Source: Gammaproteobacteria bacterium (lineage in GTDB: Bacteria > Pseudomonadota > Gammaproteobacteria > CAKMZV01). Taken from it: a DNA stretch of 64,000 nt. Shown piece after piece: positions 1 to 64,000 of this stretch. The notes beneath the pieces were generated by a model. It ran no database searches, was not told the origin of the DNA, and was given only the letters and a program-made list of their open reading frames with translations. The translations under genes were made by a program, and so were the position numbers. The stretch's first letter is position 1. Each line of letters starts with the position of its first letter. The DNA lies in assembly GCA_965277625.1 (NCBI GenBank), contig OZ255827.1:1806913-1870912 (forward strand), given 5' to 3'.

Positions 1-139
1 TATGCAGATTTATAGTCAAGTCCGCCTTGGGATCACACCCGAAATCAATGCAGTCTCAACCATCTTGGTGGGCTTAGTCACTGTGGGGGTTTTGGTCGCC
101 TCATTGGTACAGAAACGGAAAAACACTAATGCCCATTGA
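1..139 (+). CDS. Polyamine ABC transporter permease (PotI/PotC-like), 3' end only
   Basis: Frame 2 reads MQIYSQVRLGITPEINAVSTILVGLVTVGVLVASLVQKRKNTNAH*, matching the PotC/PotI C-terminal 'VRLG.SPEINA' motif; precedes puuB. Confidence 0.75.
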   Translation, partial: MQIYSQVRLGITPEINAVSTILVGLVTVGVLVASLVQKRKNTNAH

Positions 140-1448
140 TTACAATTTCGTTCTACGAAGCAATCCATCCACACACCAAGCCACCTACCCCAATTCTTAT
201 TACGCAGCAACAGCCAATAAGCAAGCTGACCATCCTGAATTGACCGAAACCATTCAGGCAGACGTTTGCATCATCGGCGGCGGCTTTAGTGGCATCAATA
301 CCGCCATTGAATTACGCGAAGCTGGACTGAATGTGGTTTTAATTGAAGCTCGGAAAATGGGCTGGGGTGCCTCAGGTCGCAATGGCGGTCAAGTGCTTCG
401 AGGCATTGGCCAAAACAACGATAAATTCATCAATATTATTGGACAAGAGGGTATTGATACACTTGAAAGAATGGGCGATGAAGCCATTGACATTGTGGTT
501 AATCGCATCAAAAAACACGGCATTGAATGCGACTTGAAATTTGGCTCAACCTCTGTCGCTCTCAAACCCCGCCACATGCGCGAAATAGTCGAATACCAAC
601 AACATTTAGAGCGCATTAAATACCCGCACAGCATTGAAATCACCGAGCAACAAAATTTGGCAGAAGTGATTGGCTCCGACCACTACATAGGCGCAATAAC
701 CTTGGGTGGGGACGCGCACGTCCATCCTCTGAATCTTTGCTTGGGTGAAGCACAAGTGGCTGCAGACCTCGGGGTGCAATTGTTTGAAAATACCCCCGCC
801 ATAGACATCAAAGAAGGCGCAAAAATTCAAGTAACGACTGAAAAAGGGGCTGTTCATGCAGATTTTGCGGTGATGTGTGGCAATGCGTACACCAAAAACA
901 TGCATAAAACAATCACCTCTAAAATCCTGCCCGCTGGCAGTTACATCATCGCCACTGAGCCCTTAGGCAAGCTGGCGGATACACTTTTGCCCAAAGACAG
1001 CGCTGTTTGCGATTTGAATTATGCTTTAGATTATTTTAGACTGAGTAAGGACAAGCGCTTATTGTTTGGTGGCTTGTGTAATTATTCGGGACGCGACCCC
1101 AGCAATATTTCTGAAATATTGCAGAAGAAAATGTTGACGGTTTTCCCGCAATTAAAAGAGACCCCCATAGACTATTACTGGGGCGGCATGATTGGCGTGG
1201 GCATCAATCGACTGCCTCAAATTGGGCGAATTGGTCATAATTTGTACTACGCTCAAGGCTATGCAGGTCATGGCGTCAATGCGACACACATCGCCGCTCG
1301 TGTTATTGCCGAATCCATCACCGCCCAAAGTCATCGTATCGATTTGTTTGAAAAAGTCAAACACCACACATTCCCAGGCGGCCCTCAACTTCAATCATTG
1401 TTATTCTCCTTAGGCATGCTTTATTTCCGCTTAAAAGATGCTTTATGA
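129..1448 (+). CDS. puuB: Gamma-glutamylputrescine oxidoreductase (FAD-dependent)
   Basis: SYYAAT N-terminus, IIGGGFSG dinucleotide motif, GASGRNGGQ, HPLNLCLGEA, LDYFRLS, GYAGHG; polyamine gene context. Confidence 0.85.
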   Translation: MPIDYNFVLRSNPSTHQATYPNSYYAATANKQADHPELTETIQADVCIIGGGFSGINTAIELREAGLNVVLIEARKMGWGASGRNGGQVLRGIGQNNDKFINIIGQEGIDTLERMGDEAIDIVVNRIKKHGIECDLKFGSTSVALKPRHMREIVEYQQHLERIKYPHSIEITEQQNLAEVIGSDHYIGAITLGGDAHVHPLNLCLGEAQVAADLGVQLFENTPAIDIKEGAKIQVTTEKGAVHADFAVMCGNAYTKNMHKTITSKILPAGSYIIATEPLGKLADTLLPKDSAVCDLNYALDYFRLSKDKRLLFGGLCNYSGRDPSNISEILQKKMLTVFPQLKETPIDYYWGGMIGVGINRLPQIGRIGHNLYYAQGYAGHGVNATHIAARVIAESITAQSHRIDLFEKVKHHTFPGGPQLQSLLFSLGMLYFRLKDAL

Positions 1449-1540
1449 TCGGACGTCGTCAAAATTATTAAGTATGCCCACTTTTACAAAGAATCGTTCA
1501 GACGCTTAAATATTCTGACTGATACAGCTTATCAAACGGA

Positions 1541-1891
1541 ATGAACAGAGTCATTGCAAAATTCATCACCTATCTTCTACTGATGTCATTCATTGGCGGT
1601 TGTACATCGCTTAAGCCGCTTAATATTAACCAACCGCGCGCAAATATTGTCTCAGCCATCAAGATTAATGACAAAATAACGGTCCGAACAAAATCAAATA
1701 CAACACTTGAATTGATTGTTAAGGAAATAACCCCCATAGAAATTATTGGTCACGAGCAAACAATCGCTTTTAGCGAAATAAAATCCTTACAAATAGAACA
1801 GTTATCTAATTCGAAAACAATTTCTGCCATTGTCTTAGGCTTCTTGGGCGTACACCTGCTGGTGTTATCCATTTTTCTTTTGACATCTTAA
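1541..1891 (+). CDS. Small putative lipoprotein (paralog 1)
   Basis: Hydrophobic signal ending FIGGC (lipobox-like), C-terminal hydrophobic helix; similar to next ORF. Confidence 0.65.
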   Translation: MNRVIAKFITYLLLMSFIGGCTSLKPLNINQPRANIVSAIKINDKITVRTKSNTTLELIVKEITPIEIIGHEQTIAFSEIKSLQIEQLSNSKTISAIVLGFLGVHLLVLSIFLLTS

Positions 1892-1905
1892 TCATTGATT
1901 GCATC

Positions 1906-2304
1906 ATGTTAAAACAGACCTTAGCCCCTACATTAAAACAACTTAGTCAATGGCTAAACGGTCGAACGCTTAAATACAGTTTCTATAGTGCAATCATATT
2001 CTTTATTGGTGGCTGCACCACCCTCCAACCCATAGATTGGCATCAATCTCAAACCGATCTTAGCGCCATCATTGGCCTAAATGAAACAATTGTGGTACAA
2101 ACCAAGTCGCATGAAAAATTTGAAATGGTTGTTAACAAAATCACTGCGACCGAAATCATTGGCAAAAACCGTATAATTGCCATTTCTGATATCAGTCGTA
2201 TTGAGAAAAATCAAAGCCATACAGGTAGAACGATTGGTGCTGTTGCAGGCGGTATTTTTGTAACAACCTACGTGATTTTAGCCGCAGGTGTCTTTTCAAA
2301 ATAA
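1906..2304 (+). CDS. Small putative lipoprotein (paralog 2)
   Basis: FIGGCTTL lipobox-like motif; shares TKS, EIIG and the C-terminal hydrophobic helix with paralog 1. Confidence 0.65.
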   Translation: MLKQTLAPTLKQLSQWLNGRTLKYSFYSAIIFFIGGCTTLQPIDWHQSQTDLSAIIGLNETIVVQTKSHEKFEMVVNKITATEIIGKNRIIAISDISRIEKNQSHTGRTIGAVAGGIFVTTYVILAAGVFSK

Positions 2305-2349
2305 AGCGGGCAAATTCAGTAACTCAAACAAGCAAAAAGGAGTCGAAAA

Positions 2350-3315
2350 ATGAATAAAGGTGATCAAGCATTCCGTTCAGACAACCCAAAAGATGTCTGG
2401 GAAGAAATGACTTATGCAGGCGCATTAAGTTTTATGCGTCGTCCCTATACAAGAGTCTTAGATCATGTTGATTTGGTCATCAGCGGCATCCCATACGATT
2501 GTGCAACCACCTACCGACCAGGTTGTCGATTTGGGCCCAAAGCCGTCCGCGAAAATTCTGTACAGTTGAGCGAATTAGAGGCCTTCCCTTATGGATTTAA
2601 CCCATTTGAAACGCTTTCCGTTATCGACTATGGTGATTGCTATATCAATCCACATCAGCCCCATACAATCGCTTCTACCATTGAACAACATGCAGATAAC
2701 ATCCTCAAACATTCAAGCAAAATGTTGACCTTGGGCGGTGATCATTTCATAACCTATCCTTTGCTCAAAGCGCACGCTAAAAAATACGGCCCGATTGCGT
2801 TGATCCAATTTGATGCGCATTGTGATACTTGGGAAGATGAACCAAATCGATTAGACCATGGCACCATGTTTGCCCGAGCGGTGGACGAGGGAGTCATCGA
2901 CGTCGCACGATCCATCCAAGTGGGCCTGCGCACCTATAACAATACAGACTATGGTTTTGAAATACTCACCGCCCCTTGGGTGCATAAAAACGGCATAGAC
3001 GCAACCATTCAAAAAGTCATCCAAAGGGTGGGCAATGCGCCTGTTTATCTGACCTTTGATGTTGATGGCTTGGACCCAGCTTTTGCTCCAGGCACGGGTA
3101 CACCCGTTGTCGGTGGTCTGGCAACTTGGCAGGCGCTGGCGTTCGTTCAAGGTTTGAAAGATTTAAATTTAATTGGCATGGACGTTGTTGAAGTTTCACC
3201 GCCTTATGATCACAGTGATATTACCGCCATTGCCGCAGCCACAGTGGCGTACCAATGGCTGTGCCTGCTCGCTCTTAAAAACGGGGCCAAACCCAATCCT
3301 GTGGGACATCTTTAA
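2350..3315 (+). CDS. speB: Agmatinase
   Basis: Ureohydrolase motifs GGDHFIT, FDAHCD, DHGT, TFDVDGLDPAFAPGTGTP, DVVEVSP. Confidence 0.92.
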   Translation: MNKGDQAFRSDNPKDVWEEMTYAGALSFMRRPYTRVLDHVDLVISGIPYDCATTYRPGCRFGPKAVRENSVQLSELEAFPYGFNPFETLSVIDYGDCYINPHQPHTIASTIEQHADNILKHSSKMLTLGGDHFITYPLLKAHAKKYGPIALIQFDAHCDTWEDEPNRLDHGTMFARAVDEGVIDVARSIQVGLRTYNNTDYGFEILTAPWVHKNGIDATIQKVIQRVGNAPVYLTFDVDGLDPAFAPGTGTPVVGGLATWQALAFVQGLKDLNLIGMDVVEVSPPYDHSDITAIAAATVAYQWLCLLALKNGAKPNPVGHL

Positions 3316-3370
3316 AATTTCTGTTTTTACGACGACAGTCACTGTAAAATAATCTCAAGAGGATCACACC

Positions 3371-4198
3371 ATGAATATACGACGCTACACAAAATTACAT
3401 CTAATCGCTTGGGCTTTTCTGCTAAGCTTTATGGTTTCACAAGCCATGGCGGCCAAGGTCATTAAAAACGCCTTGGGCATGTCATTTGTTGAAATCCCAG
3501 CTGGTGACTTTATGATGGGCACACCTGATTTGGTTGAGGCTCAGATGGAGTTTCCTGACCCAGACGACGACACAGCCGCTGATGAACTGCCCGCACATAA
3601 AGTTGTTTTCAAGCAATCGTTTTTTATGGGCCAGACCGAGGTGACGCAAGAACAGTGGTTCAAGGTCATGGAAAATCGCCCTGGCAAAACTTGGCAAGAA
3701 CCTCAATGGCAAAAACTACCCGTTGGTGGCATCAGTTGGTATATGGCGCAACGTTTCACCGAAGAGTTGACTTTGTTAGACAAGAAGTATCGTTATCGAT
3801 TGCCCACAGAGGCTGAATGGGAATACGCGGCCCGCGCTGGCCGTCAGTCTGAGATGCGCCCTCACGAATTAGAAAAAATGACCGAATTTGCTTGGTTCAT
3901 TGACAGTTCAGGAGACCACGCCCACCCAGTTGCCACGACCAAACCCAATGCTTACGGTTTGTACGATATGTTTGGCAATGTCTGGGAATGGACCAACGAC
4001 TGGTATCACGAAGCAACCTATGCCAATAGGCCAACTAACATCAATCCTCAGGGGCCTGACAAAGGGTTCGCAAAAGTCAAAAGAGGGGGCTCTTACCACT
4101 GTCCAGGCCATCTGATTCGGTCGGCTCATCGAGGTGGCAATCGACCCAACCAAGGATTTGTGGTCGATGGCTTCAGAGTTGTTGCAGAATTAAAGTAA
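3371..4198 (+). CDS. Secreted formylglycine-generating enzyme (SUMF1/FGE-sulfatase) family protein
   Basis: Signal peptide, F.MG, TEVT, RLPTEAEWEYAARAG, PNAYGLYDMFGNVWEW, GFR. Confidence 0.85.
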   Translation: MNIRRYTKLHLIAWAFLLSFMVSQAMAAKVIKNALGMSFVEIPAGDFMMGTPDLVEAQMEFPDPDDDTAADELPAHKVVFKQSFFMGQTEVTQEQWFKVMENRPGKTWQEPQWQKLPVGGISWYMAQRFTEELTLLDKKYRYRLPTEAEWEYAARAGRQSEMRPHELEKMTEFAWFIDSSGDHAHPVATTKPNAYGLYDMFGNVWEWTNDWYHEATYANRPTNINPQGPDKGFAKVKRGGSYHCPGHLIRSAHRGGNRPNQGFVVDGFRVVAELK

Positions 4199-4204
4199 TC
4201 CTCA

Positions 4205-5062
4205 TTATTGTTTGACGGGTGCTTTCCGTTTGCCGATAAGGCATAAGCCACTGACAATAATGATGATGATACCCACCCACGTCAACACAGATGGCAGGTC
4301 TTCAAAAAACAGATAGCCAATAATGACCGCCCCGATCATTTCAATATAAAGAAAGGGCGACAGCAATGACGCCTCTGTCAGTTGAAAGGCAATGATTGTC
4401 AATATGTGACAACACAATGACAAGGTGCCCATGGCAAAAATAATCAGCAAAAGATTGATTGAAGGCCACTGCCATTCAAACAAGGCCAAAGGTAATAACA
4501 CCACCGCCCCCAAAATATATTGAAAATTAAGCGTGACGGTGGGACTGCTGCTACTGCCCAATGCCCGAGAAGCGATCATATAAAGCCCAAATAATATCCC
4601 TGCAGCTAAGGCAAACAGAATGCCTGCATCAGGAATATTGCTGGGTCTAACCACAAAAAGCACCCCAACAAAACCCACAACCACTGACAAGATTTTAGGT
4701 TTGGTTAAAACCTCCCCAAGTAGCAATGCTGAAAATAATGTGGCCACAAAAGGTGCGACAAAGTATGCCGCTGTGGCTTCAGCCAGAGGAACCGTCGCAA
4801 TGCCCACAAAAAAGCAAGTCATTGCTGTAATGAGCAATAATGTTCTTAGACTTTGTAAACCTAATTTTTCTGTGGGTAAAATTTTGCCTTTATAACGCCA
4901 TACAGTGATGGGCAAGATAAACACCAATCCCGAAGCATAGCGTGCCCAGCTGATGAACAGGGGTGATAAGTCAGAACTCAAATATTTTGCGATGCCATCC
5001 ACGAACGGAATAAAGAAGACGCCAACGCTCATCAACACGATCCCCAAGAGGGTCGAGTTCAT
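4205..5062 (-). CDS. DMT/EamA family transporter
   Basis: About 10 hydrophobic helices, two EamA repeats (LLGE, FFEDLP); start may extend to 5098. Confidence 0.85.
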   Translation of the reverse strand: MNSTLLGIVLMSVGVFFIPFVDGIAKYLSSDLSPLFISWARYASGLVFILPITVWRYKGKILPTEKLGLQSLRTLLLITAMTCFFVGIATVPLAEATAAYFVAPFVATLFSALLLGEVLTKPKILSVVVGFVGVLFVVRPSNIPDAGILFALAAGILFGLYMIASRALGSSSSPTVTLNFQYILGAVVLLPLALFEWQWPSINLLLIIFAMGTLSLCCHILTIIAFQLTEASLLSPFLYIEMIGAVIIGYLFFEDLPSVLTWVGIIIIIVSGLCLIGKRKAPVKQ

Positions 5063-5119
5063 CTTTATACTTTCATTCAATCCGCTGAGTTTGCCCATAG
5101 TCCCTTGATTATGACCGCA

Positions 5120-6799
5120 TTACGATGAAGGCGTACTATTTTCCGTAGAGGCTTCGGTTTCTGTATTTTGACCGCCAGCATTTGTCTCTTGGGTGTATTC
5201 CTCAAATAATTGTTCAATGGCCTGATACGTTTCTGGATCGGCTTTATGGGTCAATCCCTCAAACACCAGTCGATTGATGCCCGATTTTTTCAATGCAATG
5301 AGGTTGCCCAAGGCCCTAGTAAAATTGATCGCTTGATCTGGGTATAAGATCAGCATGGCGCGAATGATGGGCTTCGTTAAGCGTGGTTTCAACAACACCA
5401 ATGTTTCCACAATCTCTTCGGATCGATAGCCATTAAATAATGCCATGTGCTTTTCTATGTGCTGATGCGTTTTCGAGGGTGAAAAGGCGATAAGTGAGCC
5501 CAATGCATCAATGCTAACACTGCGGATTTTATTCAATTTTGATTCACTGAAAGGGTCTTGGGTAATCCCTGGCTGCAAAATTGGATAGGGGATGGTGTAG
5601 GGAATGCTTTCTTCATCATTGGCAAAATTTCTACTCACTATCACTCGATAAATCATGAACGGAATGCTCAAGCCCATTAATCCAATAAAATAAATAAGCA
5701 GCCCACTGGGGTTAAACCATTCCATAAATGTCGAGGCGATGATTGGCCCGACAATTAAACCGAAACTGTTTAGCAAGAGTAAGCTACTCATAGCTGCTAC
5801 GGCTTTTTCATTGTCAATCTGGTTGAAAATGAATTTAACGCTCACCGGATAAATACAACTGAGGCTACCACCCATGATAAACATCACCACCAAATAGTAG
5901 GTCCAAGGTGATTCTCTCAAGGTAAATGAATATGCAATAATCGCCGTCACAAAAGCAATGATCACCAAACCAAGGATGACTCTGCGTTCGTCAAATTTAT
6001 CTGCCAGACGACCCACAGGTACTTGGAAAAAGATCGAGCCACCGGTTGCCGTCGCCAAAAGAATGATAAATTGAATATCTTCTACACCCAACCACAGCAC
6101 AAACAATGACATCAAAGTATATAAAGCGGACAGGGCCAATCCAGAAACAATCGACATAATCGCACCACTTGGGGTATCTCTGAGCATTTCTATGATGGGT
6201 AAATGGGCTTGATTCTTTTCCACTTCTGGTGATAGATAGCGACTCATGAGCAATGGAATGATCGAAACATTCAACAGCAATGCAATCATACTAAAAGCTC
6301 TTGTATCCCACGGATCATAAAACAGTGCAAACATTGGTGCACATAGAATGCCCAAGGCAAAAAATAATTGATACATGGCAAAAATGGTGCCTCTGCTGCT
6401 GCGATCGCCAATGACATTGATCCAGCTTTCTAATGTAATATAAACAATGGCCATAGAAACACCCACTAAAAACCGCATTACACCGTTAAACCAAATGGCA
6501 TTGAAGAATATGTGTAATATGGCAACCAAAGCGATGATGGTCGCAACGGTGGTATAGCTTCTGATATGTCCCACTCGGGATATGATTTTATAACCGTACA
6601 AACTGCCCACCAAGAAGCCCGCTGAATAGGAAGCCATGACCCAACCGATGGTACCAATGGAGACGCCATTCAACTTCATAATTAACGGCAAAATGATCAC
6701 CAAAGTATTGTGTGCCAAAGAAGCAAATAAAATGGCAATGAGGATACTTTGAATGCGAGAAAAATTCTGCATCAATGGGGATGACAAAAACTTAAACAT
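5120..6799 (-). CDS. MFS transporter (YcaD-like) with C-terminal soluble extension
   Basis: ISRVGHIRS, ESWIN, QVPVGRLADKFDERRV MFS motifs; about 150 extra hydrophilic residues at the C-terminus. Confidence 0.85.
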   Translation of the reverse strand: MFKFLSSPLMQNFSRIQSILIAILFASLAHNTLVIILPLIMKLNGVSIGTIGWVMASYSAGFLVGSLYGYKIISRVGHIRSYTTVATIIALVAILHIFFNAIWFNGVMRFLVGVSMAIVYITLESWINVIGDRSSRGTIFAMYQLFFALGILCAPMFALFYDPWDTRAFSMIALLLNVSIIPLLMSRYLSPEVEKNQAHLPIIEMLRDTPSGAIMSIVSGLALSALYTLMSLFVLWLGVEDIQFIILLATATGGSIFFQVPVGRLADKFDERRVILGLVIIAFVTAIIAYSFTLRESPWTYYLVVMFIMGGSLSCIYPVSVKFIFNQIDNEKAVAAMSSLLLLNSFGLIVGPIIASTFMEWFNPSGLLIYFIGLMGLSIPFMIYRVIVSRNFANDEESIPYTIPYPILQPGITQDPFSESKLNKIRSVSIDALGSLIAFSPSKTHQHIEKHMALFNGYRSEEIVETLVLLKPRLTKPIIRAMLILYPDQAINFTRALGNLIALKKSGINRLVFEGLTHKADPETYQAIEQLFEEYTQETNAGGQNTETEASTENSTPSS

Positions 6800-7103
6800 G
6801 GTGAACTCTATCGGCGTTAAAGGGTGACAAAACAAAGCCATTTAAAGGGCCGAAATGGCCTCAATAATAGTGCGAGCATTCTAACGCATAAATCTTTATA
6901 AATAATGAAAATAATTAGGGAATTAATGGCTTTTTTTACAACAAAAAATTCAATGAAAAAAGCCCCCGTTTTTGCGTTGTTGATTGCGCCATATTTACCC
7001 AAGGAAATGCCTTGACGCGCCGCTAAAGGCAAACTCGATTTAACGCATCTAATAAATTCATGACACATGGCTTTTGATTGAACGGATTTATTAGTTTTTC
7101 CCC

Positions 7104-7143
7104 TTGACAAGCCCTTGTCAAAAGCTGACAATACGCCTGAAAA
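7104..7143 (+). promoter_or_regulatory. Putative Pho-box-like direct repeats upstream of the pst operon
   Basis: TTGACAA (7104), TTGTCAA (7115), CTGACAA (7125), CTGAAAA (7137), spaced 10-12 bp; resemble PhoB CTGTCAT half-sites. Confidence 0.45.
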
Positions 7144-7274
7144 TTTAAAAACCGTTTGAATGGTTTTTTTAAATAATTCGGTTCGAGAAACGTTCACGTC
7201 AATGGTTGCTTTTGTGGACACAACCTAAGCAAAGCAGGATTCGCTAACTAGCCCTAATATGACCGAAGATACTT

Positions 7275-9518
7275 ATGGATGTTTTATCCTTTTTAAGAAA
7301 TCACCGTTCAAATCGTCGTAGAGAACTTGTAGATTCCCTCGCACGGTATCTAATCACCTTTGGCGGTGTCTGCGTTATCATTGCCATCACTTTGATTTTC
7401 GCTTACCTCATTTCCGTCGTTTATCCCTTATTTGATTCTGCTGAGATCGAGTCTAAATGGACTCAATCTCATGCGAATAATCAACAAACAATCCCGCTGT
7501 ATAGTCGCATAGACGAATACCAAGAAACTTATACCGAAGTGTTTGCCGATGGTCGCGTTCAACATTTTAGGGTGCCAACTCAAAAGCAAGCAGGAAAAAT
7601 CATTGCACAACCGCCATTGGAGGATGTTGCTGCCATTCAGGCCGTTACGCTGATTGGTCGTGCGCCTTTGCGCTACGCCTGGGCCGAAGAAGATGGCTAC
7701 ATAAGGTTTGTTAAACATACTGATCAGCTGAGTTATCCAGATGATACACGATTAGTCACCCCTCTGATTGAACCACTCTATGGTGAGGATAATCAAAGAA
7801 TACAAGTGAGTGAATTCGACATCACCGCCCTGGCTGCTCGTGAACTTGACGAAGAAGTTTTGGTGGCTATTCAAACCAACAACCAACTTGAACTGATTCG
7901 CTACGCCAAAGAATCATCTTTGGATGGCGAAGGCAGTACCTTAGAAGAGGATTCACGTACCATCCTACCCACTAACCAAATCAGCGTAGGTCAAAATTTT
8001 GTTGCCGATCAATTGCACCTGAGCAACGACGGGCGTTGGCTGATCGCCCTCTCCCAAGAAGGACTATTTGTCGCTTATGGCCTGTTTGAAGAAGCCCTCA
8101 TAGTAAACCCGCAAATCATTGATACCAACAGAACCATCCTGACTTCCGCGTGGTTGCTCGGTGAAGTATCACTGCTGCTTGGAGACAACAAGGGTTTTGT
8201 CAGCAAATGGTTTTTGAACCAAGGCGCGTGGCAGGAAATCACCTCAACCCAGTTATCGCAAAAACCCATCAGCCACATTGTCAGCGAGCACCAACGCAAA
8301 GTTTTTGCCGCCAGCGATACCGAGGGTAAAATCGGCTTATTTTACGCCCCTTCTGCTTCATTAATATTAACCCAGCAAGTTTCCGAACAACCTTTGTTGA
8401 TCAACTTCACCCCCCGTGGAGATGGATTGCAAATCTATTCACAACAACAGCAACAATGGTTCGCCATCGACAATGAACACCCCGAAATCAACTTCCGATC
8501 ATTGTGGTCAAAAATTCACTACGAAGGCTATCCAGAACCGCAACATGTTTGGCAATCGTCTGCCGCTGATCAAGATTTTGAAGCAAAATTAAGTTTAACC
8601 CCCTTGACCTTTGGCACGCTTAAGGCGGCTTTTTACGCCATGCTCATTGCCATGCCTTTGGCCATTTTTGGTGCCATTTACACCGCCTTTTTTATGTCGC
8701 CTGCCATGCGTCGCATGGTCAAACCCACCATTGAAACTATGGAAGCCTTACCCACGGTCATCTTAGGATTTTTGGCTGGATTGTGGCTGTCCCCCTTCAT
8801 TGAAAATAATTTGGCAGCAATCTTTTTAACATTGTGGGTCATGCCTGTGGCATTGGTTGCTTTTGGTTGGTTGTGGTTAAGAGCGCCTAGTCATTGGATT
8901 GCATTAATTAATGACCAATGGCGCGCCGCCCTACTTGTGCCTGTTGTTATCGGTATTACCTTATTTTGTTTTTGGTTGGCTCAACCCATTGAAACCGTAT
9001 TTTTTGATGGTAATTTACGCCAATATATCAGCCAAGAGTTAGGCATTAGCTATGACCAACGCAATGCCATGGTGGTTGGTTTTGCCATGGGATTTGCCGT
9101 GATTCCAACCATTTTTTCCATCTCAGAAGACGCCGTTTTTTCGGTGCCCAAACATTTGGTTAATGGTTCATTAGCTTTGGGGGCTTCATCGTGGCAAACC
9201 CTAACAGGCGTTGTATTGCCCACCGCCAGCCCAGGCATATTTTCTGGCGTCATGATTGGTTTCGGACGAGCCGTCGGTGAAACCATGATTGTACTGATGG
9301 CGACTGGAAATACCCCCATCATGGACTTTAACATCTTTGAAGGCATGCGTACTTTGGCCGCCAATATTGCTGTTGAAATGCCCGAATCGGAAGTGGGCAG
9401 TTCCCATTATCGCGTGCTGTTTTTAGCCGCTTTGGTACTATTCTTATTCACTTTCCTATTCAACACCAGTGCAGAAATCATACGCCAACGATTGCGCAAA
9501 AAATACGGTTCCTTATAA
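7275..9518 (+). CDS. pstC: Phosphate ABC permease PstC (long form with periplasmic beta-propeller-like insert)
   Basis: WQSS, PLTFGTLKAA, EALPTV, GRAVGETMIVLMATGN. Confidence 0.9.
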   Translation: MDVLSFLRNHRSNRRRELVDSLARYLITFGGVCVIIAITLIFAYLISVVYPLFDSAEIESKWTQSHANNQQTIPLYSRIDEYQETYTEVFADGRVQHFRVPTQKQAGKIIAQPPLEDVAAIQAVTLIGRAPLRYAWAEEDGYIRFVKHTDQLSYPDDTRLVTPLIEPLYGEDNQRIQVSEFDITALAARELDEEVLVAIQTNNQLELIRYAKESSLDGEGSTLEEDSRTILPTNQISVGQNFVADQLHLSNDGRWLIALSQEGLFVAYGLFEEALIVNPQIIDTNRTILTSAWLLGEVSLLLGDNKGFVSKWFLNQGAWQEITSTQLSQKPISHIVSEHQRKVFAASDTEGKIGLFYAPSASLILTQQVSEQPLLINFTPRGDGLQIYSQQQQQWFAIDNEHPEINFRSLWSKIHYEGYPEPQHVWQSSAADQDFEAKLSLTPLTFGTLKAAFYAMLIAMPLAIFGAIYTAFFMSPAMRRMVKPTIETMEALPTVILGFLAGLWLSPFIENNLAAIFLTLWVMPVALVAFGWLWLRAPSHWIALINDQWRAALLVPVVIGITLFCFWLAQPIETVFFDGNLRQYISQELGISYDQRNAMVVGFAMGFAVIPTIFSISEDAVFSVPKHLVNGSLALGASSWQTLTGVVLPTASPGIFSGVMIGFGRAVGETMIVLMATGNTPIMDFNIFEGMRTLAANIAVEMPESEVGSSHYRVLFLAALVLFLFTFLFNTSAEIIRQRLRKKYGSL

Positions 9519-9534
9519 TCCTTTGCCATCACCC

Positions 9535-11163
9535 ATGCACATAAACCAAAATCGACCCACCTTCAAACAATGGATTCACCAAGGGGAACATTGGATTTGG
9601 CTCAATGCTTCTGCCGTCAGTATCAGTCTTATCATGGTCTTTGGATTGCTGGCCTTCATCATGGTAAAGGGCTTAGGGCATTTTTGGCCCGCCAGCGTTT
9701 ACGAGTTCGATACCATAGTCAATGCCCAAAAGCAAACGCATGCTGGTGAATTGGTCAAACAACAAAGTGACGAACAAGACAATAAACAACTAAACCAAAG
9801 CCTTTACAAAATTGGCAATCGGGAGCATTTCGGTCTGGATTTCAAATGGTTTAATGATGCGCACATCGAAAACCGCCGCCAACCCAGCGGTTATATCGTG
9901 CTTGAGCGCGAAGAATGGGGCAATGTTTATGCCCGCTTGATTGGATTCACTTGGCAAGGCAAGACCTACGAAGCCGTTGACAATCTACAACAAGCATTAG
10001 ACCAAAGCCATGAGCAGCGCGAAGTCATACACGCCATTGAACGTTATGACATGGGCAAAATCAATCATGCCCTCAGAGCCTTGGCGTTGGACATCAAAAA
10101 ACTTAAGTCTGAACAGCGATGGGATACAACCAAAGAACAGAATTTTGCCCAAAAGACCCAAGCCTTAGAATCACAATACCAAACGCTTAACACCCAATTG
10201 AATGAACAACGAGCCGCATTTAATCGCTTGGGCAGCTTACAGCTCCAAAGTGCAGACGGTCATGTTTTTGAAGTCGCCTTAGATCAGATCATTCGTGCTT
10301 ATTATCCCAATCAAATGTCTGTTTTTGAAAAGATGCAGTTTTATTTCGCCAAAATGTGGGAGTTTGTCTCTGACGACCCGCGCGAAGCCAATACCGAAGG
10401 GGGCATTTTCCCTGCCATATTTGGTACGGTGGTGATGGTTTTGTTAATGACCATTTTGGTCACGCCCATTGGCGTCATAGCGGCCATTTATTTGCGCGAA
10501 TACGCCAAACAAGGGCTCGTTGTGCGCATGATTCGTATTTCAGTCAATAATCTTGCCGGCATTCCATCCATCGTTTATGGCGTCTTTGGTTTGGGTTTCT
10601 TTGTCTATTTCATTGGTGGCTCCATTGATGAGCTGTTTTACGACTATGCCTTACCGTCACCCACTTTTGGCTCGCCTGGATTGCTCTGGGCTTCGCTCAC
10701 ATTGGCCTTGTTGACCTTGCCTGTGGTCATCGTCTCCACTGAAGAAGGTTTGGCGCGCATTCCTTCCTCCATCCGCGAAGGCAGTCTGGCACTGGGCGCC
10801 ACCAAATTTGAAACCCTAACTCGTACTGTACTGCCCATGGCAAGTCCTGCCATCATGACCGGTTTAATTCTTGCCATTGCCCGCGCAGCAGGAGAAGTTG
10901 CCCCCCTAATGTTGGTGGGTGTGGTTAAATTAGCACCTGATTTAGCGATTGATTCAATACCGCCCTTCCTCCATTTGGATCGACAATTCATGCACTTGGG
11001 ATTTCACATTTTTGATGTGGGATTTCAAAGCCCAAATGTTGAAGCTGCGCGGCCCTTGGTTTATGCAACGGCGCTACTACTGATCATTATTGTGATTGTG
11101 CTTAATTTGTTTTCGATCAAAATTCGCAATCATCTAAGAGAAAAATATAAAGCTTTAGAATAG
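9535..11163 (+). CDS. pstA: Phosphate ABC permease PstA
   Basis: PREANTEGGIFPAIFGT, NLAGIPSIVYG, ARAAGEVAPL; ATG at 9535 chosen. Confidence 0.92.
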   Translation: MHINQNRPTFKQWIHQGEHWIWLNASAVSISLIMVFGLLAFIMVKGLGHFWPASVYEFDTIVNAQKQTHAGELVKQQSDEQDNKQLNQSLYKIGNREHFGLDFKWFNDAHIENRRQPSGYIVLEREEWGNVYARLIGFTWQGKTYEAVDNLQQALDQSHEQREVIHAIERYDMGKINHALRALALDIKKLKSEQRWDTTKEQNFAQKTQALESQYQTLNTQLNEQRAAFNRLGSLQLQSADGHVFEVALDQIIRAYYPNQMSVFEKMQFYFAKMWEFVSDDPREANTEGGIFPAIFGTVVMVLLMTILVTPIGVIAAIYLREYAKQGLVVRMIRISVNNLAGIPSIVYGVFGLGFFVYFIGGSIDELFYDYALPSPTFGSPGLLWASLTLALLTLPVVIVSTEEGLARIPSSIREGSLALGATKFETLTRTVLPMASPAIMTGLILAIARAAGEVAPLMLVGVVKLAPDLAIDSIPPFLHLDRQFMHLGFHIFDVGFQSPNVEAARPLVYATALLLIIIVIVLNLFSIKIRNHLREKYKALE

Positions 11164-11178
11164 CCACTGAATACTCGT

Positions 11179-11979
11179 ATGAAAGTTAACTTAAACCACG
11201 ACCTCGCCACTGACAATACGACAGTGGAAACCATTTTGCAGGTCAAAAATTGGAATCTATACTATGGCGATAAGCAAGCCTTAGAGTCCATCAACTTAGA
11301 CATACCAAAGTCACGGGTGACCGCTTTTATTGGTCCAAGTGGCTGTGGCAAATCCACTTTATTGCGCTGTTTTAATCGCATGAATGACTTGGTCGATTCT
11401 GTCCGCACTGAAGGGGAAATCTTTTTAAAAGACCATAATATTTACGACAAGCAATCCAATGTTTCAGAACTGCGTCGTCAAATTGGCATGGTTTTTCAAA
11501 AACCCAATCCCTTTCCTAAAAGCATTTTTGAAAATGTTGCCTATGGTCTGAGACTGCAAGGCGAGAATAATAAAACGGTGTTACAAGACACCGTTGAATG
11601 GGCGCTCAAATCCTCAGGATTGTGGCCTGAAGTTCAAGATCGATTGAACGACAATGCCTTAAGTATATCTGGCGGGCAGCAACAACGATTGGTCATTGCT
11701 CGATGTATTGCCATCAAGCCAAGCGTCTTGCTTTTAGATGAACCCACCTCTGCTTTGGATCCCATCTCTACTCTAAAAATCGAAGAATTAATTTCCGAAT
11801 TACGACAACAATACACCATATTAATCGTTACACACAACATGCAACAAGCGGCGCGCATTTCAGACTATACAGCATTTATGTACATTGGCAAATTGATTGA
11901 ATACAACGCGACCAGCCAACTATTTACCGAACCCAAGGAGAAGCAAACAGAAGATTACATCACAGGAAGATTTGGATAA
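11179..11979 (+). CDS. pstB: Phosphate ABC ATPase PstB
   Basis: [37 protein letters not shown]. Confidence 0.96.
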
Positions 11980-11981
11980 TT

Positions 11982-12701
11982 ATGAATAGGAAAAAAACCC
12001 ACATATTAAAAAATTTTGACGAGGACTTAGCCCAGTTAAATGTGCGCATGCTTAATATGGCACGCAGTGTTGAAGAGCAAATAAATTTTGCCATCGATTC
12101 TTTGGAGAAGTCGAGTAATGAGATCGCTGAAAAAACCATACGGCAAGATAAAAAAATCAATCGATATGAGGTTGAGATCAATGAGCTGTGTTTTGGCGTA
12201 CTGGCGATTTATCAACCTGTGGCTTCCGATTTACGTATCCCTCTGTCGGTCATCAAAATGAGCAATGATTTGGAGCGCATCGGCGATGAAGCGGAAAAAT
12301 TAGCCACGGCAACCCTTGTGTCCATTGAAGATCAATACGCGGCAAAACCACCGCTTCTCAAAATGGCAAGGCGCGTACATGAGGCTTATAAAGAAATGAT
12401 TGTTGTGTTGGAAACTCAAGACGTTCGTTTGGCAGAAAATCTCCTTGCCGCCGATTTATCGCTCCATCAACGCTATGATAAAGCGCTGATAGAAGTGGTC
12501 AAAATCATTCAATCCAATCCATTGAGCAGGCGCCAGATTCTGGCTTATTTATGGGCCATTAAAGGTTTGGAAAGAATCAGTGACCACATCCGCAACATCT
12601 GTCAGCAGCTGGTTTATATGAAAACAGGGACTTTTTTAGGCGATAATCTACAATCTGATGCCATTGAAAAAGCTGACCCTGCAACCAAAGAAACCGATTG
12701 A
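11982..12701 (+). CDS. phoU: Phosphate signalling protein PhoU
   Basis: QPVASDLR, DLERIGDEA, LERISDH. Confidence 0.92.
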   Translation: MNRKKTHILKNFDEDLAQLNVRMLNMARSVEEQINFAIDSLEKSSNEIAEKTIRQDKKINRYEVEINELCFGVLAIYQPVASDLRIPLSVIKMSNDLERIGDEAEKLATATLVSIEDQYAAKPPLLKMARRVHEAYKEMIVVLETQDVRLAENLLAADLSLHQRYDKALIEVVKIIQSNPLSRRQILAYLWAIKGLERISDHIRNICQQLVYMKTGTFLGDNLQSDAIEKADPATKETD

Positions 12702-12744
12702 TCATAAAACCCACATTGACTTTAACTTGACCGCTTAATTGACT

Positions 12745-13704
12745 ATGAAACACTTATTACTCTCCATCGTCCTTGCATTTTTTGTGTCCCAGGCTCTCGC
12801 AGAAACAAAAGTCGATCCCGCCCTACCCGATTACCAAAGAATTCAAGGCGTATCAGGAAAGATTTCCAGCGTGGGCTCAGATACCTTGGCCAATCTCATG
12901 ACCCTCTGGAGTGAAGATTTCAAACGCTTTTATCCCAACGTGTCGATTCAAATCCAAGCGGCAGGCTCTTCAACAGCGCCACCTGCTCTCACAGAAGGCA
13001 CGTCAAACTTGGGACCCATGAGTCGAAAAATGAAATCAAAGGAAATTGCCGCATTTGAAAAAACCCATGGCTATAAAGCATTGGCCATCCCAGTGGCTGT
13101 AGATGCTCTGGCGGTTTTTGTCAATAAGGATAATCCCATCAAAGGTTTAAGCATTGCCGAAGTGGATGCCATTTTTTCATCAACCCTCAAGTGTGGCCAT
13201 AAAAAGGCGACCAATGTTTGGGGCGATTTAGGCTTAAGCGGGGCTTGGCAGAACCGTGATATCCAATTATTTGGCCGAAACTCGGTCTCTGGCACTTATG
13301 GCTACTTCAAAAAACGCGGCTTGTGCAAAGGGGATTTTCGTAACAGCGTCAACGAGCAACCTGGCTCTGCTTCAGTGGTGCAATCTGTCAGCGCTTCAAT
13401 CAATGGCATTGGCTACTCAGGCATTGGTTATAAAACCGCGGGTGTGCGTGCCTTACCCATAGCGAAAAAAATCGGCAAACCCTTTGTGCACGTCACGGCA
13501 GAAAACGCCTTAAAAGGCAAGTACCCCTTAGCCCGTTATCTGTATATTTACGTGAATAAGCCCCCTAACAAACCCCTTGATCTCAACACCCGCGAGTTCA
13601 TCAAATTGATTCTCTCGAAAAAAGGCCAAACCACCGTCATCAAAGATGGCTACATTCCGCTGCCATCCAAAGTCGTTAATAAGGTTTTGAAAAAGATTCA
13701 ATAG
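12745..13704 (+). CDS. pstS: Phosphate-binding protein PstS
   Basis: Signal peptide, [33 protein letters not shown]. Confidence 0.92.
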
Positions 13705-13816
13705 CTTCAATGGTCAATGTGGCGCATAAACAGCTGCATTAAAAACACCGTGACAATTGGATGCGTTTCCCCAATAACGCATAAAATAGCCTGTTCAATG
13801 AACTCACTGAGCCACC

Positions 13817-15307
13817 ATGCAATCTAATACTTTCAATTGGCGTTTTGACCACAGTTATGCCCAATTGCCCAGTCATTTTTATGAAAAGTGTCGGCCTTTG
13901 GCGGTGCCAGACCCTCAAGTGGTCCTTGTTAATCACCCACTGGCACACCAACTGGGTTTATCATTGGACGCTGACTCAAATTCAGCCTTAGCGTCTGTTT
14001 TTTCGGGTAATCAATTGCCCCCGCAAGCAGAGCCTTTGGCCATGGCCTATGCTGGTCATCAGTTTGGTCATCTGAGTTTGCTCGGTGACGGCAGAGCCCA
14101 TCTGCTGGGTGAACACCTCACGCCCGAAAATAAACGCTTTGACATTCAACTCAAAGGTTCTGGACCCACACCCTATGCACGACGTGGCGACGGCCGCGCC
14201 GCACTTGGTCCCATGTTACGAGAATACATTATCAGTGAAGCCATGGCAGCGCTGGGCATTCCAAGTACCCGCAGCTTGGCTGTTGTCCGCACGGGTGATT
14301 CCATTCGTCGTCACGGTGTGTTACCTGGCGCCATTCTTACTCGGGTGGCTGCCAGTCATTTGCGCATTGGCACATTTCAGTATTGTGCTGCCAAACAAGA
14401 CAAAAACGATTTAATACAACTGGCGGATTACACCATTCAAAGACATTACCCAGACATCGCTCAAGCAGATAACCCCTACATTGAATTATTAAAGTCTGTG
14501 GTGCTTAGCCAAGTCCATTTAGTCGTCCAATGGTTGAGAGTGGGGTTCATCCATGGCGTCATGAACACCGATAATATTGCCCTTTCTGGAGAGACCATCG
14601 ACTATGGACCCTGCGCCTTCATGGACCACTACGACCCTAAAACCGTGTTCAGTTCTATAGACCACAATGGTCGCTATGCTTATGCCAACCAAGCGCCCAT
14701 TATGCAATGGAATTTAGCCCGATTTGCTGAAGCTTTATTGCCGTTAATCGACAATGACCCCAAAAAGTCTGTGACCATCGCTGAAGATATCATCCGATCG
14801 TTTCAAGACCACTTTGAAGCACAATGGCTTGATATGATGCGACGGAAGCTGGGTTTAAGGGGCGAAGCAGACAATGATGGGCCGCTCATTCAATCGTGGA
14901 TGCAATGGTTGCAGCAAAACCAAATCGATTTTACCAACGGCTTTCGCTATTTAAGTCATTGTCTGAGCCACGACCAAGCTGACTTAGACCCCCTCTTTGC
15001 CCAAATGCCCCAGCAAGATGCGACTTTTAAGCAATGGTATAAGCAATGGCATCAACGCCTACAGAGCGGAAAGCAAACACCCGAACAAATCCTCCAAGGC
15101 ATGGATGCTTGTAATCCTGTGGTGATTCCGCGCAATCACGTCGTTGAGGGCGCGCTGAATAGGGCTGAACAATCATTAGATTATGGTCCCGTTCAAACAC
15201 TGCTCGATGCGCTTAGCCAACCTTATGAACAGACCACTGAAAATGAATATCTGAGACCAACCCCAGAGAAAAATGATCGCATCTATCAAACCTTTTGTGG
15301 CACCTAA
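13817..15307 (+). CDS. selO: Protein adenylyltransferase SelO (YdiU)
   Basis: YAGHQFG, LGDGRA, KGSGPTPY.R.GDGRA, GFIHGVMNTDN, TFCGT end. Confidence 0.95.
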   Translation: MQSNTFNWRFDHSYAQLPSHFYEKCRPLAVPDPQVVLVNHPLAHQLGLSLDADSNSALASVFSGNQLPPQAEPLAMAYAGHQFGHLSLLGDGRAHLLGEHLTPENKRFDIQLKGSGPTPYARRGDGRAALGPMLREYIISEAMAALGIPSTRSLAVVRTGDSIRRHGVLPGAILTRVAASHLRIGTFQYCAAKQDKNDLIQLADYTIQRHYPDIAQADNPYIELLKSVVLSQVHLVVQWLRVGFIHGVMNTDNIALSGETIDYGPCAFMDHYDPKTVFSSIDHNGRYAYANQAPIMQWNLARFAEALLPLIDNDPKKSVTIAEDIIRSFQDHFEAQWLDMMRRKLGLRGEADNDGPLIQSWMQWLQQNQIDFTNGFRYLSHCLSHDQADLDPLFAQMPQQDATFKQWYKQWHQRLQSGKQTPEQILQGMDACNPVVIPRNHVVEGALNRAEQSLDYGPVQTLLDALSQPYEQTTENEYLRPTPEKNDRIYQTFCGT

Positions 15308-15441
15308 GTTTTTAAGGCTTTATGGTTGTTTCTGCTAATCATGTATTAAATATTTTTGTAGTGTAAAATGGACATGATTGGTGAGTCAGGTTTAATCATT
15401 AAATCGTGACTTTTATTTAACTTACTTTATTGAATGAAATT

Positions 15442-15774
15442 ATGGAAAATGTTTTAGATTTCAGTGATTCTGCAGCTTCAAAAGTTGGGCTTTTGATTGA
15501 TGAGGAAGGCAACCCTTCGCTTAAATTGCGTGTCTATATTATTGGCGGTGGTTGTTCTGGATTCCAATACGGTTTCACCTTTGATGAATTGCAACAGGAC
15601 GATGATACCGTTCTCGAAAATCAAGGCGTGACGCTGTTAATTGATTCAATGAGTGTCCAATACTTACACGGAGCAAAAATTGATTATCTTGAAGACCTTC
15701 AAGGGGCGCGTTTTGTGATTGAAAATCCAAATGCCTCAACAACTTGTGGTTGTGGTTCCTCTTTTAGTGTATAA
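15442..15774 (+). CDS. erpA: Fe-S cluster insertion protein ErpA
   Basis: [11 protein letters not shown] and [15 protein letters not shown]. Confidence 0.93.
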
Positions 15775-15817
15775 CGTATAATCATTGACACGCCTTAGGG
15801 CAGATGATGACCAAATT

Positions 15818-16966
15818 ATGAAATATGTACCCGGGCTTGCCGGCATTCCAGCGACAGAATCCGCCATTTCAGATATAGATGGTGAGAAAGGTGTACTCTT
15901 TTATCGTGGCTATCCCATTGAACAACTGGCAGAACATAGCACATTTAGCGAAACGGCATTGTTATTGTTGCGTGGCAATCTCCCGACACCAGAAGAATTA
16001 CAGCAATTTGACAGCGACTTAGTCAACCATCGACGCATTAAATTTAACATTGACGGCATTCTCCAAAGATTGCCCCCTTCCGCACATCCAATGCAGGTAT
16101 TGCAAATTGGCATCTCGTGCTTGTCGAGCTTTTTCCCGGCGACCGAAGTGTCAGACGAGGGCATTTATACCCAACAACAACAGTACGAATCAGCTGTCAC
16201 CATCCTATCGCATGTGGGCACATTGGTGGCCATGTGGGAGCAAATTCGCTCAGGCTATAGACCCATTAGCCCCAAATATGATGGCAATTATGCGGACAAT
16301 TTTCTTTATACTGTTTTGGGCTATGAACCCAGTCCCATGATGATCAAAATCATGGACACCTGCCTCATACTGCACGCAGAGCATACCATCAACGCCTCAA
16401 CATTTACCGCCATGGTCACCGCCTCAACCCTGGCCAACCCTTGCTCGGTCATTGCTGCCGCCGTTGCCTCCTTATCGGGTCCGCTACATGGGGGCGCCAA
16501 TCGCGCCGTCATCAATATGATTGACGAAATTGGCAAGCCTGAAAATGTTGAAAATTATGTATTGGACAAAATCAAAAACAAACAAGTCATCTGGGGCATG
16601 GGACACAGAGAGTATAAAACCAAAGACCCTCGCGCCAAACTGTTACAAAAACTGGTCGAAGAGCTGATGAAACGCAAAGGCAAAATATCCAAGCAATTGG
16701 AAATTGCCGTCAAAGTTGAAGAAATTTGTCATAAACATTTGGCAGACAAGGGCGTCTATCCCAACGTTGATTTCTATTCGGGCATTTTATATCGTGAAAT
16801 TGGTTTACGACCCGAGCTGTTTACCCCCATTTTTGCCGTGGCGCGCACAGCTGGTTGGTTGGCACACTATATGGAACAAGTCGCACACAATCGCATTTTC
16901 AGACCAACCCAGATTTACGTCGGTTCTGAGCCCAGAACTTACGTGCCCATAGGGCAACGCGCTTAG
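15818..16966 (+). CDS. gltA: Citrate synthase (short type)
   Basis: LHAEHTINAST, GPLHGGAN, GMGHREYK..DPRA, YPNVDFYSG, RIFRP. Confidence 0.88.
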   Translation: MKYVPGLAGIPATESAISDIDGEKGVLFYRGYPIEQLAEHSTFSETALLLLRGNLPTPEELQQFDSDLVNHRRIKFNIDGILQRLPPSAHPMQVLQIGISCLSSFFPATEVSDEGIYTQQQQYESAVTILSHVGTLVAMWEQIRSGYRPISPKYDGNYADNFLYTVLGYEPSPMMIKIMDTCLILHAEHTINASTFTAMVTASTLANPCSVIAAAVASLSGPLHGGANRAVINMIDEIGKPENVENYVLDKIKNKQVIWGMGHREYKTKDPRAKLLQKLVEELMKRKGKISKQLEIAVKVEEICHKHLADKGVYPNVDFYSGILYREIGLRPELFTPIFAVARTAGWLAHYMEQVAHNRIFRPTQIYVGSEPRTYVPIGQRA

Positions 16967-17020
16967 ACGAGATTCGTAGATGTGTTGTCAATTTTCACCC
17001 TTAGATAAGATCTAAGATTC

Positions 17021-18322
17021 GTGGCATTGTCATTCGGCACAGACGGCATACGCGGTTATTGGGACACCCCTAATTTTAACCAAAACACCATCCGCGCCAT
17101 AGCGCGCGCTGTGGGATCATTTGTCAGCGATCAATCTAACCAACCCAGCGTGGTGATCGGTGGTGATTCGCGCGATTCGACCAAAGATATTTTCCTCATT
17201 GTGCAAGAAGTGCTCATGACCTATGGCGTACAACTTTGCCATCTTGGACTGACCACTTCACCTGCAGTGGCGTACATGACCGCTCAACAAAACGCCAATC
17301 TGGGTATGATGATTACCGCATCGCATAATCCTTGGCACGACAATGGTCTCAAGTTCTTTTCAAACACGGGCACCAAATTAACAGCTACACAAGAGCAGCA
17401 ATTTCAACAATACCTCAATCACCCCAAAACGCCAAACCAAGCCACTGGCACAACAACCACACTTTCGGCCAATCCATATTTACAACATTTACAAACGCTG
17501 GCGCCTTCAGGCAATTTTAAAGCCCGCATTGTTTTGGATACAGCCAATGGTTCCGCCTATGCGCTGGCGCCACAACTGCTACAAACATTGGGCTTAGACT
17601 ACATTGACATTTCTTCTGAACCCAACGGACACAACATCAATGAAGGCTGTGGCGCAACCCACCCCCAATTTGCTGCCAAAAAAGTGCTTGAACATCAAGC
17701 AGACATTGGTATTGTGTTAGACGGCGACGCCGATCGAATTCAGTTAATCGACCATCAGGGCAAGTTGATTGATGGCGATGGCATTCTCTATATTTATGCG
17801 AACTTCTATGATTTGGTCGGCATTGCGGGCACCCAAATGAGCAATCAAGCACTGGCGATTGCCTTAGAAAATAAAGGCATTGAGTTCATACGGACGGATG
17901 TCGGCGATAAATACGTTCTGCAAGCCTTGTCTGAGAAACAATGGCAATACGGCGCCGAACCCTCAGGACACGTCATAAATATGCGAACCAATCCGACGGG
18001 TGATGGTCTTTTGTCCGCATTGGAGGTTTTAAACATCATGCACAAAACCCAAAAAGACTTGGCAACCTTGGTTGCTGGCTATCAGCCCTACCCGCAAATT
18101 TTGGTTAATATTAAGGTCAAAGAACGCGCCAAAGAACTCATACAGCACGCCACGGTCATTGAAATGGTCGAGCGTATCACCAAACAGTTAAACAACAAAG
18201 GCCGCGTATTACTGCGGGTCTCAGGCACCGAACCCCTGATTAGAATCATGGTTGAAGGCGAACAAGAACAAAAGCTGCAATCCTATGCGGATGAACTTGC
18301 CGCAAAGATTAAAAGTTTGTAA
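17021..18322 (+). CDS. glmM: Phosphoglucosamine mutase
   Basis: FGTDGIRG, ITASHNP, DGDADR, VGDKYV, SGTEPLIR. Confidence 0.9.
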   Translation: MALSFGTDGIRGYWDTPNFNQNTIRAIARAVGSFVSDQSNQPSVVIGGDSRDSTKDIFLIVQEVLMTYGVQLCHLGLTTSPAVAYMTAQQNANLGMMITASHNPWHDNGLKFFSNTGTKLTATQEQQFQQYLNHPKTPNQATGTTTTLSANPYLQHLQTLAPSGNFKARIVLDTANGSAYALAPQLLQTLGLDYIDISSEPNGHNINEGCGATHPQFAAKKVLEHQADIGIVLDGDADRIQLIDHQGKLIDGDGILYIYANFYDLVGIAGTQMSNQALAIALENKGIEFIRTDVGDKYVLQALSEKQWQYGAEPSGHVINMRTNPTGDGLLSALEVLNIMHKTQKDLATLVAGYQPYPQILVNIKVKERAKELIQHATVIEMVERITKQLNNKGRVLLRVSGTEPLIRIMVEGEQEQKLQSYADELAAKIKSL

Positions 18323-18404
18323 AAACCCCTTCTTTTTAATGACTGGAATTGTGCGAAATTAAAAGATTTGCCAATCGCACTGTGCCGATGACCTATTGTG
18401 CGCT

Positions 18405-21242
18405 TTAGGTTTTATCCAAAGACTGAACCAATAAAGTGATGGGATGAATGGCTTGCCGATGACTGAAATCGGCAATTTGCTGGCGACAACTGGTGCCAGC
18501 CGCCACAAGTATGGCGTCATCCTCCATGCGTTCAACCGCTTGAATCAACCCTGATTCGGCAATTTTCTTTGACACATCGTAATGGCGGTAGCCAAACTGA
18601 CCCGCCATGCCACAACACCCCACAGAGATCGGCTTTACGGTCAATTCGGGAATCATCGCCAAAAACGCGGTTTGCACCCCAGCCAAAGATTTCTGATGAC
18701 AATGATGATGGATGTAAACCTTCTTATTAATGGCTTTGAACGGTGCAGCCTTATTCAAGACACCAGGCAACCACTCATCGATCAGCTCAATTTTGGGGTG
18801 ATCTACCCCAATGAGACCGACGGCATCATCCCTAAAAACCAAAACCTCTGACGGTTCAATGCCCAACCAATGTTGACACGCCTGTGCTTGCATGGCGGAA
18901 GTAATGGCCGATAAGCATTGTTTTGCCTGCTCTAGTAAGCCTGTGCTAATGAGTAATCGAGGCGAATGTTTTAACAATAAGGGTTGTACTTGAAACCCCA
19001 ATTGATTTAATAGTTTGACAAAATCAATGGCAATGTGGGGCTCATAATGATTGGCAAATAAATCAACCAGCAAGCCCACTTTGGGTCGCTTGTCGTCTGC
19101 ATTGTTTGATTGATCTTGCCACCATTGTTGAAAGCTCCTTGATGCAATTTGCGGCAATGGTCGCCGTTCATCGATTTCAAACAAGCGTTTGACCCAAGCT
19201 GACTGCCCTAAGTTACGCGCCAGTCCATTGTTCTGCTGCAACCGAATGAGTTGAGGGTAATGTTCGACCAGCCAGTTTTGTTTTTTTTCTGACCAACTCA
19301 GCGCCTTGCTCTGAGCTCTAAGGTACAGCACCTCCGCCTTCAATTTAGCCATATCAACGCTGGCAGGGCATTCTGACAAACAACCTTTACACGCCAAACA
19401 TAAATCTAATGCCTTTTTTAAAAGCGGTTGGCTCAGGTGTTTTTGCGGATTGGGCCGACTCAAAGCAAAGCGCAATAAATTTGCCCGACCACGCGTACTC
19501 ATTGACTCTTCTTTGGTCGCCTGATAAGAAGGACACATCAAGCCACTGCTTTTACGGCAAGCACCCGCACCATTGCATTTATCAACAGCGCCTGAAAAAC
19601 CCCCTTGTACTTGCCAATCAAAAGCCGCTTGCTGATTCATTGCATCAGATAAGGCGGGTCGCAGGTGAGCAGTCATCGGTGGCGTCTGGGTGATTTTTCC
19701 AGGGTTCAAAATGTTTTTATAATCAAAGATCTTTTTAACCTGCTCTAACAGCTTATAGAAATCTGTACCATAAATGAGTTCAAGCCACTGCCCCCTTAGC
19801 CGACCATCGCCATGTTCACCCGATAAAGCACCATTAAATTGCTTGACCTGTTGGGCGGAGTATTGGGCAATGGCTTTGAATTTTTGTTGAGCCTCGGTTT
19901 GAGTTAAATCCAGCTCAGGTCGCAAATGAATCACACCGACTGAAGAATGTCCGTAAGTAATCATGCCTATATGCCGTTGTTTGGCATAGGTCAGCATTGA
20001 TTGAATGTACGTGCTTAAGTGCGGTAAAGGGATGGCGGCATCTTCAATAACAGCGATGGCTTTATTCTCTCCAGGTTTCCCCATCAGCAAACCTAATGCC
20101 GCAGAGCGAAGTTGCCAGACCTTGTCATAGTCGTCAGCCTTGATTCTTGGGCAAGCATAGGCCTTGTCCTGCAAACTATCGCTGATCTGGATCATTTTTT
20201 GTTCCAAAATCTCAGACGTTTGTGCATAAATTTCTATCACCTGTACGGCTTTAGGATTGCCTTCAATCCAAAATCGATGACTGCTTTGGATGCGATTATG
20301 TTTACCCGCATCTAATGTCGCTTGATCAAATAATTCGACAGCACTGGGTTCAAAAGAGACGATGAGCTGGGTGGCGTCAATGGCCTCAACCAATTCATTA
20401 AAATGTGGGCATAGCATGCCTTTAAACTTGGGGGCTTCGGTTAATTTAACTTTGATTTGCGTGACAACAGCCAAAGTGCCTTCAGAACCACAAATGAGCG
20501 GTATCATACTGAACGGACGTTTTTGCGCGTGACTGGCTTCCATGGCCTGGAGCGCATAACCACTGTTATTGCGAATCAATGAGGGATCCACATGTGCTTT
20601 GGCAATGGTCTGTCGATGAGCTTCCAACAAAGCGGTGGTTTGCCTGTATATCTCACCTTCTAACCCAGATTGCTGGCATTTGGCTTGCAATGCCTTATCA
20701 GAAATTGGTTCAAAGCAAACCGCGCTGCCATCGCTTAAGAACCCTGAACACGCTAATATGTGGTCGCGAGTCGTTCCATAGTATATAGAATGCACTCCGC
20801 AGGCATTATTGCCGACCATCCCACCAATGGTGCAGCGGTTGGAAGTGGAGGTTTCAGGCGCAAACAACAGCCCATACGCTTCTAATTGGCGATTTAAGTC
20901 ATCTCTAATAACCCCTGTTTCTACAATGGCATAACGCGCTTTGGCATTGATTTCAATGATTTGGGTTTGATGTTTGGATAAGTCTATGACCCAGCCTTCT
21001 CCGACCAATTGCCCAGCCAATGAAGTCCCACCTGAACGTGGGATGAGAGGCATGTTGTGCTCATAGGCAAATCGGATGATGGTTTGAATATCTGAGGTAT
21101 AAGGGACGATGACGGCTTGGGGCAATTGTTGATAAACCGAAGCGTCTTGGGCATACAGTGCGCGCGTCTCCTCGTCTAAGCAGACATCGCCTTGAATCAG
21201 TTTATTTAAGGCTTTTGCCCGGTCTGCCATAGCGGCACTCAT
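18405..21242 (-). CDS. FAD-linked oxidase with C-terminal Fe-S domains (YdiJ/GlcD-F-like)
   Basis: GGTSLAGQ, GSEGTL, SGEHGDG, CNGAGAC, CLACKGC..ECP, CCGMAG; ATGA overlap with the waaC stop. Confidence 0.88.
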   Translation of the reverse strand: MSAAMADRAKALNKLIQGDVCLDEETRALYAQDASVYQQLPQAVIVPYTSDIQTIIRFAYEHNMPLIPRSGGTSLAGQLVGEGWVIDLSKHQTQIIEINAKARYAIVETGVIRDDLNRQLEAYGLLFAPETSTSNRCTIGGMVGNNACGVHSIYYGTTRDHILACSGFLSDGSAVCFEPISDKALQAKCQQSGLEGEIYRQTTALLEAHRQTIAKAHVDPSLIRNNSGYALQAMEASHAQKRPFSMIPLICGSEGTLAVVTQIKVKLTEAPKFKGMLCPHFNELVEAIDATQLIVSFEPSAVELFDQATLDAGKHNRIQSSHRFWIEGNPKAVQVIEIYAQTSEILEQKMIQISDSLQDKAYACPRIKADDYDKVWQLRSAALGLLMGKPGENKAIAVIEDAAIPLPHLSTYIQSMLTYAKQRHIGMITYGHSSVGVIHLRPELDLTQTEAQQKFKAIAQYSAQQVKQFNGALSGEHGDGRLRGQWLELIYGTDFYKLLEQVKKIFDYKNILNPGKITQTPPMTAHLRPALSDAMNQQAAFDWQVQGGFSGAVDKCNGAGACRKSSGLMCPSYQATKEESMSTRGRANLLRFALSRPNPQKHLSQPLLKKALDLCLACKGCLSECPASVDMAKLKAEVLYLRAQSKALSWSEKKQNWLVEHYPQLIRLQQNNGLARNLGQSAWVKRLFEIDERRPLPQIASRSFQQWWQDQSNNADDKRPKVGLLVDLFANHYEPHIAIDFVKLLNQLGFQVQPLLLKHSPRLLISTGLLEQAKQCLSAITSAMQAQACQHWLGIEPSEVLVFRDDAVGLIGVDHPKIELIDEWLPGVLNKAAPFKAINKKVYIHHHCHQKSLAGVQTAFLAMIPELTVKPISVGCCGMAGQFGYRHYDVSKKIAESGLIQAVERMEDDAILVAAGTSCRQQIADFSHRQAIHPITLLVQSLDKT

Positions 21243-22264
21243 AATCGGCTCGAATCGATTTTTTCCATCAAGTTTTGACAGATGACCTCGGCAGAGACGG
21301 TTTGATAACACGGGGGAGATGAATCTGAATAGCGACATTGTTGGCGCAGACACGGTGCGCAGTGATAATCAACTGACAGCACGGTTGACTGCGGTCCTAA
21401 TGGTGCGGTCAGCACTGGATTGGTGGCGCCAAATACGCTGACATTGGGCACACCTAAGGCGGCGGCAATGTGCACCAATCCTGTATCAACCGCTATGACG
21501 CCCTGCGCTTGTTGCATGATCTGAACCACTTCGGTTAGGGTCATGCTGGGTAAGGCCACCACATTATCCACACGCTCCGACAGTCGCTGAACCCATTGCG
21601 CCTCAGCTGAATTTGCCTCAGGCAAGTAAAGCGATAATCCTTTGGTCGCAAGATTTTGTGCGATTTTAATCCAGTGTTCCAAGGGCAGTTTTTTGCTTTC
21701 CCAAGTGGTGCCGTGTAAACCCATGACAAATGGCTGGTCTATAACATGATCAGTGGATTCTATATGTAATCGATACTCAGGTTGTTGATGCAAGTCTGCC
21801 TCATAACCCAAAGTTTGAGCAAACAGTTGCTGTAGTCGTCGTATGGCATGCGTGCCTTGGGCGACTTCAATGCGTTTATTGTAAAAACAACTCGCTATTT
21901 TTTCTGTCCGAATGGAATCCCAGCTAAATCCAACAGCGGGGGCATGCGCCCATTTTGCAAACAGCGCACTTTTAATTAAACCCTGTGCGTCAATCACGCA
22001 ATCGTACGATGCCTGCTGAGTTTGTTTCTTAAACGCACGTATTTCTTTTTGGGTTTGAGCGCTAAACAATTGCTTCTTCCAGCGCCGCAATGCAATGGGA
22101 ATAACGTTGTTCACAGCAGGGTGCCAAAAGGGTATTTGGGCAAAGTTTTCTTCAACCAACCAGTCTATGGATAGACCAGGAATGGCGTCCATCGCTTGGC
22201 TCAGCGCGGGGAAAACATGAATGATATCCCCCAAAGAAGACTGCTTGATCAGTAATACTTTCAT
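21239..22264 (-). CDS. waaC: LPS heptosyltransferase I (GT9)
   Basis: K.SSLGDIIH, DAQGLIKSA, HGTTWESK, VDTGLVHIAAALG. Confidence 0.88.
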   Translation of the reverse strand: MKVLLIKQSSLGDIIHVFPALSQAMDAIPGLSIDWLVEENFAQIPFWHPAVNNVIPIALRRWKKQLFSAQTQKEIRAFKKQTQQASYDCVIDAQGLIKSALFAKWAHAPAVGFSWDSIRTEKIASCFYNKRIEVAQGTHAIRRLQQLFAQTLGYEADLHQQPEYRLHIESTDHVIDQPFVMGLHGTTWESKKLPLEHWIKIAQNLATKGLSLYLPEANSAEAQWVQRLSERVDNVVALPSMTLTEVVQIMQQAQGVIAVDTGLVHIAAALGVPNVSVFGATNPVLTAPLGPQSTVLSVDYHCAPCLRQQCRYSDSSPPCYQTVSAEVICQNLMEKIDSSRL

Positions 22265-22449
22265 AAGTTTCTATTTTAGAGGGTTTTACTATTAAATGAT
22301 TCAATCAGTTGTAAATTATCTTGGCACAATGTAGAATGACCCCCAGTCATTTGTGGATGTGCTGATTTTTCATGATTAATGGTCATTAAAATCCAATATT
22401 TTTAAAATCAACATTTATTTCTTTTCTCAACAAAGCTGAGGTTTATACT

Positions 22450-24165
22450 ATGTCAACTGTTCCAGAATTTACTATTAAAAGGAATTCAGATGGATTCTAT
22501 TCGGGATTTAATCAATTCGTCACCTTAGGGTCAAAATTTTTATTGGCAATCATTGTCTTATGGGCTGTCCTTGATCCAGAAGCGGCTGGTGCCGTCTTAA
22601 AAGATGCTCAGAATTGGTCATTTCAAAATCTTAACTCTTACTATATTTATACCGTCGCATTCTTTATCATCGCTTGTATAGTGCTTGCATTTTACCCGCG
22701 TTTTGGTAAAGTGAAGCTTGGAGATGCCGATGGTGTGCCAGAATTTTCAAACTTCTCATGGTTTTCAATGATGTTTGGTGCGGGTATTGGCATCGGCATG
22801 TTGGGTTATGCAGCTGCTGAACCCATTTGGCACTTGGGCAATAACCCAGAAATCATCCAAAGCAAAATGGATGTTGCCGCAGCATTAGCCGCTAGTAATA
22901 TCACCATTCCAGAAGGTGCGGATGTATTTGCCCTTTACAACGATCAAGTTGCTGCTGGCGCTGTATCTGCCATTGACAATGTGGTTCAACCCAAAACTGA
23001 ATCTGCCTTGGATGCCGTTTATCGTTATACCTTTTTACATTGGGGTTTTGGCGCTTGGGCTTGTTATGCATTGGTTGGCATTTCATTAGCATTCTTTACT
23101 TATGCTCGTGGCTTGCCTTTAACCATTCGCTCCGCCTTAGTCCCTCTATTTGGTCGCTCATTAGAAGGACCCGTTGGACACATTGTTGATATCACCGCTG
23201 TTATCGCAACCATCTTGGGCATTTCGCAAACCATCGGATTAGGATTAAGCTCTTTTGCTTCAGGCGTGCATAATATCACTGGTATGGATTGGTTGATGAC
23301 TGTAGAAGCCATTCCTAAACCAACCACAGGCGCTTTATTGGTGTCTTTGGTGATCGTCATGATTTGTTCAACAGCCTCCGCATTATCAGGGGTGGGTAGA
23401 GGCATTAAATGGCTCAGTAATATCAACATGGTTTTATCGTTCTCATTATTGGCTTTCTTCTTAATATTTGGTTCAACGCTCATTGCTTTTGAGCTTTTAG
23501 GATTAGGCATATTTAGTTATATTGTTAACTTGCCTGCGATGACCTTTATCGTTTGGGATCCTTCTTCGGAATTAGGTGGTTGGCAAACGGGTTGGTCTGT
23601 TTTCTATTGGGCATGGTGGATTGCATTCGCGCCTTTTGTTGGCATCTTCCTTGCTCGTATTTCTAAAAATCGTACCATCCGTGAATTTGTTGCAGGTGCC
23701 ATCGTAGCGCCTTCGTTCATGTGCTTTATCTGGTTCGCATTTGTTGGTGGAACAGCGATAGATTTGGAACTCAGTGGCGAAGCTGGTGGTCGAATTTTTG
23801 GTTCAAACCTCACCTACCAATTGTATGAAGTCATTAACATCATGCTTTCTTCAGGACTGGCTCAGCTCATGTCCTTTATGATCGTTATCTTGTTATTGAC
23901 TTACTTAGTCACTTCTGCTGACTCGGCTGTTTTGGTTGTTAATACAATCAATGCTGGCGGTAGCAACACAGGGACTGCTGGTGCGAAACACATCATCATA
24001 TGGGGTCTTGCACTAACCTGTGTTATTGGTGCGCTTCTACTGGCTGGAGGTCTGGGTGCGATTCAATCAGCGATGATTGTCGGCGCCATCCCATTCTCAT
24101 TTATTATGATATTAATGGGTATCAGCTTGTTTAAAGCCCTATGGGAAGAAACAAAAACAGCGTAA
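22450..24165 (+). CDS. BCCT family (betaine/carnitine/choline) transporter
   Basis: SWFSMMFGAGIGIG, HWG, FYWAWWIAFAPFVG.F.ARIS..RTIRE, VTSADS. Confidence 0.92.
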   Translation: MSTVPEFTIKRNSDGFYSGFNQFVTLGSKFLLAIIVLWAVLDPEAAGAVLKDAQNWSFQNLNSYYIYTVAFFIIACIVLAFYPRFGKVKLGDADGVPEFSNFSWFSMMFGAGIGIGMLGYAAAEPIWHLGNNPEIIQSKMDVAAALAASNITIPEGADVFALYNDQVAAGAVSAIDNVVQPKTESALDAVYRYTFLHWGFGAWACYALVGISLAFFTYARGLPLTIRSALVPLFGRSLEGPVGHIVDITAVIATILGISQTIGLGLSSFASGVHNITGMDWLMTVEAIPKPTTGALLVSLVIVMICSTASALSGVGRGIKWLSNINMVLSFSLLAFFLIFGSTLIAFELLGLGIFSYIVNLPAMTFIVWDPSSELGGWQTGWSVFYWAWWIAFAPFVGIFLARISKNRTIREFVAGAIVAPSFMCFIWFAFVGGTAIDLELSGEAGGRIFGSNLTYQLYEVINIMLSSGLAQLMSFMIVILLLTYLVTSADSAVLVVNTINAGGSNTGTAGAKHIIIWGLALTCVIGALLLAGGLGAIQSAMIVGAIPFSFIMILMGISLFKALWEETKTA

Positions 24166-24187
24166 TCAAAGAACGCTGAAAGATTCT

Positions 24188-24220
24188 AAAAGGGATGCCT
24201 TCATCGGCATCCCTTTTTTT
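24188..24220. terminator. Intrinsic terminator, probably bidirectional
   Basis: AAAAGGGATGCC-ttcatc-GGCATCCCTTTTTTT between convergent genes. Confidence 0.85.
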
Positions 24221-24357
24221 ATGCACCCGTCTCTTTAGTTTGCAAAAGGCGATAGAAGGTTTATCGCAATCGTCCTGTTGTCAATCGTCTTGCAACGACC
24301 ACGATTGGCATAAGGTTATGGTGATTTATGGGATGGGATTGTTTTGTGACCCAAGGA

Positions 24358-24714
24358 TCAACTGCCACGATAAGTGGCATAACTCCAGGGCGAAACCAGC
24401 AGCGGGATATGATAATTTTGTTGCCCCTCAGCAATGGTGAAAACGATGGGCACCACTGATAAAAATGGCGGTTGACTTTGCACCGCTTGGTGTTTTTCAA
24501 AATACGCGCCGACTTCAAATGCCAACTCGTAGCATCCCGTAGGCAAAGTCTCAGCCAATAATAGCGGTTCGTCAACCCGCCCATCGGCGTTGGTGACAAC
24601 GCGTTTAAGACAATGTTTATTGCTCTCATCGTCGCATTGATAAAATGTAATGGATACGCCTTCAGCTGGTTTGCCTGTGACGGTATTTAATACGTGGGTG
24701 CTTAATTTATACAT
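24358..24714 (-). CDS. uraH: 5-hydroxyisourate hydrolase (transthyretin-like)
   Basis: LSTHVL, TNADGR, YHIPLL.SP, terminal YRGS; GAGG upstream of ATG 24714. Confidence 0.93.
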   Translation of the reverse strand: MYKLSTHVLNTVTGKPAEGVSITFYQCDDESNKHCLKRVVTNADGRVDEPLLLAETLPTGCYELAFEVGAYFEKHQAVQSQPPFLSVVPIVFTIAEGQQNYHIPLLVSPWSYATYRGS

Positions 24715-24721
24715 ACTGACC

Positions 24722-26065
24722 TCAATCTGTCTCATTGAATAACTGTTCTAACCTGATTTTGGCAATTTGCCCCACCTGATGAAGCGCTTCAATCCGCTCA
24801 TCGCTCAGATCATTGTTCAACCGACTTTCAAAAGAAGCAAAGAGGCTGGCTTTGCTATGATTACGTACGGCAACAATAAAGGGAAATGCAAATCGTTCGC
24901 GGTAGGTTTTATTCCATTGGCTGATTTGAGCCATTTCTTCAGGGCTTAATTGATTCAGTTGAACGCTGGCCTGTTCTTGGGTTGACGCCTCGGTTAATTC
25001 GCCTTGTTGCGCTAATTTACCCGCCAACTCAGGGTGGCCACACAATAGCGCATGCTTTTGCTCGTGATCCGCTTGATTGACAATTTCAATCATTTGCTGA
25101 TACAAGGCATCAACGCCCGTAAAGGGCGTGTAAGCATAGGCCTGTTTAGCAACCCATGGAGCGTTTTCAAAAATATTACCCAAGGTTTGAACAAAAGTTT
25201 CTTCATCCATGGCATTGAGCGACTCAATCGTCATTGTTGGTTGCGTTGATGACTGTACTGTGGTCCAAACAGGCGCATGATCAGACGGCTTTTCCATCCC
25301 TCTAATCGCATAGTCAACGCCAGAATCCGTGGCCAAATCAAGCAGTGGCTGGGTTAAAAGAATGTGATCAATGCGCAACCCTGGTTTATGGGATCGTTCA
25401 AATGCCCGCGTTCGAAAATCAAACCATGAGTAGTCTTTACCCTCCGGCTTCAAATGCCTATAACTGTCATGCAAGCCCCAATCGTACAGACGCTCAATCC
25501 ATTCACGCTCTTCAGGCAAAAAACTACAATCACCGCGCTTAAGCCACTTGTCAGGATTATCAACGCCTACATCGATGTCTTTGGGGGCGATGTTTAAATC
25601 ACCAAGAACCACGATTTTTTCCTCTGGCTGATGATGACTGGTTATATGCTGAGTTAAATCGGCATAGAAATTGGTTTTGTCGGCAAACTTACTGGGATGG
25701 GTTCGATTGGAGCCTTGTGGAAAATAGCCATTGTAAACATGGATTGGTTGACCTTGCCATTCTAATTGGGCATAGACCAATCTTGTTTGCAATTCGCTGG
25801 GGCCAATATTTAATCCTTTGGCTGATTGAATGATCGGTAAATTGGTCAACAGCGCAACGCCATAATGCGTTTTCTGTCCGAGAAACACGGCCTCATAACC
25901 CAAGGCTTGAATATCTTGCAACGGAAATGCATCATCTGTGACTTTGGTTTCTTGTAGCCCAATAATACTGGGCTGGTATTGATCTACCAAAACCTGTAGC
26001 TGATGCAGTCTAATCCGAATGGAGTTGACATTAAAAGAAATGATGTTTAAATTTTTTGATACCAT
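24722..26065 (-). CDS. xthA: Fusion: exodeoxyribonuclease III (XthA) plus OHCU decarboxylase (UraD)
   Basis: N-part: SFNVNSIR, LQETK, GDLNIAP, WFDFR, LRIDHIL, PSDHAPV. C-part from 25234: IFENAPWVA, HPELAG, S..EQ, YRERFAFPFIVAV, IAKIRL. No stop between the parts. Confidence 0.85.
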   Translation of the reverse strand: MVSKNLNIISFNVNSIRIRLHQLQVLVDQYQPSIIGLQETKVTDDAFPLQDIQALGYEAVFLGQKTHYGVALLTNLPIIQSAKGLNIGPSELQTRLVYAQLEWQGQPIHVYNGYFPQGSNRTHPSKFADKTNFYADLTQHITSHHQPEEKIVVLGDLNIAPKDIDVGVDNPDKWLKRGDCSFLPEEREWIERLYDWGLHDSYRHLKPEGKDYSWFDFRTRAFERSHKPGLRIDHILLTQPLLDLATDSGVDYAIRGMEKPSDHAPVWTTVQSSTQPTMTIESLNAMDEETFVQTLGNIFENAPWVAKQAYAYTPFTGVDALYQQMIEIVNQADHEQKHALLCGHPELAGKLAQQGELTEASTQEQASVQLNQLSPEEMAQISQWNKTYRERFAFPFIVAVRNHSKASLFASFESRLNNDLSDERIEALHQVGQIAKIRLEQLFNETD

Positions 26066-26712
26066 AAGTTGGTGATATTATGACCCATGTGCATGCCTTT
26101 TTTCTCAAATTTAGTCATAGGGCGTTGGTGGTTTATAGGATGATCCAAAGGACAGAATCGATGATCAGCTTCAATTGTCTCACGCATAATGATGCCGTAC
26201 GCTTCCCAATCGGTCGCCAATTGAAAAACCCCAGACGGGGCTAAAACTCGGTGGACGAGATTTAAAAATGAGGCTTGTACAATGCGTCTTTTATGGTGAC
26301 GCCGTTTGTGCCAAGGATCAGGAAATAGTAATAGGAGTTTGGCAACCGACTGATCTGCCAAACTATCTTGTAATACATCCGTGGCATCATGACGGATGAA
26401 TCGAATGTTTTCTAACCCTTTGCTGTGCGCTTTATGGCAGGCTTTAATCACCCCTGGCAAATGAACTTCAATACCCAGAAAATTATGATGGGGTTGTGAC
26501 TCGGCCATGGCAATCAGCGAATCACCCATACCAAAACCGACTTCAACAATGAGTGGTTGAGGTTGGGCATAATAGCTTTGAATGTCGATGGGTTGAGATT
26601 GATACTCAATGCCCAAAATTTGCCAATGCTTGAGCCAATTTGATTGCTGTGATTGGCTGATTCTGCCTTGTCTTAAAACAAAACTGCGGTTGCTCTTTTT
26701 ACAACTTAGCAT
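26047..26712 (-). CDS. trmB: tRNA (guanine-N7)-methyltransferase
   Basis: SFVLRQGR, EVGFGMG, FPDPWHK, ATDW, TKFE. Confidence 0.95.
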   Translation of the reverse strand: MLSCKKSNRSFVLRQGRISQSQQSNWLKHWQILGIEYQSQPIDIQSYYAQPQPLIVEVGFGMGDSLIAMAESQPHHNFLGIEVHLPGVIKACHKAHSKGLENIRFIRHDATDVLQDSLADQSVAKLLLLFPDPWHKRRHHKRRIVQASFLNLVHRVLAPSGVFQLATDWEAYGIIMRETIEADHRFCPLDHPINHQRPMTKFEKKGMHMGHNITNLWYQKI

Positions 26713-26719
26713 GCTTCAC

Positions 26720-27499
26720 TTAGAAAAATAAACCATCAACTGGTGAAGACGCAGAAGCGTAGCGTTTTCTTGGCATACGACCAGCAAGATAGGACAAACG
26801 TCCAGCTTGCACGCCCAGCTTCATGGCTTGTGCCATTTCTATGGGTTTTTTGGCTGCCGCAATGGCGGTATTCATCAAAACCCCATCACAACCCAATTCC
26901 ATCGCCATTGTCGCATCTGATGCGCAACCGACCCCAGCATCAACCAAGATAGGTACTTCTGCTTGCTCAACAATGGTGCGTATGTTGTATGGATTACGAA
27001 TACCCAAACCCGAACCAATGGGTGCCGCCAATGGCATCACCGCCACACACCCCAGCGCTTCTAAGCGTTTGGCAATGATCGGGTCATCGCTGGTATAGAC
27101 CATGACATCAAACCCTTCCGACACCAATATTTTGGTGGCCTCTAATGTGGCTGGGATGTCAGGATACAAAGTTTTTTCATCACCCAAAACTTCCAACTTC
27201 ACCAAACGATAATCGCCCAAAAGTTCACGCGCCAGATGACAAGTTCGAATGGCATCTTTAACCGTGTAACATCCAGCCGTGTTGGGCAGATAAATGTATT
27301 TCTCAGGAGGCAAAAATTGGCGTAAATCATCATCCGATCCTGATTGACCAATATTGGTACGCCTGATCGCAACGGTGATCATTTCAGACCCCGTGGCTTC
27401 AATCGCTGCAACTGTTTCGGTTAAACTGCTGTACTTTCCAGTGCCCACTAACAACCGCGAGGTCAAAGTATGCTTGCCTATTTTTAATGGATCTTTCAT
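26720..27499 (-). CDS. thiG: Thiazole synthase
   Basis: [37 protein letters not shown]. Confidence 0.96.
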
Positions 27500-27545
27500 T
27501 GAATGTTGTTCCTGTTTATGCGCTTGCGCAAGTCATTTTTGAGCC

Positions 27546-27749
27546 TCAGCCACCGCCAACGGCCTGAATGATTTCCACTCTGTCGTTGTTTTTTAGGCAG
27601 AATTGATCGTATTCTGAACGGCTGACGATACTTTCATTTACCTCAACGGCAATCTTAGAGGGCACCAAATCCAATTGTTTGAGCAACGCACTGATTGAAC
27701 CGTCGCCATCGATTGAAAATGCCTCGCCATTCAATACAATTTCAATCAT
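27546..27749 (-). CDS. thiS: Sulfur carrier ThiS
   Basis: 67 aa, AVEVN, C-terminal VGGG, upstream of thiG. Confidence 0.93.
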   Translation of the reverse strand: MIEIVLNGEAFSIDGDGSISALLKQLDLVPSKIAVEVNESIVSRSEYDQFCLKNNDRVEIIQAVGGG

Positions 27750-28306
27750 TACATAAATCCTGTTATTGCCATAGCTGGATTAAGAACGGCAGACTCAAAC
27801 GTCTTTATGCCAAAAATTATAATCAATGGTGTTAGGTCAACACCTCCAACATCTGGGATAAATCGACGAAAAGGCGCTTCAATCCAATAAGTTAATGGAA
27901 TCAACACCTGCTCAACCAAAGCGTTTTGTTGGGGCACGATCCAGCTCATAAATGCACGAATAAGTACCGCAAAAAACAGAATATTGAGAAACAGTTGCAC
28001 ACATTTTAAGGCGGTGAAAGCAAGCCCTTGAAGCCAGTAAACTTGAATGACCTCCAATCCAGTAAATAATGCAATTTGAATGAATACCACGATGTACATG
28101 AGCACCATGGCGGGTAAATCAAACCGACCCACATCTGGCACAAACAATGAAAACAGTCGAACAAAGGGACGAGTAACGCGAATCACGAATGAAGCCAATG
28201 GGGCATTAGGACTGACATAAACAGCACGCATCATCACTCGCAAAGCGAAAATCATCGCCAAAAAATTGAGAAGAAAGATTCCGATTGAACTCAATACTAT
28301 AGCCAT
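27749..28306 (-). CDS. yggT: YggT family membrane protein
   Basis: Two YGGT repeats, P..GG.DLTPL; follows proC. Confidence 0.85.
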   Translation of the reverse strand: MAIVLSSIGIFLLNFLAMIFALRVMMRAVYVSPNAPLASFVIRVTRPFVRLFSLFVPDVGRFDLPAMVLMYIVVFIQIALFTGLEVIQVYWLQGLAFTALKCVQLFLNILFFAVLIRAFMSWIVPQQNALVEQVLIPLTYWIEAPFRRFIPDVGGVDLTPLIIIFGIKTFESAVLNPAMAITGFM

Positions 28307-28316
28307 ATTACACCCT

Positions 28317-29129
28317 TTAATTTGCCAATGTCTGCGCGCGTGATTGAGCAGCCCGCATGGCTGAATCAACCGTTTCTGCAAGCCCTTTTTCGGCCAACTG
28401 AATCAGTGCTTGCTCAGTCGTACCCCCTGGTGAGGTGACTTGTTCGCGAAGCACACTTAAGGAATGCTCCGATTCTTTGGCCAATTGTGCGGCACCTAAG
28501 GCGGCTTGAATGACTAAATCGGTCGCCTGTTTTTGAGTAAAGCCCATGGACATTGCGGTTTTTACTTGAGCTTCCATGAAGGCAAAATAATAAGCGGGTG
28601 CACTGCCTGAAACCGCAGTGATTGCATCCAACATCGTTTCGTCTGGCACCTCGACCACGACCGGCCCCAGACAGTCCAATAGGGCTGGTACCGCTTTACG
28701 CATTGAATCAGAAACTTGGGCGTCGTAATACACGCCCGTCGCACCTTGTGCAATCAGAGCAGGCGTATTGGGCATGGTTCGAATCACTCTAGCTGCGCCG
28801 CAGTTTTTTTGAATGCGTTGAACAGGGATTCCCGCCATGACCGACAGTACCGTCTTATCCGTCCCCAAGTGGCCTAAGCCGTCGGATGCTTCGTCAAACT
28901 TTTGCGGTTTGACAGCTATGATAATCAATGTTGTTTGCTGGGTTAGTGTGGGTAAATCTGGCGCAATTTGTACGCCTTTTCCTTGCCAAGAAGCTTTTGC
29001 TCGTTCACGCACAGGATAAACATAGAGGTTTTGCGGCGGCATGCCATTTTTTAGTAAACCGGCAATCATGGCGCTTGCCATGTTTCCTACCCCAATAAAT
29101 CCAATATTTAACTGCTTCAACTCATTCAT
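28317..29129 (-). CDS. proC: Pyrroline-5-carboxylate reductase
   Basis: GFIGVGNMA, AVKPQ, MPNTP, SGSAPAY, VTSPGGTT. Confidence 0.95.
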   Translation of the reverse strand: MNELKQLNIGFIGVGNMASAMIAGLLKNGMPPQNLYVYPVRERAKASWQGKGVQIAPDLPTLTQQTTLIIIAVKPQKFDEASDGLGHLGTDKTVLSVMAGIPVQRIQKNCGAARVIRTMPNTPALIAQGATGVYYDAQVSDSMRKAVPALLDCLGPVVVEVPDETMLDAITAVSGSAPAYYFAFMEAQVKTAMSMGFTQKQATDLVIQAALGAAQLAKESEHSLSVLREQVTSPGGTTEQALIQLAEKGLAETVDSAMRAAQSRAQTLAN

Positions 29130-29245
29130 TAGTGTTATTGTAAACCTTTATCATTGATGAAACCTTAAACTTCCCTTTTTTTGATCTCCACGTTTTTCTG
29201 ATCAGGTTTACCATTGCCGTAACTGACAGTGTAAACAGAATCGCT

Positions 29246-30094
29246 TCATCGCCTCACAATATCTTCAGGGCTGATGATGAATGGTTGGGCTTCCTTTGCT
29301 TGTTTGGGTTGTCCCTTAAAAGCATGACCATAGACGATCTCGTAAGACATGGTGATTTTGCCTGGCTCTTGTGTCTGCTTTGCCAAAACCTCATACATCT
29401 TTTTCCATAACCCAGGCGGGGTCAAACCATGACGTTTGCCGTGTAAATGGTTGCGCGAACCAACGCCTCGTATGTCATTCAGTGCGGCACGACCATCAGT
29501 ATAACTGACCGACATCATCGTCATATCCATAACGGGGTCAGACAGCCCACAGTGCATCAATAAATCGCCCAAATCGTGCATGTCTATAAAAGGATTCACA
29601 TGCTCATAATGCGGATCTGCTACCAGCCAAGCCTGCCTTAACTCCTTCAATGTTTGGGGACCAAAAGTGGCAAAATGAAAAATGCCATCGTCCACCAATA
29701 CCCGCGCCACTTCCTTAAACAGTTTCTCCAAATCATATGACCATTGCAACATTGCATTTGAAGCCACCAGATCCACTTGTTGGTCTTGAATGGGGAGTTC
29801 ATGCGCATCCGCCATAACACTTCTGATAGGCTGTACAGCATGTTCATTGAGATGTTGTAGCATCTGTTCGGCAATGTCAATGGCAACCACGGTGGCTTGC
29901 GGATATTGCGCCAGTAGTTTTTCAGTCAATTTGCCTGTGCCCGCCCCCAAATCAAGAATGTGTTTGGGATCGTTTTTAAAAAAACGCAATCGTTCATCCA
30001 ACTCCATCACCATATGATTTTGCACCACAGCAAAATGATCATAAGTTTGGGCAACTTGGTTAAAACTGCGACTTAATGCGTTTGGGAATGCCAT
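29246..30094 (-). CDS. bioC: Malonyl-ACP O-methyltransferase
   Basis: LDLGAGTG, SNAMLQW, FGPQTLKEL, HVNPFIDMHDLGD. Confidence 0.9.
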   Translation of the reverse strand: MAFPNALSRSFNQVAQTYDHFAVVQNHMVMELDERLRFFKNDPKHILDLGAGTGKLTEKLLAQYPQATVVAIDIAEQMLQHLNEHAVQPIRSVMADAHELPIQDQQVDLVASNAMLQWSYDLEKLFKEVARVLVDDGIFHFATFGPQTLKELRQAWLVADPHYEHVNPFIDMHDLGDLLMHCGLSDPVMDMTMMSVSYTDGRAALNDIRGVGSRNHLHGKRHGLTPPGLWKKMYEVLAKQTQEPGKITMSYEIVYGHAFKGQPKQAKEAQPFIISPEDIVRR

Positions 30095-30789
30095 GCTTTA
30101 ATATCCTCGACGAGCTGATCCAATTGTGACAACATTGGCAAATGCCCCCCTGCTCTTTTGACCACAACATATTGCTCAGGCATTTGAGCGATTTGATCGG
30201 CAATCGCAATAGGCACCAAAGCATCTTGCTTAGCAAACCAGAAGCCTGTCTTAACCAGAGATGGTATTGTCAAAATTGGGTGCATCTTTAACTGTCTTAA
30301 ATGTTCTAAGCGGTTCAGTAATGTTTGTTTGTTTGCCATTTGACCTTGTTCTGTATCGCTAAAAAATACTTGATCTGCCTGCTGTAACAACAACTTTAAT
30401 GTTTGCTTGGGTTCACCATGGGCGCAGGTGCGATAAAACATTTTCAATGCTCTTTCAGATTGCTGAGCGATTGAACTTTCTAAGTTTTCAAAAGCGTCCG
30501 GAGACATGCCATTCCAATCGGTTTGTTCAATGAAACTGGGATTCGTCGTCACACAAAATATCGATTTCAAAGTCAAATACTGCCCAAGATATAATGCCCA
30601 ATTGCCACCCAATGAATGGCCAATCACGTGGGCATGAGCAGGTATTACCATTTCAGCCATTGCTGATTCAAGCCTGCTATGCTGTTTGGGTAATTCAATC
30701 AGCCGCACTTCATCGATGGCTTGCAATGCAACCACCAGAGGATTATAGCAATCTTTAGGGATGCCCCAACCGGGTAATATGACAATCAT
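30073..30789 (-). CDS. bioH: Pimeloyl-ACP methyl ester carboxylesterase (BioH-like)
   Basis: LPGWG, GHSLGG nucleophile motif, D.LVP, GH.P; adjacent to bioC. Confidence 0.75.
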   Translation of the reverse strand: MIVILPGWGIPKDCYNPLVVALQAIDEVRLIELPKQHSRLESAMAEMVIPAHAHVIGHSLGGNWALYLGQYLTLKSIFCVTTNPSFIEQTDWNGMSPDAFENLESSIAQQSERALKMFYRTCAHGEPKQTLKLLLQQADQVFFSDTEQGQMANKQTLLNRLEHLRQLKMHPILTIPSLVKTGFWFAKQDALVPIAIADQIAQMPEQYVVVKRAGGHLPMLSQLDQLVEDIKAWHSQTH

Positions 30790-30832
30790 ACTAAGGCTTT
30801 GGTACTCAATTATGTTGAATTTTATGAATGGC

Positions 30833-33800
30833 TTATTCTTTATAAATTTTGGGGCTTTCCCAATCGCCTTCAATACGATAGACCTCAGTCAGTAGGTCGT
30901 CGCCCTCTGCTAAATTAAATAATTCATTGGCCAAATAGACGCCAACGCCGACCGGCAGACCGCCAACCAAAGCCGTTATTGGCACCAAAGTATTGGTGTA
31001 TTTTGGTGTCACCAAAGCGCGTAGATCATGTTTTTCATTGATGGCATCACTTTGTCCAGTCATATTGATTTCCGCCGCTGGTGTGCGCATTTGAAGCTTT
31101 TTAACGTTGATGGCACCATGGTTGAGTTCCATTTCCACGAATGAGTCATCGAACAGCATGCCTGCATCGGTTACATCTTTTAAGTCAAAGTCAAAGCGTC
31201 GCTCCAAAACTGACAAATTCAATAAACCAATCAGCCGCCCAAACCCTGGATCGGCATTTTTAACAGAACCGGCTTTAGAGTTTAAATTAATAACGCCAAC
31301 TAAATCCTTAAAATGTGGACAGGATAATTGACCTTGCCAATTGATGGCACCATCAGAGCGCACTTCCTGTGCAACATAATTGACATTATCAATAGCCAGT
31401 AGTTGATTCAGCGTTGCAAGTTTATGACTGTCTAATGTATAAGTTAATGTGTTTGCCTGCGCCATAAAATTATGTTGCGCTTGACCCGTGATGTTCATAT
31501 CCGGACCATTTACATTAAAAGACTCAACCCTGACCGTTTGACTGGTTTGAGTTGCATTGGCTGTAAATTGGCCGATATTTTGCTGCCCAAAAGTAAATTC
31601 ATCGATTTTGACTGTCGCTTTACGCCACAACGGCGAAGCAAAAGAATGGCACAACTCTGTTAAATTCGGGGCACTTCGAATGATGAAGAACTTTTCAAAA
31701 CTTACATTGACATCTTTTTGATCTGGGTCATAGTCAAACGACCCTTTAATGCCTTTGGCCTGAAAATCAACTCCCCACTGATTGGATGACAACTGAGCCA
31801 TCGCTGAAATCTGGTCATAAACCAAATCATCGTATCTGAATTTGTCCGCCTCAATGTAAATAAATTTTGGTTTGGGGAACAGCGAGTCTTGAGTCAGGTT
31901 GCCCTCGCCCGCTGGTTTATAATCGATCCAGTTCTTGATAAAAAGCGTCCATCGATTTGCAGAAACGACGGGCAATCTGATGGCAACACCCAAAGCATCC
32001 TTGTTTGATGGCATTTCAGGATAGGGTTTGCCTAACCAAATTTGTCCGCTTTCAAATGTCTTTTGTCCATTCGGTTTAGTGAAATACGCCGCCCCTAATT
32101 TTGTCCCTAATGCCACCTCAATAGTCAAGGATTTGGTGGTTTGCTGGGCTTCGATTTCAAGTCGCATTCGATCCTTGATCGCTTTATTCAAAGGCAATGG
32201 CATGGTGCTGGTGATGCCAACCAAATCAGATTGAACGCTAAATCGGCTTGGGTAGTCTGAATCTTCGGGTGGTAGGCGAAATTGACCGATAAATGGCGCT
32301 TCTCCAGTAATGTTTGGCAACCAAACCGAAGGTTTTAATATGCCATCTACGTCAACCACCAGCCACTTCTCCGCCTCAATCTGTTTATGCGTCAAGGTGG
32401 CTTTGATCGGTTGATCAAACCAAAAAGCTTCAAGATTATCACTGAATATCCGCTCTGGTGAAAAATGGATAAAACCAGAGAACTGAGTAAATTTTTCATT
32501 GTAGAGTACAAAAAGCGCCTGATCAAAATGCACACTGCCAAATGCTTGAGTTGGGATTAAGTCGGCATCATCTAAACGAATATCCAAATTCACATTGGCC
32601 GAAACCGTCCCTTGTGATAAGGTTGAATTTTCAATCAATGTTTCAATGCCTACAAGTTCAGCCAATTGCGATGTTTTAAAATAATGATCAACCTTTTCAG
32701 CATCGGACTTCAATGCGGTTTTTATTGCTAGGCGATCGGTTTTTGCCGTGGTATCAATGGTGATTTTTGTTGTAGAAATGTTGATCCCGCCGGTTTCACC
32801 ACTCTGTGCATCAACGGACAACAGGTTTTTGAAATACTTGAGTTCGCCTTGATGAACAAGAATGAGCTTCCAATCAGGCTGTGGTGTAAGCGTGACCGAA
32901 TCCAAGTCCAGTTCTATCAGATTATAGTGGTCTGGATGGTCGGCTTCATTGATTGACTGAGGGGTGCCTTTTAAGCCTAATTTAAATTTTTTAATGTGCC
33001 CACTGATAAAATTATTCTGAATCCAACGGTAAGCATCTTTATTCATGGTCCCATCAGGCAACCATGCTTTGCTTTCTCTAACACTCAGTGAGTCCGCTTT
33101 AATGACCACATCAAGTATGGGTGCGCTCAGGGGCTGTTTTACACTCAAATCCACTGTGACATGGGTATCTTCAAGTGATTGGGCGGAAGCTTTTTCAAAT
33201 TCCAAGGTTGTTGGATCAAATAATGTCCCTTTGGTTACCCCTTCAATGGTCAGATTTTTAAGTTGTTTGGTTGCACTATATAAATCGGGAATGAACCATT
33301 TAAGCATGTCAGAGTTCATTTTCAAACGGCCTACTTTCTCAGCATAATCGTATTGAATATCTAATGGTCCAACATGCTTAAACGACTCTAAATCGGCATT
33401 AACAGCAAAGCCTTTAACGTCCAAAAACATGGTTTCAACTTCAAAACTACCTAAGTTCATGGCAAGATCAAAGGACTCCATGCGACCAGCCAATTCCAAG
33501 GAGTTCAAATCAGTGCCTTTAAACATCTTGGAAATGGGTTTTAGATCAAGAGCGTCCACCTCAATCTTTAACAAATCATCGGTTTGTTGAATCCTAATTG
33601 GTTGCTGTAACTGAAAATCTCCGATGTGAATGTACTTGATTGAATGTTCTCCATGCCCATTTAAGCGTAGCTCTGAATGTATAGATTTAAAATTTTGATC
33701 GGTCAAATTCCAATCGCCGAATACATTTAAATCGACGGCCTCCTGATCTTCCAACCATAGCCCTTCTAAACCAATATGTTTGGCAAGTATGCTGTCTTCA

Positions 33801-34456
33801 TAGACGATTTCTGGTATGACCATACTAAACGTCCACTGGTCATTTTGTTGCAAATACGCATTGAACCAAACTTTAGTCATTTCTAATTCTGGCGTTTGAG
33901 CCTGCATATGTATGGTTATATTGGGCTGTGGTTCTCGCGTATAAGCCAATTGATTTATGTTGATTTTATGGTTTTTGATTTCATCGACAAATGTCAGGGT
34001 ATTAACCGAGATGAGCTGCCAATCCGAAATGAACCGCAACAATTGCAATTCTTTTGGCAATGAAGAAATATTCCACGAAAACGGCTTGCTTTCATCCGCC
34101 TTATCAGCAGATGGTCTGTACGATACGTGCACATCGTTAAACACAACGGACGATAACCCAGTTTTAAAAATATTGGGAAACAAAGATAAATCTAAAGCCA
34201 AATGATCGACCCAAATAGTCGCTTGCTCTGTCACCACCTTGATATGATCAAAACTGAGCACCCAGTGATTAAATTGGGTGTTAAGCGCTGCTCGTTTATA
34301 GCGAATATCAATGCCTAAGTTGTTCTGAATCAGTTGACGAATAACAATCGGCTTATCCTTAACCCATTGCACCACAACTCGTGTGCCAATGGTCATAGCA
34401 TTGAGCAGAATAAGCAAGGCTAATAAACTGATGGTTAAATAAAGCCGAAACCTCAT
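30833..34456 (-). CDS. yhdP: YhdP/AsmA2 family phospholipid transport protein
   Basis: About 1200 aa beta-rich with an N-terminal TM; C-terminal GRLIGLLN..F...G..FD and Y.IEGDWESP. Confidence 0.8.
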   Translation of the reverse strand: MRFRLYLTISLLALLILLNAMTIGTRVVVQWVKDKPIVIRQLIQNNLGIDIRYKRAALNTQFNHWVLSFDHIKVVTEQATIWVDHLALDLSLFPNIFKTGLSSVVFNDVHVSYRPSADKADESKPFSWNISSLPKELQLLRFISDWQLISVNTLTFVDEIKNHKININQLAYTREPQPNITIHMQAQTPELEMTKVWFNAYLQQNDQWTFSMVIPEIVYEDSILAKHIGLEGLWLEDQEAVDLNVFGDWNLTDQNFKSIHSELRLNGHGEHSIKYIHIGDFQLQQPIRIQQTDDLLKIEVDALDLKPISKMFKGTDLNSLELAGRMESFDLAMNLGSFEVETMFLDVKGFAVNADLESFKHVGPLDIQYDYAEKVGRLKMNSDMLKWFIPDLYSATKQLKNLTIEGVTKGTLFDPTTLEFEKASAQSLEDTHVTVDLSVKQPLSAPILDVVIKADSLSVRESKAWLPDGTMNKDAYRWIQNNFISGHIKKFKLGLKGTPQSINEADHPDHYNLIELDLDSVTLTPQPDWKLILVHQGELKYFKNLLSVDAQSGETGGINISTTKITIDTTAKTDRLAIKTALKSDAEKVDHYFKTSQLAELVGIETLIENSTLSQGTVSANVNLDIRLDDADLIPTQAFGSVHFDQALFVLYNEKFTQFSGFIHFSPERIFSDNLEAFWFDQPIKATLTHKQIEAEKWLVVDVDGILKPSVWLPNITGEAPFIGQFRLPPEDSDYPSRFSVQSDLVGITSTMPLPLNKAIKDRMRLEIEAQQTTKSLTIEVALGTKLGAAYFTKPNGQKTFESGQIWLGKPYPEMPSNKDALGVAIRLPVVSANRWTLFIKNWIDYKPAGEGNLTQDSLFPKPKFIYIEADKFRYDDLVYDQISAMAQLSSNQWGVDFQAKGIKGSFDYDPDQKDVNVSFEKFFIIRSAPNLTELCHSFASPLWRKATVKIDEFTFGQQNIGQFTANATQTSQTVRVESFNVNGPDMNITGQAQHNFMAQANTLTYTLDSHKLATLNQLLAIDNVNYVAQEVRSDGAINWQGQLSCPHFKDLVGVINLNSKAGSVKNADPGFGRLIGLLNLSVLERRFDFDLKDVTDAGMLFDDSFVEMELNHGAINVKKLQMRTPAAEINMTGQSDAINEKHDLRALVTPKYTNTLVPITALVGGLPVGVGVYLANELFNLAEGDDLLTEVYRIEGDWESPKIYKE

Positions 34457-34464
34457 CAATCGAC

Positions 34465-34932
34465 CTAATGATGATAGGGATGGTTGGCATGGATGCATGA
34501 GGCTCTATACAATTGCTCAACCAAGAGCAATCGAGCCAATCCGTGGGGTAGGGTCAATGCCGATAATGACAGCTTTTGCGAGCAATGATTCAGCACTTCT
34601 TCTGACAGCCCATCGGCACCACCAATGATAAAACAAGGATCGTTCTTTTGTTCTAACAACTGGGCGATTTTTTGCGCAAACGCCATAGAATCAAGCGCCA
34701 TGGCTTCAACGCATAAGGCCACCGGCACGACGTTTTGCGGTAATTTTTCTAGTATTTTTTCGCCTTCTTTTTTGCGACGCATCGAAGCCGATTGTTTGTC
34801 AATGGTTTTGGGCGAGGCGATTTCGGTGAGTTGAATGTCGTAAGGCTTGTGTGTGCGTTTTGAATACATCTGTACTGACTCATAAACCCAATTTGGTTGC
34901 TTATGTCCAACAGCTATGATGTGAATACTCAT
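34465..34932 (-). CDS. rlmH: 23S rRNA pseudouridine1915 N3-methyltransferase
   Basis: AVG, FIIGGADGL, SLSALTLPH, EQLYRA, HPYH. Confidence 0.95.
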   Translation of the reverse strand: MSIHIIAVGHKQPNWVYESVQMYSKRTHKPYDIQLTEIASPKTIDKQSASMRRKKEGEKILEKLPQNVVPVALCVEAMALDSMAFAQKIAQLLEQKNDPCFIIGGADGLSEEVLNHCSQKLSLSALTLPHGLARLLLVEQLYRASCIHANHPYHH

Positions 34933-34980
34933 GTGCAACCTTGAACCCTGGTTGTGAATACCTGTAAACGCCCCATATTT

Positions 34981-35373
34981 TTACGCTTTTGTTTCGGTCG
35001 TCCGCTGAGCAGGTATGACTGACCATAATTTTTCTAAGGCGTAGAGATCACGAGTTTCGGGCAACATGATGTGCACAATAACATCCATACAATCAATTAA
35101 AACCCATTCTCCTGACTCAGTGCCTTCCATTGAAGGTGAATTCTTGTGTTGACGCTTATAGTCCAATGCCAAAGCCTCTGCTGTCGCAACTACGTGGCGC
35201 GCAGAACGACCTGAAACAATGATCATCCAGTCCGTGAAATCACACAGCTCTCTGACGTCTATGATTTGCATATCACTGGCCTTCATGGCGTCTAATATAT
35301 GGGTAATATCAGTGATTTCTTTAGGCGGATTTAATTGATCTTGCGCTGATGGTTGGGGTTTCTCTGCTGTCAT
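34981..35373 (-). CDS. rsfS: Ribosome silencing factor
   Basis: MKA.D, SG.S.RHV, WVLIDC.DVIVH, YALEKLW. Confidence 0.93.
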   Translation of the reverse strand: MTAEKPQPSAQDQLNPPKEITDITHILDAMKASDMQIIDVRELCDFTDWMIIVSGRSARHVVATAEALALDYKRQHKNSPSMEGTESGEWVLIDCMDVIVHIMLPETRDLYALEKLWSVIPAQRTTETKA

Positions 35374-36059
35374 TTTGAATAATACCGGTTGCTTATAATA
35401 TTTTGCCAAACAGGCTTTGGTAAATACGATTGTAATTGTGTTTTTAGAGCGGTTTGATGCCCCTCATCTGCTGTCAGATAACGTCGTATTATATGCCGTA
35501 TCTGTGTTGAAGAAATGGCTGGCAACGCCAAATCAAGATAAATTATTGAACCGCATCTTTTTTCCTTAAGCAATTGCAAATCATCACAAACGAGCGGTGC
35601 TTGCCATTGCCTGACTTTTACTGATAAGGCATCGCGCTGATGGAATGGATAGCTTTTTCTTGCTACCACCACCAAATGGGCAAACCGCGTGAGTTTTTGC
35701 CATGACTTCCACGTATCTATTGCCATAAAAGCATCAAAACCCATAATAAAAATCAGACTTTTATCGCTGTGCTCAGCGTGTAATTCCTCCAATGTATCAA
35801 CACTGAAAGCGGGAGAGTCTCGTTTTAATTCACGATCATCAATCTCTAAGGTCGGTTCAGATTGCAAAGCTTCGTTTAACAACGACAAACGTGCTTCATT
35901 GGATAGGATTGGCTGCTTTTGATTATGCTGAGCAGGTAACAACCACAAGGTTTTGACTTCTAGCATGGCTTGCATTTGCCTGGCACACAATAAATGCCCC
36001 ATATGAAAAGGGTCGAAGCTACCGCCCATATAAGCTTGGACTTCAAGCGTCTTAGACAT
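35370..36059 (-). CDS. nadD: Nicotinate-nucleotide adenylyltransferase
   Basis: GGSFDPFHMGH, MGFDAF, ISSTQIR. Confidence 0.93.
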   Translation of the reverse strand: MSKTLEVQAYMGGSFDPFHMGHLLCARQMQAMLEVKTLWLLPAQHNQKQPILSNEARLSLLNEALQSEPTLEIDDRELKRDSPAFSVDTLEELHAEHSDKSLIFIMGFDAFMAIDTWKSWQKLTRFAHLVVVARKSYPFHQRDALSVKVRQWQAPLVCDDLQLLKEKRCGSIIYLDLALPAISSTQIRHIIRRYLTADEGHQTALKTQLQSYLPKPVWQNIISNRYYSK

Positions 36060-36138
36060 CAAAGGTTAAGTCATTGCCGAACACGCGTGTTCGCCAGCTG
36101 AGGCTTGGCTCAATAACAAAGAATTTCGAATGTCGTCC

Positions 36139-37416
36139 TTAAGGTCTGATATGCCCTTCACCATAGACCACAAATTTTTGTGAAGTCAATCCCTCTAATC
36201 CCACTGGACCACGCACATGGAACTTGTCTGTGCTGATGCCAATTTCTGCGCCAAGACCATATTCAAAACCATCAGCAAATCCAGTAGAAGCATTGACAAC
36301 CACGGAGGCAGAATCGACCGTCCGCACAAATTGCCGAGTGGTCATGTAGTTCTGACTGACGATGGCATCGGTATGACCTGAACCATATTCGGCAATATGC
36401 GCCATGGCCTGTGCCATATTATCAACCACACGAATCGACAATATGGCATCTAAATATTCTGTTGCCCAATCTTCGGCCTGAGCCGCGCGAATGCCTTTAA
36501 TCAGCGCACAGGTCTTTGGACACCCTCTCAATTCCACGCCTTTTTCTTGATACATACGCGCCAACTCTGGCAAAACTTGATCGGCAATGGCCTCATGAAC
36601 CAGCAAGGTTTCCATCGCATTACATACCCCATAACGGCGCGTTTTCGCATTAAAAGCAATCTTTATACTCATCTCTACATCGGCTTCAGCATCTATATAA
36701 GTATGACAAATACCGTCTAAATGCTTGATCACTGGCACATTTGCTATCTCAGAAATGCGCTTAATAAGCCCTTTACCACCCCGCGGAATAATCACATCCA
36801 AATAATGTGACGATTGAATCAAATGATCGACAAGTTCACGATCGGTTCGCGCCATAACTTGCACGCATTCTGGCACCAAATCAGCCGCCTTTAACCCTTG
36901 GGTGATACAGGCTGCAATTGCTGTATTAGAATGAATGGCTTCTGAACCGCCTCTTAATAAACAAGCATTGCCCGATTTCAAACACAAAGCCGCCGCATCA
37001 ATAGTTACGTTGGGGCGCGATTCATAAATGATGCCGATAACGCCCAAAGGCACGCGCATTTTGCCCACCTCAATGCCCGATGGTTGAATGGTTATTTCTT
37101 CTACAGAACCCACAGGGTCAGGCAAACTGATGATTTGTTTCAACCCAGCAATCATCGCATCGATGCGATCATCGTCCAAACTGAGACGATCCAATAAAGC
37201 ACTGTCAAGACCTGATGCAGCAGCCGCCGCCATATCTTTGTGGTTTGCCTCAAGGATTGCAGCACGCTGCTCATTTAATGTGCACGCAATGGCCTCAAGC
37301 GCCTGATTTTTTTGCCGCGTTGTTGCCGTCCCCAATATATTTGTTGCACTTCTGGCCGCTTTTGCAAGCGAAGCAACATATAAAGCATTTTCAGACATTT
37401 TTTCTGTCACTTTCAT
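36139..37416 (-). CDS. proA: Gamma-glutamyl phosphate reductase
   Basis: [42 protein letters not shown]. Confidence 0.97.
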
Positions 37417-37518
37417 CTCCCATTATTCCATTACTATCGTTATCATTATCACTAATAAATTCATTATCTATTCCTGGTCACACTGCATGATGATTTATTC
37501 TTATTTATAAATTTTCCG

Positions 37519-37767
37519 TCTTTAGTCGGTATTAATGCTTGTTATTTTCCCATTTTTATCATAAAAAATCTACTCACCATCTTTTTTGCCACGCTTAAAA
37601 GCACCTTGAGCACGACCCTCAACAGAGCCCGCAAATGGCACATCGGTAAATTTTTTGTAATAAATGCCCTCTTGGACGACCAAATCATCCAGTGTTAGAG
37701 CCTGAATTATGGGTGAAGCGAAAAATAACAACAGCCATCCATAACGCTTTAAAGTTTGTATGATCAT
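37519..37767 (-). pseudogene. Truncated duplicate of the adjacent MORN/YwqK-like gene
   Basis: N-terminus nearly identical to 37836..38531; TAG at 37570-72 falls where W is expected (GE*IFYDKNGKITSI) and the frame continues briefly. Confidence 0.75.
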
Positions 37768-37835
37768 TTAAATCTACAAAAATTCATTTTCGTTTGATGT
37801 AATCTAGGCTCAAGCGCTTTGAATGTGACTTTCGT

Positions 37836-38531
37836 TTACAAGCGCTCTCCGTTTTTGTAGGTTACTGTCCGTAGAATTGCTCCATCAGTGCGGTATTGCG
37901 TCCACTGGCCATCTTCTTTGCCGTTCTTATTGTGCCCTTTCCATGAAACTTTGCCATCCGCATCAAAGAACGCCCACTGGCCTTCACGTTCACCATTCTC
38001 ATAGTGGCCAATTGACCTTATCTTGCCATTCCTATCATAATAAACCTGTTCGCCTTGTTGTTTGTCATCCCTATAGTTTTCCTTCTTCAGTATATTGCCG
38101 TCCTCATAGTACAAAATACTTTCGCCTTCTATTTTGCCGTTTTTGTAATGGGTTTTCCACATGGTACGACCATTCGCACTGTATCCACTCCACTCTCCCG
38201 TTTCTTTACCATTTTTAAATTTTCCTTGTTCCCGTATCGTACCGTTCTCGTGGTACACAGTCCATTGGCCATCTGCTATGCCTTTTTTATAATACCCCGT
38301 TTCTTTTTTTATGCCATTGTCATCGTACCAAATCCATTTGCCTTCTGGTTGGCCCTCCTTAAAAGCACCTTTAACTTGCCCTTCTATTTGACCTGTAAAC
38401 GGCACATCGGCATATTTTTTGTAGAATCCGCTTTTGGTTTGGAATAGGTCATCCAGTGTAAGAGCCTGGCTTAATGGAGCACAGAACAATAGCAAAAACC
38501 ATCCGTAATGCTTTAAAGTTTGTTTGATCAT
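37836..38531 (-). CDS. Secreted MORN-2 / YwqK-like repeat protein
   Basis: Signal peptide, then about 7 repeats of G.W..Y..NG.....G.YKNG. Confidence 0.85.
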   Translation of the reverse strand: MIKQTLKHYGWFLLLFCAPLSQALTLDDLFQTKSGFYKKYADVPFTGQIEGQVKGAFKEGQPEGKWIWYDDNGIKKETGYYKKGIADGQWTVYHENGTIREQGKFKNGKETGEWSGYSANGRTMWKTHYKNGKIEGESILYYEDGNILKKENYRDDKQQGEQVYYDRNGKIRSIGHYENGEREGQWAFFDADGKVSWKGHNKNGKEDGQWTQYRTDGAILRTVTYKNGERL

Positions 38532-38630
38532 TTAATTACCCTTAATTTATAGTTGCTAAAATTCATTTTAATCTTTCACCATCTTGTTTGGCGATGATTA
38601 TGCAAATGCCGCAAATAATCGAACCATATT

Positions 38631-40664
38631 TTAACCCACTAGTTCATCCAAGCCTTTTTCTCTCAGCGCTTTGATTTGGTTGCGTAAAGCGGCCGCTTGT
38701 TCAAATTCTAAATCACGTGCATGGCGATACATTTGCTTTTCTAATTTGCGCAAATATTTAATTCGATCAACTGGCGCCATTTTTTGATAATCCGCTTTTG
38801 ATTCAGCCACTTTAGAGTCTTGGGTTTCATCATCGTGCACCGATTCCATCTCATCACGAATACTGCGTTTTACGCTGGTCGGCGTAATGCCATGCCGTTT
38901 GTTATAACGCGCTTGCATTCGGCGACGTCTTTCTGTCTCTTCCATAGCGCTTTGCATAGAACCGGTGAATCTATCGGCGTACAAGATGACACGCCCTGCC
39001 ACATTTCTGGCTGCTCGTCCAATGGTTTGAATCAACGAACGTTCAGAACGCAAAAACCCTTCTTTATCGGCGTCTAAAATGGCCACCAAAGCCACCTCAG
39101 GCATATCCAGTCCTTCGCGCAATAAGTTAATGCCAACGAGCACATCAAAAGTCCCTAAACGTAGATCGCGAATGATTTCAACCCGTTCAACCGTGTCTAT
39201 GTCCGAATGTAGATAGCGCACTGCAATCCCATGACTTGAGAGGTAATCGGTTAAATCTTCAGACATACGTTTGGTCAGGGTGGTCACTAATATGCGTTGA
39301 TTTTTGGCTGTTGCTTTCAAAATTTCTTCAAACAAATCATCTACTTGCGATCCAGCTGGGCGTACTTCAACAGCAGGGTCTAATAATCCAGTGGGCCGAA
39401 CCACTTGTTCAACAGGTTGAGGTGAATGTTGCGCTTCGTAATCCCCAGGTGTGGCAGAAACAAATATGGATTGGGGTCGTCGATCTTCAAACTCTTCAAA
39501 ATTTAAGGGTCGATTATCAATAGCCGACGGCAAACGAAAACCATATTCAACCAAGTTGATTTTTCGGGCACGATCGCCTCTATACATGGCTCGCAATTGT
39601 GACAAAGTAATATGGCTTTCATCCACAACGAGTAATGCATCAACAGGTAAGTAGTCGAATAATGTTGGTGGAGCTTCTCCCTGTTCTCTGCCTGATAAAT
39701 AGCGCGAGTAATTTTCAATCCCACTGCAGTAGCCTAATTCCCGAATCATTTCTAAATCCATGCGTGTGCGTTCTTCCAAGCGTTGCGCTTCAACCAATCG
39801 ATTGTTTTTATGAAGCATCGCCAACTGATCGCGCAGCTCTGTTCGGACCAAGTCCACCATCTTATCCAACCGTTCTTGCGGGGTAACATAATGCGTCTTA
39901 GGATATACTGTCAAATCATCAACGGCTTGTTCAGCACGTCCAGTCAAAGGGTCAAACCAACAAATACGCTCGATCTCATCATCAAACATTTCAATTCGCA
40001 CCGCAAGAAACTCCGATTCTGCGGGAAATATCTCAATGTTTTCGCCGCGAACTCGATAATTACTGCGATAGAGTTCGACCTCATTACGGGTGTATTGCAT
40101 GTCCGCTAAGCGTTTTAATATATCTCTTTGATTATGATGATCCCCGCGCTTCAGGTGGAGTTTCATTTGTAAATATTGCGTTGGGTCGCCCAAGCCATAG
40201 ATTGCAGACACTGTGGCGACAATGATTACATCTCTACGCTCTAACAGACCTTTGGTCGCTGCAAGACGCATTTGCTCAATGTGTTCATTGACACTGGCAT
40301 CTTTTTCAATGTAAACACCCGAAGCCGGCACATAGGCTTCAGGCTGATAATAATCGTAATAAGAAACAAAATATTCCACTGCATTATTGGGGAAAAAGGC
40401 TTTGAATTCACCGTAAAGTTGCGCCGCTAAGGTTTTGTTCGGCGCAAGCACTAAGGTCGGGCGACCCAGTGTTTTTATGACATTGGCAATGGTAAACGTT
40501 TTACCAGAGCCCGTGACCCCCAATAGAGTTTGGCAATCCAGTCCTTGTTCTATGCCTTTAATTAATTGTTCAATGGCCTGCGGTTGATCGCCTGTGGGTT
40601 GAAAGGGGCTTTTTAAAGAAAAATCCTGAAAGGAAATGCGTGATTCAATGGTAGTGGGCGACAT
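38631..40664 (-). CDS. uvrB: Excinuclease ABC subunit B
   Basis: [45 protein letters not shown]. Confidence 0.98.
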
Positions 40665-40735
40665 AGGGGTATTTCGGTCAATAAATGATGGTGGTTGATG
40701 GTCGGCAAAGACCAGGCTTCTGCTACAATGAAAAC

Positions 40736-41527
40736 ATGTATTTTAATCCAATTCTGCTCAGCCTTTTAGGCTACTTTAGTTTGTTGATGATCTTTTGGAT
40801 TCAAGCAAAGCGCGAGCAAAACTTGCGCCTAAAACCCTGGCACTGGGTGTTAATTGCAGTACTCACTGCTGTACACAGTGTGATCCTCATCCAACAAATG
40901 TGGTCAGCCGAAGGCATCTATCTTGGTTTGTCCAATATGCTCATCTTGGTTGGGTTCAATGTGTTTATACTGTCCCTGATTCTGACTTATTTAAACAACA
41001 ATGCCTCTGTGTTGCTGATGTTATGTTTGTTGAATTGCTTGCTGATTTTATTTGGACTGTTCTCACCAGACAGCAATACCGAAGCATTTGATGTGGCATT
41101 CTCCACACATGCCATCTTGTCGGTCACCGCTTACAGCATCATTGGCCTCACGGCCGTGCACGCGCTTATTACACTGTTGTTAGAACACATTTTGCACACC
41201 AAAAAATCGCTGCGCCTCATCTACTATTTGCCAGCCTTGGGGCAAATGGACCGATGGTTAATCATTTTGCTATGGTCCAGTTTTATTTCACTCACAATTG
41301 CATTGTTCAGTGGGTTTGTGGTGCTCGATGATATGTTTACCCAAAAGGTGTCGCATAAGACGATTTTGTCCATTGTTTCATGGTTGGTTTTTGCCACTTT
41401 ATTAGTTTTACGCAATTTCAAAGGTTGGCAAAGCAAGCAACTCAGCGTTGGTGTCATGCTTGGTTCGTTTTTGTTGATGTTGGGTTTTATTGGCAGTAAA
41501 TTCGTCATTGAACGATTGTTAAATTAA
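40736..41527 (+). CDS. Inner-membrane YpjD/CcsA-like protein
   Basis: About 8 TM, LP.L..MD, HKTILS..SW, GWQ, GSKFV.E. Confidence 0.8.
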
Positions 41528-41540
41528 GGGTTTTTCTGTC

Positions 41541-41849
41541 ATGCCGCGATTGCGTTTTCAACATTCAAACACTGTGCTTCATTCAAAATTAAGCGGACTG
41601 TGGCGAGAAGCAAAAAAACAAAATGCCATTTTGCAATACATCAAACGCCAATTGCCATTTCCGCATGAAGCGATCAGCGCAAGTTATTTGAAGGATGACC
41701 GCTTGATGCTGTTCTGTTCAACGGCTGGCTGGGCGACCAAAATACGTGCCCGAAAAACCATGATTCTCAAACAACTACAACAAGATGACCAATCGAAGAT
41801 TCCCAAATCAGTCACTGAACTTGTGGTCAAGATCAAGCCCCTTCATTAA
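41541..41849 (+). CDS. DciA (DUF721) family protein
   Basis: L.L.CSTAGWATKIR, ~100 aa, C-terminal VVKI. Confidence 0.65.
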   Translation: MPRLRFQHSNTVLHSKLSGLWREAKKQNAILQYIKRQLPFPHEAISASYLKDDRLMLFCSTAGWATKIRARKTMILKQLQQDDQSKIPKSVTELVVKIKPLH

Positions 41850-41869
41850 ATCGGCTATTGACATCATCC

Positions 41870-43306
41870 ATGCCATTATTAATTGAGTTTACCTCACTGC
41901 AAAAACGCTTGCTTATTGCCATTATTTTGGGGTTTTTAAGCCTTCGACTGGGCTTGTCTTTGCTATACCCATTAAGCGCTGATGAAGCCCATTATGCGTT
42001 GTACGCTTTCCATTTGGACTTAAGTTATTTTGACCACCCGCCGCTAATCGGCTGGCTACAAGCAGTGGTTTTACTATTCAATGACAGCGATTGGGCCTTA
42101 CGATTGTTGCCCAATCTCCTTAACCTTATAAGCGCCATTGGATTAATCCTACTGTGTCACGCATTATTTGGACCCAATATAAAAATCATCCTTTGGACGG
42201 TTTTCTTGTACCAAATCAATCTGTTGGTTATCCTCATCAGCACTGGGTTCATTCCTGAATCGCTGCTGGTCACACTGAGTATTTACACAGCTTTGGTAAC
42301 CGTGCGATTGGCTGAACAACCCTCTCGCAAGAAATGGCTGTTGTTAGGCGCTTTGTTGGGATTGCTTGGATTGAGCAAATACACGGCCATTTTGATTGCC
42401 ATTGGCGTGGGCATGTATTTGACTAAAAAATCCATTCGTTGGTGGCGATCCATGGATTTTTATTGGGCTTTAACCTTGGCTTTGATCATCATCAGTCCTG
42501 TGCTGGTATGGAATTTTCAAAATGATTTCATCTCCTTTGGCTTTCAGTTAGAACACGGCAAAGTTGGCGCAGGTGGTATTGACTGGCAGGCATTTTTACA
42601 AAATCAAATCATCCAAATGATCCTCTATTCACCACTGGTATTTTGTGCCACATGGTTGATGGCAGTGAGAGCCTTTCGTCACAACACCACATCCGAGCAA
42701 CTGTTATCCATGCTGTCTTTACCAACCTTGTTGGTTTTTGCCTATTCCTCAGCCAAAGGTGGACACTATTTACCCCATTGGACTGCCGTACCAATGGTGC
42801 TGTGCCTGCCACAACTGGCCTATTGGATGGTCAACAAGTGGACCAGTCAATGGCGGTTGCTTTTTGTCGCCAACTTAAGCTACAGCATTGTCGGACTTTG
42901 CCTGCTGGTCGCCGCTTTTGCTGGCCAATTGCCACAACGCGCCAATCAAATCATTTTTGCAGATGTACACGGCTGGAAGGAGACCGCTATCCTAAGTAAA
43001 AAATTAGTCAAAAACTTTGCCGCCAACCAACAAGTTATTTATGTGGCCAACAAGTGGGATGCCAGTCGCATTGCATGGTATGCTCGACCCATTCCTCTGG
43101 TTTCACTTGATCCTCGCCCCTCTCAATATGATTTTTGGGCCAATAAGAACGACTATCAATCGGGCGGTCTTTTAATCACCAGCGATACAGACCTTGCCCC
43201 ACTGAATTATTTTCAACAGTGTATCCTGCAACAGAAAGTTAACATTCAATCACAACTTGGAAAACGCTTATTCAATCTCTATTATTGTACGCACCTAAAA
43301 CCCTGA
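41870..43306 (+). CDS. GT39/ArnT-like membrane glycosyltransferase
   Basis: DEAHY, SYFDHPPL, LSKYT, SPVLVWN, PHW. Confidence 0.85.
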   Translation: MPLLIEFTSLQKRLLIAIILGFLSLRLGLSLLYPLSADEAHYALYAFHLDLSYFDHPPLIGWLQAVVLLFNDSDWALRLLPNLLNLISAIGLILLCHALFGPNIKIILWTVFLYQINLLVILISTGFIPESLLVTLSIYTALVTVRLAEQPSRKKWLLLGALLGLLGLSKYTAILIAIGVGMYLTKKSIRWWRSMDFYWALTLALIIISPVLVWNFQNDFISFGFQLEHGKVGAGGIDWQAFLQNQIIQMILYSPLVFCATWLMAVRAFRHNTTSEQLLSMLSLPTLLVFAYSSAKGGHYLPHWTAVPMVLCLPQLAYWMVNKWTSQWRLLFVANLSYSIVGLCLLVAAFAGQLPQRANQIIFADVHGWKETAILSKKLVKNFAANQQVIYVANKWDASRIAWYARPIPLVSLDPRPSQYDFWANKNDYQSGGLLITSDTDLAPLNYFQQCILQQKVNIQSQLGKRLFNLYYCTHLKP

Positions 43307-43504
43307 AGGATTCAAAGACCCAGTACGCTTCTGAATCTGGACTGGTCGTTTCCTCATCAAAAAGCTGAAATAAATCGGTGCCGTTCAATTAACGCTATAA
43401 GTTCAGTCATCGATGAACAATGTCTGAGCAATCGCTAAGTAATTGATAAATAATTACATCGTAATTCACATCATAAAAGGGTTGATTTTCGCTTCAATAA
43501 AGGG

Positions 43505-43541
43505 TTGACAGTTTACCTCCATGCGCATACAATGCGCGCAC
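43505..43541 (+). promoter_or_regulatory. Sigma70 promoter of the str operon with GC-rich discriminator
   Basis: TTGACA (43505) - 17 bp - TACAAT (43528), followed by GCGCGCAC. Confidence 0.8.
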
Positions 43542-43731
43542 CTTTACAAGGTGTTGAGCGATGACATCACCGCTTGACTTGAAATTAAGAGAGTTTCCCA
43601 GTGTACGGACTGCCCTATCACTGAGTTTTCTCTGTTTTTGTGCTTAAAACATCGGTTTTAATGACAAGCAAACTAAATCTATTTTAAACGGATAAAACTT
43701 CTCAGAGTCGGTTTAAATAATTGGAGATTAA

Positions 43732-44106
43732 ATGGCAACAACAAATCAATTGGTTCGTACATCACGCAAACCAAAAAGAAAGCTCAGCAAAGTAGCAGCT
43801 TTGCGCGCCTGCCCTCAACGAAGAGGCGTGTGCACACGTGTATATACAACCACACCTAAAAAACCAAATTCCGCTCTCAGAAAAGTTGCTCGGGTTAAGC
43901 TCAGCAGTGGCTTTGAAGTAACCACCTACATCGGTGGCGAAGGTCATAACCTTCAAGAACACTCGGTCATTCTGATCGAAGGTGGCAGGGTGAAAGATTT
44001 ACCTGGTGTACGCTACCACACCATTCGCGGTGCCTTAGATTGCTCTGGTGTCAATGATCGTCGTCAAGGCCGTTCCAAATACGGCACAAAACGTCCTAAA
44101 GGATAA
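43732..44106 (+). CDS. rpsL: 30S ribosomal protein S12
   Basis: [35 protein letters not shown]. Confidence 0.99.
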
Positions 44107-44117
44107 GAGAGTACATT

Positions 44118-44588
44118 ATGGCACGCAGAAGACAAGCAGAAAAACGCGAGATATTACCGGATCCTAAATTCCATAGCGTTCGGTTGGCAAAATTTATCAA
44201 TACCCTCATGCTCAGTGGCAAAAAATCCATTGCTGAAAAAATCATTTATGATGCTTTGGACATTGTTTCTAAAAAGAGCAAGGCTGACCCTATGGAAGTT
44301 TTTGAAACCGTTCTTGAGAACATTGGACCGCTCGTCGAAGTGCGTTCCAGACGTGTAGGCGGTGCAACCTATCAGGTGCCTGTTGAAGTCAGAGCCAATC
44401 GGAAAACGACCTTGGCAATGAGATGGTTGATTGAATCAGCTCGTAAACGTCGCGAAAAAGGCATGACCCTTCGCTTGGCGGGTGAAATGCTCGAAGCCAG
44501 TGAAAATCGCGGCATTGCCGTTAAAAAGAAAGAAGATGTACACCGTATGGCCGAAGCCAACAAAGCGTTTTCACATTTCCGCTGGTAA
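44118..44588 (+). CDS. rpsG: 30S ribosomal protein S7
   Basis: [26 protein letters not shown]. Confidence 0.99.
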
Positions 44589-44638
44589 TATTTCCAGCCG
44601 CTCAGTAAATTCAAACTAAATTCTAAAGGATTCTTCAA

Positions 44639-46738
44639 ATGGCAAGAACAACACCGCTTGAACGATACCGTAATATCGGGATCATGGCACACATTGATGC
44701 GGGTAAAACGACAACAACCGAACGTGTGCTTTACTATACGGGTGTTTCACACAAAATCGGTGAGGTTCATGATGGTGCAGCCACCATGGATTGGATGGAA
44801 CAAGAACAAGAGCGTGGTATTACCATCACCTCTGCGGCGACCACCTGCTTTTGGCAAGGCATGGGCGCAAACTTCCCCAAACACCGAATCAATATTATTG
44901 ACACTCCCGGACACGTTGACTTCACCATTGAAGTCGAACGCTCATTGCGTGTATTAGACGGTGCCGTTGCTGTTTTTTGTGCAGTTGGTGGTGTAGAACC
45001 ACAATCTGAAACAGTCTGGAGACAAGCAAATAAATACGGCGTGCCTCGTATGGCATTCGTCAACAAAATGGACCGTGCTGGCGCTGATTTCTTACGTGTA
45101 ACCGAACAATTAAGAACGCGCTTGAATGCAAACCCTGTCGCCTTACAACTACCCATTGGTGCTGAAGAGAACTTCAAAGGGGTTATTGACCTCGTTAAAA
45201 TGAAAGCCATCAACTGGAAAGAAGAAAACATGGGCGTTGAATTCACCTATGATGATATCCCAGCTGAATTGTTAGATCAAGCCAATGAATATCGTGAAAA
45301 ATTGGTAGAAGCGGCCGCTGAAGCCAATGATGACTTGATGAACAAATATTTAGAGAGTGAAACCCTCAGCGAAGATGAAATCGTCGCAGGCATTCGCCAC
45401 CGTTGCGTAGAAAATGAATTGATTCCTGTTTTATGTGGTACGGCTTTTAAAAACAAAGGGGTGCAAGCCATGTTGGATGCAGTCATTCAATACATGCCTT
45501 CACCCTTAGACGTCAAACCCATTGAAGGTGAGTTAGATAATGGCGAATTAGCCACAAGAGCTTCCAGCGATACCGAACCCTTCTCAGCGTTGGCATTCAA
45601 AATCATGACCGACCCCTATGTCGGCACACTTGCTTTTGTCCGCGTCTATTCGGGCGTTTTAAAATCAGGCGATTCGGTCTATAACCCCGTTAAATCGAAA
45701 AAAGAACGCATCGGTCGAATTTTGCTCATGCACTCAAATGATCGTGAAGAAATCAGAGAAATCAGAGCGGGCGATATTGCAGCGGTTGTTGGCTTAAAAG
45801 AAGTCACAACTGGCGACACACTGTGCGCCAATGAAGCCAAGATCACTTTGGAAAGAATGGAGTTCCCAGAACCTGTGATCTCCGTTGCGGTTGAGCCAAA
45901 ATCAAAAGCCGATCAAGAAAAGATGGGATTGGCTTTATCAAAATTAGCCGCGGAAGACCCCTCTTTCAGAGTGCATACCGATGAAGAATCTGGTCAAACC
46001 ATCATTTCAGGCATGGGTGAATTACACTTAGAAATCATCGTTGACCGCATGAAGCGTGAATTTAACGTTGAAGCCAATGTAGGTGAACCTCAAGTGGCTT
46101 ATCGTGAAACCATCCGCCGTCAAGTTGAAGTCGAAGGTAAATTCATTCGTCAATCAGGTGGACGTGGACAATTTGGTCACGTTTGGTTACGCTTAGAGCC
46201 CATCCCAGTGGATGGTGAAGAAACTTACGAGTTTAAAGACGAAATTGTCAGTGGTGTTGTACCAAAAGAATATATTCCAGCGGTCAACAAAGGCATTCAA
46301 GAACAAATGTTGAATGGTGTACTGGCTGGTTATCCATTATTGGGTATTCGGGCGGCACTGTTCGATGGCACCTATCATGATGTCGATTCTTCAGAGATGG
46401 CTTTTAAAGTCGCAGGCTCCATGGCTTTGAAAAAAGGCGTGATCGAAGCCGATCCTGTTTTACTCGAACCGATCATGAAAGTTGAAGTCAATACCCCTGA
46501 AGATCACATGGGTGATGTCATGGGCGACCTCAACAGAAGACGCGGCATTGTCGGCGGTATGGAAGATGGACCATCTGGTAAAATCATTGATGCCAAAGTG
46601 CCATTGTCAGAAATGTTTGGATATGCCACAGACTTACGTTCTTTGACCCAAGGAAGAGCTGCATACACCATGCAATTCGATGAATATAGTGAAACTCCCA
46701 AAAGTATCGCTGAAAGTATTATTAAATCAAAGCATTAA
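44639..46738 (+). CDS. fusA: Elongation factor G
   Basis: [34 protein letters not shown]. Confidence 0.99.
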
Positions 46739-46795
46739 TAATTTTATATAATAGAGGGCTGATTGCTTCCTCGCCATTAATATTAGGAGACTGAC

Positions 46796-47986
46796 ATGTC
46801 AAAAGAAAAGTTTAATCGCAATAAACCCCACGTCAACGTTGGCACCATTGGACACGTTGACCATGGTAAAACAACGCTTACAGCTGCGTTAACCATTTAT
46901 TCGGCCAAAAAACATGGGGGCGAATCAAAAGCGTACGATCAAATCGACAACGCACCTGAAGAACGCGCTCGTGGGATTACCATCTCAACAGCACACGTTG
47001 AATACGAAACCGACGCACGTCACTATGCACACGTTGACTGCCCTGGACACGCCGATTATGTTAAAAACATGATCACTGGTGCAGCGCAAATGGACGGTGC
47101 CATCTTGGTTTGTTCAGCGGCTGACGGACCCATGCCTCAAACGCGTGAGCACATCTTGTTAGCACGCCAAGTTGGTGTGCCTTACATCATTGTTTACTTG
47201 AACAAAGCCGACATGGTGGACGACGAAGAATTATTGGAATTGGTTGAAATTGAAGTACGCGAATTACTCTCAATGTACGAATTCCCTGGCGACGACATCC
47301 CAGTCATCATCGGTTCTGCATTGAAAGCCGTTGAAGGTGAAGACACTGAAATGGGCACCCAATCTATTGAGCGTCTATTAGATGCCTTAGACAACTACAT
47401 TCCTCAACCTGAAAGAGCTATCGACAAAGAATTTGTTATGCCTATTGAAGATGTCTTCTCAATTCAAGGTCGTGGTACGGTTGTAACAGGACGTATTGAA
47501 AGCGGCGTGGTTAATGTTGGTGATGAAATCAATATTATTGGCATCAAACCCACACAAACAACAACCGTTACTGGTGTTGAGATGTTCCGTAAATTATTGG
47601 ATCGTGGTGAAGCTGGTGACAACGTAGGTGTCCTCCTTCGTGGAACCAAACGTGAAGAAGTTGAACGCGGTCAAGTATTAACCAAACGCGGCGCCATCAC
47701 CCCTCATACGAAATTTGAAGCGGAAGTTTATGTATTAAGCAAAGAAGAAGGTGGACGACACACCCCATTCTTCTCAAACTATCGCCCACAATTTTATTTC
47801 CGCACGACAGACGTGACTGGTGCCATTGAACTGCCATCTGGCGTAGAAATGGTTATGCCTGGTGATAACGTCAACATGAAAGTTGAACTCATTGCACCCA
47901 TCGCAATGAATGAAGGCTTACGTTTTGCGATTCGTGAAGGCGGTCGTACAGTCGGTGCAGGGGTTGTTGCTAAAATTGAAGCATAA
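46796..47986 (+). CDS. tuf: Elongation factor Tu
   Basis: [29 protein letters not shown]. Confidence 0.99.
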
Positions 47987-48010
47987 TCTCAGACTGATTA
48001 GTAAAAATTC

Positions 48011-48040
48011 AAAGGGGTGGCACTTGCCGCCCCTTTTTTT
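48011..48040 (+). terminator. Intrinsic terminator after tuf
   Basis: AAAGGGGTGGCA-ct-TGCCGCCCCTTTTTTT hairpin plus U tract. Confidence 0.85.
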
Positions 48041-48112
48041 AATGATGTTCAATGCATCAACCTCGGCATCCTCTTATAATTGACCACACCCGTCAACATT
48101 CCTTTGCTTACT

Positions 48113-49288
48113 ATGTCATATTCTCAGCTGCTCAAAACAGTATTTAAAACCAGCCTGGTATTTTGCCTCATCCAAGTAAGCCCCTACACGCTTGCCGATT
48201 TTCAAAAGCCCGTCATCAATGCCGAATCCTATTTGCTGTTTGATTATCAAAGCAAATCCGTCATCATCAGCTCTAATCCTGACAAAATCATAGAACCTGC
48301 GAGCATGACCAAAGCGTTGACCGCTTACATCATTTTTGATGAACTAAAAAAAGGAACACTCAAACTCAGTGATAAAGTCCGTATCTCAAAAGAAGCCTAT
48401 CAAACTGGCGGTTCTCGAACCTTTTTAGATCATAACTCCAGAGTGAGTGTTGAAGATTTACTCAAAGGCGTCATCATTCAATCGGGCAATGATGCCAGCG
48501 TCGCATTGGCAGAAAAAATTGCCGGCAGCGAAGATGCTTTTGCCCTATTGATGAACGATGTTGCTGCCCGCATAGGCATGACAAACTCGCATTTTGTCAA
48601 TGCAACAGGATGGCCGGCTGAGAGTCATTACACCTCACCCAAAGATTTAGCCACACTCGCCGATCGTCTGATTACAGACTTCCCCGAATATTATGTGATG
48701 TTTGCCGAACGCAAATTTAGATACAACAACATTTCTCAAAGCAATAGAAATACCCTACTGTGGCGCGACCCCAGCGTTGACGGCATTAAAACTGGCCACA
48801 CATCATCAGCTGGCTTCTGCCTACTCAGCTCAGCAGAACGCCATAACAGACGCTTAATTGCCGTCATTGCAGGCGCAAAAAGCAAACGTATCCGCACCCT
48901 TGAATCACAAAAATTACTCAATTTTGGCTTTTTGTTCTTCGTCACTGAAAACGTCCTACCCGCCAATGAAGTACAACTGAACGAACACGTCTGGGGTGGT
49001 GCACAGGATAACATCGACATAGGCATGCTTGAAGACACATTCCTCACCGTCCATAAAAATGATAAAGACAAAATGCAAAAATCGTTCACGATCAAACCCA
49101 ACCTTGAAGCACCCATTATGAAGGGAGACGAACTTGGCAGCGTTAAAATAACAGTGGGCGACAAAATTTTATTAGAAAAACCTGTCTTTGCTCTACAATC
49201 TGTTGAAGAAGGCAGCATATTTCAAAAACTTTATGATTACATCATTCGTTTCTTCAACTGGATCGCCTCTTTCTTCAGTTCAATCTAA
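48113..49288 (+). CDS. dacA: D-alanyl-D-alanine carboxypeptidase (PBP5/6)
   Basis: PASMTK, SGNDA, KTGHT. Confidence 0.9.
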   Translation: MSYSQLLKTVFKTSLVFCLIQVSPYTLADFQKPVINAESYLLFDYQSKSVIISSNPDKIIEPASMTKALTAYIIFDELKKGTLKLSDKVRISKEAYQTGGSRTFLDHNSRVSVEDLLKGVIIQSGNDASVALAEKIAGSEDAFALLMNDVAARIGMTNSHFVNATGWPAESHYTSPKDLATLADRLITDFPEYYVMFAERKFRYNNISQSNRNTLLWRDPSVDGIKTGHTSSAGFCLLSSAERHNRRLIAVIAGAKSKRIRTLESQKLLNFGFLFFVTENVLPANEVQLNEHVWGGAQDNIDIGMLEDTFLTVHKNDKDKMQKSFTIKPNLEAPIMKGDELGSVKITVGDKILLEKPVFALQSVEEGSIFQKLYDYIIRFFNWIASFFSSI

Positions 49289-49299
49289 TAGAGTAAGCC

Positions 49300-50145
49300 A
49301 TGCCTTTTGAACCCATATTTTTCAATGACCAATGGTCCCCACTCGATAAAACAAGCGTCTCACCACTTGATAGAGGCTACTTATTTGGCGACGGCATTTA
49401 TGAAGTTGTGCCCTGTTATGGTGGCAAAGCATTTCGCCTAACAGACCACCTCCAGCGCTTAGCCAATGGCCTGCGCTTTGTTGAAATCAACAACCCCTAC
49501 ACCGATGACCAATGGCACAATCTGGTCCAGCAAGCCATCAATCACCGTCAAACTAAGGATTGCATTGTTTACCTACAAGTCACGCGTGGCACTCAAGAAG
49601 CTCGAGATTTCTTCATAACCGACACCCTCTCATCACCCCAAGTATTACTCTACTCGGATGCCTTCAAACCCCTCTCAATCGAACAGATTGTAAAAGGCAT
49701 AAAAGTGTGCACCATGGACGACCCCCGCTGGAAACATTGCTCCATCAAAACAACCAACCTCTTGGGCAGCGTCTTGGCCAGAATCAAAGCCAAGAAAATG
49801 GGCTGCGATGACACCGTCTATATTCGAGACGGGCTACTGACCGAATCCGCCGCAAGCAATGTTTTTGTCATCATTGACGACCAGATTGTCACCCCACCCT
49901 TAAACGACAACATACTACCAGGCATCACGCGCAAAGTATTGATAGAACTGTTTGAAGCAAATGAACTGCCCTACCAAGAACGCCCAATCAAAGCAGAAGA
50001 ACTGCCCAAGGTACAAGCACTTTGGCTATCTGCTTCAAAGGCCGAGCTAAGCCCCGTTTATCAAATCGATGACCAAACCCTACCCACCAAACACCCCCTA
50101 TTTCTACAAATACTCAAAGCGTTCAAAAAACAAACCACCGCATGA
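49300..50145 (+). CDS. D-amino acid aminotransferase (class IV PLP)
   Basis: DRGYLFGDGIYE, YLQVTRG, IKTTNLL, ILPGITR. Confidence 0.85.
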   Translation: MPFEPIFFNDQWSPLDKTSVSPLDRGYLFGDGIYEVVPCYGGKAFRLTDHLQRLANGLRFVEINNPYTDDQWHNLVQQAINHRQTKDCIVYLQVTRGTQEARDFFITDTLSSPQVLLYSDAFKPLSIEQIVKGIKVCTMDDPRWKHCSIKTTNLLGSVLARIKAKKMGCDDTVYIRDGLLTESAASNVFVIIDDQIVTPPLNDNILPGITRKVLIELFEANELPYQERPIKAEELPKVQALWLSASKAELSPVYQIDDQTLPTKHPLFLQILKAFKKQTTA

Positions 50146-50411
50146 ACACCGCCACTGAAAATCTGGACATCCAATTTCCGTGCGAATTCCCAATCAAAGC
50201 CATTGGCTTGAACAAACCGACATTCATCGACCTCATCCAAAAGATTATTGCCGAACATGTTGCCATCGAAGCCAATCAATTAACCGAAAAAGTCAGTAAA
50301 AATGGTAAGTATCGCTCTGTTACAGCGAACGTCGTAGTCCAAAACAAACAACAACTCGATGACATTTATCGCGCCCTTTCCAGCCATAAATCCGTCGTCA
50401 TGGCTTTATAG
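50142..50411 (+). CDS. ybeD: YbeD (DUF493) family protein
   Basis: FPCEFPIK, SKNGKYRSV, QLDDIY..L. Confidence 0.88.
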   Translation: MNTATENLDIQFPCEFPIKAIGLNKPTFIDLIQKIIAEHVAIEANQLTEKVSKNGKYRSVTANVVVQNKQQLDDIYRALSSHKSVVMAL

Positions 50412-50416
50412 TCAAA

Positions 50417-51034
50417 ATGCATACCAAAAGCAAATCCAAACACTACGGACTACTCAGCCTTCTGCTCCTGTGTTTCAATGCACCAGCGAACACCCTTGAG
50501 GATGCTCTGAACAATATTCAGACCATGCACATCCAATTTTTACAAATCGCCACCAACGAGCAAGACCTCAGCAAAGAAACCAGCCAAGGCACACTTTGGG
50601 TTCAAGTACCAGGCAAATTCCACTGGGAACTCAAAAGCGATGAACCACAAACCATCGTCGCAGATGGCAACAGCTTATGGATTTACGATAAAGTCTTAGA
50701 ACAAATCAGCGTGTTTGACCAAAAGAGTAGCCTTAAAAACTCACCCACCGCCATTTTAAGCGACCCCAAAGCCGTCAAAAGCCAATTCGATATTGAAGCC
50801 ATAACCAAAACCGACTCAGCAGACTGGTACCGACTAATCCCCTATGAAAGCAGCTATATCTTTGATGAACTGCAAATCAAAGTCAAAGACCAACGCATTC
50901 AAGAAATCCAATTAAACCACTATAGCGATCAAACACAAACCCGCCTAATATTCTTCTACAAAAGTTATAACCAACCCCTGCCTGAACAATTATTCATCTT
51001 TGACATCCCCGAAGGCGTTGACATCATTCAGTAA
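50417..51034 (+). CDS. lolA: Outer-membrane lipoprotein chaperone LolA
   Basis: Signal peptide, PGKFHW, Q.IVADG..LWIYD..LEQ, F.F..PEGVDI. Confidence 0.88.
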   Translation: MHTKSKSKHYGLLSLLLLCFNAPANTLEDALNNIQTMHIQFLQIATNEQDLSKETSQGTLWVQVPGKFHWELKSDEPQTIVADGNSLWIYDKVLEQISVFDQKSSLKNSPTAILSDPKAVKSQFDIEAITKTDSADWYRLIPYESSYIFDELQIKVKDQRIQEIQLNHYSDQTQTRLIFFYKSYNQPLPEQLFIFDIPEGVDIIQ

Positions 51035-51115
51035 TTGCCGATTCGCTTAATTTATGCCACTTACAACGGCTTTTCTCGTATAATCCGCCCTCTTTCTACC
51101 ATGTCGAAATACCCT

Positions 51116-51203
51116 GCCCGGGTGGCGAAACTGGTAGACGCAACGGACTTAAAATCCGTCGGTGTAAAACACCGTGCCGGTTCGACTCCGGCCCCGGGCA
51201 CCA
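51116..51203 (+). tRNA. tRNA-Leu (anticodon TAA)
   Basis: GCCCGGG acceptor stem, ACGGA-CTTAAAA-TCCGT anticodon arm, long variable arm, GGTTCGACTCC, CCA end; TATAAT at 51079 upstream. Confidence 0.96.
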
Positions 51204-51226
51204 TCAACACCCAGTCCTCTCAAACC

Positions 51227-51330
51227 ATTTTAGACACTGGCTTTTAGACATAAATCATTGATTTATTTTCAGCCTCATGTAGTCTCATACAATCTCAAAT
51301 AGATTCTTACAGCTTCATATAGTATCTTTT
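51227..51330. repeat. att-arm-like region: TTTTAGACA x2, IHF-like site, 10-bp phased repeats
   Basis: TTTTAGACA at ~51227 and 51242; AATCAATGATTTA on the minus strand (WATCAAN4TTR) at ~51251-63; agcctcatgt/agtctcatac/aatctcaaat/agattcttac/agcttcatat. Confidence 0.5.
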
Positions 51331-51349
51331 GTTTTACTTAGTTAACACT

Positions 51350-51910
51350 TTAAAACACCGTGAAAGAATTTAATTGCTCTTCTTGAATATCTTTTTTACA
51401 CTTGACTAAAGCCCATCTTATATTTTCCCCCTTAGCGACACCTGAACCACATTCTTTCCATAATTTGTCTGCGTTTATTGTTGTTAAAATTGCTGCGCGC
51501 TGATGTGTATAGCCACAAATTGGATTATCTTTATCATATTCATATAAGCCATTTACCTTATAGACATGTTTACGCTTTCCTTTTACTGAAACGATGACTA
51601 GATCACCAAATTTTATTTTATCGAAAAACCGCCATAAACTTGGCCCCGCCATTGATGCATTTGTAGCATTAGGATTAGTACGTTTAAGTTCACGCGAAAT
51701 ATCCCTAGGTTTTTTTGGTTTCAAAATAGATAAATCCCCAATGCTTGGCCAGCCAATAGCAATCCGACTATTCTTTTTCATCTCTCTGAAAGCCAGATCA
51801 GGTACATCCTTAATATCTAACCAGTCAGTAGCAAGCCAACAGGTTTTTTTCATTTTTTGTAGCATCTCTTTAGTCACTTTATGGTGTGCTATCAGTCTCC
51901 AAACTTGCAT
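51350..51910 (-). CDS. Hypothetical protein resembling the PUA/EVE-like N-terminal domain of Mrr/McrB-type restriction proteins
   Basis: Strong AAGGAGG RBS; IAIGW..IGDLS, LWRF...IK.GDLVIV, V.G.YEY, H.R motifs. Confidence 0.6.
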   Translation of the reverse strand: MQVWRLIAHHKVTKEMLQKMKKTCWLATDWLDIKDVPDLAFREMKKNSRIAIGWPSIGDLSILKPKKPRDISRELKRTNPNATNASMAGPSLWRFFDKIKFGDLVIVSVKGKRKHVYKVNGLYEYDKDNPICGYTHQRAAILTTINADKLWKECGSGVAKGENIRWALVKCKKDIQEEQLNSFTVF

Positions 51911-52175
51911 AGTGCAACCTCCTTATATTAACGATACACAGTTGTAGTTATGCTATGCATTATAGTTTATTGAAAAATATGACTTTGGTCAGGCTTTATT
52001 CTTATAGACAACGACACTTACTATAGGCAGGAATAGTCTTGATTCCGTGGATGTGCCAGCTATATGAAATACAAGTGTGAAACTTCCAGAGGGTATAAGA
52101 ATTTTGTAATCCTCGTTTTCAAGGTTAAAATCAAAAATAATTCTCTGCATATATCTATTTGAACTAATGGAATAA

Positions 52176-53372
52176 TCACTTTATTCCTCTTTTTAAGATT
52201 AGCTGAATTAAAAATAATATGGGTATGGTGGCAATAATCATTGAAACCATATTAGTTGAATTCCAACCAATAGTGCTCAGAAGGATGGAGGGAAGGAACG
52301 CACCGAATGTAGCAAATACAGCTATTGTTGTGTCGCAAATGCCTTGCCATTTTTGTTTGTTAGAGTTGTTCTGGATTGCAATAGTTAATAGTGAACTACC
52401 TCCAACATAGCTAAAATTCCAAGCAAGCCCCAAAACTATAAGGGACAGCATAATACTACTATACTCAACGACAAATATATTAATGACAAAGCTTAAGAAG
52501 AAGAGTAAAAATCCGATTAATAGAATTTTATGATGACCAAATTTGTTTATTAGAATGCCCGTGAAGAATGAAGGCAAAAACATAGCGACAACATGCCATT
52601 GAATAGCAATGGCAGAGTGGTTAAAGGATACTGCCATATGATTCATTTGCAATGAAGATTGAATCATAAGTAGATTCATTAATCCATACCCAATAGATGC
52701 GGATAAAACAGCCAAATAGAAGTTTACATTCAGTTTTTCTTGCCTATTTACATTAGACCTCTCTATTAAGATTTTTTCTTCTTTTGTGTCTGTTTGCTTC
52801 TTTGGAAGGAAATAAATAATAATGGCATTTGCTACGGCAAGAACAACAAGAAATCCATAGCACAAAGAAAATCTTGGAAATCCGTCTGTATCCTGTAATA
52901 GGATAGTAACAATAGGGCCTAATATACCAGCGATTACGCCTCCCGCAACTACTAAAGATAGTGCTTTCGATTTTAGTGTGTTTGGTAAATCATCTGTTAC
53001 AGCAAATCGGTAGTAATTTGCAAAGGCCGTAAACAAACCAATAAATCCGTGTGCGAAAATCAATAATAAAAAGCTTTTATAACTTAGGGCTAAATAGCCC
53101 GTGATTCCAGCAAGTAAAAGGAAAATAGTGCCTACAGTAAAGCCAAAATTTCTTCCTTTCTTTTTCATTAAAATAGCAGCTGGATATGTGCCCAAAAGTA
53201 AAAATGCAAATTGCAACCCGTAGGGTATCGTGCTGTAGATTGGATGCGTTGCCAAAATTCCACCAACCGTAGCAGCTACAGCTAGGGATATAACAGCTGA
53301 CATTAGATTTATGGATTGACATACGAAATACAGATAGACAGACTTTGGTAAATTTGTTGTTATGCCAAACAT
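52176..53372 (-). CDS. MFS transporter
   Basis: 12 TM, YRFA..D, KALSLV.AGG, IQWHVVAMFLPSFFTG, LGLAWNF..VGGS. Confidence 0.88.
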   Translation of the reverse strand: MFGITTNLPKSVYLYFVCQSINLMSAVISLAVAATVGGILATHPIYSTIPYGLQFAFLLLGTYPAAILMKKKGRNFGFTVGTIFLLLAGITGYLALSYKSFLLLIFAHGFIGLFTAFANYYRFAVTDDLPNTLKSKALSLVVAGGVIAGILGPIVTILLQDTDGFPRFSLCYGFLVVLAVANAIIIYFLPKKQTDTKEEKILIERSNVNRQEKLNVNFYLAVLSASIGYGLMNLLMIQSSLQMNHMAVSFNHSAIAIQWHVVAMFLPSFFTGILINKFGHHKILLIGFLLFFLSFVINIFVVEYSSIMLSLIVLGLAWNFSYVGGSSLLTIAIQNNSNKQKWQGICDTTIAVFATFGAFLPSILLSTIGWNSTNMVSMIIATIPILFLIQLILKRGIK

Positions 53373-53415
53373 CTAACTATCCATTCCAATTATTTTTATC
53401 TTAGGGAATATTTTT

Positions 53416-53664
53416 TTAATTTACATTTGATTGATATAACCAATGTATTATTCTGTAGTGTACGATTGCTTGAAAAGATGTGCTGTTTCTTGCTAAAGCA
53501 TCTAATGACTGACTAGCTGTAGGGTCTTTTTCATGAAATGCCTCTAAAACTTCTTGTATTTGAAATAGAACTTCTTCAAATATATCTTCGACCAAATTAA
53601 TAAGTTTCTGATGCAAGCGCTGATAAATAGTAACCTTTGCAAGCAGATAAACTGCTTGTTCCAT
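53416..53664 (-). pseudogene. Serine acetyltransferase-like N-terminal fragment
   Basis: LEAFHEKDPTA...SFQAIVHYRIIHWLY resembles the CysE N-domain; the hexapeptide beta-helix is missing. Confidence 0.5.
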
Positions 53665-53895
53665 GATATTTATCTTATGCTTGATTAATTGAATTAAAGC
53701 ACTATATCATAGTTCTTCTTAAATATTGTGACATGCTTTTTTATAATACAAAAAGCTCTGCACAACTAAGTCGTCAGAAACTTGTTTAAGAATGATAACG
53801 TCTCAAATCTGGTTAAATCGATATTTCCATTGGCTTCTTTATGAGAGAGTGTGGTTCAAACACAACGAAGCGAAAGTCGTCGATTCCTCCCAGAC

Positions 53896-53925
53896 GACCA
53901 TTTTCCTGGCGCCGGGAAAATGGTC
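53896..53925. repeat. 30-bp near-perfect palindrome
   Basis: GACCATTTTCC-TGGCGCCG-GGAAAATGGTC. Confidence 0.85.
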
Positions 53926-54023
53926 TGTAACCTAATGCATACTGACTTAACAGGTCAAGAATTTAAACGATTATTGGAAGAAAGCGCCCCTTTAAGTGTG
54001 ACACTTAGGGGGAAGATTACAAT

Positions 54024-54752
54024 TTAGTATTTCCAATTTTCATGGGCTAATGGCGCTTGATTTAACTCTTTCTTAATAGTCCGCCATTGCGGCAGAATAC
54101 GATCCATGTGAGACACAAATTGATCATTATGGGTGCGTTCTAAAAAATGAACCATTTCATGGACGACAATGTACTCAATGCAGTTTATCGGCTTTTTTAT
54201 AAGCTCTAAATTAAGCCATATTCTCTTAGGTATAGGATTGCAACTTCCCCATTTTGTTTTCATTCTTTTGATACCGTAGGCGTTTACCTGTAGCCCAGAT
54301 ATAGTCTCCCACTTTCTAATAATACTGGGTAAAATTTGCTTCAGTTCCTTTCGATACCAGTGTAAAAGCAGTTTTTCGCGCTCCTCTAACCCCGTATCCT
54401 TATTGATACTCAATACCAGTGTTTTTTTATTCCTAATTTCGATGAAGGGACGTTTTTCGGTATAAACAATGTCTAACAAATATCTACGGCCAAGGTAATA
54501 GTGGCTCTCTCGAGTGATTAACTCTCTTACACTTTGCCTTGATTGATCTGCAAATGACTTTATTTGACGTTTGATCCAACCAAATTTTGAGATGATTGCC
54601 ATTCTTACTGCTTCATCATCAATAATTTCTGGAACTGCGATCCTAACCGACCCTTCAGGTGGATAGACTGCCAAGTGTAGGTTCTTTATTTTCTTTCGGA
54701 TAACCTTCACAGCTAATCCATTTACGGTCATTGTGCTCTCATTAATATTCAC
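54024..54752 (-). CDS. YgjP/DUF45 M48-type metallopeptidase associated with type I R-M
   Basis: KNLHL.VYPP, MKTKWGSC, YIVVHEMVH (HEXXH). Confidence 0.88.
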   Translation of the reverse strand: MNINESTMTVNGLAVKVIRKKIKNLHLAVYPPEGSVRIAVPEIIDDEAVRMAIISKFGWIKRQIKSFADQSRQSVRELITRESHYYLGRRYLLDIVYTEKRPFIEIRNKKTLVLSINKDTGLEEREKLLLHWYRKELKQILPSIIRKWETISGLQVNAYGIKRMKTKWGSCNPIPKRIWLNLELIKKPINCIEYIVVHEMVHFLERTHNDQFVSHMDRILPQWRTIKKELNQAPLAHENWKY

Positions 54753-57700
54753 TTTGATTTTTCACTATCTCAAAAGTTTTATTTACGATGAGTTCAAGAT
54801 CAAGAGGTTTGTAACCTTCATAAATATGTTTATCATCAGCTTGATTCAAAAAGTAATTCACTATCACCTCATTGATTTTTTGTTTTATTTCTTTCTCTTT
54901 TAAAAAATTTCCTCGCCAACTGTCCTTTTTGGTATCTTTCACAACTGCATCAACTTTAAGAGCAAGTTTTTCATCTTCGTCCAAGTTGTCATAGAGCGAT
55001 TTTTGGGCAGGTGAATTTAAGGATGAGGGGTAAGAGCCATTCATTTCTGAGCCTAATACTTTCTCTGATAATTCAACGATTCTCTTCAAATAATCTTTAT
55101 ATTCGAGCGCCTGCTCTTTACGCTCCTGAATGAGTGCTTCAAGCAACTCTGACAGCTTGTCAAAGTACTTAGGATTAACGGGTTGCTCGTCAATGATGAC
55201 TTTACGAATATTGTTCTCAATGGTCTCTGCAACGGCCTCATTGCTATTTCGAATGCCTTCAGGCAATTCATTGATTGCAGATTCTCCACGCTTTACAATC
55301 AGCTTAATAAGGCTAAGATCATCAAAAGCCGATATTTTTTGGCTTTCTTCCGCTCGGATATATGAGTCAATTAGATGGCGCATAGCAGGTTCATACACCT
55401 TCAGGTCTATGTAATCACCGCTGGCCATTTTAACTTCGGTTCGCACGCTCTCGTAATGTTGAACTTCAACTTTAATCGCCTCAATTTCTTCTGGGTGATA
55501 GCCAGCCTCTGCCATTTCATTAGCCAAAGCGGCATAAGCACGTATAAAAGAAGCGCTATGCTTGTAAAGAACTAATCTGCGAGATTCATTGTCTTTCAAA
55601 GCATCTTTATCAGACGTATCCTTTGCACAAAAATACCGAATATAGGCAACTGTATCTTTTGGTAGAGCAACATTATCACAGAGAGCTTTTACTGTTTCAC
55701 GTGTCTCATCCAAGCGTTCTTTCGCTTTGGTTAAGCGATCTTTAAGCAATCCAGCAACATCTTCTTGATCGTACTGATCAAATGCCTCAGAGGTATAGTC
55801 TCGAACTGAGTTTTCCAAACTTTTGAACAAATCCTTGTAATCAATAATGTAGCCATATTCTTTGTCTTCACCATCCAAACGATTAACTCGGCAAATTGCT
55901 TGAAAAAGTCCATGATCTTGCATTTTTTTGTCAATGTAAAGGTAAGTGGCGGATGGTGCATCAAAACCCGTTAGCAATTTATCAACGACAATCAACAAAC
56001 GCATCTGACCAGGATCATTGATAAACTGTTGCTTAACCTTGTGTTCAAATTCTGCTACACGATTGACTGCTTGATCTGCTGGTTCACCAAAATGATTAGC
56101 TAACATATTGCGGTAAATAGCATATTTTCGCAGTTCCTCTGTAGAGCCTTCACCACTCTCCTCATTCTTTATCTGTTGAGGTGAGGGTTTGTATGAGGTA
56201 ACAATGGCACACTTACCAGAAAGGTCGGTTGTACTAAAAAATTCAAAGTATTTGCACGCTTGATAAATACTACCAGAAACTAACATGGCATTCCCACGAC
56301 CATCGGCGAGACGATCCCGTGTTCCTAGGTCTAATAAGATATCCTTACCAATCATATCGAGGCGGGATTGGGAGCTGAGGACCTTTTGCATGGTACCCCA
56401 TTTTTTCTTCAACTGAGCACGCGCATAGTCATTTAATCCTTTTGTTTTGGCTTCAAACCACAAATCAATCTTATCTGGAGCCGAAATTATTTGATCAATA
56501 TCCCTCGCCTCATAGCGCAAATCCACTATCACGCCATCTTTAACAGCTTCATCAAATTTATAAGTATGAATATATGGGCCAAAGACTTCAAGGCTCCTCT
56601 GTTTGTATTTCTTCAATAATGGTGTCCCAGTGAAACCAACAAATATGGCATTTGGTAAAATCTTTTTCATGGCCGAATGCAATTTGCCCGATTGGGTTCG
56701 GTGGCACTCATCTACAAATACATAAACATCACCCTTCGCCTCGAAGTTAGACATCATGTTATTGTTAATTTCTTCCATGAATTTATCGATATCCTTATCA
56801 GATAATTCGTCACTATCTGAACCACCAAACTTATGGATAAGCGAGCAGATCAGCCATTGATCGGTTCTATTGAGTGTATGAACAAGATCCATACCGCTGT
56901 TTGTGCGATAAATATCTTCATTTACCCCTCGGAAAACTTTTTCGATCTGTTCGTCCAATTCAATTCGGTCAGTAATGATAAGAACACGTGAATCCCTGAC
57001 ATTTTCTCGCATCCATTTGGCCAACCAGACCATGATCAGACTCTTACCCGAACCTTGTGTGTGCCAGATAATACCACCTTGACGGTGACGAATACAATTC
57101 TGCGCTTTCTTAACGCCGAAGTATTGGTTCTGGCGACAAGTTTTTTTCACACCAGCATCAAACACGATGAAATCGTGGATCAATTCAAGTAATCGATCTT
57201 TCTTGCACATTAATGATAAATGTTGATCCAGTTTATAGTTGCCAATGCCACCATCCTCTTTCCACTCCAAATAATATTTTTCACTTGTTTCAATGGTTCC
57301 GTAACGCAAGCCTTGCGTGTCATTGCCAGCCATCACCAGCTGCATGGTGGTAAAGAAAGGACGAATAAAATCTTTACGCTGGTTAAGTAAATTTTGTCTA
57401 ATGCCTTCAGTCAGACCCACAATGGATCGCTTTAGCTCAATGACACCAATGGCAATACCGTTTAGATACAGAATAATATCTGGGCGCTTGATACTCTGAA
57501 CCTCTATCGTGACCTCTTCGGCAATGGCAAAGTGATTGTTGTCAGGATTTTTCCAATCAATTAGCCAGACTGTCTGATTTTGCTCCCCAACATCCTCTTT
57601 GACTTTGATACCATATCGTAATAAGCCATATACTTCCTTATTGGCATCATAAAGGTTTTGACCATCCCCCAATGCAGCAGCTCGATCAAGCTCACGCACG

Positions 57701-57927
57701 GCGCGTTTAACCAACTTATCACTATAACCTTGTTTTTTTAAAAATGGCGTCAGTAGGCTTAGCTCGATATTCTGATTATTATCGCGGTCTTTCCAATCAC
57801 CCAGATACTCGTAACCAAGCTGATCTTTGAACAGTTTTATAATACGATTCTGAGTTTCACGTTCTTTTGCGCCGACCTTACTCTTCAATTGAGAATTGTG
57901 AGTGGATAATGGATAATTATTTTGCAT
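54742..57927 (-). CDS. hsdR: Type I restriction enzyme R subunit
   Basis: RPDIILYLNG...IELK nuclease motif, WHTQGSGKS, DECHR, GFTGTP, LLTGFDAP, QAICRVNR. Confidence 0.96.
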   Translation of the reverse strand: MQNNYPLSTHNSQLKSKVGAKERETQNRIIKLFKDQLGYEYLGDWKDRDNNQNIELSLLTPFLKKQGYSDKLVKRAVRELDRAAALGDGQNLYDANKEVYGLLRYGIKVKEDVGEQNQTVWLIDWKNPDNNHFAIAEEVTIEVQSIKRPDIILYLNGIAIGVIELKRSIVGLTEGIRQNLLNQRKDFIRPFFTTMQLVMAGNDTQGLRYGTIETSEKYYLEWKEDGGIGNYKLDQHLSLMCKKDRLLELIHDFIVFDAGVKKTCRQNQYFGVKKAQNCIRHRQGGIIWHTQGSGKSLIMVWLAKWMRENVRDSRVLIITDRIELDEQIEKVFRGVNEDIYRTNSGMDLVHTLNRTDQWLICSLIHKFGGSDSDELSDKDIDKFMEEINNNMMSNFEAKGDVYVFVDECHRTQSGKLHSAMKKILPNAIFVGFTGTPLLKKYKQRSLEVFGPYIHTYKFDEAVKDGVIVDLRYEARDIDQIISAPDKIDLWFEAKTKGLNDYARAQLKKKWGTMQKVLSSQSRLDMIGKDILLDLGTRDRLADGRGNAMLVSGSIYQACKYFEFFSTTDLSGKCAIVTSYKPSPQQIKNEESGEGSTEELRKYAIYRNMLANHFGEPADQAVNRVAEFEHKVKQQFINDPGQMRLLIVVDKLLTGFDAPSATYLYIDKKMQDHGLFQAICRVNRLDGEDKEYGYIIDYKDLFKSLENSVRDYTSEAFDQYDQEDVAGLLKDRLTKAKERLDETRETVKALCDNVALPKDTVAYIRYFCAKDTSDKDALKDNESRRLVLYKHSASFIRAYAALANEMAEAGYHPEEIEAIKVEVQHYESVRTEVKMASGDYIDLKVYEPAMRHLIDSYIRAEESQKISAFDDLSLIKLIVKRGESAINELPEGIRNSNEAVAETIENNIRKVIIDEQPVNPKYFDKLSELLEALIQERKEQALEYKDYLKRIVELSEKVLGSEMNGSYPSSLNSPAQKSLYDNLDEDEKLALKVDAVVKDTKKDSWRGNFLKEKEIKQKINEVIVNYFLNQADDKHIYEGYKPLDLELIVNKTFEIVKNQSEY

Positions 57928-57990
57928 TGTTATAACTTTTGAGAATTGAGAGCACTCAATTGAGAATGGATAATGGAGTATTGATAATGA
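57887..57990 (+). repeat. Two degenerate heptamer arrays (ATKGAKA) at the hsdS/hsdR junction
   Basis: ATTGAGA ATTGTGA GTGGATA ATGGATA (57888-57915); TTTGAGA ATTGAGA gcactca ATTGAGA ATGGATA ATGGAGT ATTGATA ATGA (57938-57990). Confidence 0.85.
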
Positions 57991-58018
57991 TTTGTAAGGG
58001 TTGTAATGAACTCTTTCT

Positions 58019-59911
58019 TCATGGCGTGTAATGTCCGAATAAATCTAAAGATTTGTCTATAGCCTTTTGAATATTGGCATCTGAAAACAGCTCCTTAGAA
58101 AGTTTTTTATTCCATTCTTTATTGGATTGAAGAACATTTTTAATTTGAGAAACTGTAACTTTCCTATTTTGTTCTCTTAGGTCTTGCATTGCCATATCAA
58201 CAGTAGTCCATAACTCCAATCGTTCATTCGTGGTAAACCTAAACCGTTCTAACCAATCAAGCGATTTAATCTCAAACCATTTATCAAAATATTTTTTTGC
58301 CTCATCAATGTCGTTTCCAGCGATGAATCCCTTATTTTTTACGTTCACGTATTTTTTATTTATAGAAATTGTTTCAGCACCTCCATATCTAGTCTGAGGA
58401 TAGTAAGGCCCTGCCACTTTTTTAAGATATTGTTCGGTGTTTTGTTGAACACAACGGCGTAAGAGATAAGAAAATTTAGTATAACGAAAACGATGTAGTG
58501 GATATTGTTCGGAACCAAACCTGTCAGCAAGCACTGCAATAATAACTGCATCTTCAAAATGTATATTATGTTTAGTCTTTGACATTTGTGCTTGCATGGC
58601 AGGTTGAATCAATCGGGTTTTTCCAGTCAAAAGTTCCTGCATCATTCCAGTTTTGAGACTACGGTCCTTTTCTAGGCGTTGCTCAAGAGCATCAATTTCG
58701 TAATCCATGTCGGAGAGAACACTCGCAATCGCCTTCTGCTCCTCTAGCTTTGGCACATCAACCTGAAGCCTCGCAATGTCTTTTTTAGAAAACTCTAGAA
58801 AAGTAGAGCCGATAGAAAATTGCAAAAATTTATCTTTTAAGGTCAGCACCTTGTAATACATAAATTCATTGTCTACAGCATTGCAGACTAAGGACTTAAA
58901 CCCTTGGTTAGTTGCAATTTTTGTGTTGGCGATTTTAACTTCACCAATGGTAGCTCTGCTGCATAGTAATAGACTGCCTACTGGCAATATATTTGCAGTA
59001 CTTTTAGAGAGGCCAAGAGAAGTAATATTTCGATTAGTCTTGTCAATATACTTACCTGAGGTTCCAGTAATATCTGAAGGGGTACACCAAGGTATATGCC
59101 CTTTAAACCAAAAAGCAGTACTTGAAGTGGACGGCGTTCCTCCACTAACAATTTCACATAGAGAAGAAATGGGCATTACATCCCAATCCTCTGGAATAAT
59201 CCCAATATTCGTTTGTTTATAACCTTTTGAAGCATTAAAACCTTGCAGGCGTTTTTTACCAGTGAGGAGTTGTTGCATGGTAGCGGTTTTCATATCGCGC
59301 TTCTTGGCGATCAATTTTTCAAGGCTATCAATCAGCCCATCCACATCCGACAATGCCGCCGCAATCGCCTGCTGCTCATCAAAATTCGGTAGTTTTACTG
59401 GAAAAGTTTTTAAGTCAGTGCCATAGAGGTGATAAACTGTTGTACCGGAAATTCTTTTCATTACCTCTTCTTTGTTTAATCTAATTAAGTAACTTAAGAA
59501 AACCCCATTAACCTTTTTCCGTTCTTTAGCCCTGATTATTAAAACATCTCCACCTAGAATTACCCCATCTTGATTGATACAACTGGCTTTAGCCAAACCG
59601 TTTGGTGTCACATCTGAAGTCGGCATAAGGACATCATTTGATTTAGACAAAACTGATTCTGACTTGTTTTGGTATGTTCTTGATTTTATTTCTGTTATTT
59701 TTTCGAGGTAATGAGTAAACAATTCTCCATAATGGAGGCATTTATAGGGAGCATCATCAAATATCACTGATTTAGGCAGCTTTTTTCCTTTAAGGAAGTC
59801 AAAAAGATCACCTAATTCATATTCCTTCCACTCCTCTGAATTGAACCCAAAATCAGTCTTTTTGAATTGATGATTTTCTTCATTATCCATTTTCAATTCT
59901 CCATTCTCCAT
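58019..59911 (-). CDS. hsdS: Type I R-M specificity subunit with ~195-aa C-terminal extra domain
   Basis: Two TRD and conserved-helix units (EQQAIAAALSD...MQQLLTGKKRL; EQKAIASVLSD...MQELLTGKTRL), then an extension; TAATG overlap with hsdM. Confidence 0.93.
   Translation of the reverse strand: MENGELKMDNEENHQFKKTDFGFNSEEWKEYELGDLFDFLKGKKLPKSVIFDDAPYKCLHYGELFTHYLEKITEIKSRTYQNKSESVLSKSNDVLMPTSDVTPNGLAKASCINQDGVILGGDVLIIRAKERKKVNGVFLSYLIRLNKEEVMKRISGTTVYHLYGTDLKTFPVKLPNFDEQQAIAAALSDVDGLIDSLEKLIAKKRDMKTATMQQLLTGKKRLQGFNASKGYKQTNIGIIPEDWDVMPISSLCEIVSGGTPSTSSTAFWFKGHIPWCTPSDITGTSGKYIDKTNRNITSLGLSKSTANILPVGSLLLCSRATIGEVKIANTKIATNQGFKSLVCNAVDNEFMYYKVLTLKDKFLQFSIGSTFLEFSKKDIARLQVDVPKLEEQKAIASVLSDMDYEIDALEQRLEKDRSLKTGMMQELLTGKTRLIQPAMQAQMSKTKHNIHFEDAVIIAVLADRFGSEQYPLHRFRYTKFSYLLRRCVQQNTEQYLKKVAGPYYPQTRYGGAETISINKKYVNVKNKGFIAGNDIDEAKKYFDKWFEIKSLDWLERFRFTTNERLELWTTVDMAMQDLREQNRKVTVSQIKNVLQSNKEWNKKLSKELFSDANIQKAIDKSLDLFGHYTP
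59876..59911 (-). repeat. Heptamer array forming the first codons of hsdS, inverted relative to the 57887-57990 arrays
   Basis: Minus strand ATGGAGA ATGGAGA ATTGAAA ATGGATA ATGAAGA = MENGELKMDNEE. Confidence 0.85.
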
Positions 59912-62421
59912 TACAACTCCAGCCCCATCTTCTTCAAGTGTGCTTCTACACGCTCCGAAAATTTAGAAACCTTTTCGGTCAGTTCTGGCATGGGGTGAGC
60001 ATAGCGTTCTTCCAACTCTTTCACGCGGTTTGCCAAAGTATGGGTGACGCGCTCAACTTCACCAGCGACATCAATGCTGAGACGAGCAAACCATTTGTCG
60101 ATCACAACTAACTCTTTAATGTCTTCAACACTTAGCTTAGCGTAATGAGACACAATTTTCTTATTAAGCTCTATTTGCTTAGACTTGATTTCGGAGGCAA
60201 GCGCATTTTCTTTAATAAATATAATTTCAGCTTCTACCAACACCTCCCATTCTTCTTTATTATCATTATCAATTTCCCGTTTTCCATTATTCTTTGTTGA
60301 AATTGCCCTCATACGATCTATTAGGCTGGTTTTGGTCAGGTTGCCTTTGTCATTCTTGGCTTCTTCCAGCAAACCTTCCTCGCCACTGTTTTCCTCGATC
60401 AACGCATCAATTTCCCCCGCAAGCGTTTCTCGCTGAGTTTCTAGCTTATCAATGGCTTGTTTCTCTTGCGCATAATACCGCTGTACAATCAAGGCTGGCG
60501 GGATCAAGTAAGCCTTGAATTTTTCAGTTTTTTTGCCCGATCCAATAACGATATCTGGAGTTTCTTTAATTTTTTTATTTTTGTGCTTTTCATCAGTAAT
60601 CGGGTGCAATTTTGCGGCATCTTCCCAACCTTTGCTTGAAATCTGATAAACATCATCTTGCATAACGTCAGACCAGTAATTCATCAAAAGCTGATAAATA
60701 TCGTATTTGTCGATCAGTGGAATCACAGCAACAGTTGCCAGGAGATCTTCAGAGATATTCCAGATCACCTCTTTTGGTTTACAACCTTGTTTAAGCGATT
60801 TTAAATAGCGTCCATGTTTGTCTTTCCAAAATATCAAAGTGTCTTTAGCCTCATGGGCAAATGCTTGATATTCATGAGACTCCATTATTTTGGTTTTAAC
60901 TTGATTGGCTGACACACGGGCAATCAAATAGTCAGTGCTTCCATTCTGCTTAAAAAGCGCTTCCCTTGTGGCTGTGAACTCATTCCAGTAGCGCTGTAGA
61001 TCATCAATATCTCGTTTGGGAATACCCCCTTTCAAATGAGCGGTCAGGTCATGGGTGTCAGCTTCTTCACCGCTATCAATATAGCGTGGCAGATTAAGGC
61101 TATAGTCGTTTTTTGGATCGGCGATTTCAGACAGCGGTACTGAGCGTGAGAAGCCCTCTATTTCTATCACCTTATTAAATACATCGACAATTTTATGGAT
61201 GTCTTGTTCGCGCAAACGGTTTTTATTCCCATCCTTGATAAAACCCTTGCTTGCATTGATCATGAAAATGCCTTTGCGTGATGTGGCATGCGACTTATCC
61301 AGCACAATAATGCAGGCTGGGATACCTGTGCCATAAAACAAATTGGCAGGCAGACCAATAATGCCTTTTATGTAGCCACGCTTCACCGCTTCTTTACGGA
61401 TGGACGCCTCAGCATGGCTTCGAAATAAAACTCCATGAGGCAAAATGACCGCGCCTTTTCCATTACTCTTTAATGAGTGGATAATGTGCAAAAAGAAAGC
61501 GTAATCACCGTTCTTTGTTGGTGGTACGCCGTAATCAAATCGCCCATAGGGATCAAAGATAGTTTGTGTGTATTCATTCCTCGCAAAGCCAGAATCCCAA
61601 GATTTTGTTGAAAATGGCGGGTTCGCTACGATGAAGTCAAAACGCTTAAGAGAATTCGGATTTTCATCTTCTTTGAAGTGAGGGTTTGATAGAGTATTGC
61701 CATTGATGATATCATAAGTAGCAGTAACCTGATTGTGCAATATCATATTCATTTTAGCCAGAGCGGTGGTTGCAATATCTTTTTCTTGCCCATAGATGGT
61801 CAAACCGCTTGGGGCTTCATCTGATGCTTTCAACAACAAAGAGCCCGAACCGCATGCGGGATCGTAAACGGTTTGATTTTGTCGAGTATCTTTGCCAATA
61901 CCAATCACTTTTGCCATAATGCGCGAGACTTCGGCAGGTGTATAGAATTGTCCCTTACTTTTACCGCTTTCTGTAGCGAAATGGCGCATCAGGTATTCGT
62001 ATGCATCGCCGAGCAAATCATCACCCTCTACTCTGTTGTTACGAAAATCAAGGTCATTAAAGATGGAGACCAACTTGGTAAGGCAGTCCTGCATATCCTT
62101 TCCTTTGCCGAGTTTATCCTCATCATTGAAGTCGGCAATATCAATCACACCTTTTAGGCCGTTGGATTCAGCCAGCTTCCCGATGGCCTTATTGATTTTA
62201 TCCCCGATTTCTTTATCGCCCCTCAGTGCAACCAAATCAGCAAAGTGACCGCCTGGGGGTATGTCTATTAATGAGCCTTCTTTGCCCTGCTGATCTGAAA
62301 CGTATTTTATAAATAAAAGCGTCAGCACATAGTCTTTGTACTGAGAGGCATCCATCCCTCCTCGTAATTCATCGCAACTTTTCCAAAGTGAGCTGTATAG
62401 TTCTGATTTTTTAATTGCCAT
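59911..62421 (-). CDS. hsdM: Type I R-M methyltransferase subunit (m6A)
   Basis: LW.SCDELRGGMD, GQFYTP, YDPACGSG, NPPF, PHGVLFR, LNLPRYID. Confidence 0.97.
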   Translation of the reverse strand: MAIKKSELYSSLWKSCDELRGGMDASQYKDYVLTLLFIKYVSDQQGKEGSLIDIPPGGHFADLVALRGDKEIGDKINKAIGKLAESNGLKGVIDIADFNDEDKLGKGKDMQDCLTKLVSIFNDLDFRNNRVEGDDLLGDAYEYLMRHFATESGKSKGQFYTPAEVSRIMAKVIGIGKDTRQNQTVYDPACGSGSLLLKASDEAPSGLTIYGQEKDIATTALAKMNMILHNQVTATYDIINGNTLSNPHFKEDENPNSLKRFDFIVANPPFSTKSWDSGFARNEYTQTIFDPYGRFDYGVPPTKNGDYAFFLHIIHSLKSNGKGAVILPHGVLFRSHAEASIRKEAVKRGYIKGIIGLPANLFYGTGIPACIIVLDKSHATSRKGIFMINASKGFIKDGNKNRLREQDIHKIVDVFNKVIEIEGFSRSVPLSEIADPKNDYSLNLPRYIDSGEEADTHDLTAHLKGGIPKRDIDDLQRYWNEFTATREALFKQNGSTDYLIARVSANQVKTKIMESHEYQAFAHEAKDTLIFWKDKHGRYLKSLKQGCKPKEVIWNISEDLLATVAVIPLIDKYDIYQLLMNYWSDVMQDDVYQISSKGWEDAAKLHPITDEKHKNKKIKETPDIVIGSGKKTEKFKAYLIPPALIVQRYYAQEKQAIDKLETQRETLAGEIDALIEENSGEEGLLEEAKNDKGNLTKTSLIDRMRAISTKNNGKREIDNDNKEEWEVLVEAEIIFIKENALASEIKSKQIELNKKIVSHYAKLSVEDIKELVVIDKWFARLSIDVAGEVERVTHTLANRVKELEERYAHPMPELTEKVSKFSERVEAHLKKMGLEL

Positions 62422-62500
62422 TTAACTTACCTATTGTTCCTGATTTTATTCATCTGTAATCACCCTCCTAAGGGCGACTAAAAAATGGATATTCTTCCGT

Positions 62501-63016
62501 TTATTTTTTATCTTTGTTAGAAGATAGTAATTCAATTCCCGCACCAATCGAAGCAAATATTAAGGCGGTATTCTTCGGATCAGTGCCAAAAATGGCAGAT
62601 ATTGCCTGTCCTGCCATCAGCGAGTGACCAATAGTTTTAGGCATCGGGGCTTTCATAAAAGCCAATCCAGCACCCATTGCTGCAATCAGAGCACGTTCAA
62701 TCTGTTAACTGTGCGTCTCTAAGCCATGGGCTATTCTGACTAAATGCTCACAGTTATTACTAAACAAATCATAAGGTAATTCCGAATATAGCATGGCCTT
62801 TTGCACAGCTTGTTCTGGAGTATCACTGGTAATCTTGTGATCTATTTGAATAGTTTTTCCGCCTGAAAATTCATTCAGAGGTTCACAACATACTTTTTGA
62901 TTTACTTTGGAGTTGTGGATTACGTTTCCCTTGCCAACATAAATTCCGTAATGATAATAGCCAGTCATCTTAATATAGAGGGTGTCACCCAATTTAAATT
63001 TGGTTTTATCATTCAT
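62501..63016 (-). pseudogene. LRAT/NC-domain (permuted NlpC/P60) protein interrupted by an in-frame TAA
   Basis: HYGIYVG...VIH, YDLFSNNCEH; stop at 62705-07 inside HS*QI, then 67 more in-frame codons (hydrophobic, Gly/Ala-rich) to TAA at 62501; AGGAGG RBS. Confidence 0.75.
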
Positions 63017-63405
63017 TATTTACCTCCTGATTATTTATAGACTTACCCAAACATAGGGCATTATACTCAACTCATCCCGAGCCTTAAAGATTGTTGTTCT
63101 ATGCTATCTAGTGACTATGTGTGTTTGAGCATTTGTTGTACTCATTAGGATAGATTCAACATTACGATGTCACACTGTATTGAAAATCTTCTTCGGAGAT
63201 TGGTTTGTCAATCATAAGATGTCATTTAACTTAATGCGGTAAGCACTTAAACCAAAAGGGTAACTCAGCAATTTAAGCAAAGCCCCTGCACAATTTACTA
63301 AAAGGCATATAATTGAACGCAGCAACATAATGCTGATAACATGGGGTGCAGATGCATTTGTACCCATTAAAAGTCACTCTAAGGACATAAGCAATTAGTC
63401 AATCA

Positions 63406-64000
63406 ATGATCATTCCCAATCAACCATCACCGCCAGTTCAGTTTGATGACCCTTTACTCAAGGGCGTTGATGTGGTTGTGATTGGGGGTGGCATCATTGG
63501 GATTTTGTCGGCTTTGTACTTGGCGCGTTCGGGTTTGTCCACGGCTGTTTTGGAGAAGGGTCTTGTTGGGGGTGAGCAGTCATCGAGAAATTGGGGTTGG
63601 ATTCGGCAGCAAGGGCGTGATGAGGCAGAATTGCCCATTATGATGGAGGCGTGTCGGTTGTGGCAGGAGATTGATGCTGAGGTGGATGGTCGAACGGGTT
63701 TTAAGAGAACGGGCATTATGTATTTGGCCAGTACGCAGAAGAAGCTCGACAGTCGCTTGGCATGGTTGGAAATGGCGCAAAAATATGGTTTAGATAGTCG
63801 GCATTTGCGCCCCGAGGATCTGAGTAAGTCCTTTAAGACCAAACATCATCCATGGAAGGGGGCGGTGCAGACTCCGAGTGATGCCCGTGCAGAGCCTTGG
63901 CAAGCAGTCACTCAAATGGCGCATTTGTGTCACTCACAAAATGTTTGCATAAAAGAGCATTGCGCGGTTCGAGCGTTGGACATTCAGGCTCAGACCATAA
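63406..64000 (+). CDS. FAD-dependent oxidoreductase (DAO/DadA family), 5' part, runs off the window
   Basis: DVVVIGGGIIG, EKG..GGEQSSRNWGWIRQQGRD..E; open to the window end. Confidence 0.88.
   Translation, partial: MIIPNQPSPPVQFDDPLLKGVDVVVIGGGIIGILSALYLARSGLSTAVLEKGLVGGEQSSRNWGWIRQQGRDEAELPIMMEACRLWQEIDAEVDGRTGFKRTGIMYLASTQKKLDSRLAWLEMAQKYGLDSRHLRPEDLSKSFKTKHHPWKGAVQTPSDARAEPWQAVTQMAHLCHSQNVCIKEHCAVRALDIQAQTI

Follow-up and report, generated by a model that had tools for sequence, protein, structure and literature searches.

Three degenerate arrays of an ATKGAKA-type heptamer lie at the gene junctions of the hsdM/hsdS/hsdR locus in the window (the whole stretch of DNA that was analyzed, 64,000 nt). 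With modest confidence we take them to be orphan arms of heptamer-array stem elements resembling rRNA intervening sequences (IVSs), the bracket that they form around hsdS being incidental and not an aimed device.

The Type I operon and its arrays

Together, hsdM, hsdS and hsdR form a Type I restriction-modification operon, which the PADLOC Type I profiles also matched. The operon is contained in a low-GC variable region (~51.2-63.4 kb of the window), and its features are as follows:

51116..51203, plus strand, tRNA-Leu(taa), bordering the operon's low-GC variable region
54024..54752, minus strand, YgjP/SprT-like metallopeptidase gene, last of the operon (PF01863, E 6.7e-56)
54742..57927, minus strand, hsdR open reading frame (ORF), 1061 aa from ATG 57927 (PF04313, PF18766, PF22679)
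57887..57917, minus strand, array B (reverse), ending at the in-frame TTG 57888-57886
57918..57957, minus strand, decayed heptamers separating array A from array B (~40 nt), holding ATG 57927
57958..57990, minus strand, array A (reverse, TMTCMAT on the coding strand), 29 nt past the hsdS stop
57991..58022, minus strand, Bro-N gene remnant (first 10-11 codons, MKKEFITTLT), with homology ending where array A starts
58019..59911, minus strand, hsdS, 630 aa (PF01420, E 2.8e-49, two stretches)
59876..59912, minus strand, 5' array (forward, ATKGAKA on the coding strand; TRF period 7, 5.3 copies, 80% matches)
59911..62421, minus strand, hsdM, 836 aa (PF02384, E 2.9e-102; PF12161)

C-terminal to its two target-recognition domains, HsdS carries a further ~190 aa similar to the C-terminal half of DarG (NCBIfam DarG, E 1.9e-4; PADLOC DarG, E 7e-8). 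The host genome (G000) carries one hsdS copy, the 2.3-kb hsdS region matching it once, and a profile scan of the four operon proteins found no recombinase.

The sequence of the three arrays agrees with a preliminary description of this DNA, in which hsdS opens with five ATKGAKA-type heptamers and two reverse-complement arrays lie just past its stop; sequence and TRF confirmed the former, and the latter were located at 57958-57990 and 57887-57917. Read on the coding (minus) strand, hsdS opens with ATGGAGA, ATGGAGA, ATTGAAA, ATGGATA, ATGAAGA. The first bases of this 5' array belong to the hsdM stop (TAA 59913-59911), and both candidate hsdS starts (ATG 59911 and ATG 59890) fall within it; the PADLOC specificity-subunit profile aligns from residue 5, and the HsdS N-termini of the nearest relatives are ~8 residues shorter. 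The 5' array pairs best with array A (33 nt, 82% complementary), and the second inverted arm of the locus spans 31 nt at 81% complementarity. TRF returned period-7 and period-14 rows at 57903-57917 and 57958-57989. The decayed units between the two reverse arrays are shifted by a single base against the repeat register, the D1/D2 family having three copies at a spacing of 71 (10x7+1). Read in another rotation, the units at the locus are TAATGGA, TAATTGA, GAATGGA and similar sequences, which differ by 1-2 bases from TAACTGA.

The preliminary description also assigned the HsdR N-terminus to the second reverse array. The hsdR ORF from ATG 57927 is indeed continuous through array B, but reverse-oriented arrays contain no stop codons in any frame, so that an ORF through array B is automatic and its translation unproven. 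The hsdR start codon of the closest relatives aligns with the in-frame TTG 57888-57886 at the end of array B, the family profile begins at ORF residue 17, and 7 of the 15 listed tblastn matches begin at residue 16. On these alignments hsdR probably starts at TTG 57888, and annotation there seems advisable.

Confinement to one locus of the host genome

No comparable arrays had been noticed elsewhere in the window, and this held: 3 of the 14 TRF rows are of period 7, all at this locus. Across the whole 2.1 Mb genome, ATKGAKA-type arrays were likewise found in this one operon only, and the just two other period-7 arrays detected by TRF are unrelated (AGTTTAG, AATAAGA). Three tandem ATKGAKA units (at most 2 mismatches) matched the genome seven times, each time at the locus (reversed control pattern, 0), as did all seven genome positions scoring at least 23 of 28. 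Because TRF rows, pattern matches and high-scoring positions concentrate at the locus, the arrays are more than chance. The many dispersed copies typical of the TAACTGA-like family were not found in the 2.1 Mb genome of the host.

Closest relatives and genomic setting

The closest relatives of the operon (HsdR identity 73-79% in the segment that aligns best) are array-free, and between hsdS and hsdR, where the window has arrays, they carry an intact Bro-N-domain gene (the 283-aa protein of L013 matches PF02498 Bro-N, E 2.5e-11). DNA homology to the five closest relatives ends at 59920-59923 and restarts exactly at 57887, both being array edges. The surrounding island has a GC content of 35-40% versus 44% for the genome and is missing from both same-genus genomes; in G001, the flanks are ~4.05 kb apart versus 12.2 kb here. 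This foreign setting, a variable island next to tRNA-Leu, was counted in favor of reading the arrays as orphan arms.

Distribution of the array family

The rotated unit TAATKGA is one base from the published TAACTGA, of which TAATTGA is listed as a variant in Table 3 of MacGregor 2015 (PMC4679880). Three tandem ATKGAKA units (at most 1 mismatch) were present in 30 of the 151 sampled genomes of the cyanobacterial phylum of Nodosilinea, with up to 389 matches per genome. In 260 kb of the array-rich genome G121, 22 of 23 arrays were intergenic, forward arrays abutting stop codons and reverse arrays lying 5-10 nt ahead of start codons. The window has the same two placements, the 5' array abutting the hsdM stop and array B the aligned hsdR start.

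None of 30 sampled cyanobacterial arrays lay beside Type I genes. In the host's class, junction arrays in Type I operons occurred in 5 of the 15 array-bearing genomes other than G000, representing ~3 independent cases; in these array-poor genomes the arrays are enriched at Type I operons. A forward array at the hsdM/hsdS junction is also found in L039, L233 and G203/G343/G364, while reverse arrays directly precede hsdR in Planktothrix (L010/L041) and G427 and lie 85 nt before it in Nodosilinea L047. The cargo flanked by arrays is varied, including a four-helix-bundle gene, the Uma2 gene of Planktothrix and, in G476, RhuM fragments together with a fragment of hsdS; the arrays are not specific to hsdS.

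Four-helix-bundle elements with heptamer arms

In G364, G343 and G203, a four-helix-bundle (PF05635) gene with inverted arrays around it lies between hsdM and hsdS. In all three, a forward array follows hsdM and the PF05635 gene (E 1.1e-26) comes next; one set of forward and reverse arrays separates it from hsdS, and another such set separates hsdS from RhuM/Fic, after which come hsdR and ygjP. The arms around the G364 four-helix-bundle gene pair at -34.1 kcal/mol versus -18.0 ± 3.6 for shuffles (0 of 200 reach this value), and the cargo-less hairpin after hsdS (G364/G343 type) folds at -51.7 kcal/mol (z -4.1). A co-occurring strain variant of the window has a hairpin of forward array, 13 nt and reverse array at the hsdM/hsdS junction (loose end 59881), which would be the expected product of deleting a four-helix-bundle gene between two direct arrays.

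More generally, arrays of this kind do flank four-helix-bundle genes, as had been stated: among 20 sampled PF05635 genes from 20 genomes, 11 had period-7 arrays on both sides and 13 had complementary flanks (z <= -3), with a unit that varied from genome to genome and was matched within each pair. The host's own family is represented by G003, in which a PF05635 element has TAATGGT/TAATTGT units and neighbors that we take, from their N-terminal sequence, to be moxR-like and DUF58-like ORFs. The absence of a four-helix-bundle insert here was also borne out, there being no PF05635 match in the window or genome. The locus shares with these elements tandem-heptamer arms and reverse-complement arms able to close a stem; what they enclose is the 1.9-kb hsdS and not a PF05635 ORF with a loop of ~0.35-0.45 kb.

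Origin of the bracket around hsdS

The reading that we lean towards starts from the anatomy, family relationship, distribution and pairing potential observed. An intact element consists, in order, of an upstream stop, a forward array, a PF05635 ("IVS protein") ORF, a reverse array and a downstream start, its arrays being reverse complements able to close a stem around the ORF and built like the RNase III-cut intervening sequences of 23S rRNA. Such elements and cargo-less hairpins occupy junctions of Type I restriction-modification operons of this family in several unrelated genomes. In the window, one forward arm would be left at hsdM/hsdS, now supplying the hsdM stop and the hsdS 5' end, and a long decayed reverse arm would be left before hsdR, in place of the body of the Bro-N cargo gene. 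Two junction elements may thus each have lost an arm or their cargo, with the result that hsdS would now lie between a forward and a reverse arm. The arrays presumably grow and shrink by 7-nt slippage and could serve as patches of shared microhomology where deletion and module exchange can occur.

We infer this history of loss, and likewise the absence of a dedicated function here. No PF05635 remnant was found in the window or genome (best E 2.9), and earlier intact elements at this locus are therefore inferred. Several further points tell against orphan arms: the topology of the locus is exactly that of an intact element with hsdS in place of the four-helix-bundle ORF, two independent losses are less economical than one functional design, and the duplex is as strong (-37.6 kcal/mol) as that around the G364 four-helix-bundle gene (-34.1 kcal/mol). 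Comparable loci are also few, a single island type accounting for three. Finally, in a co-occurring divergent haplotype, arrays A and B have no listed difference, while the adjacent 5' end of hsdR has 26 differing sites within ~430 nt; this invariance could reflect constraint or, equally, recent recombination.

The arrays link three things that have been described separately: the heptamer repeats dispersed in cyanobacterial and sulfur-bacterial genomes, the inverted heptamer arms of four-helix-bundle rRNA IVSs, and Type I operon junctions where cargo accumulates. If the arms act on RNA, they would offer a simple setting of the methylase/specificity/nuclease subunit ratio from one transcript and a testable non-rRNA role for the long-unexplained four-helix-bundle/IVS elements. 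If they are only scars, they would be markers of module gain and loss in defense operons and of horizontal transfer. For the window alone the practical result is modest, with the bracket most likely incidental.

Possible recombination at the arrays

The arrays had been suggested to be recombination ends for swapping or inverting the specificity cassette. The specificity swaps observed break elsewhere: those in public sequencing runs fall inside hsdS (58757-59180 and 59384-59847), as do those between G343 and G364 (L272 6347-6806 and 6983-7400), and the breaks correspond to the hsdS conserved regions at the borders of the recognition domains, away from the arrays. No strand-changing or excision joint was found in the run contigs, which drop rare forms. 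An invertible hsdS shufflon would have at least two opposite hsdS copies and a nearby recombinase; the locus has one hsdS and four recombinase-free operon proteins. What survives of the suggestion is that some mosaic boundaries lie at array edges, so that a passive role in recombination is possible.

In a broader form, operon modules (hsdS, the four-helix-bundle gene, cargo genes) would be inserted, deleted or exchanged at the arrays via register-free microhomology between diverged operons, an explanation that we consider unlikely. It would fit the end and restart of homology to the five closest relatives at array edges, the replacement of the Bro-N gene by arrays from codon 11 on, and the varied cargo between arrays (four-helix-bundle, Uma2, hsdS/RhuM fragments). 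At both borders of the 5' array, 59880/59881 and 59912/59913, the run contigs part into dissimilar sequence, and a 480-nt block identical between haplotypes starts at 57872, the edge of array B. A 14-nt (2-unit) indel within an array also separates G343 from G364 and G203, and a role in rearrangement has been suggested for long heptamer arrays (MacGregor 2015, PMC4679880). Against this stand the swaps within hsdS, the lack of a recombinase among the operon's four proteins and of strand-changing or excision joints in the contigs, and the 0/30 count of Type I genes beside cyanobacterial arrays. In addition, the inverted arms, by their sequences, share at most ~10 nt of uninterrupted complementarity, too short for efficient RecA-dependent recombination, and our tally of mosaic boundaries at arrays (~3 of ~14, with ~1 expected) is a weak excess.

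Possible pairing of the arms in RNA

The preliminary description further proposed that the arrays could pair in the mRNA, looping out hsdS. Co-folding of the 5' and reverse arms, as it had advised, gave a duplex that is stable against shuffled controls, at -37.6 kcal/mol versus -25.6 ± 3.7 (reached by 0/500 and 2/500 shuffles), and along the whole operon RNA the array-bearing segments were the best partners of the 5' arm. The match of the arms (0.82), though, is no better than that between unrelated members of the array family: comparing the 5' arm with 77 of these gave a mean of 0.77 (sd 0.07), with 23% at 0.82 or above. The idea of a paired system around hsdS was not supported by the other loci with such arrays. 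A forward array at hsdM/hsdS together with a reverse array at hsdS/hsdR had no second case among the other array-bearing Type I loci examined (L039 has a 5' array only, G043:C330 direct arrays, and G364, G343 and L233 local pairs), and the closest relatives are without arrays.

We therefore weigh separately a working RNA stem, in which the 5' arm would pair with array A or B in the hsdM-S-R transcript as IVS arms do. Either the duplex would hide the hsdR leader and the region of the hsdS start, or RNase III would cut it, and the cistrons would be uncoupled or hsdS silenced, for example on entering a new host. Besides the strength of the duplex and the array segments as best partners, the topology is that of the four-helix-bundle elements, whose arms co-vary in unit across genomes (13/20; G364 -34.1 kcal/mol), and arrays A and B are unchanged in the divergent haplotype. 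There is also a precedent in the Coxiella IVS, where cleavage of the stem by RNase III falls at the first heptamer repeat and deprives the enclosed ORF of its ribosome-binding site (PMC4990558); by this analogy the RNase III idea is reasonable. The helix here nevertheless contains mismatches and a bulge of 7 nt, and its longest uninterrupted stretch measures ~11 bp, which is marginal for RNase III. The loop would be 1.9 kb of translated mRNA with the 5' arm under initiating ribosomes, complementarity is at the level of unrelated family arrays, an Rfam search gave no family matches, and the bracket is absent from the other loci examined and from the array-free closest relatives. On this evidence we think a working stem rather improbable. 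The same doubt applies to its boldest form, in which an IVS-type stem would have been transplanted onto hsdS: the arms would pair, RNase III would cut, and hsdS, in the place of the four-helix-bundle ORF, would be uncoupled from hsdM/hsdR or silenced. Heptamer-array stems would then be portable modules for RNA processing between cistrons, carried along with defense operons and marking sites of cargo swapping.

Slippage or coding constraint as alternatives

A contingency locus, with 7-nt slippage at the hsdS 5' end shifting the frame and toggling hsdS on and off, is very unlikely. A unit length that is not a multiple of three and an array within the first hsdS codons would suit it, as would the 7-nt step indels in related arrays and the repeat number that varies in the Coxiella IVS (PMC4990558). 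Simple-sequence contingency loci have a near-perfect tract and length polymorphism; here, only two adjacent units are identical, the unit match is 80%, array indels were absent from the contigs of three runs of one study (contigs miss rare variants), and a second in-frame ATG lies within the array.

That the 5' array is the conserved coding sequence of the HsdS N-terminus, by chance like the downstream repeats, is close to refuted: L039 and L233 do encode a similar N-terminal peptide (MDNGQLKK) from like sequence, but a strong array (at least 20 of 21) lies within 75 nt upstream in 1 of 58 motif-bearing HsdS N-termini (L039), the usual N-terminus is M-E-L-K-P-G-Y-K, no other genome site reaches 23 of 28, and the same units are non-coding at other junctions.

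Comparison with known systems

Phase-variable Type I systems (pneumococcal, mycoplasma) shuffle hsdS by inversion and have several hsdS copies, repeats inside conserved regions and usually an adjacent recombinase. The locus is like them in its inverted repeats with hsdS and a specificity that varies in populations, and differs in having one hsdS, repeats outside the gene body and no recombinase among the four operon proteins. REP/BIME-type elements are imperfect palindromes in operon spacers, to which the cargo-less forward-loop-reverse hairpins of G364/G343 are similar; heptamer arrays, however, are tandem, have a unit that varies per locus and often carry an ORF. The convergent GGGAATC heptamer pairs of Xanthomonas (PMC4692102) are also nearby opposite-strand pairs and potential stem-loops, with 70-75 pairs per genome, but they are G-rich, have been studied as G-quadruplex formers and have units unrelated to those at the locus; the searched text of that paper makes no link to four-helix-bundle/S23 proteins.

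Closer are the TAACTGA-type direct repeats of Beggiatoaceae, Cyanobacteria and Bacteroidetes (MacGregor 2015, PMC4679880), which are tandem 7-nt repeats with a unit one base off, intergenic and abutting start codons. Their forward orientation has stops in all frames, the reverse reads ..NYQLS.. peptides, and their patchy spread suggests horizontal transfer. The locus shares with them the tandem 7-nt unit and the intergenic placement against stops and starts, and lacks the exact TAACTGA unit and dispersed copies: that family has many dispersed direct arrays per genome, with one inverted pair in the closely studied genome, whereas the host has three arrays in one operon, including an inverted pair. 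Restriction or hsd genes are not mentioned in the searched text of that paper (PMC4679880).

The 23S rRNA IVS with an S23p/four-helix-bundle ORF, as in Coxiella burnetii (PMC4990558), has complementary terminal arms closing a stem around the ORF and heptamers directly before the enclosed ORF start, in a number that varies by strain. The locus differs in enclosing hsdS (1.9 kb) and not PF05635, in being a protein-coding operon and not rRNA, and in arms of 82% complementarity versus the 28-bp near-perfect stem of Coxiella; RNase III cutting here would be by analogy. What ties the locus to such IVSs is that the related Type I operons of G364/G343/G203 enclose a PF05635 gene.

Heptamer arrays at the hsd junctions

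Tandem heptamers stand on either side of hsdS in a Type I operon. Arrays are termed forward herein when they read ATKGAKA on the coding strand and reverse when they read TMTCMAT on the coding strand.

54.0-62.4 kb, minus strand, operon of hsdM, hsdS, hsdR and a YgjP/SprT-like peptidase gene
62421-59911, minus strand, hsdM (836 aa)
59876-59912, forward array (5' array) at the hsdM/hsdS junction
59911-58019, minus strand, hsdS (630 aa)
57958-57990, reverse array A, starting 29 nt past the hsdS stop
57887-57917, reverse array B
57927-54742, minus strand, hsdR ORF
54752-54024, minus strand, YgjP/SprT-like peptidase gene

On its coding strand, hsdS opens with the units ATGGAGA, ATGGAGA, ATTGAAA, ATGGATA and ATGAAGA, the first unit of this 5' array overlapping the hsdM stop codon; TRF gave the array a period of 7, 5.3 copies and 80% matches. 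Arrays A and B gave TRF rows at periods 7 and 14, and the 40-nt gap between them consists of decayed units with the register shifted by one base, so that the whole 104 nt can be read as one old array of ~15 units. The inverted arms are complementary over 33 nt at 82% and over 31 nt at 81%. The window has a forward arm ahead of hsdS and a long reverse arm behind it, and it lacks a four-helix-bundle gene.

The preliminary description had noticed no comparable arrays elsewhere in the window, and this held, as every period-7 TRF row (3 of 14) fell at the hsdS-flanking locus. Genome-wide (2,106,115 bases, 44.0% G+C), TRF at a score of 36 returned three period-7 arrays, namely the 5' array and two with unrelated units. 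All seven matches to three consecutive ATKGAKA units with at most two mismatches lay at the hsdS locus (reversed control pattern, 0), as did all seven positions where four units scored at least 23/28; the best score elsewhere was 22. The heptamer arrays around hsdS are therefore more than chance.

The arrays resemble sigma-70 promoters (TTGAGA-17-GATAAT, 9-10 of 12; 57889-57988 on the plus strand and 59910-59882 on the minus strand), and three or four overlapping plus-strand sites are antisense and directed into the hsdS 3' end. A promoter role was considered and rejected: there were six promoter-like sites, five of them inside arrays, versus 7.1 ± 2.5 in shuffles, and transcription from the sense-strand site would begin downstream of both hsdS ATGs.

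Translation of hsdS possibly starts at ATG 59911 or at ATG 59890. Array B had been described as encoding the HsdR N-terminus. The reverse arrays contain no stop in any frame, and the ORF from ATG 57927 therefore spans array B, translated or not. The hsdR start of the closest relatives (ATG ATG AGT AAA GTT) aligns with TTG AAG AGT AAG GTC at 57888, the probable start. The PADLOC Type I nuclease profile aligned from residue 17 of the hsdR ORF, and among the 15 matches listed in a tblastn search against plasmids, seven began at residue 16 and two at residue 13.

The last ~190 aa of HsdS (58022-58600, minus strand) lie outside the usual subunit. They matched DarG antitoxin profiles over the C-terminal half (PADLOC, E = 7e-8; NCBIfam, E = 1.9e-4, which falls short of the NCBIfam cut-off) and one Type I methylase profile over its C-terminal part. 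Pfam returned nothing above noise for this extension, a PDB sequence search matched the HsdS part only, and the four operon proteins scanned included nothing DarT-like. Relatives of the extension in a large protein collection were fused to an HsdS C terminus in five of five cases, and a metagenome scan yielded 111 relatives, the best 80 of the 111 at 41-52% identity. Arrays as regular companions of the extension were rejected, as across 80 metagenome loci (571 kb) an array was present in only one (L233), with a weak match in another (L232).

Intact elements around four-helix-bundle genes

In its intact form, the element consists of a forward array, an ORF for a four-helix-bundle protein (PF05635, 'IVS protein') and a reverse array between two cistrons. 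G364, a genome of the host's class, carries one at L272:5802-6283. There the hsdM stop is followed by forward array a, a 120-aa ORF (PF05635, 23S rRNA IVS protein, four-helix bundle; E = 1.1e-26), forward array b with reverse array c, and hsdS; behind hsdS, forward array d and reverse array e enclose a GC-rich loop of 40 nt, and RhuM-Fic, hsdR and ygjP complete the series. Arms a and c paired at -34.1 kcal/mol versus -18.0 ± 3.6 when shuffled (0 of 200 mononucleotide shuffles as low), and the d-e spacer formed one long hairpin (-51.7 kcal/mol, z = -4.1; 0 of 200 shuffles); the b-c pair alone was weak (z = -0.5). No Rfam family was found at gathering score in this locus and two similar ones (L272-L274).

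The statement that heptamer arrays often flank four-helix-bundle genes, none being present in the window, agreed with a wider sample. PF05635 genes occurred in 75 of 401 genomes of the class (G298, flagged as unpublished, being counted here and nowhere else) and were absent from the host genome; 9 of 15 array-bearing genomes had one, versus 66 of 385 others. Among the 20 best-scoring genes from 20 genomes of the class (L278-L297; G298 and second copies left out), 11 had period-7 arrays (at least 17/21) within 150 nt on both sides and 13 had complementary flanks (z ≤ -3 versus 30 mononucleotide shuffles). The flank units vary between genomes and match within a pair (GACTCGG/CCCGAGT, GTGATGG/CCCATCA, GTTCTGA/AACTCAG, CGTCCCT/CGAGGGA), which is covariation at the level of the whole arm. 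These elements sit between cistrons of ordinary operons. G003, a genome of the host's own family, has one with the units TAATGGT/TAATTGT, flanked by ORFs whose N-terminal sequences look moxR-like and DUF58-like.

The repeat family and its occurrence in Type I operons

Rotated, the window unit reads TAATKGA. TAACTGA direct repeats have been described from Beggiatoaceae, Cyanobacteria and Bacteroidetes, mostly intergenic and just before start codons, and TAATTGA is given there as differing by one base and encoding SIINYQL as its reverse-strand peptide (MacGregor 2015, PMC4679880). Three ATKGAKA units with at most one mismatch were found in 30 of 151 sampled genomes from the phylum of Nodosilinea sp. 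(L047), with a maximum of 389 matches per genome. The sampled genome G121 (3.3 Mb) mixes ATGGATA, ATTGAGA, ATTGATA and ATGGAGA, like the window; over the 260 kb examined, its arrays were intergenic in 22 of 23 cases, eight forward arrays began -11 to +7 nt from an upstream stop codon, and four reverse arrays sat 5-10 nt ahead of a start codon. Both placements, forward at a stop and reverse before a start, are those of the window arrays. The idea that cyanobacterial arrays generally accompany Type I genes was rejected, because none of 30 sampled array loci (one per genome, ±1.5 kb, probed with the window's proteins at E ≤ 1e-3) adjoined Type I genes.

Arrays scoring at least 23/28 were present at 5 of the 83 loci L010-L092. 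L010 and L041 are one Planktothrix-type sequence with (TCAATTA)11 immediately ahead of the hsdR ATG; a second direct array lies beyond a Uma2 gene in L010, and in L041 a cut Uma2-type ORF abuts the array and the contig ends ahead of any second one. The array of Nodosilinea (L047) is 85 nt upstream of hsdR, that of a deltaproteobacterial MAG (L039) is forward and, like the 5' array of the window, lies where hsdM meets hsdS, and that of L079 has a different unit and does not lie at a junction. In the host's class, the ATKGAKA-type pattern occurred in 16 of 401 sampled genomes, and 5 of the 15 array-bearing genomes other than the host's had arrays inside Type I operons. Three of these (G203, G343 and G364) share one island type, with DNA 87-94% identical in genomes placed in three families; the Type I operon of G427 belongs to a different family, and its reverse array ends where hsdR starts; in G476, arrays follow both an hsdS fragment and fragments of RhuM/Fic. 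This makes about three independent Type I cases besides the window, far more than expected from the small part of a genome that Type I operons take up, a comparison for which kinship and transfer make a formal test unsafe.

In the G203, G343 and G364 islands (L274, L273 and L272), hsdM, the four-helix-bundle element and the arrays have this 87-94% identity, and the hsdS recognition domains differ, a likeness suggesting that a single R-M island has recently spread by horizontal transfer. In cyanobacterial Type I operons of the window's family (L103/L106, G043:C330; L104, G041:C25; L012), small genes are inserted between hsdM and hsdS. The inserts seen in such operons are presumably DUF3368/PIN-like with a UPF0175-like partner; in L012 the record annotation gives XisH/XisI and Uma2. 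Arrays stand at neighbouring hsdS ends in L103/L106 and L104, and L012 has none.

Island setting and closest relatives

G+C content is 35-40% across a segment of ~51.2-63.4 kb that starts at a tRNA-Leu gene, and the low-GC variable island (51116-63400) adjoins tRNA-Leu(taa). Neither of two same-genus genomes gave a DNA match to the hsdS region, and in one of that genus (G001) the flanks, 97% and 95% identical, are ~4.05 kb apart versus 12.2 kb in the window, so that the operon lies in a variable island. Searching 41 genomes with the hsdS region matched two, the host genome itself and G004 (51 nt), and the hsdS-hsdR spacer had no blastn match in a plasmid collection. One array of the window-type unit was seen in G003 (L277, G003:C6, 5273-5307), ~2.3 kb from a homologue of the FAD oxidoreductase gene flanking the window's island (63406 onward), which may be coincidence or a shared variable region.

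Operon relatives were drawn from a scan of one genome per species, with the best 80 loci retained. The five nearest among these 80 (L013, L014, L016, L017 and L015; HsdR 72-79% identical over the best aligned segment) keep the hsdM-hsdS-hsdR-ygjP order and lack arrays, and in all except L015 a Bro-N gene (283 aa) separates hsdS from hsdR. DNA homology to the five ends at 59920-59923 and resumes at 57887 (57877 for L015); between these points, only conserved hsdS parts match. At 57991-58022 the window retains only the opening 10-11 Bro-N codons (MKKEFITTLT), and array A begins at the homology end. The cargo of the hsdS-hsdR slot differs among relatives:

L013:7160-8011, Bro-N gene
L017:6444-7163, CAP12/Pycsar-type TIR-domain gene
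L039:6151-7828, AbiEi/AbiEii
L272:7677-8669 (G364), RhuM-Fic

A cyanobacterial donor of the operon found no support as such: the nearest HsdR relatives come from array-free proteobacterial MAGs, and G003, of the host's own family, has a four-helix-bundle element with near-identical units.

Interpretation of the bracket

On balance, we favour the reading that the bracket, a forward array before hsdS and reverse arrays between hsdS and hsdR, is an incidental relic. The strongest objection to it is that the parts in the window are arranged exactly as in an intact element, hsdS taking up the loop.

That the arrays serve as recombination junctions is unlikely, even though some module-level boundaries coincide with arrays and array length changes by 7 nt at a time. 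For three public runs (one study, two samples), contigs, in which rare forms are invisible, were aligned to 57400-60500. Loose ends lay precisely at 59880/59881 and 59912/59913, both borders of the 5' array, and one loose end there continues for 13 nt and then into a reverse array, a cargo-less hairpin. One haplotype had 26 differences in 57445-57871, none in 57872-58010 and three further on (29 in total), and array b is 14 nt (two units) shorter in G343 than in G364. The preliminary description had proposed the arrays as ends of a specificity cassette, and this proposal found no support: in the contigs, 437 other letters replaced 58757-59180 (X3) and 474 replaced 59384-59847 (X1 and X2), both being swaps of hsdS recognition domains with ends within conserved hsdS parts, and no strand-changing joint was found. 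The replacing sequences are unrelated but similar in length, and their depth is lower or comparable; several specificities thus coexist in the source population. Between G343 and G364, identity is likewise 91-94% from hsdM into hsdS, the four-helix-bundle gene and arrays included. Both recognition domains are unmatched, the central conserved region is 94% identical, and the stretch that begins at the hsdS 3' end and crosses the hairpin into the next gene is 84% identical. Because the swaps end inside hsdS in both comparisons, specificity is swapped without use of the arrays.

A working RNA stem is, in our estimate, slightly less probable again. Co-folding upheld the suggestion that the arms could pair in the mRNA: the 5' arm and A/B regions gave -37.6 kcal/mol in RNAduplex, versus -25.6 ± 3.7 for a dinucleotide-shuffled 5' arm (0 of 500 reaching that value) and -26.2 ± 3.7 for a shuffled 3' region (2 of 500). 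When the 5' arm was matched against the entire operon RNA, its best partners were the two segments that contain arrays A and B (-37.1 and -36.3; next, -32.2), and self-folding of the arm regions was unremarkable (z = -1.6 and 0.07). Pairing is therefore possible; it follows, however, from both arms belonging to one unit family, and the match is no better than with unrelated arrays. Arm agreement was 0.82 and 0.81, versus a mean of 0.77 (sd 0.07, maximum 0.94) for the 5' arm against 77 arrays from unrelated genomes, 23% of which matched at 0.82 or more. Nor was the bracket around hsdS repeated at the other loci compared: L039 lacks a reverse array over 19 kb, the arrays of L233 form a forward-reverse pair locally, each junction in G364 and G343 has a local pair of its own, hsdS of G043:C330 lies between two direct arrays, and L104 has a reverse array inside the hsdS 5' end. 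Rfam gave no family at E ≤ 1 for 57500-60300.

A slippage switch, with the 7-nt steps in its favour and no indels within arrays in the contigs of the three public runs, is very improbable, and chance is hardly credible for arrays so confined to the hsdS locus.

Comparison with known systems

The window arrays are a known kind of repeat. Their setting, IVS-like heptamer-array arms at Type I operon junctions, is apparently new as far as could be found; searches of open-access papers and preprints yielded none that reports heptamer arrays from Type I junctions or as a general feature beside PF05635 genes. Convergent GGGAATC heptamer pairs occur in Xanthomonas, where the accessible part of the paper makes no link to four-helix-bundle ORFs (PMC4692102). 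The intact element has its published parallel in the Coxiella 23S rRNA IVS: RNase III cuts the 28-bp terminal stem of this IVS, the loop contains an S23p ORF, and a variable number of tandem GACAGAT heptamers stands just ahead of the start of that ORF (PMC4990558).
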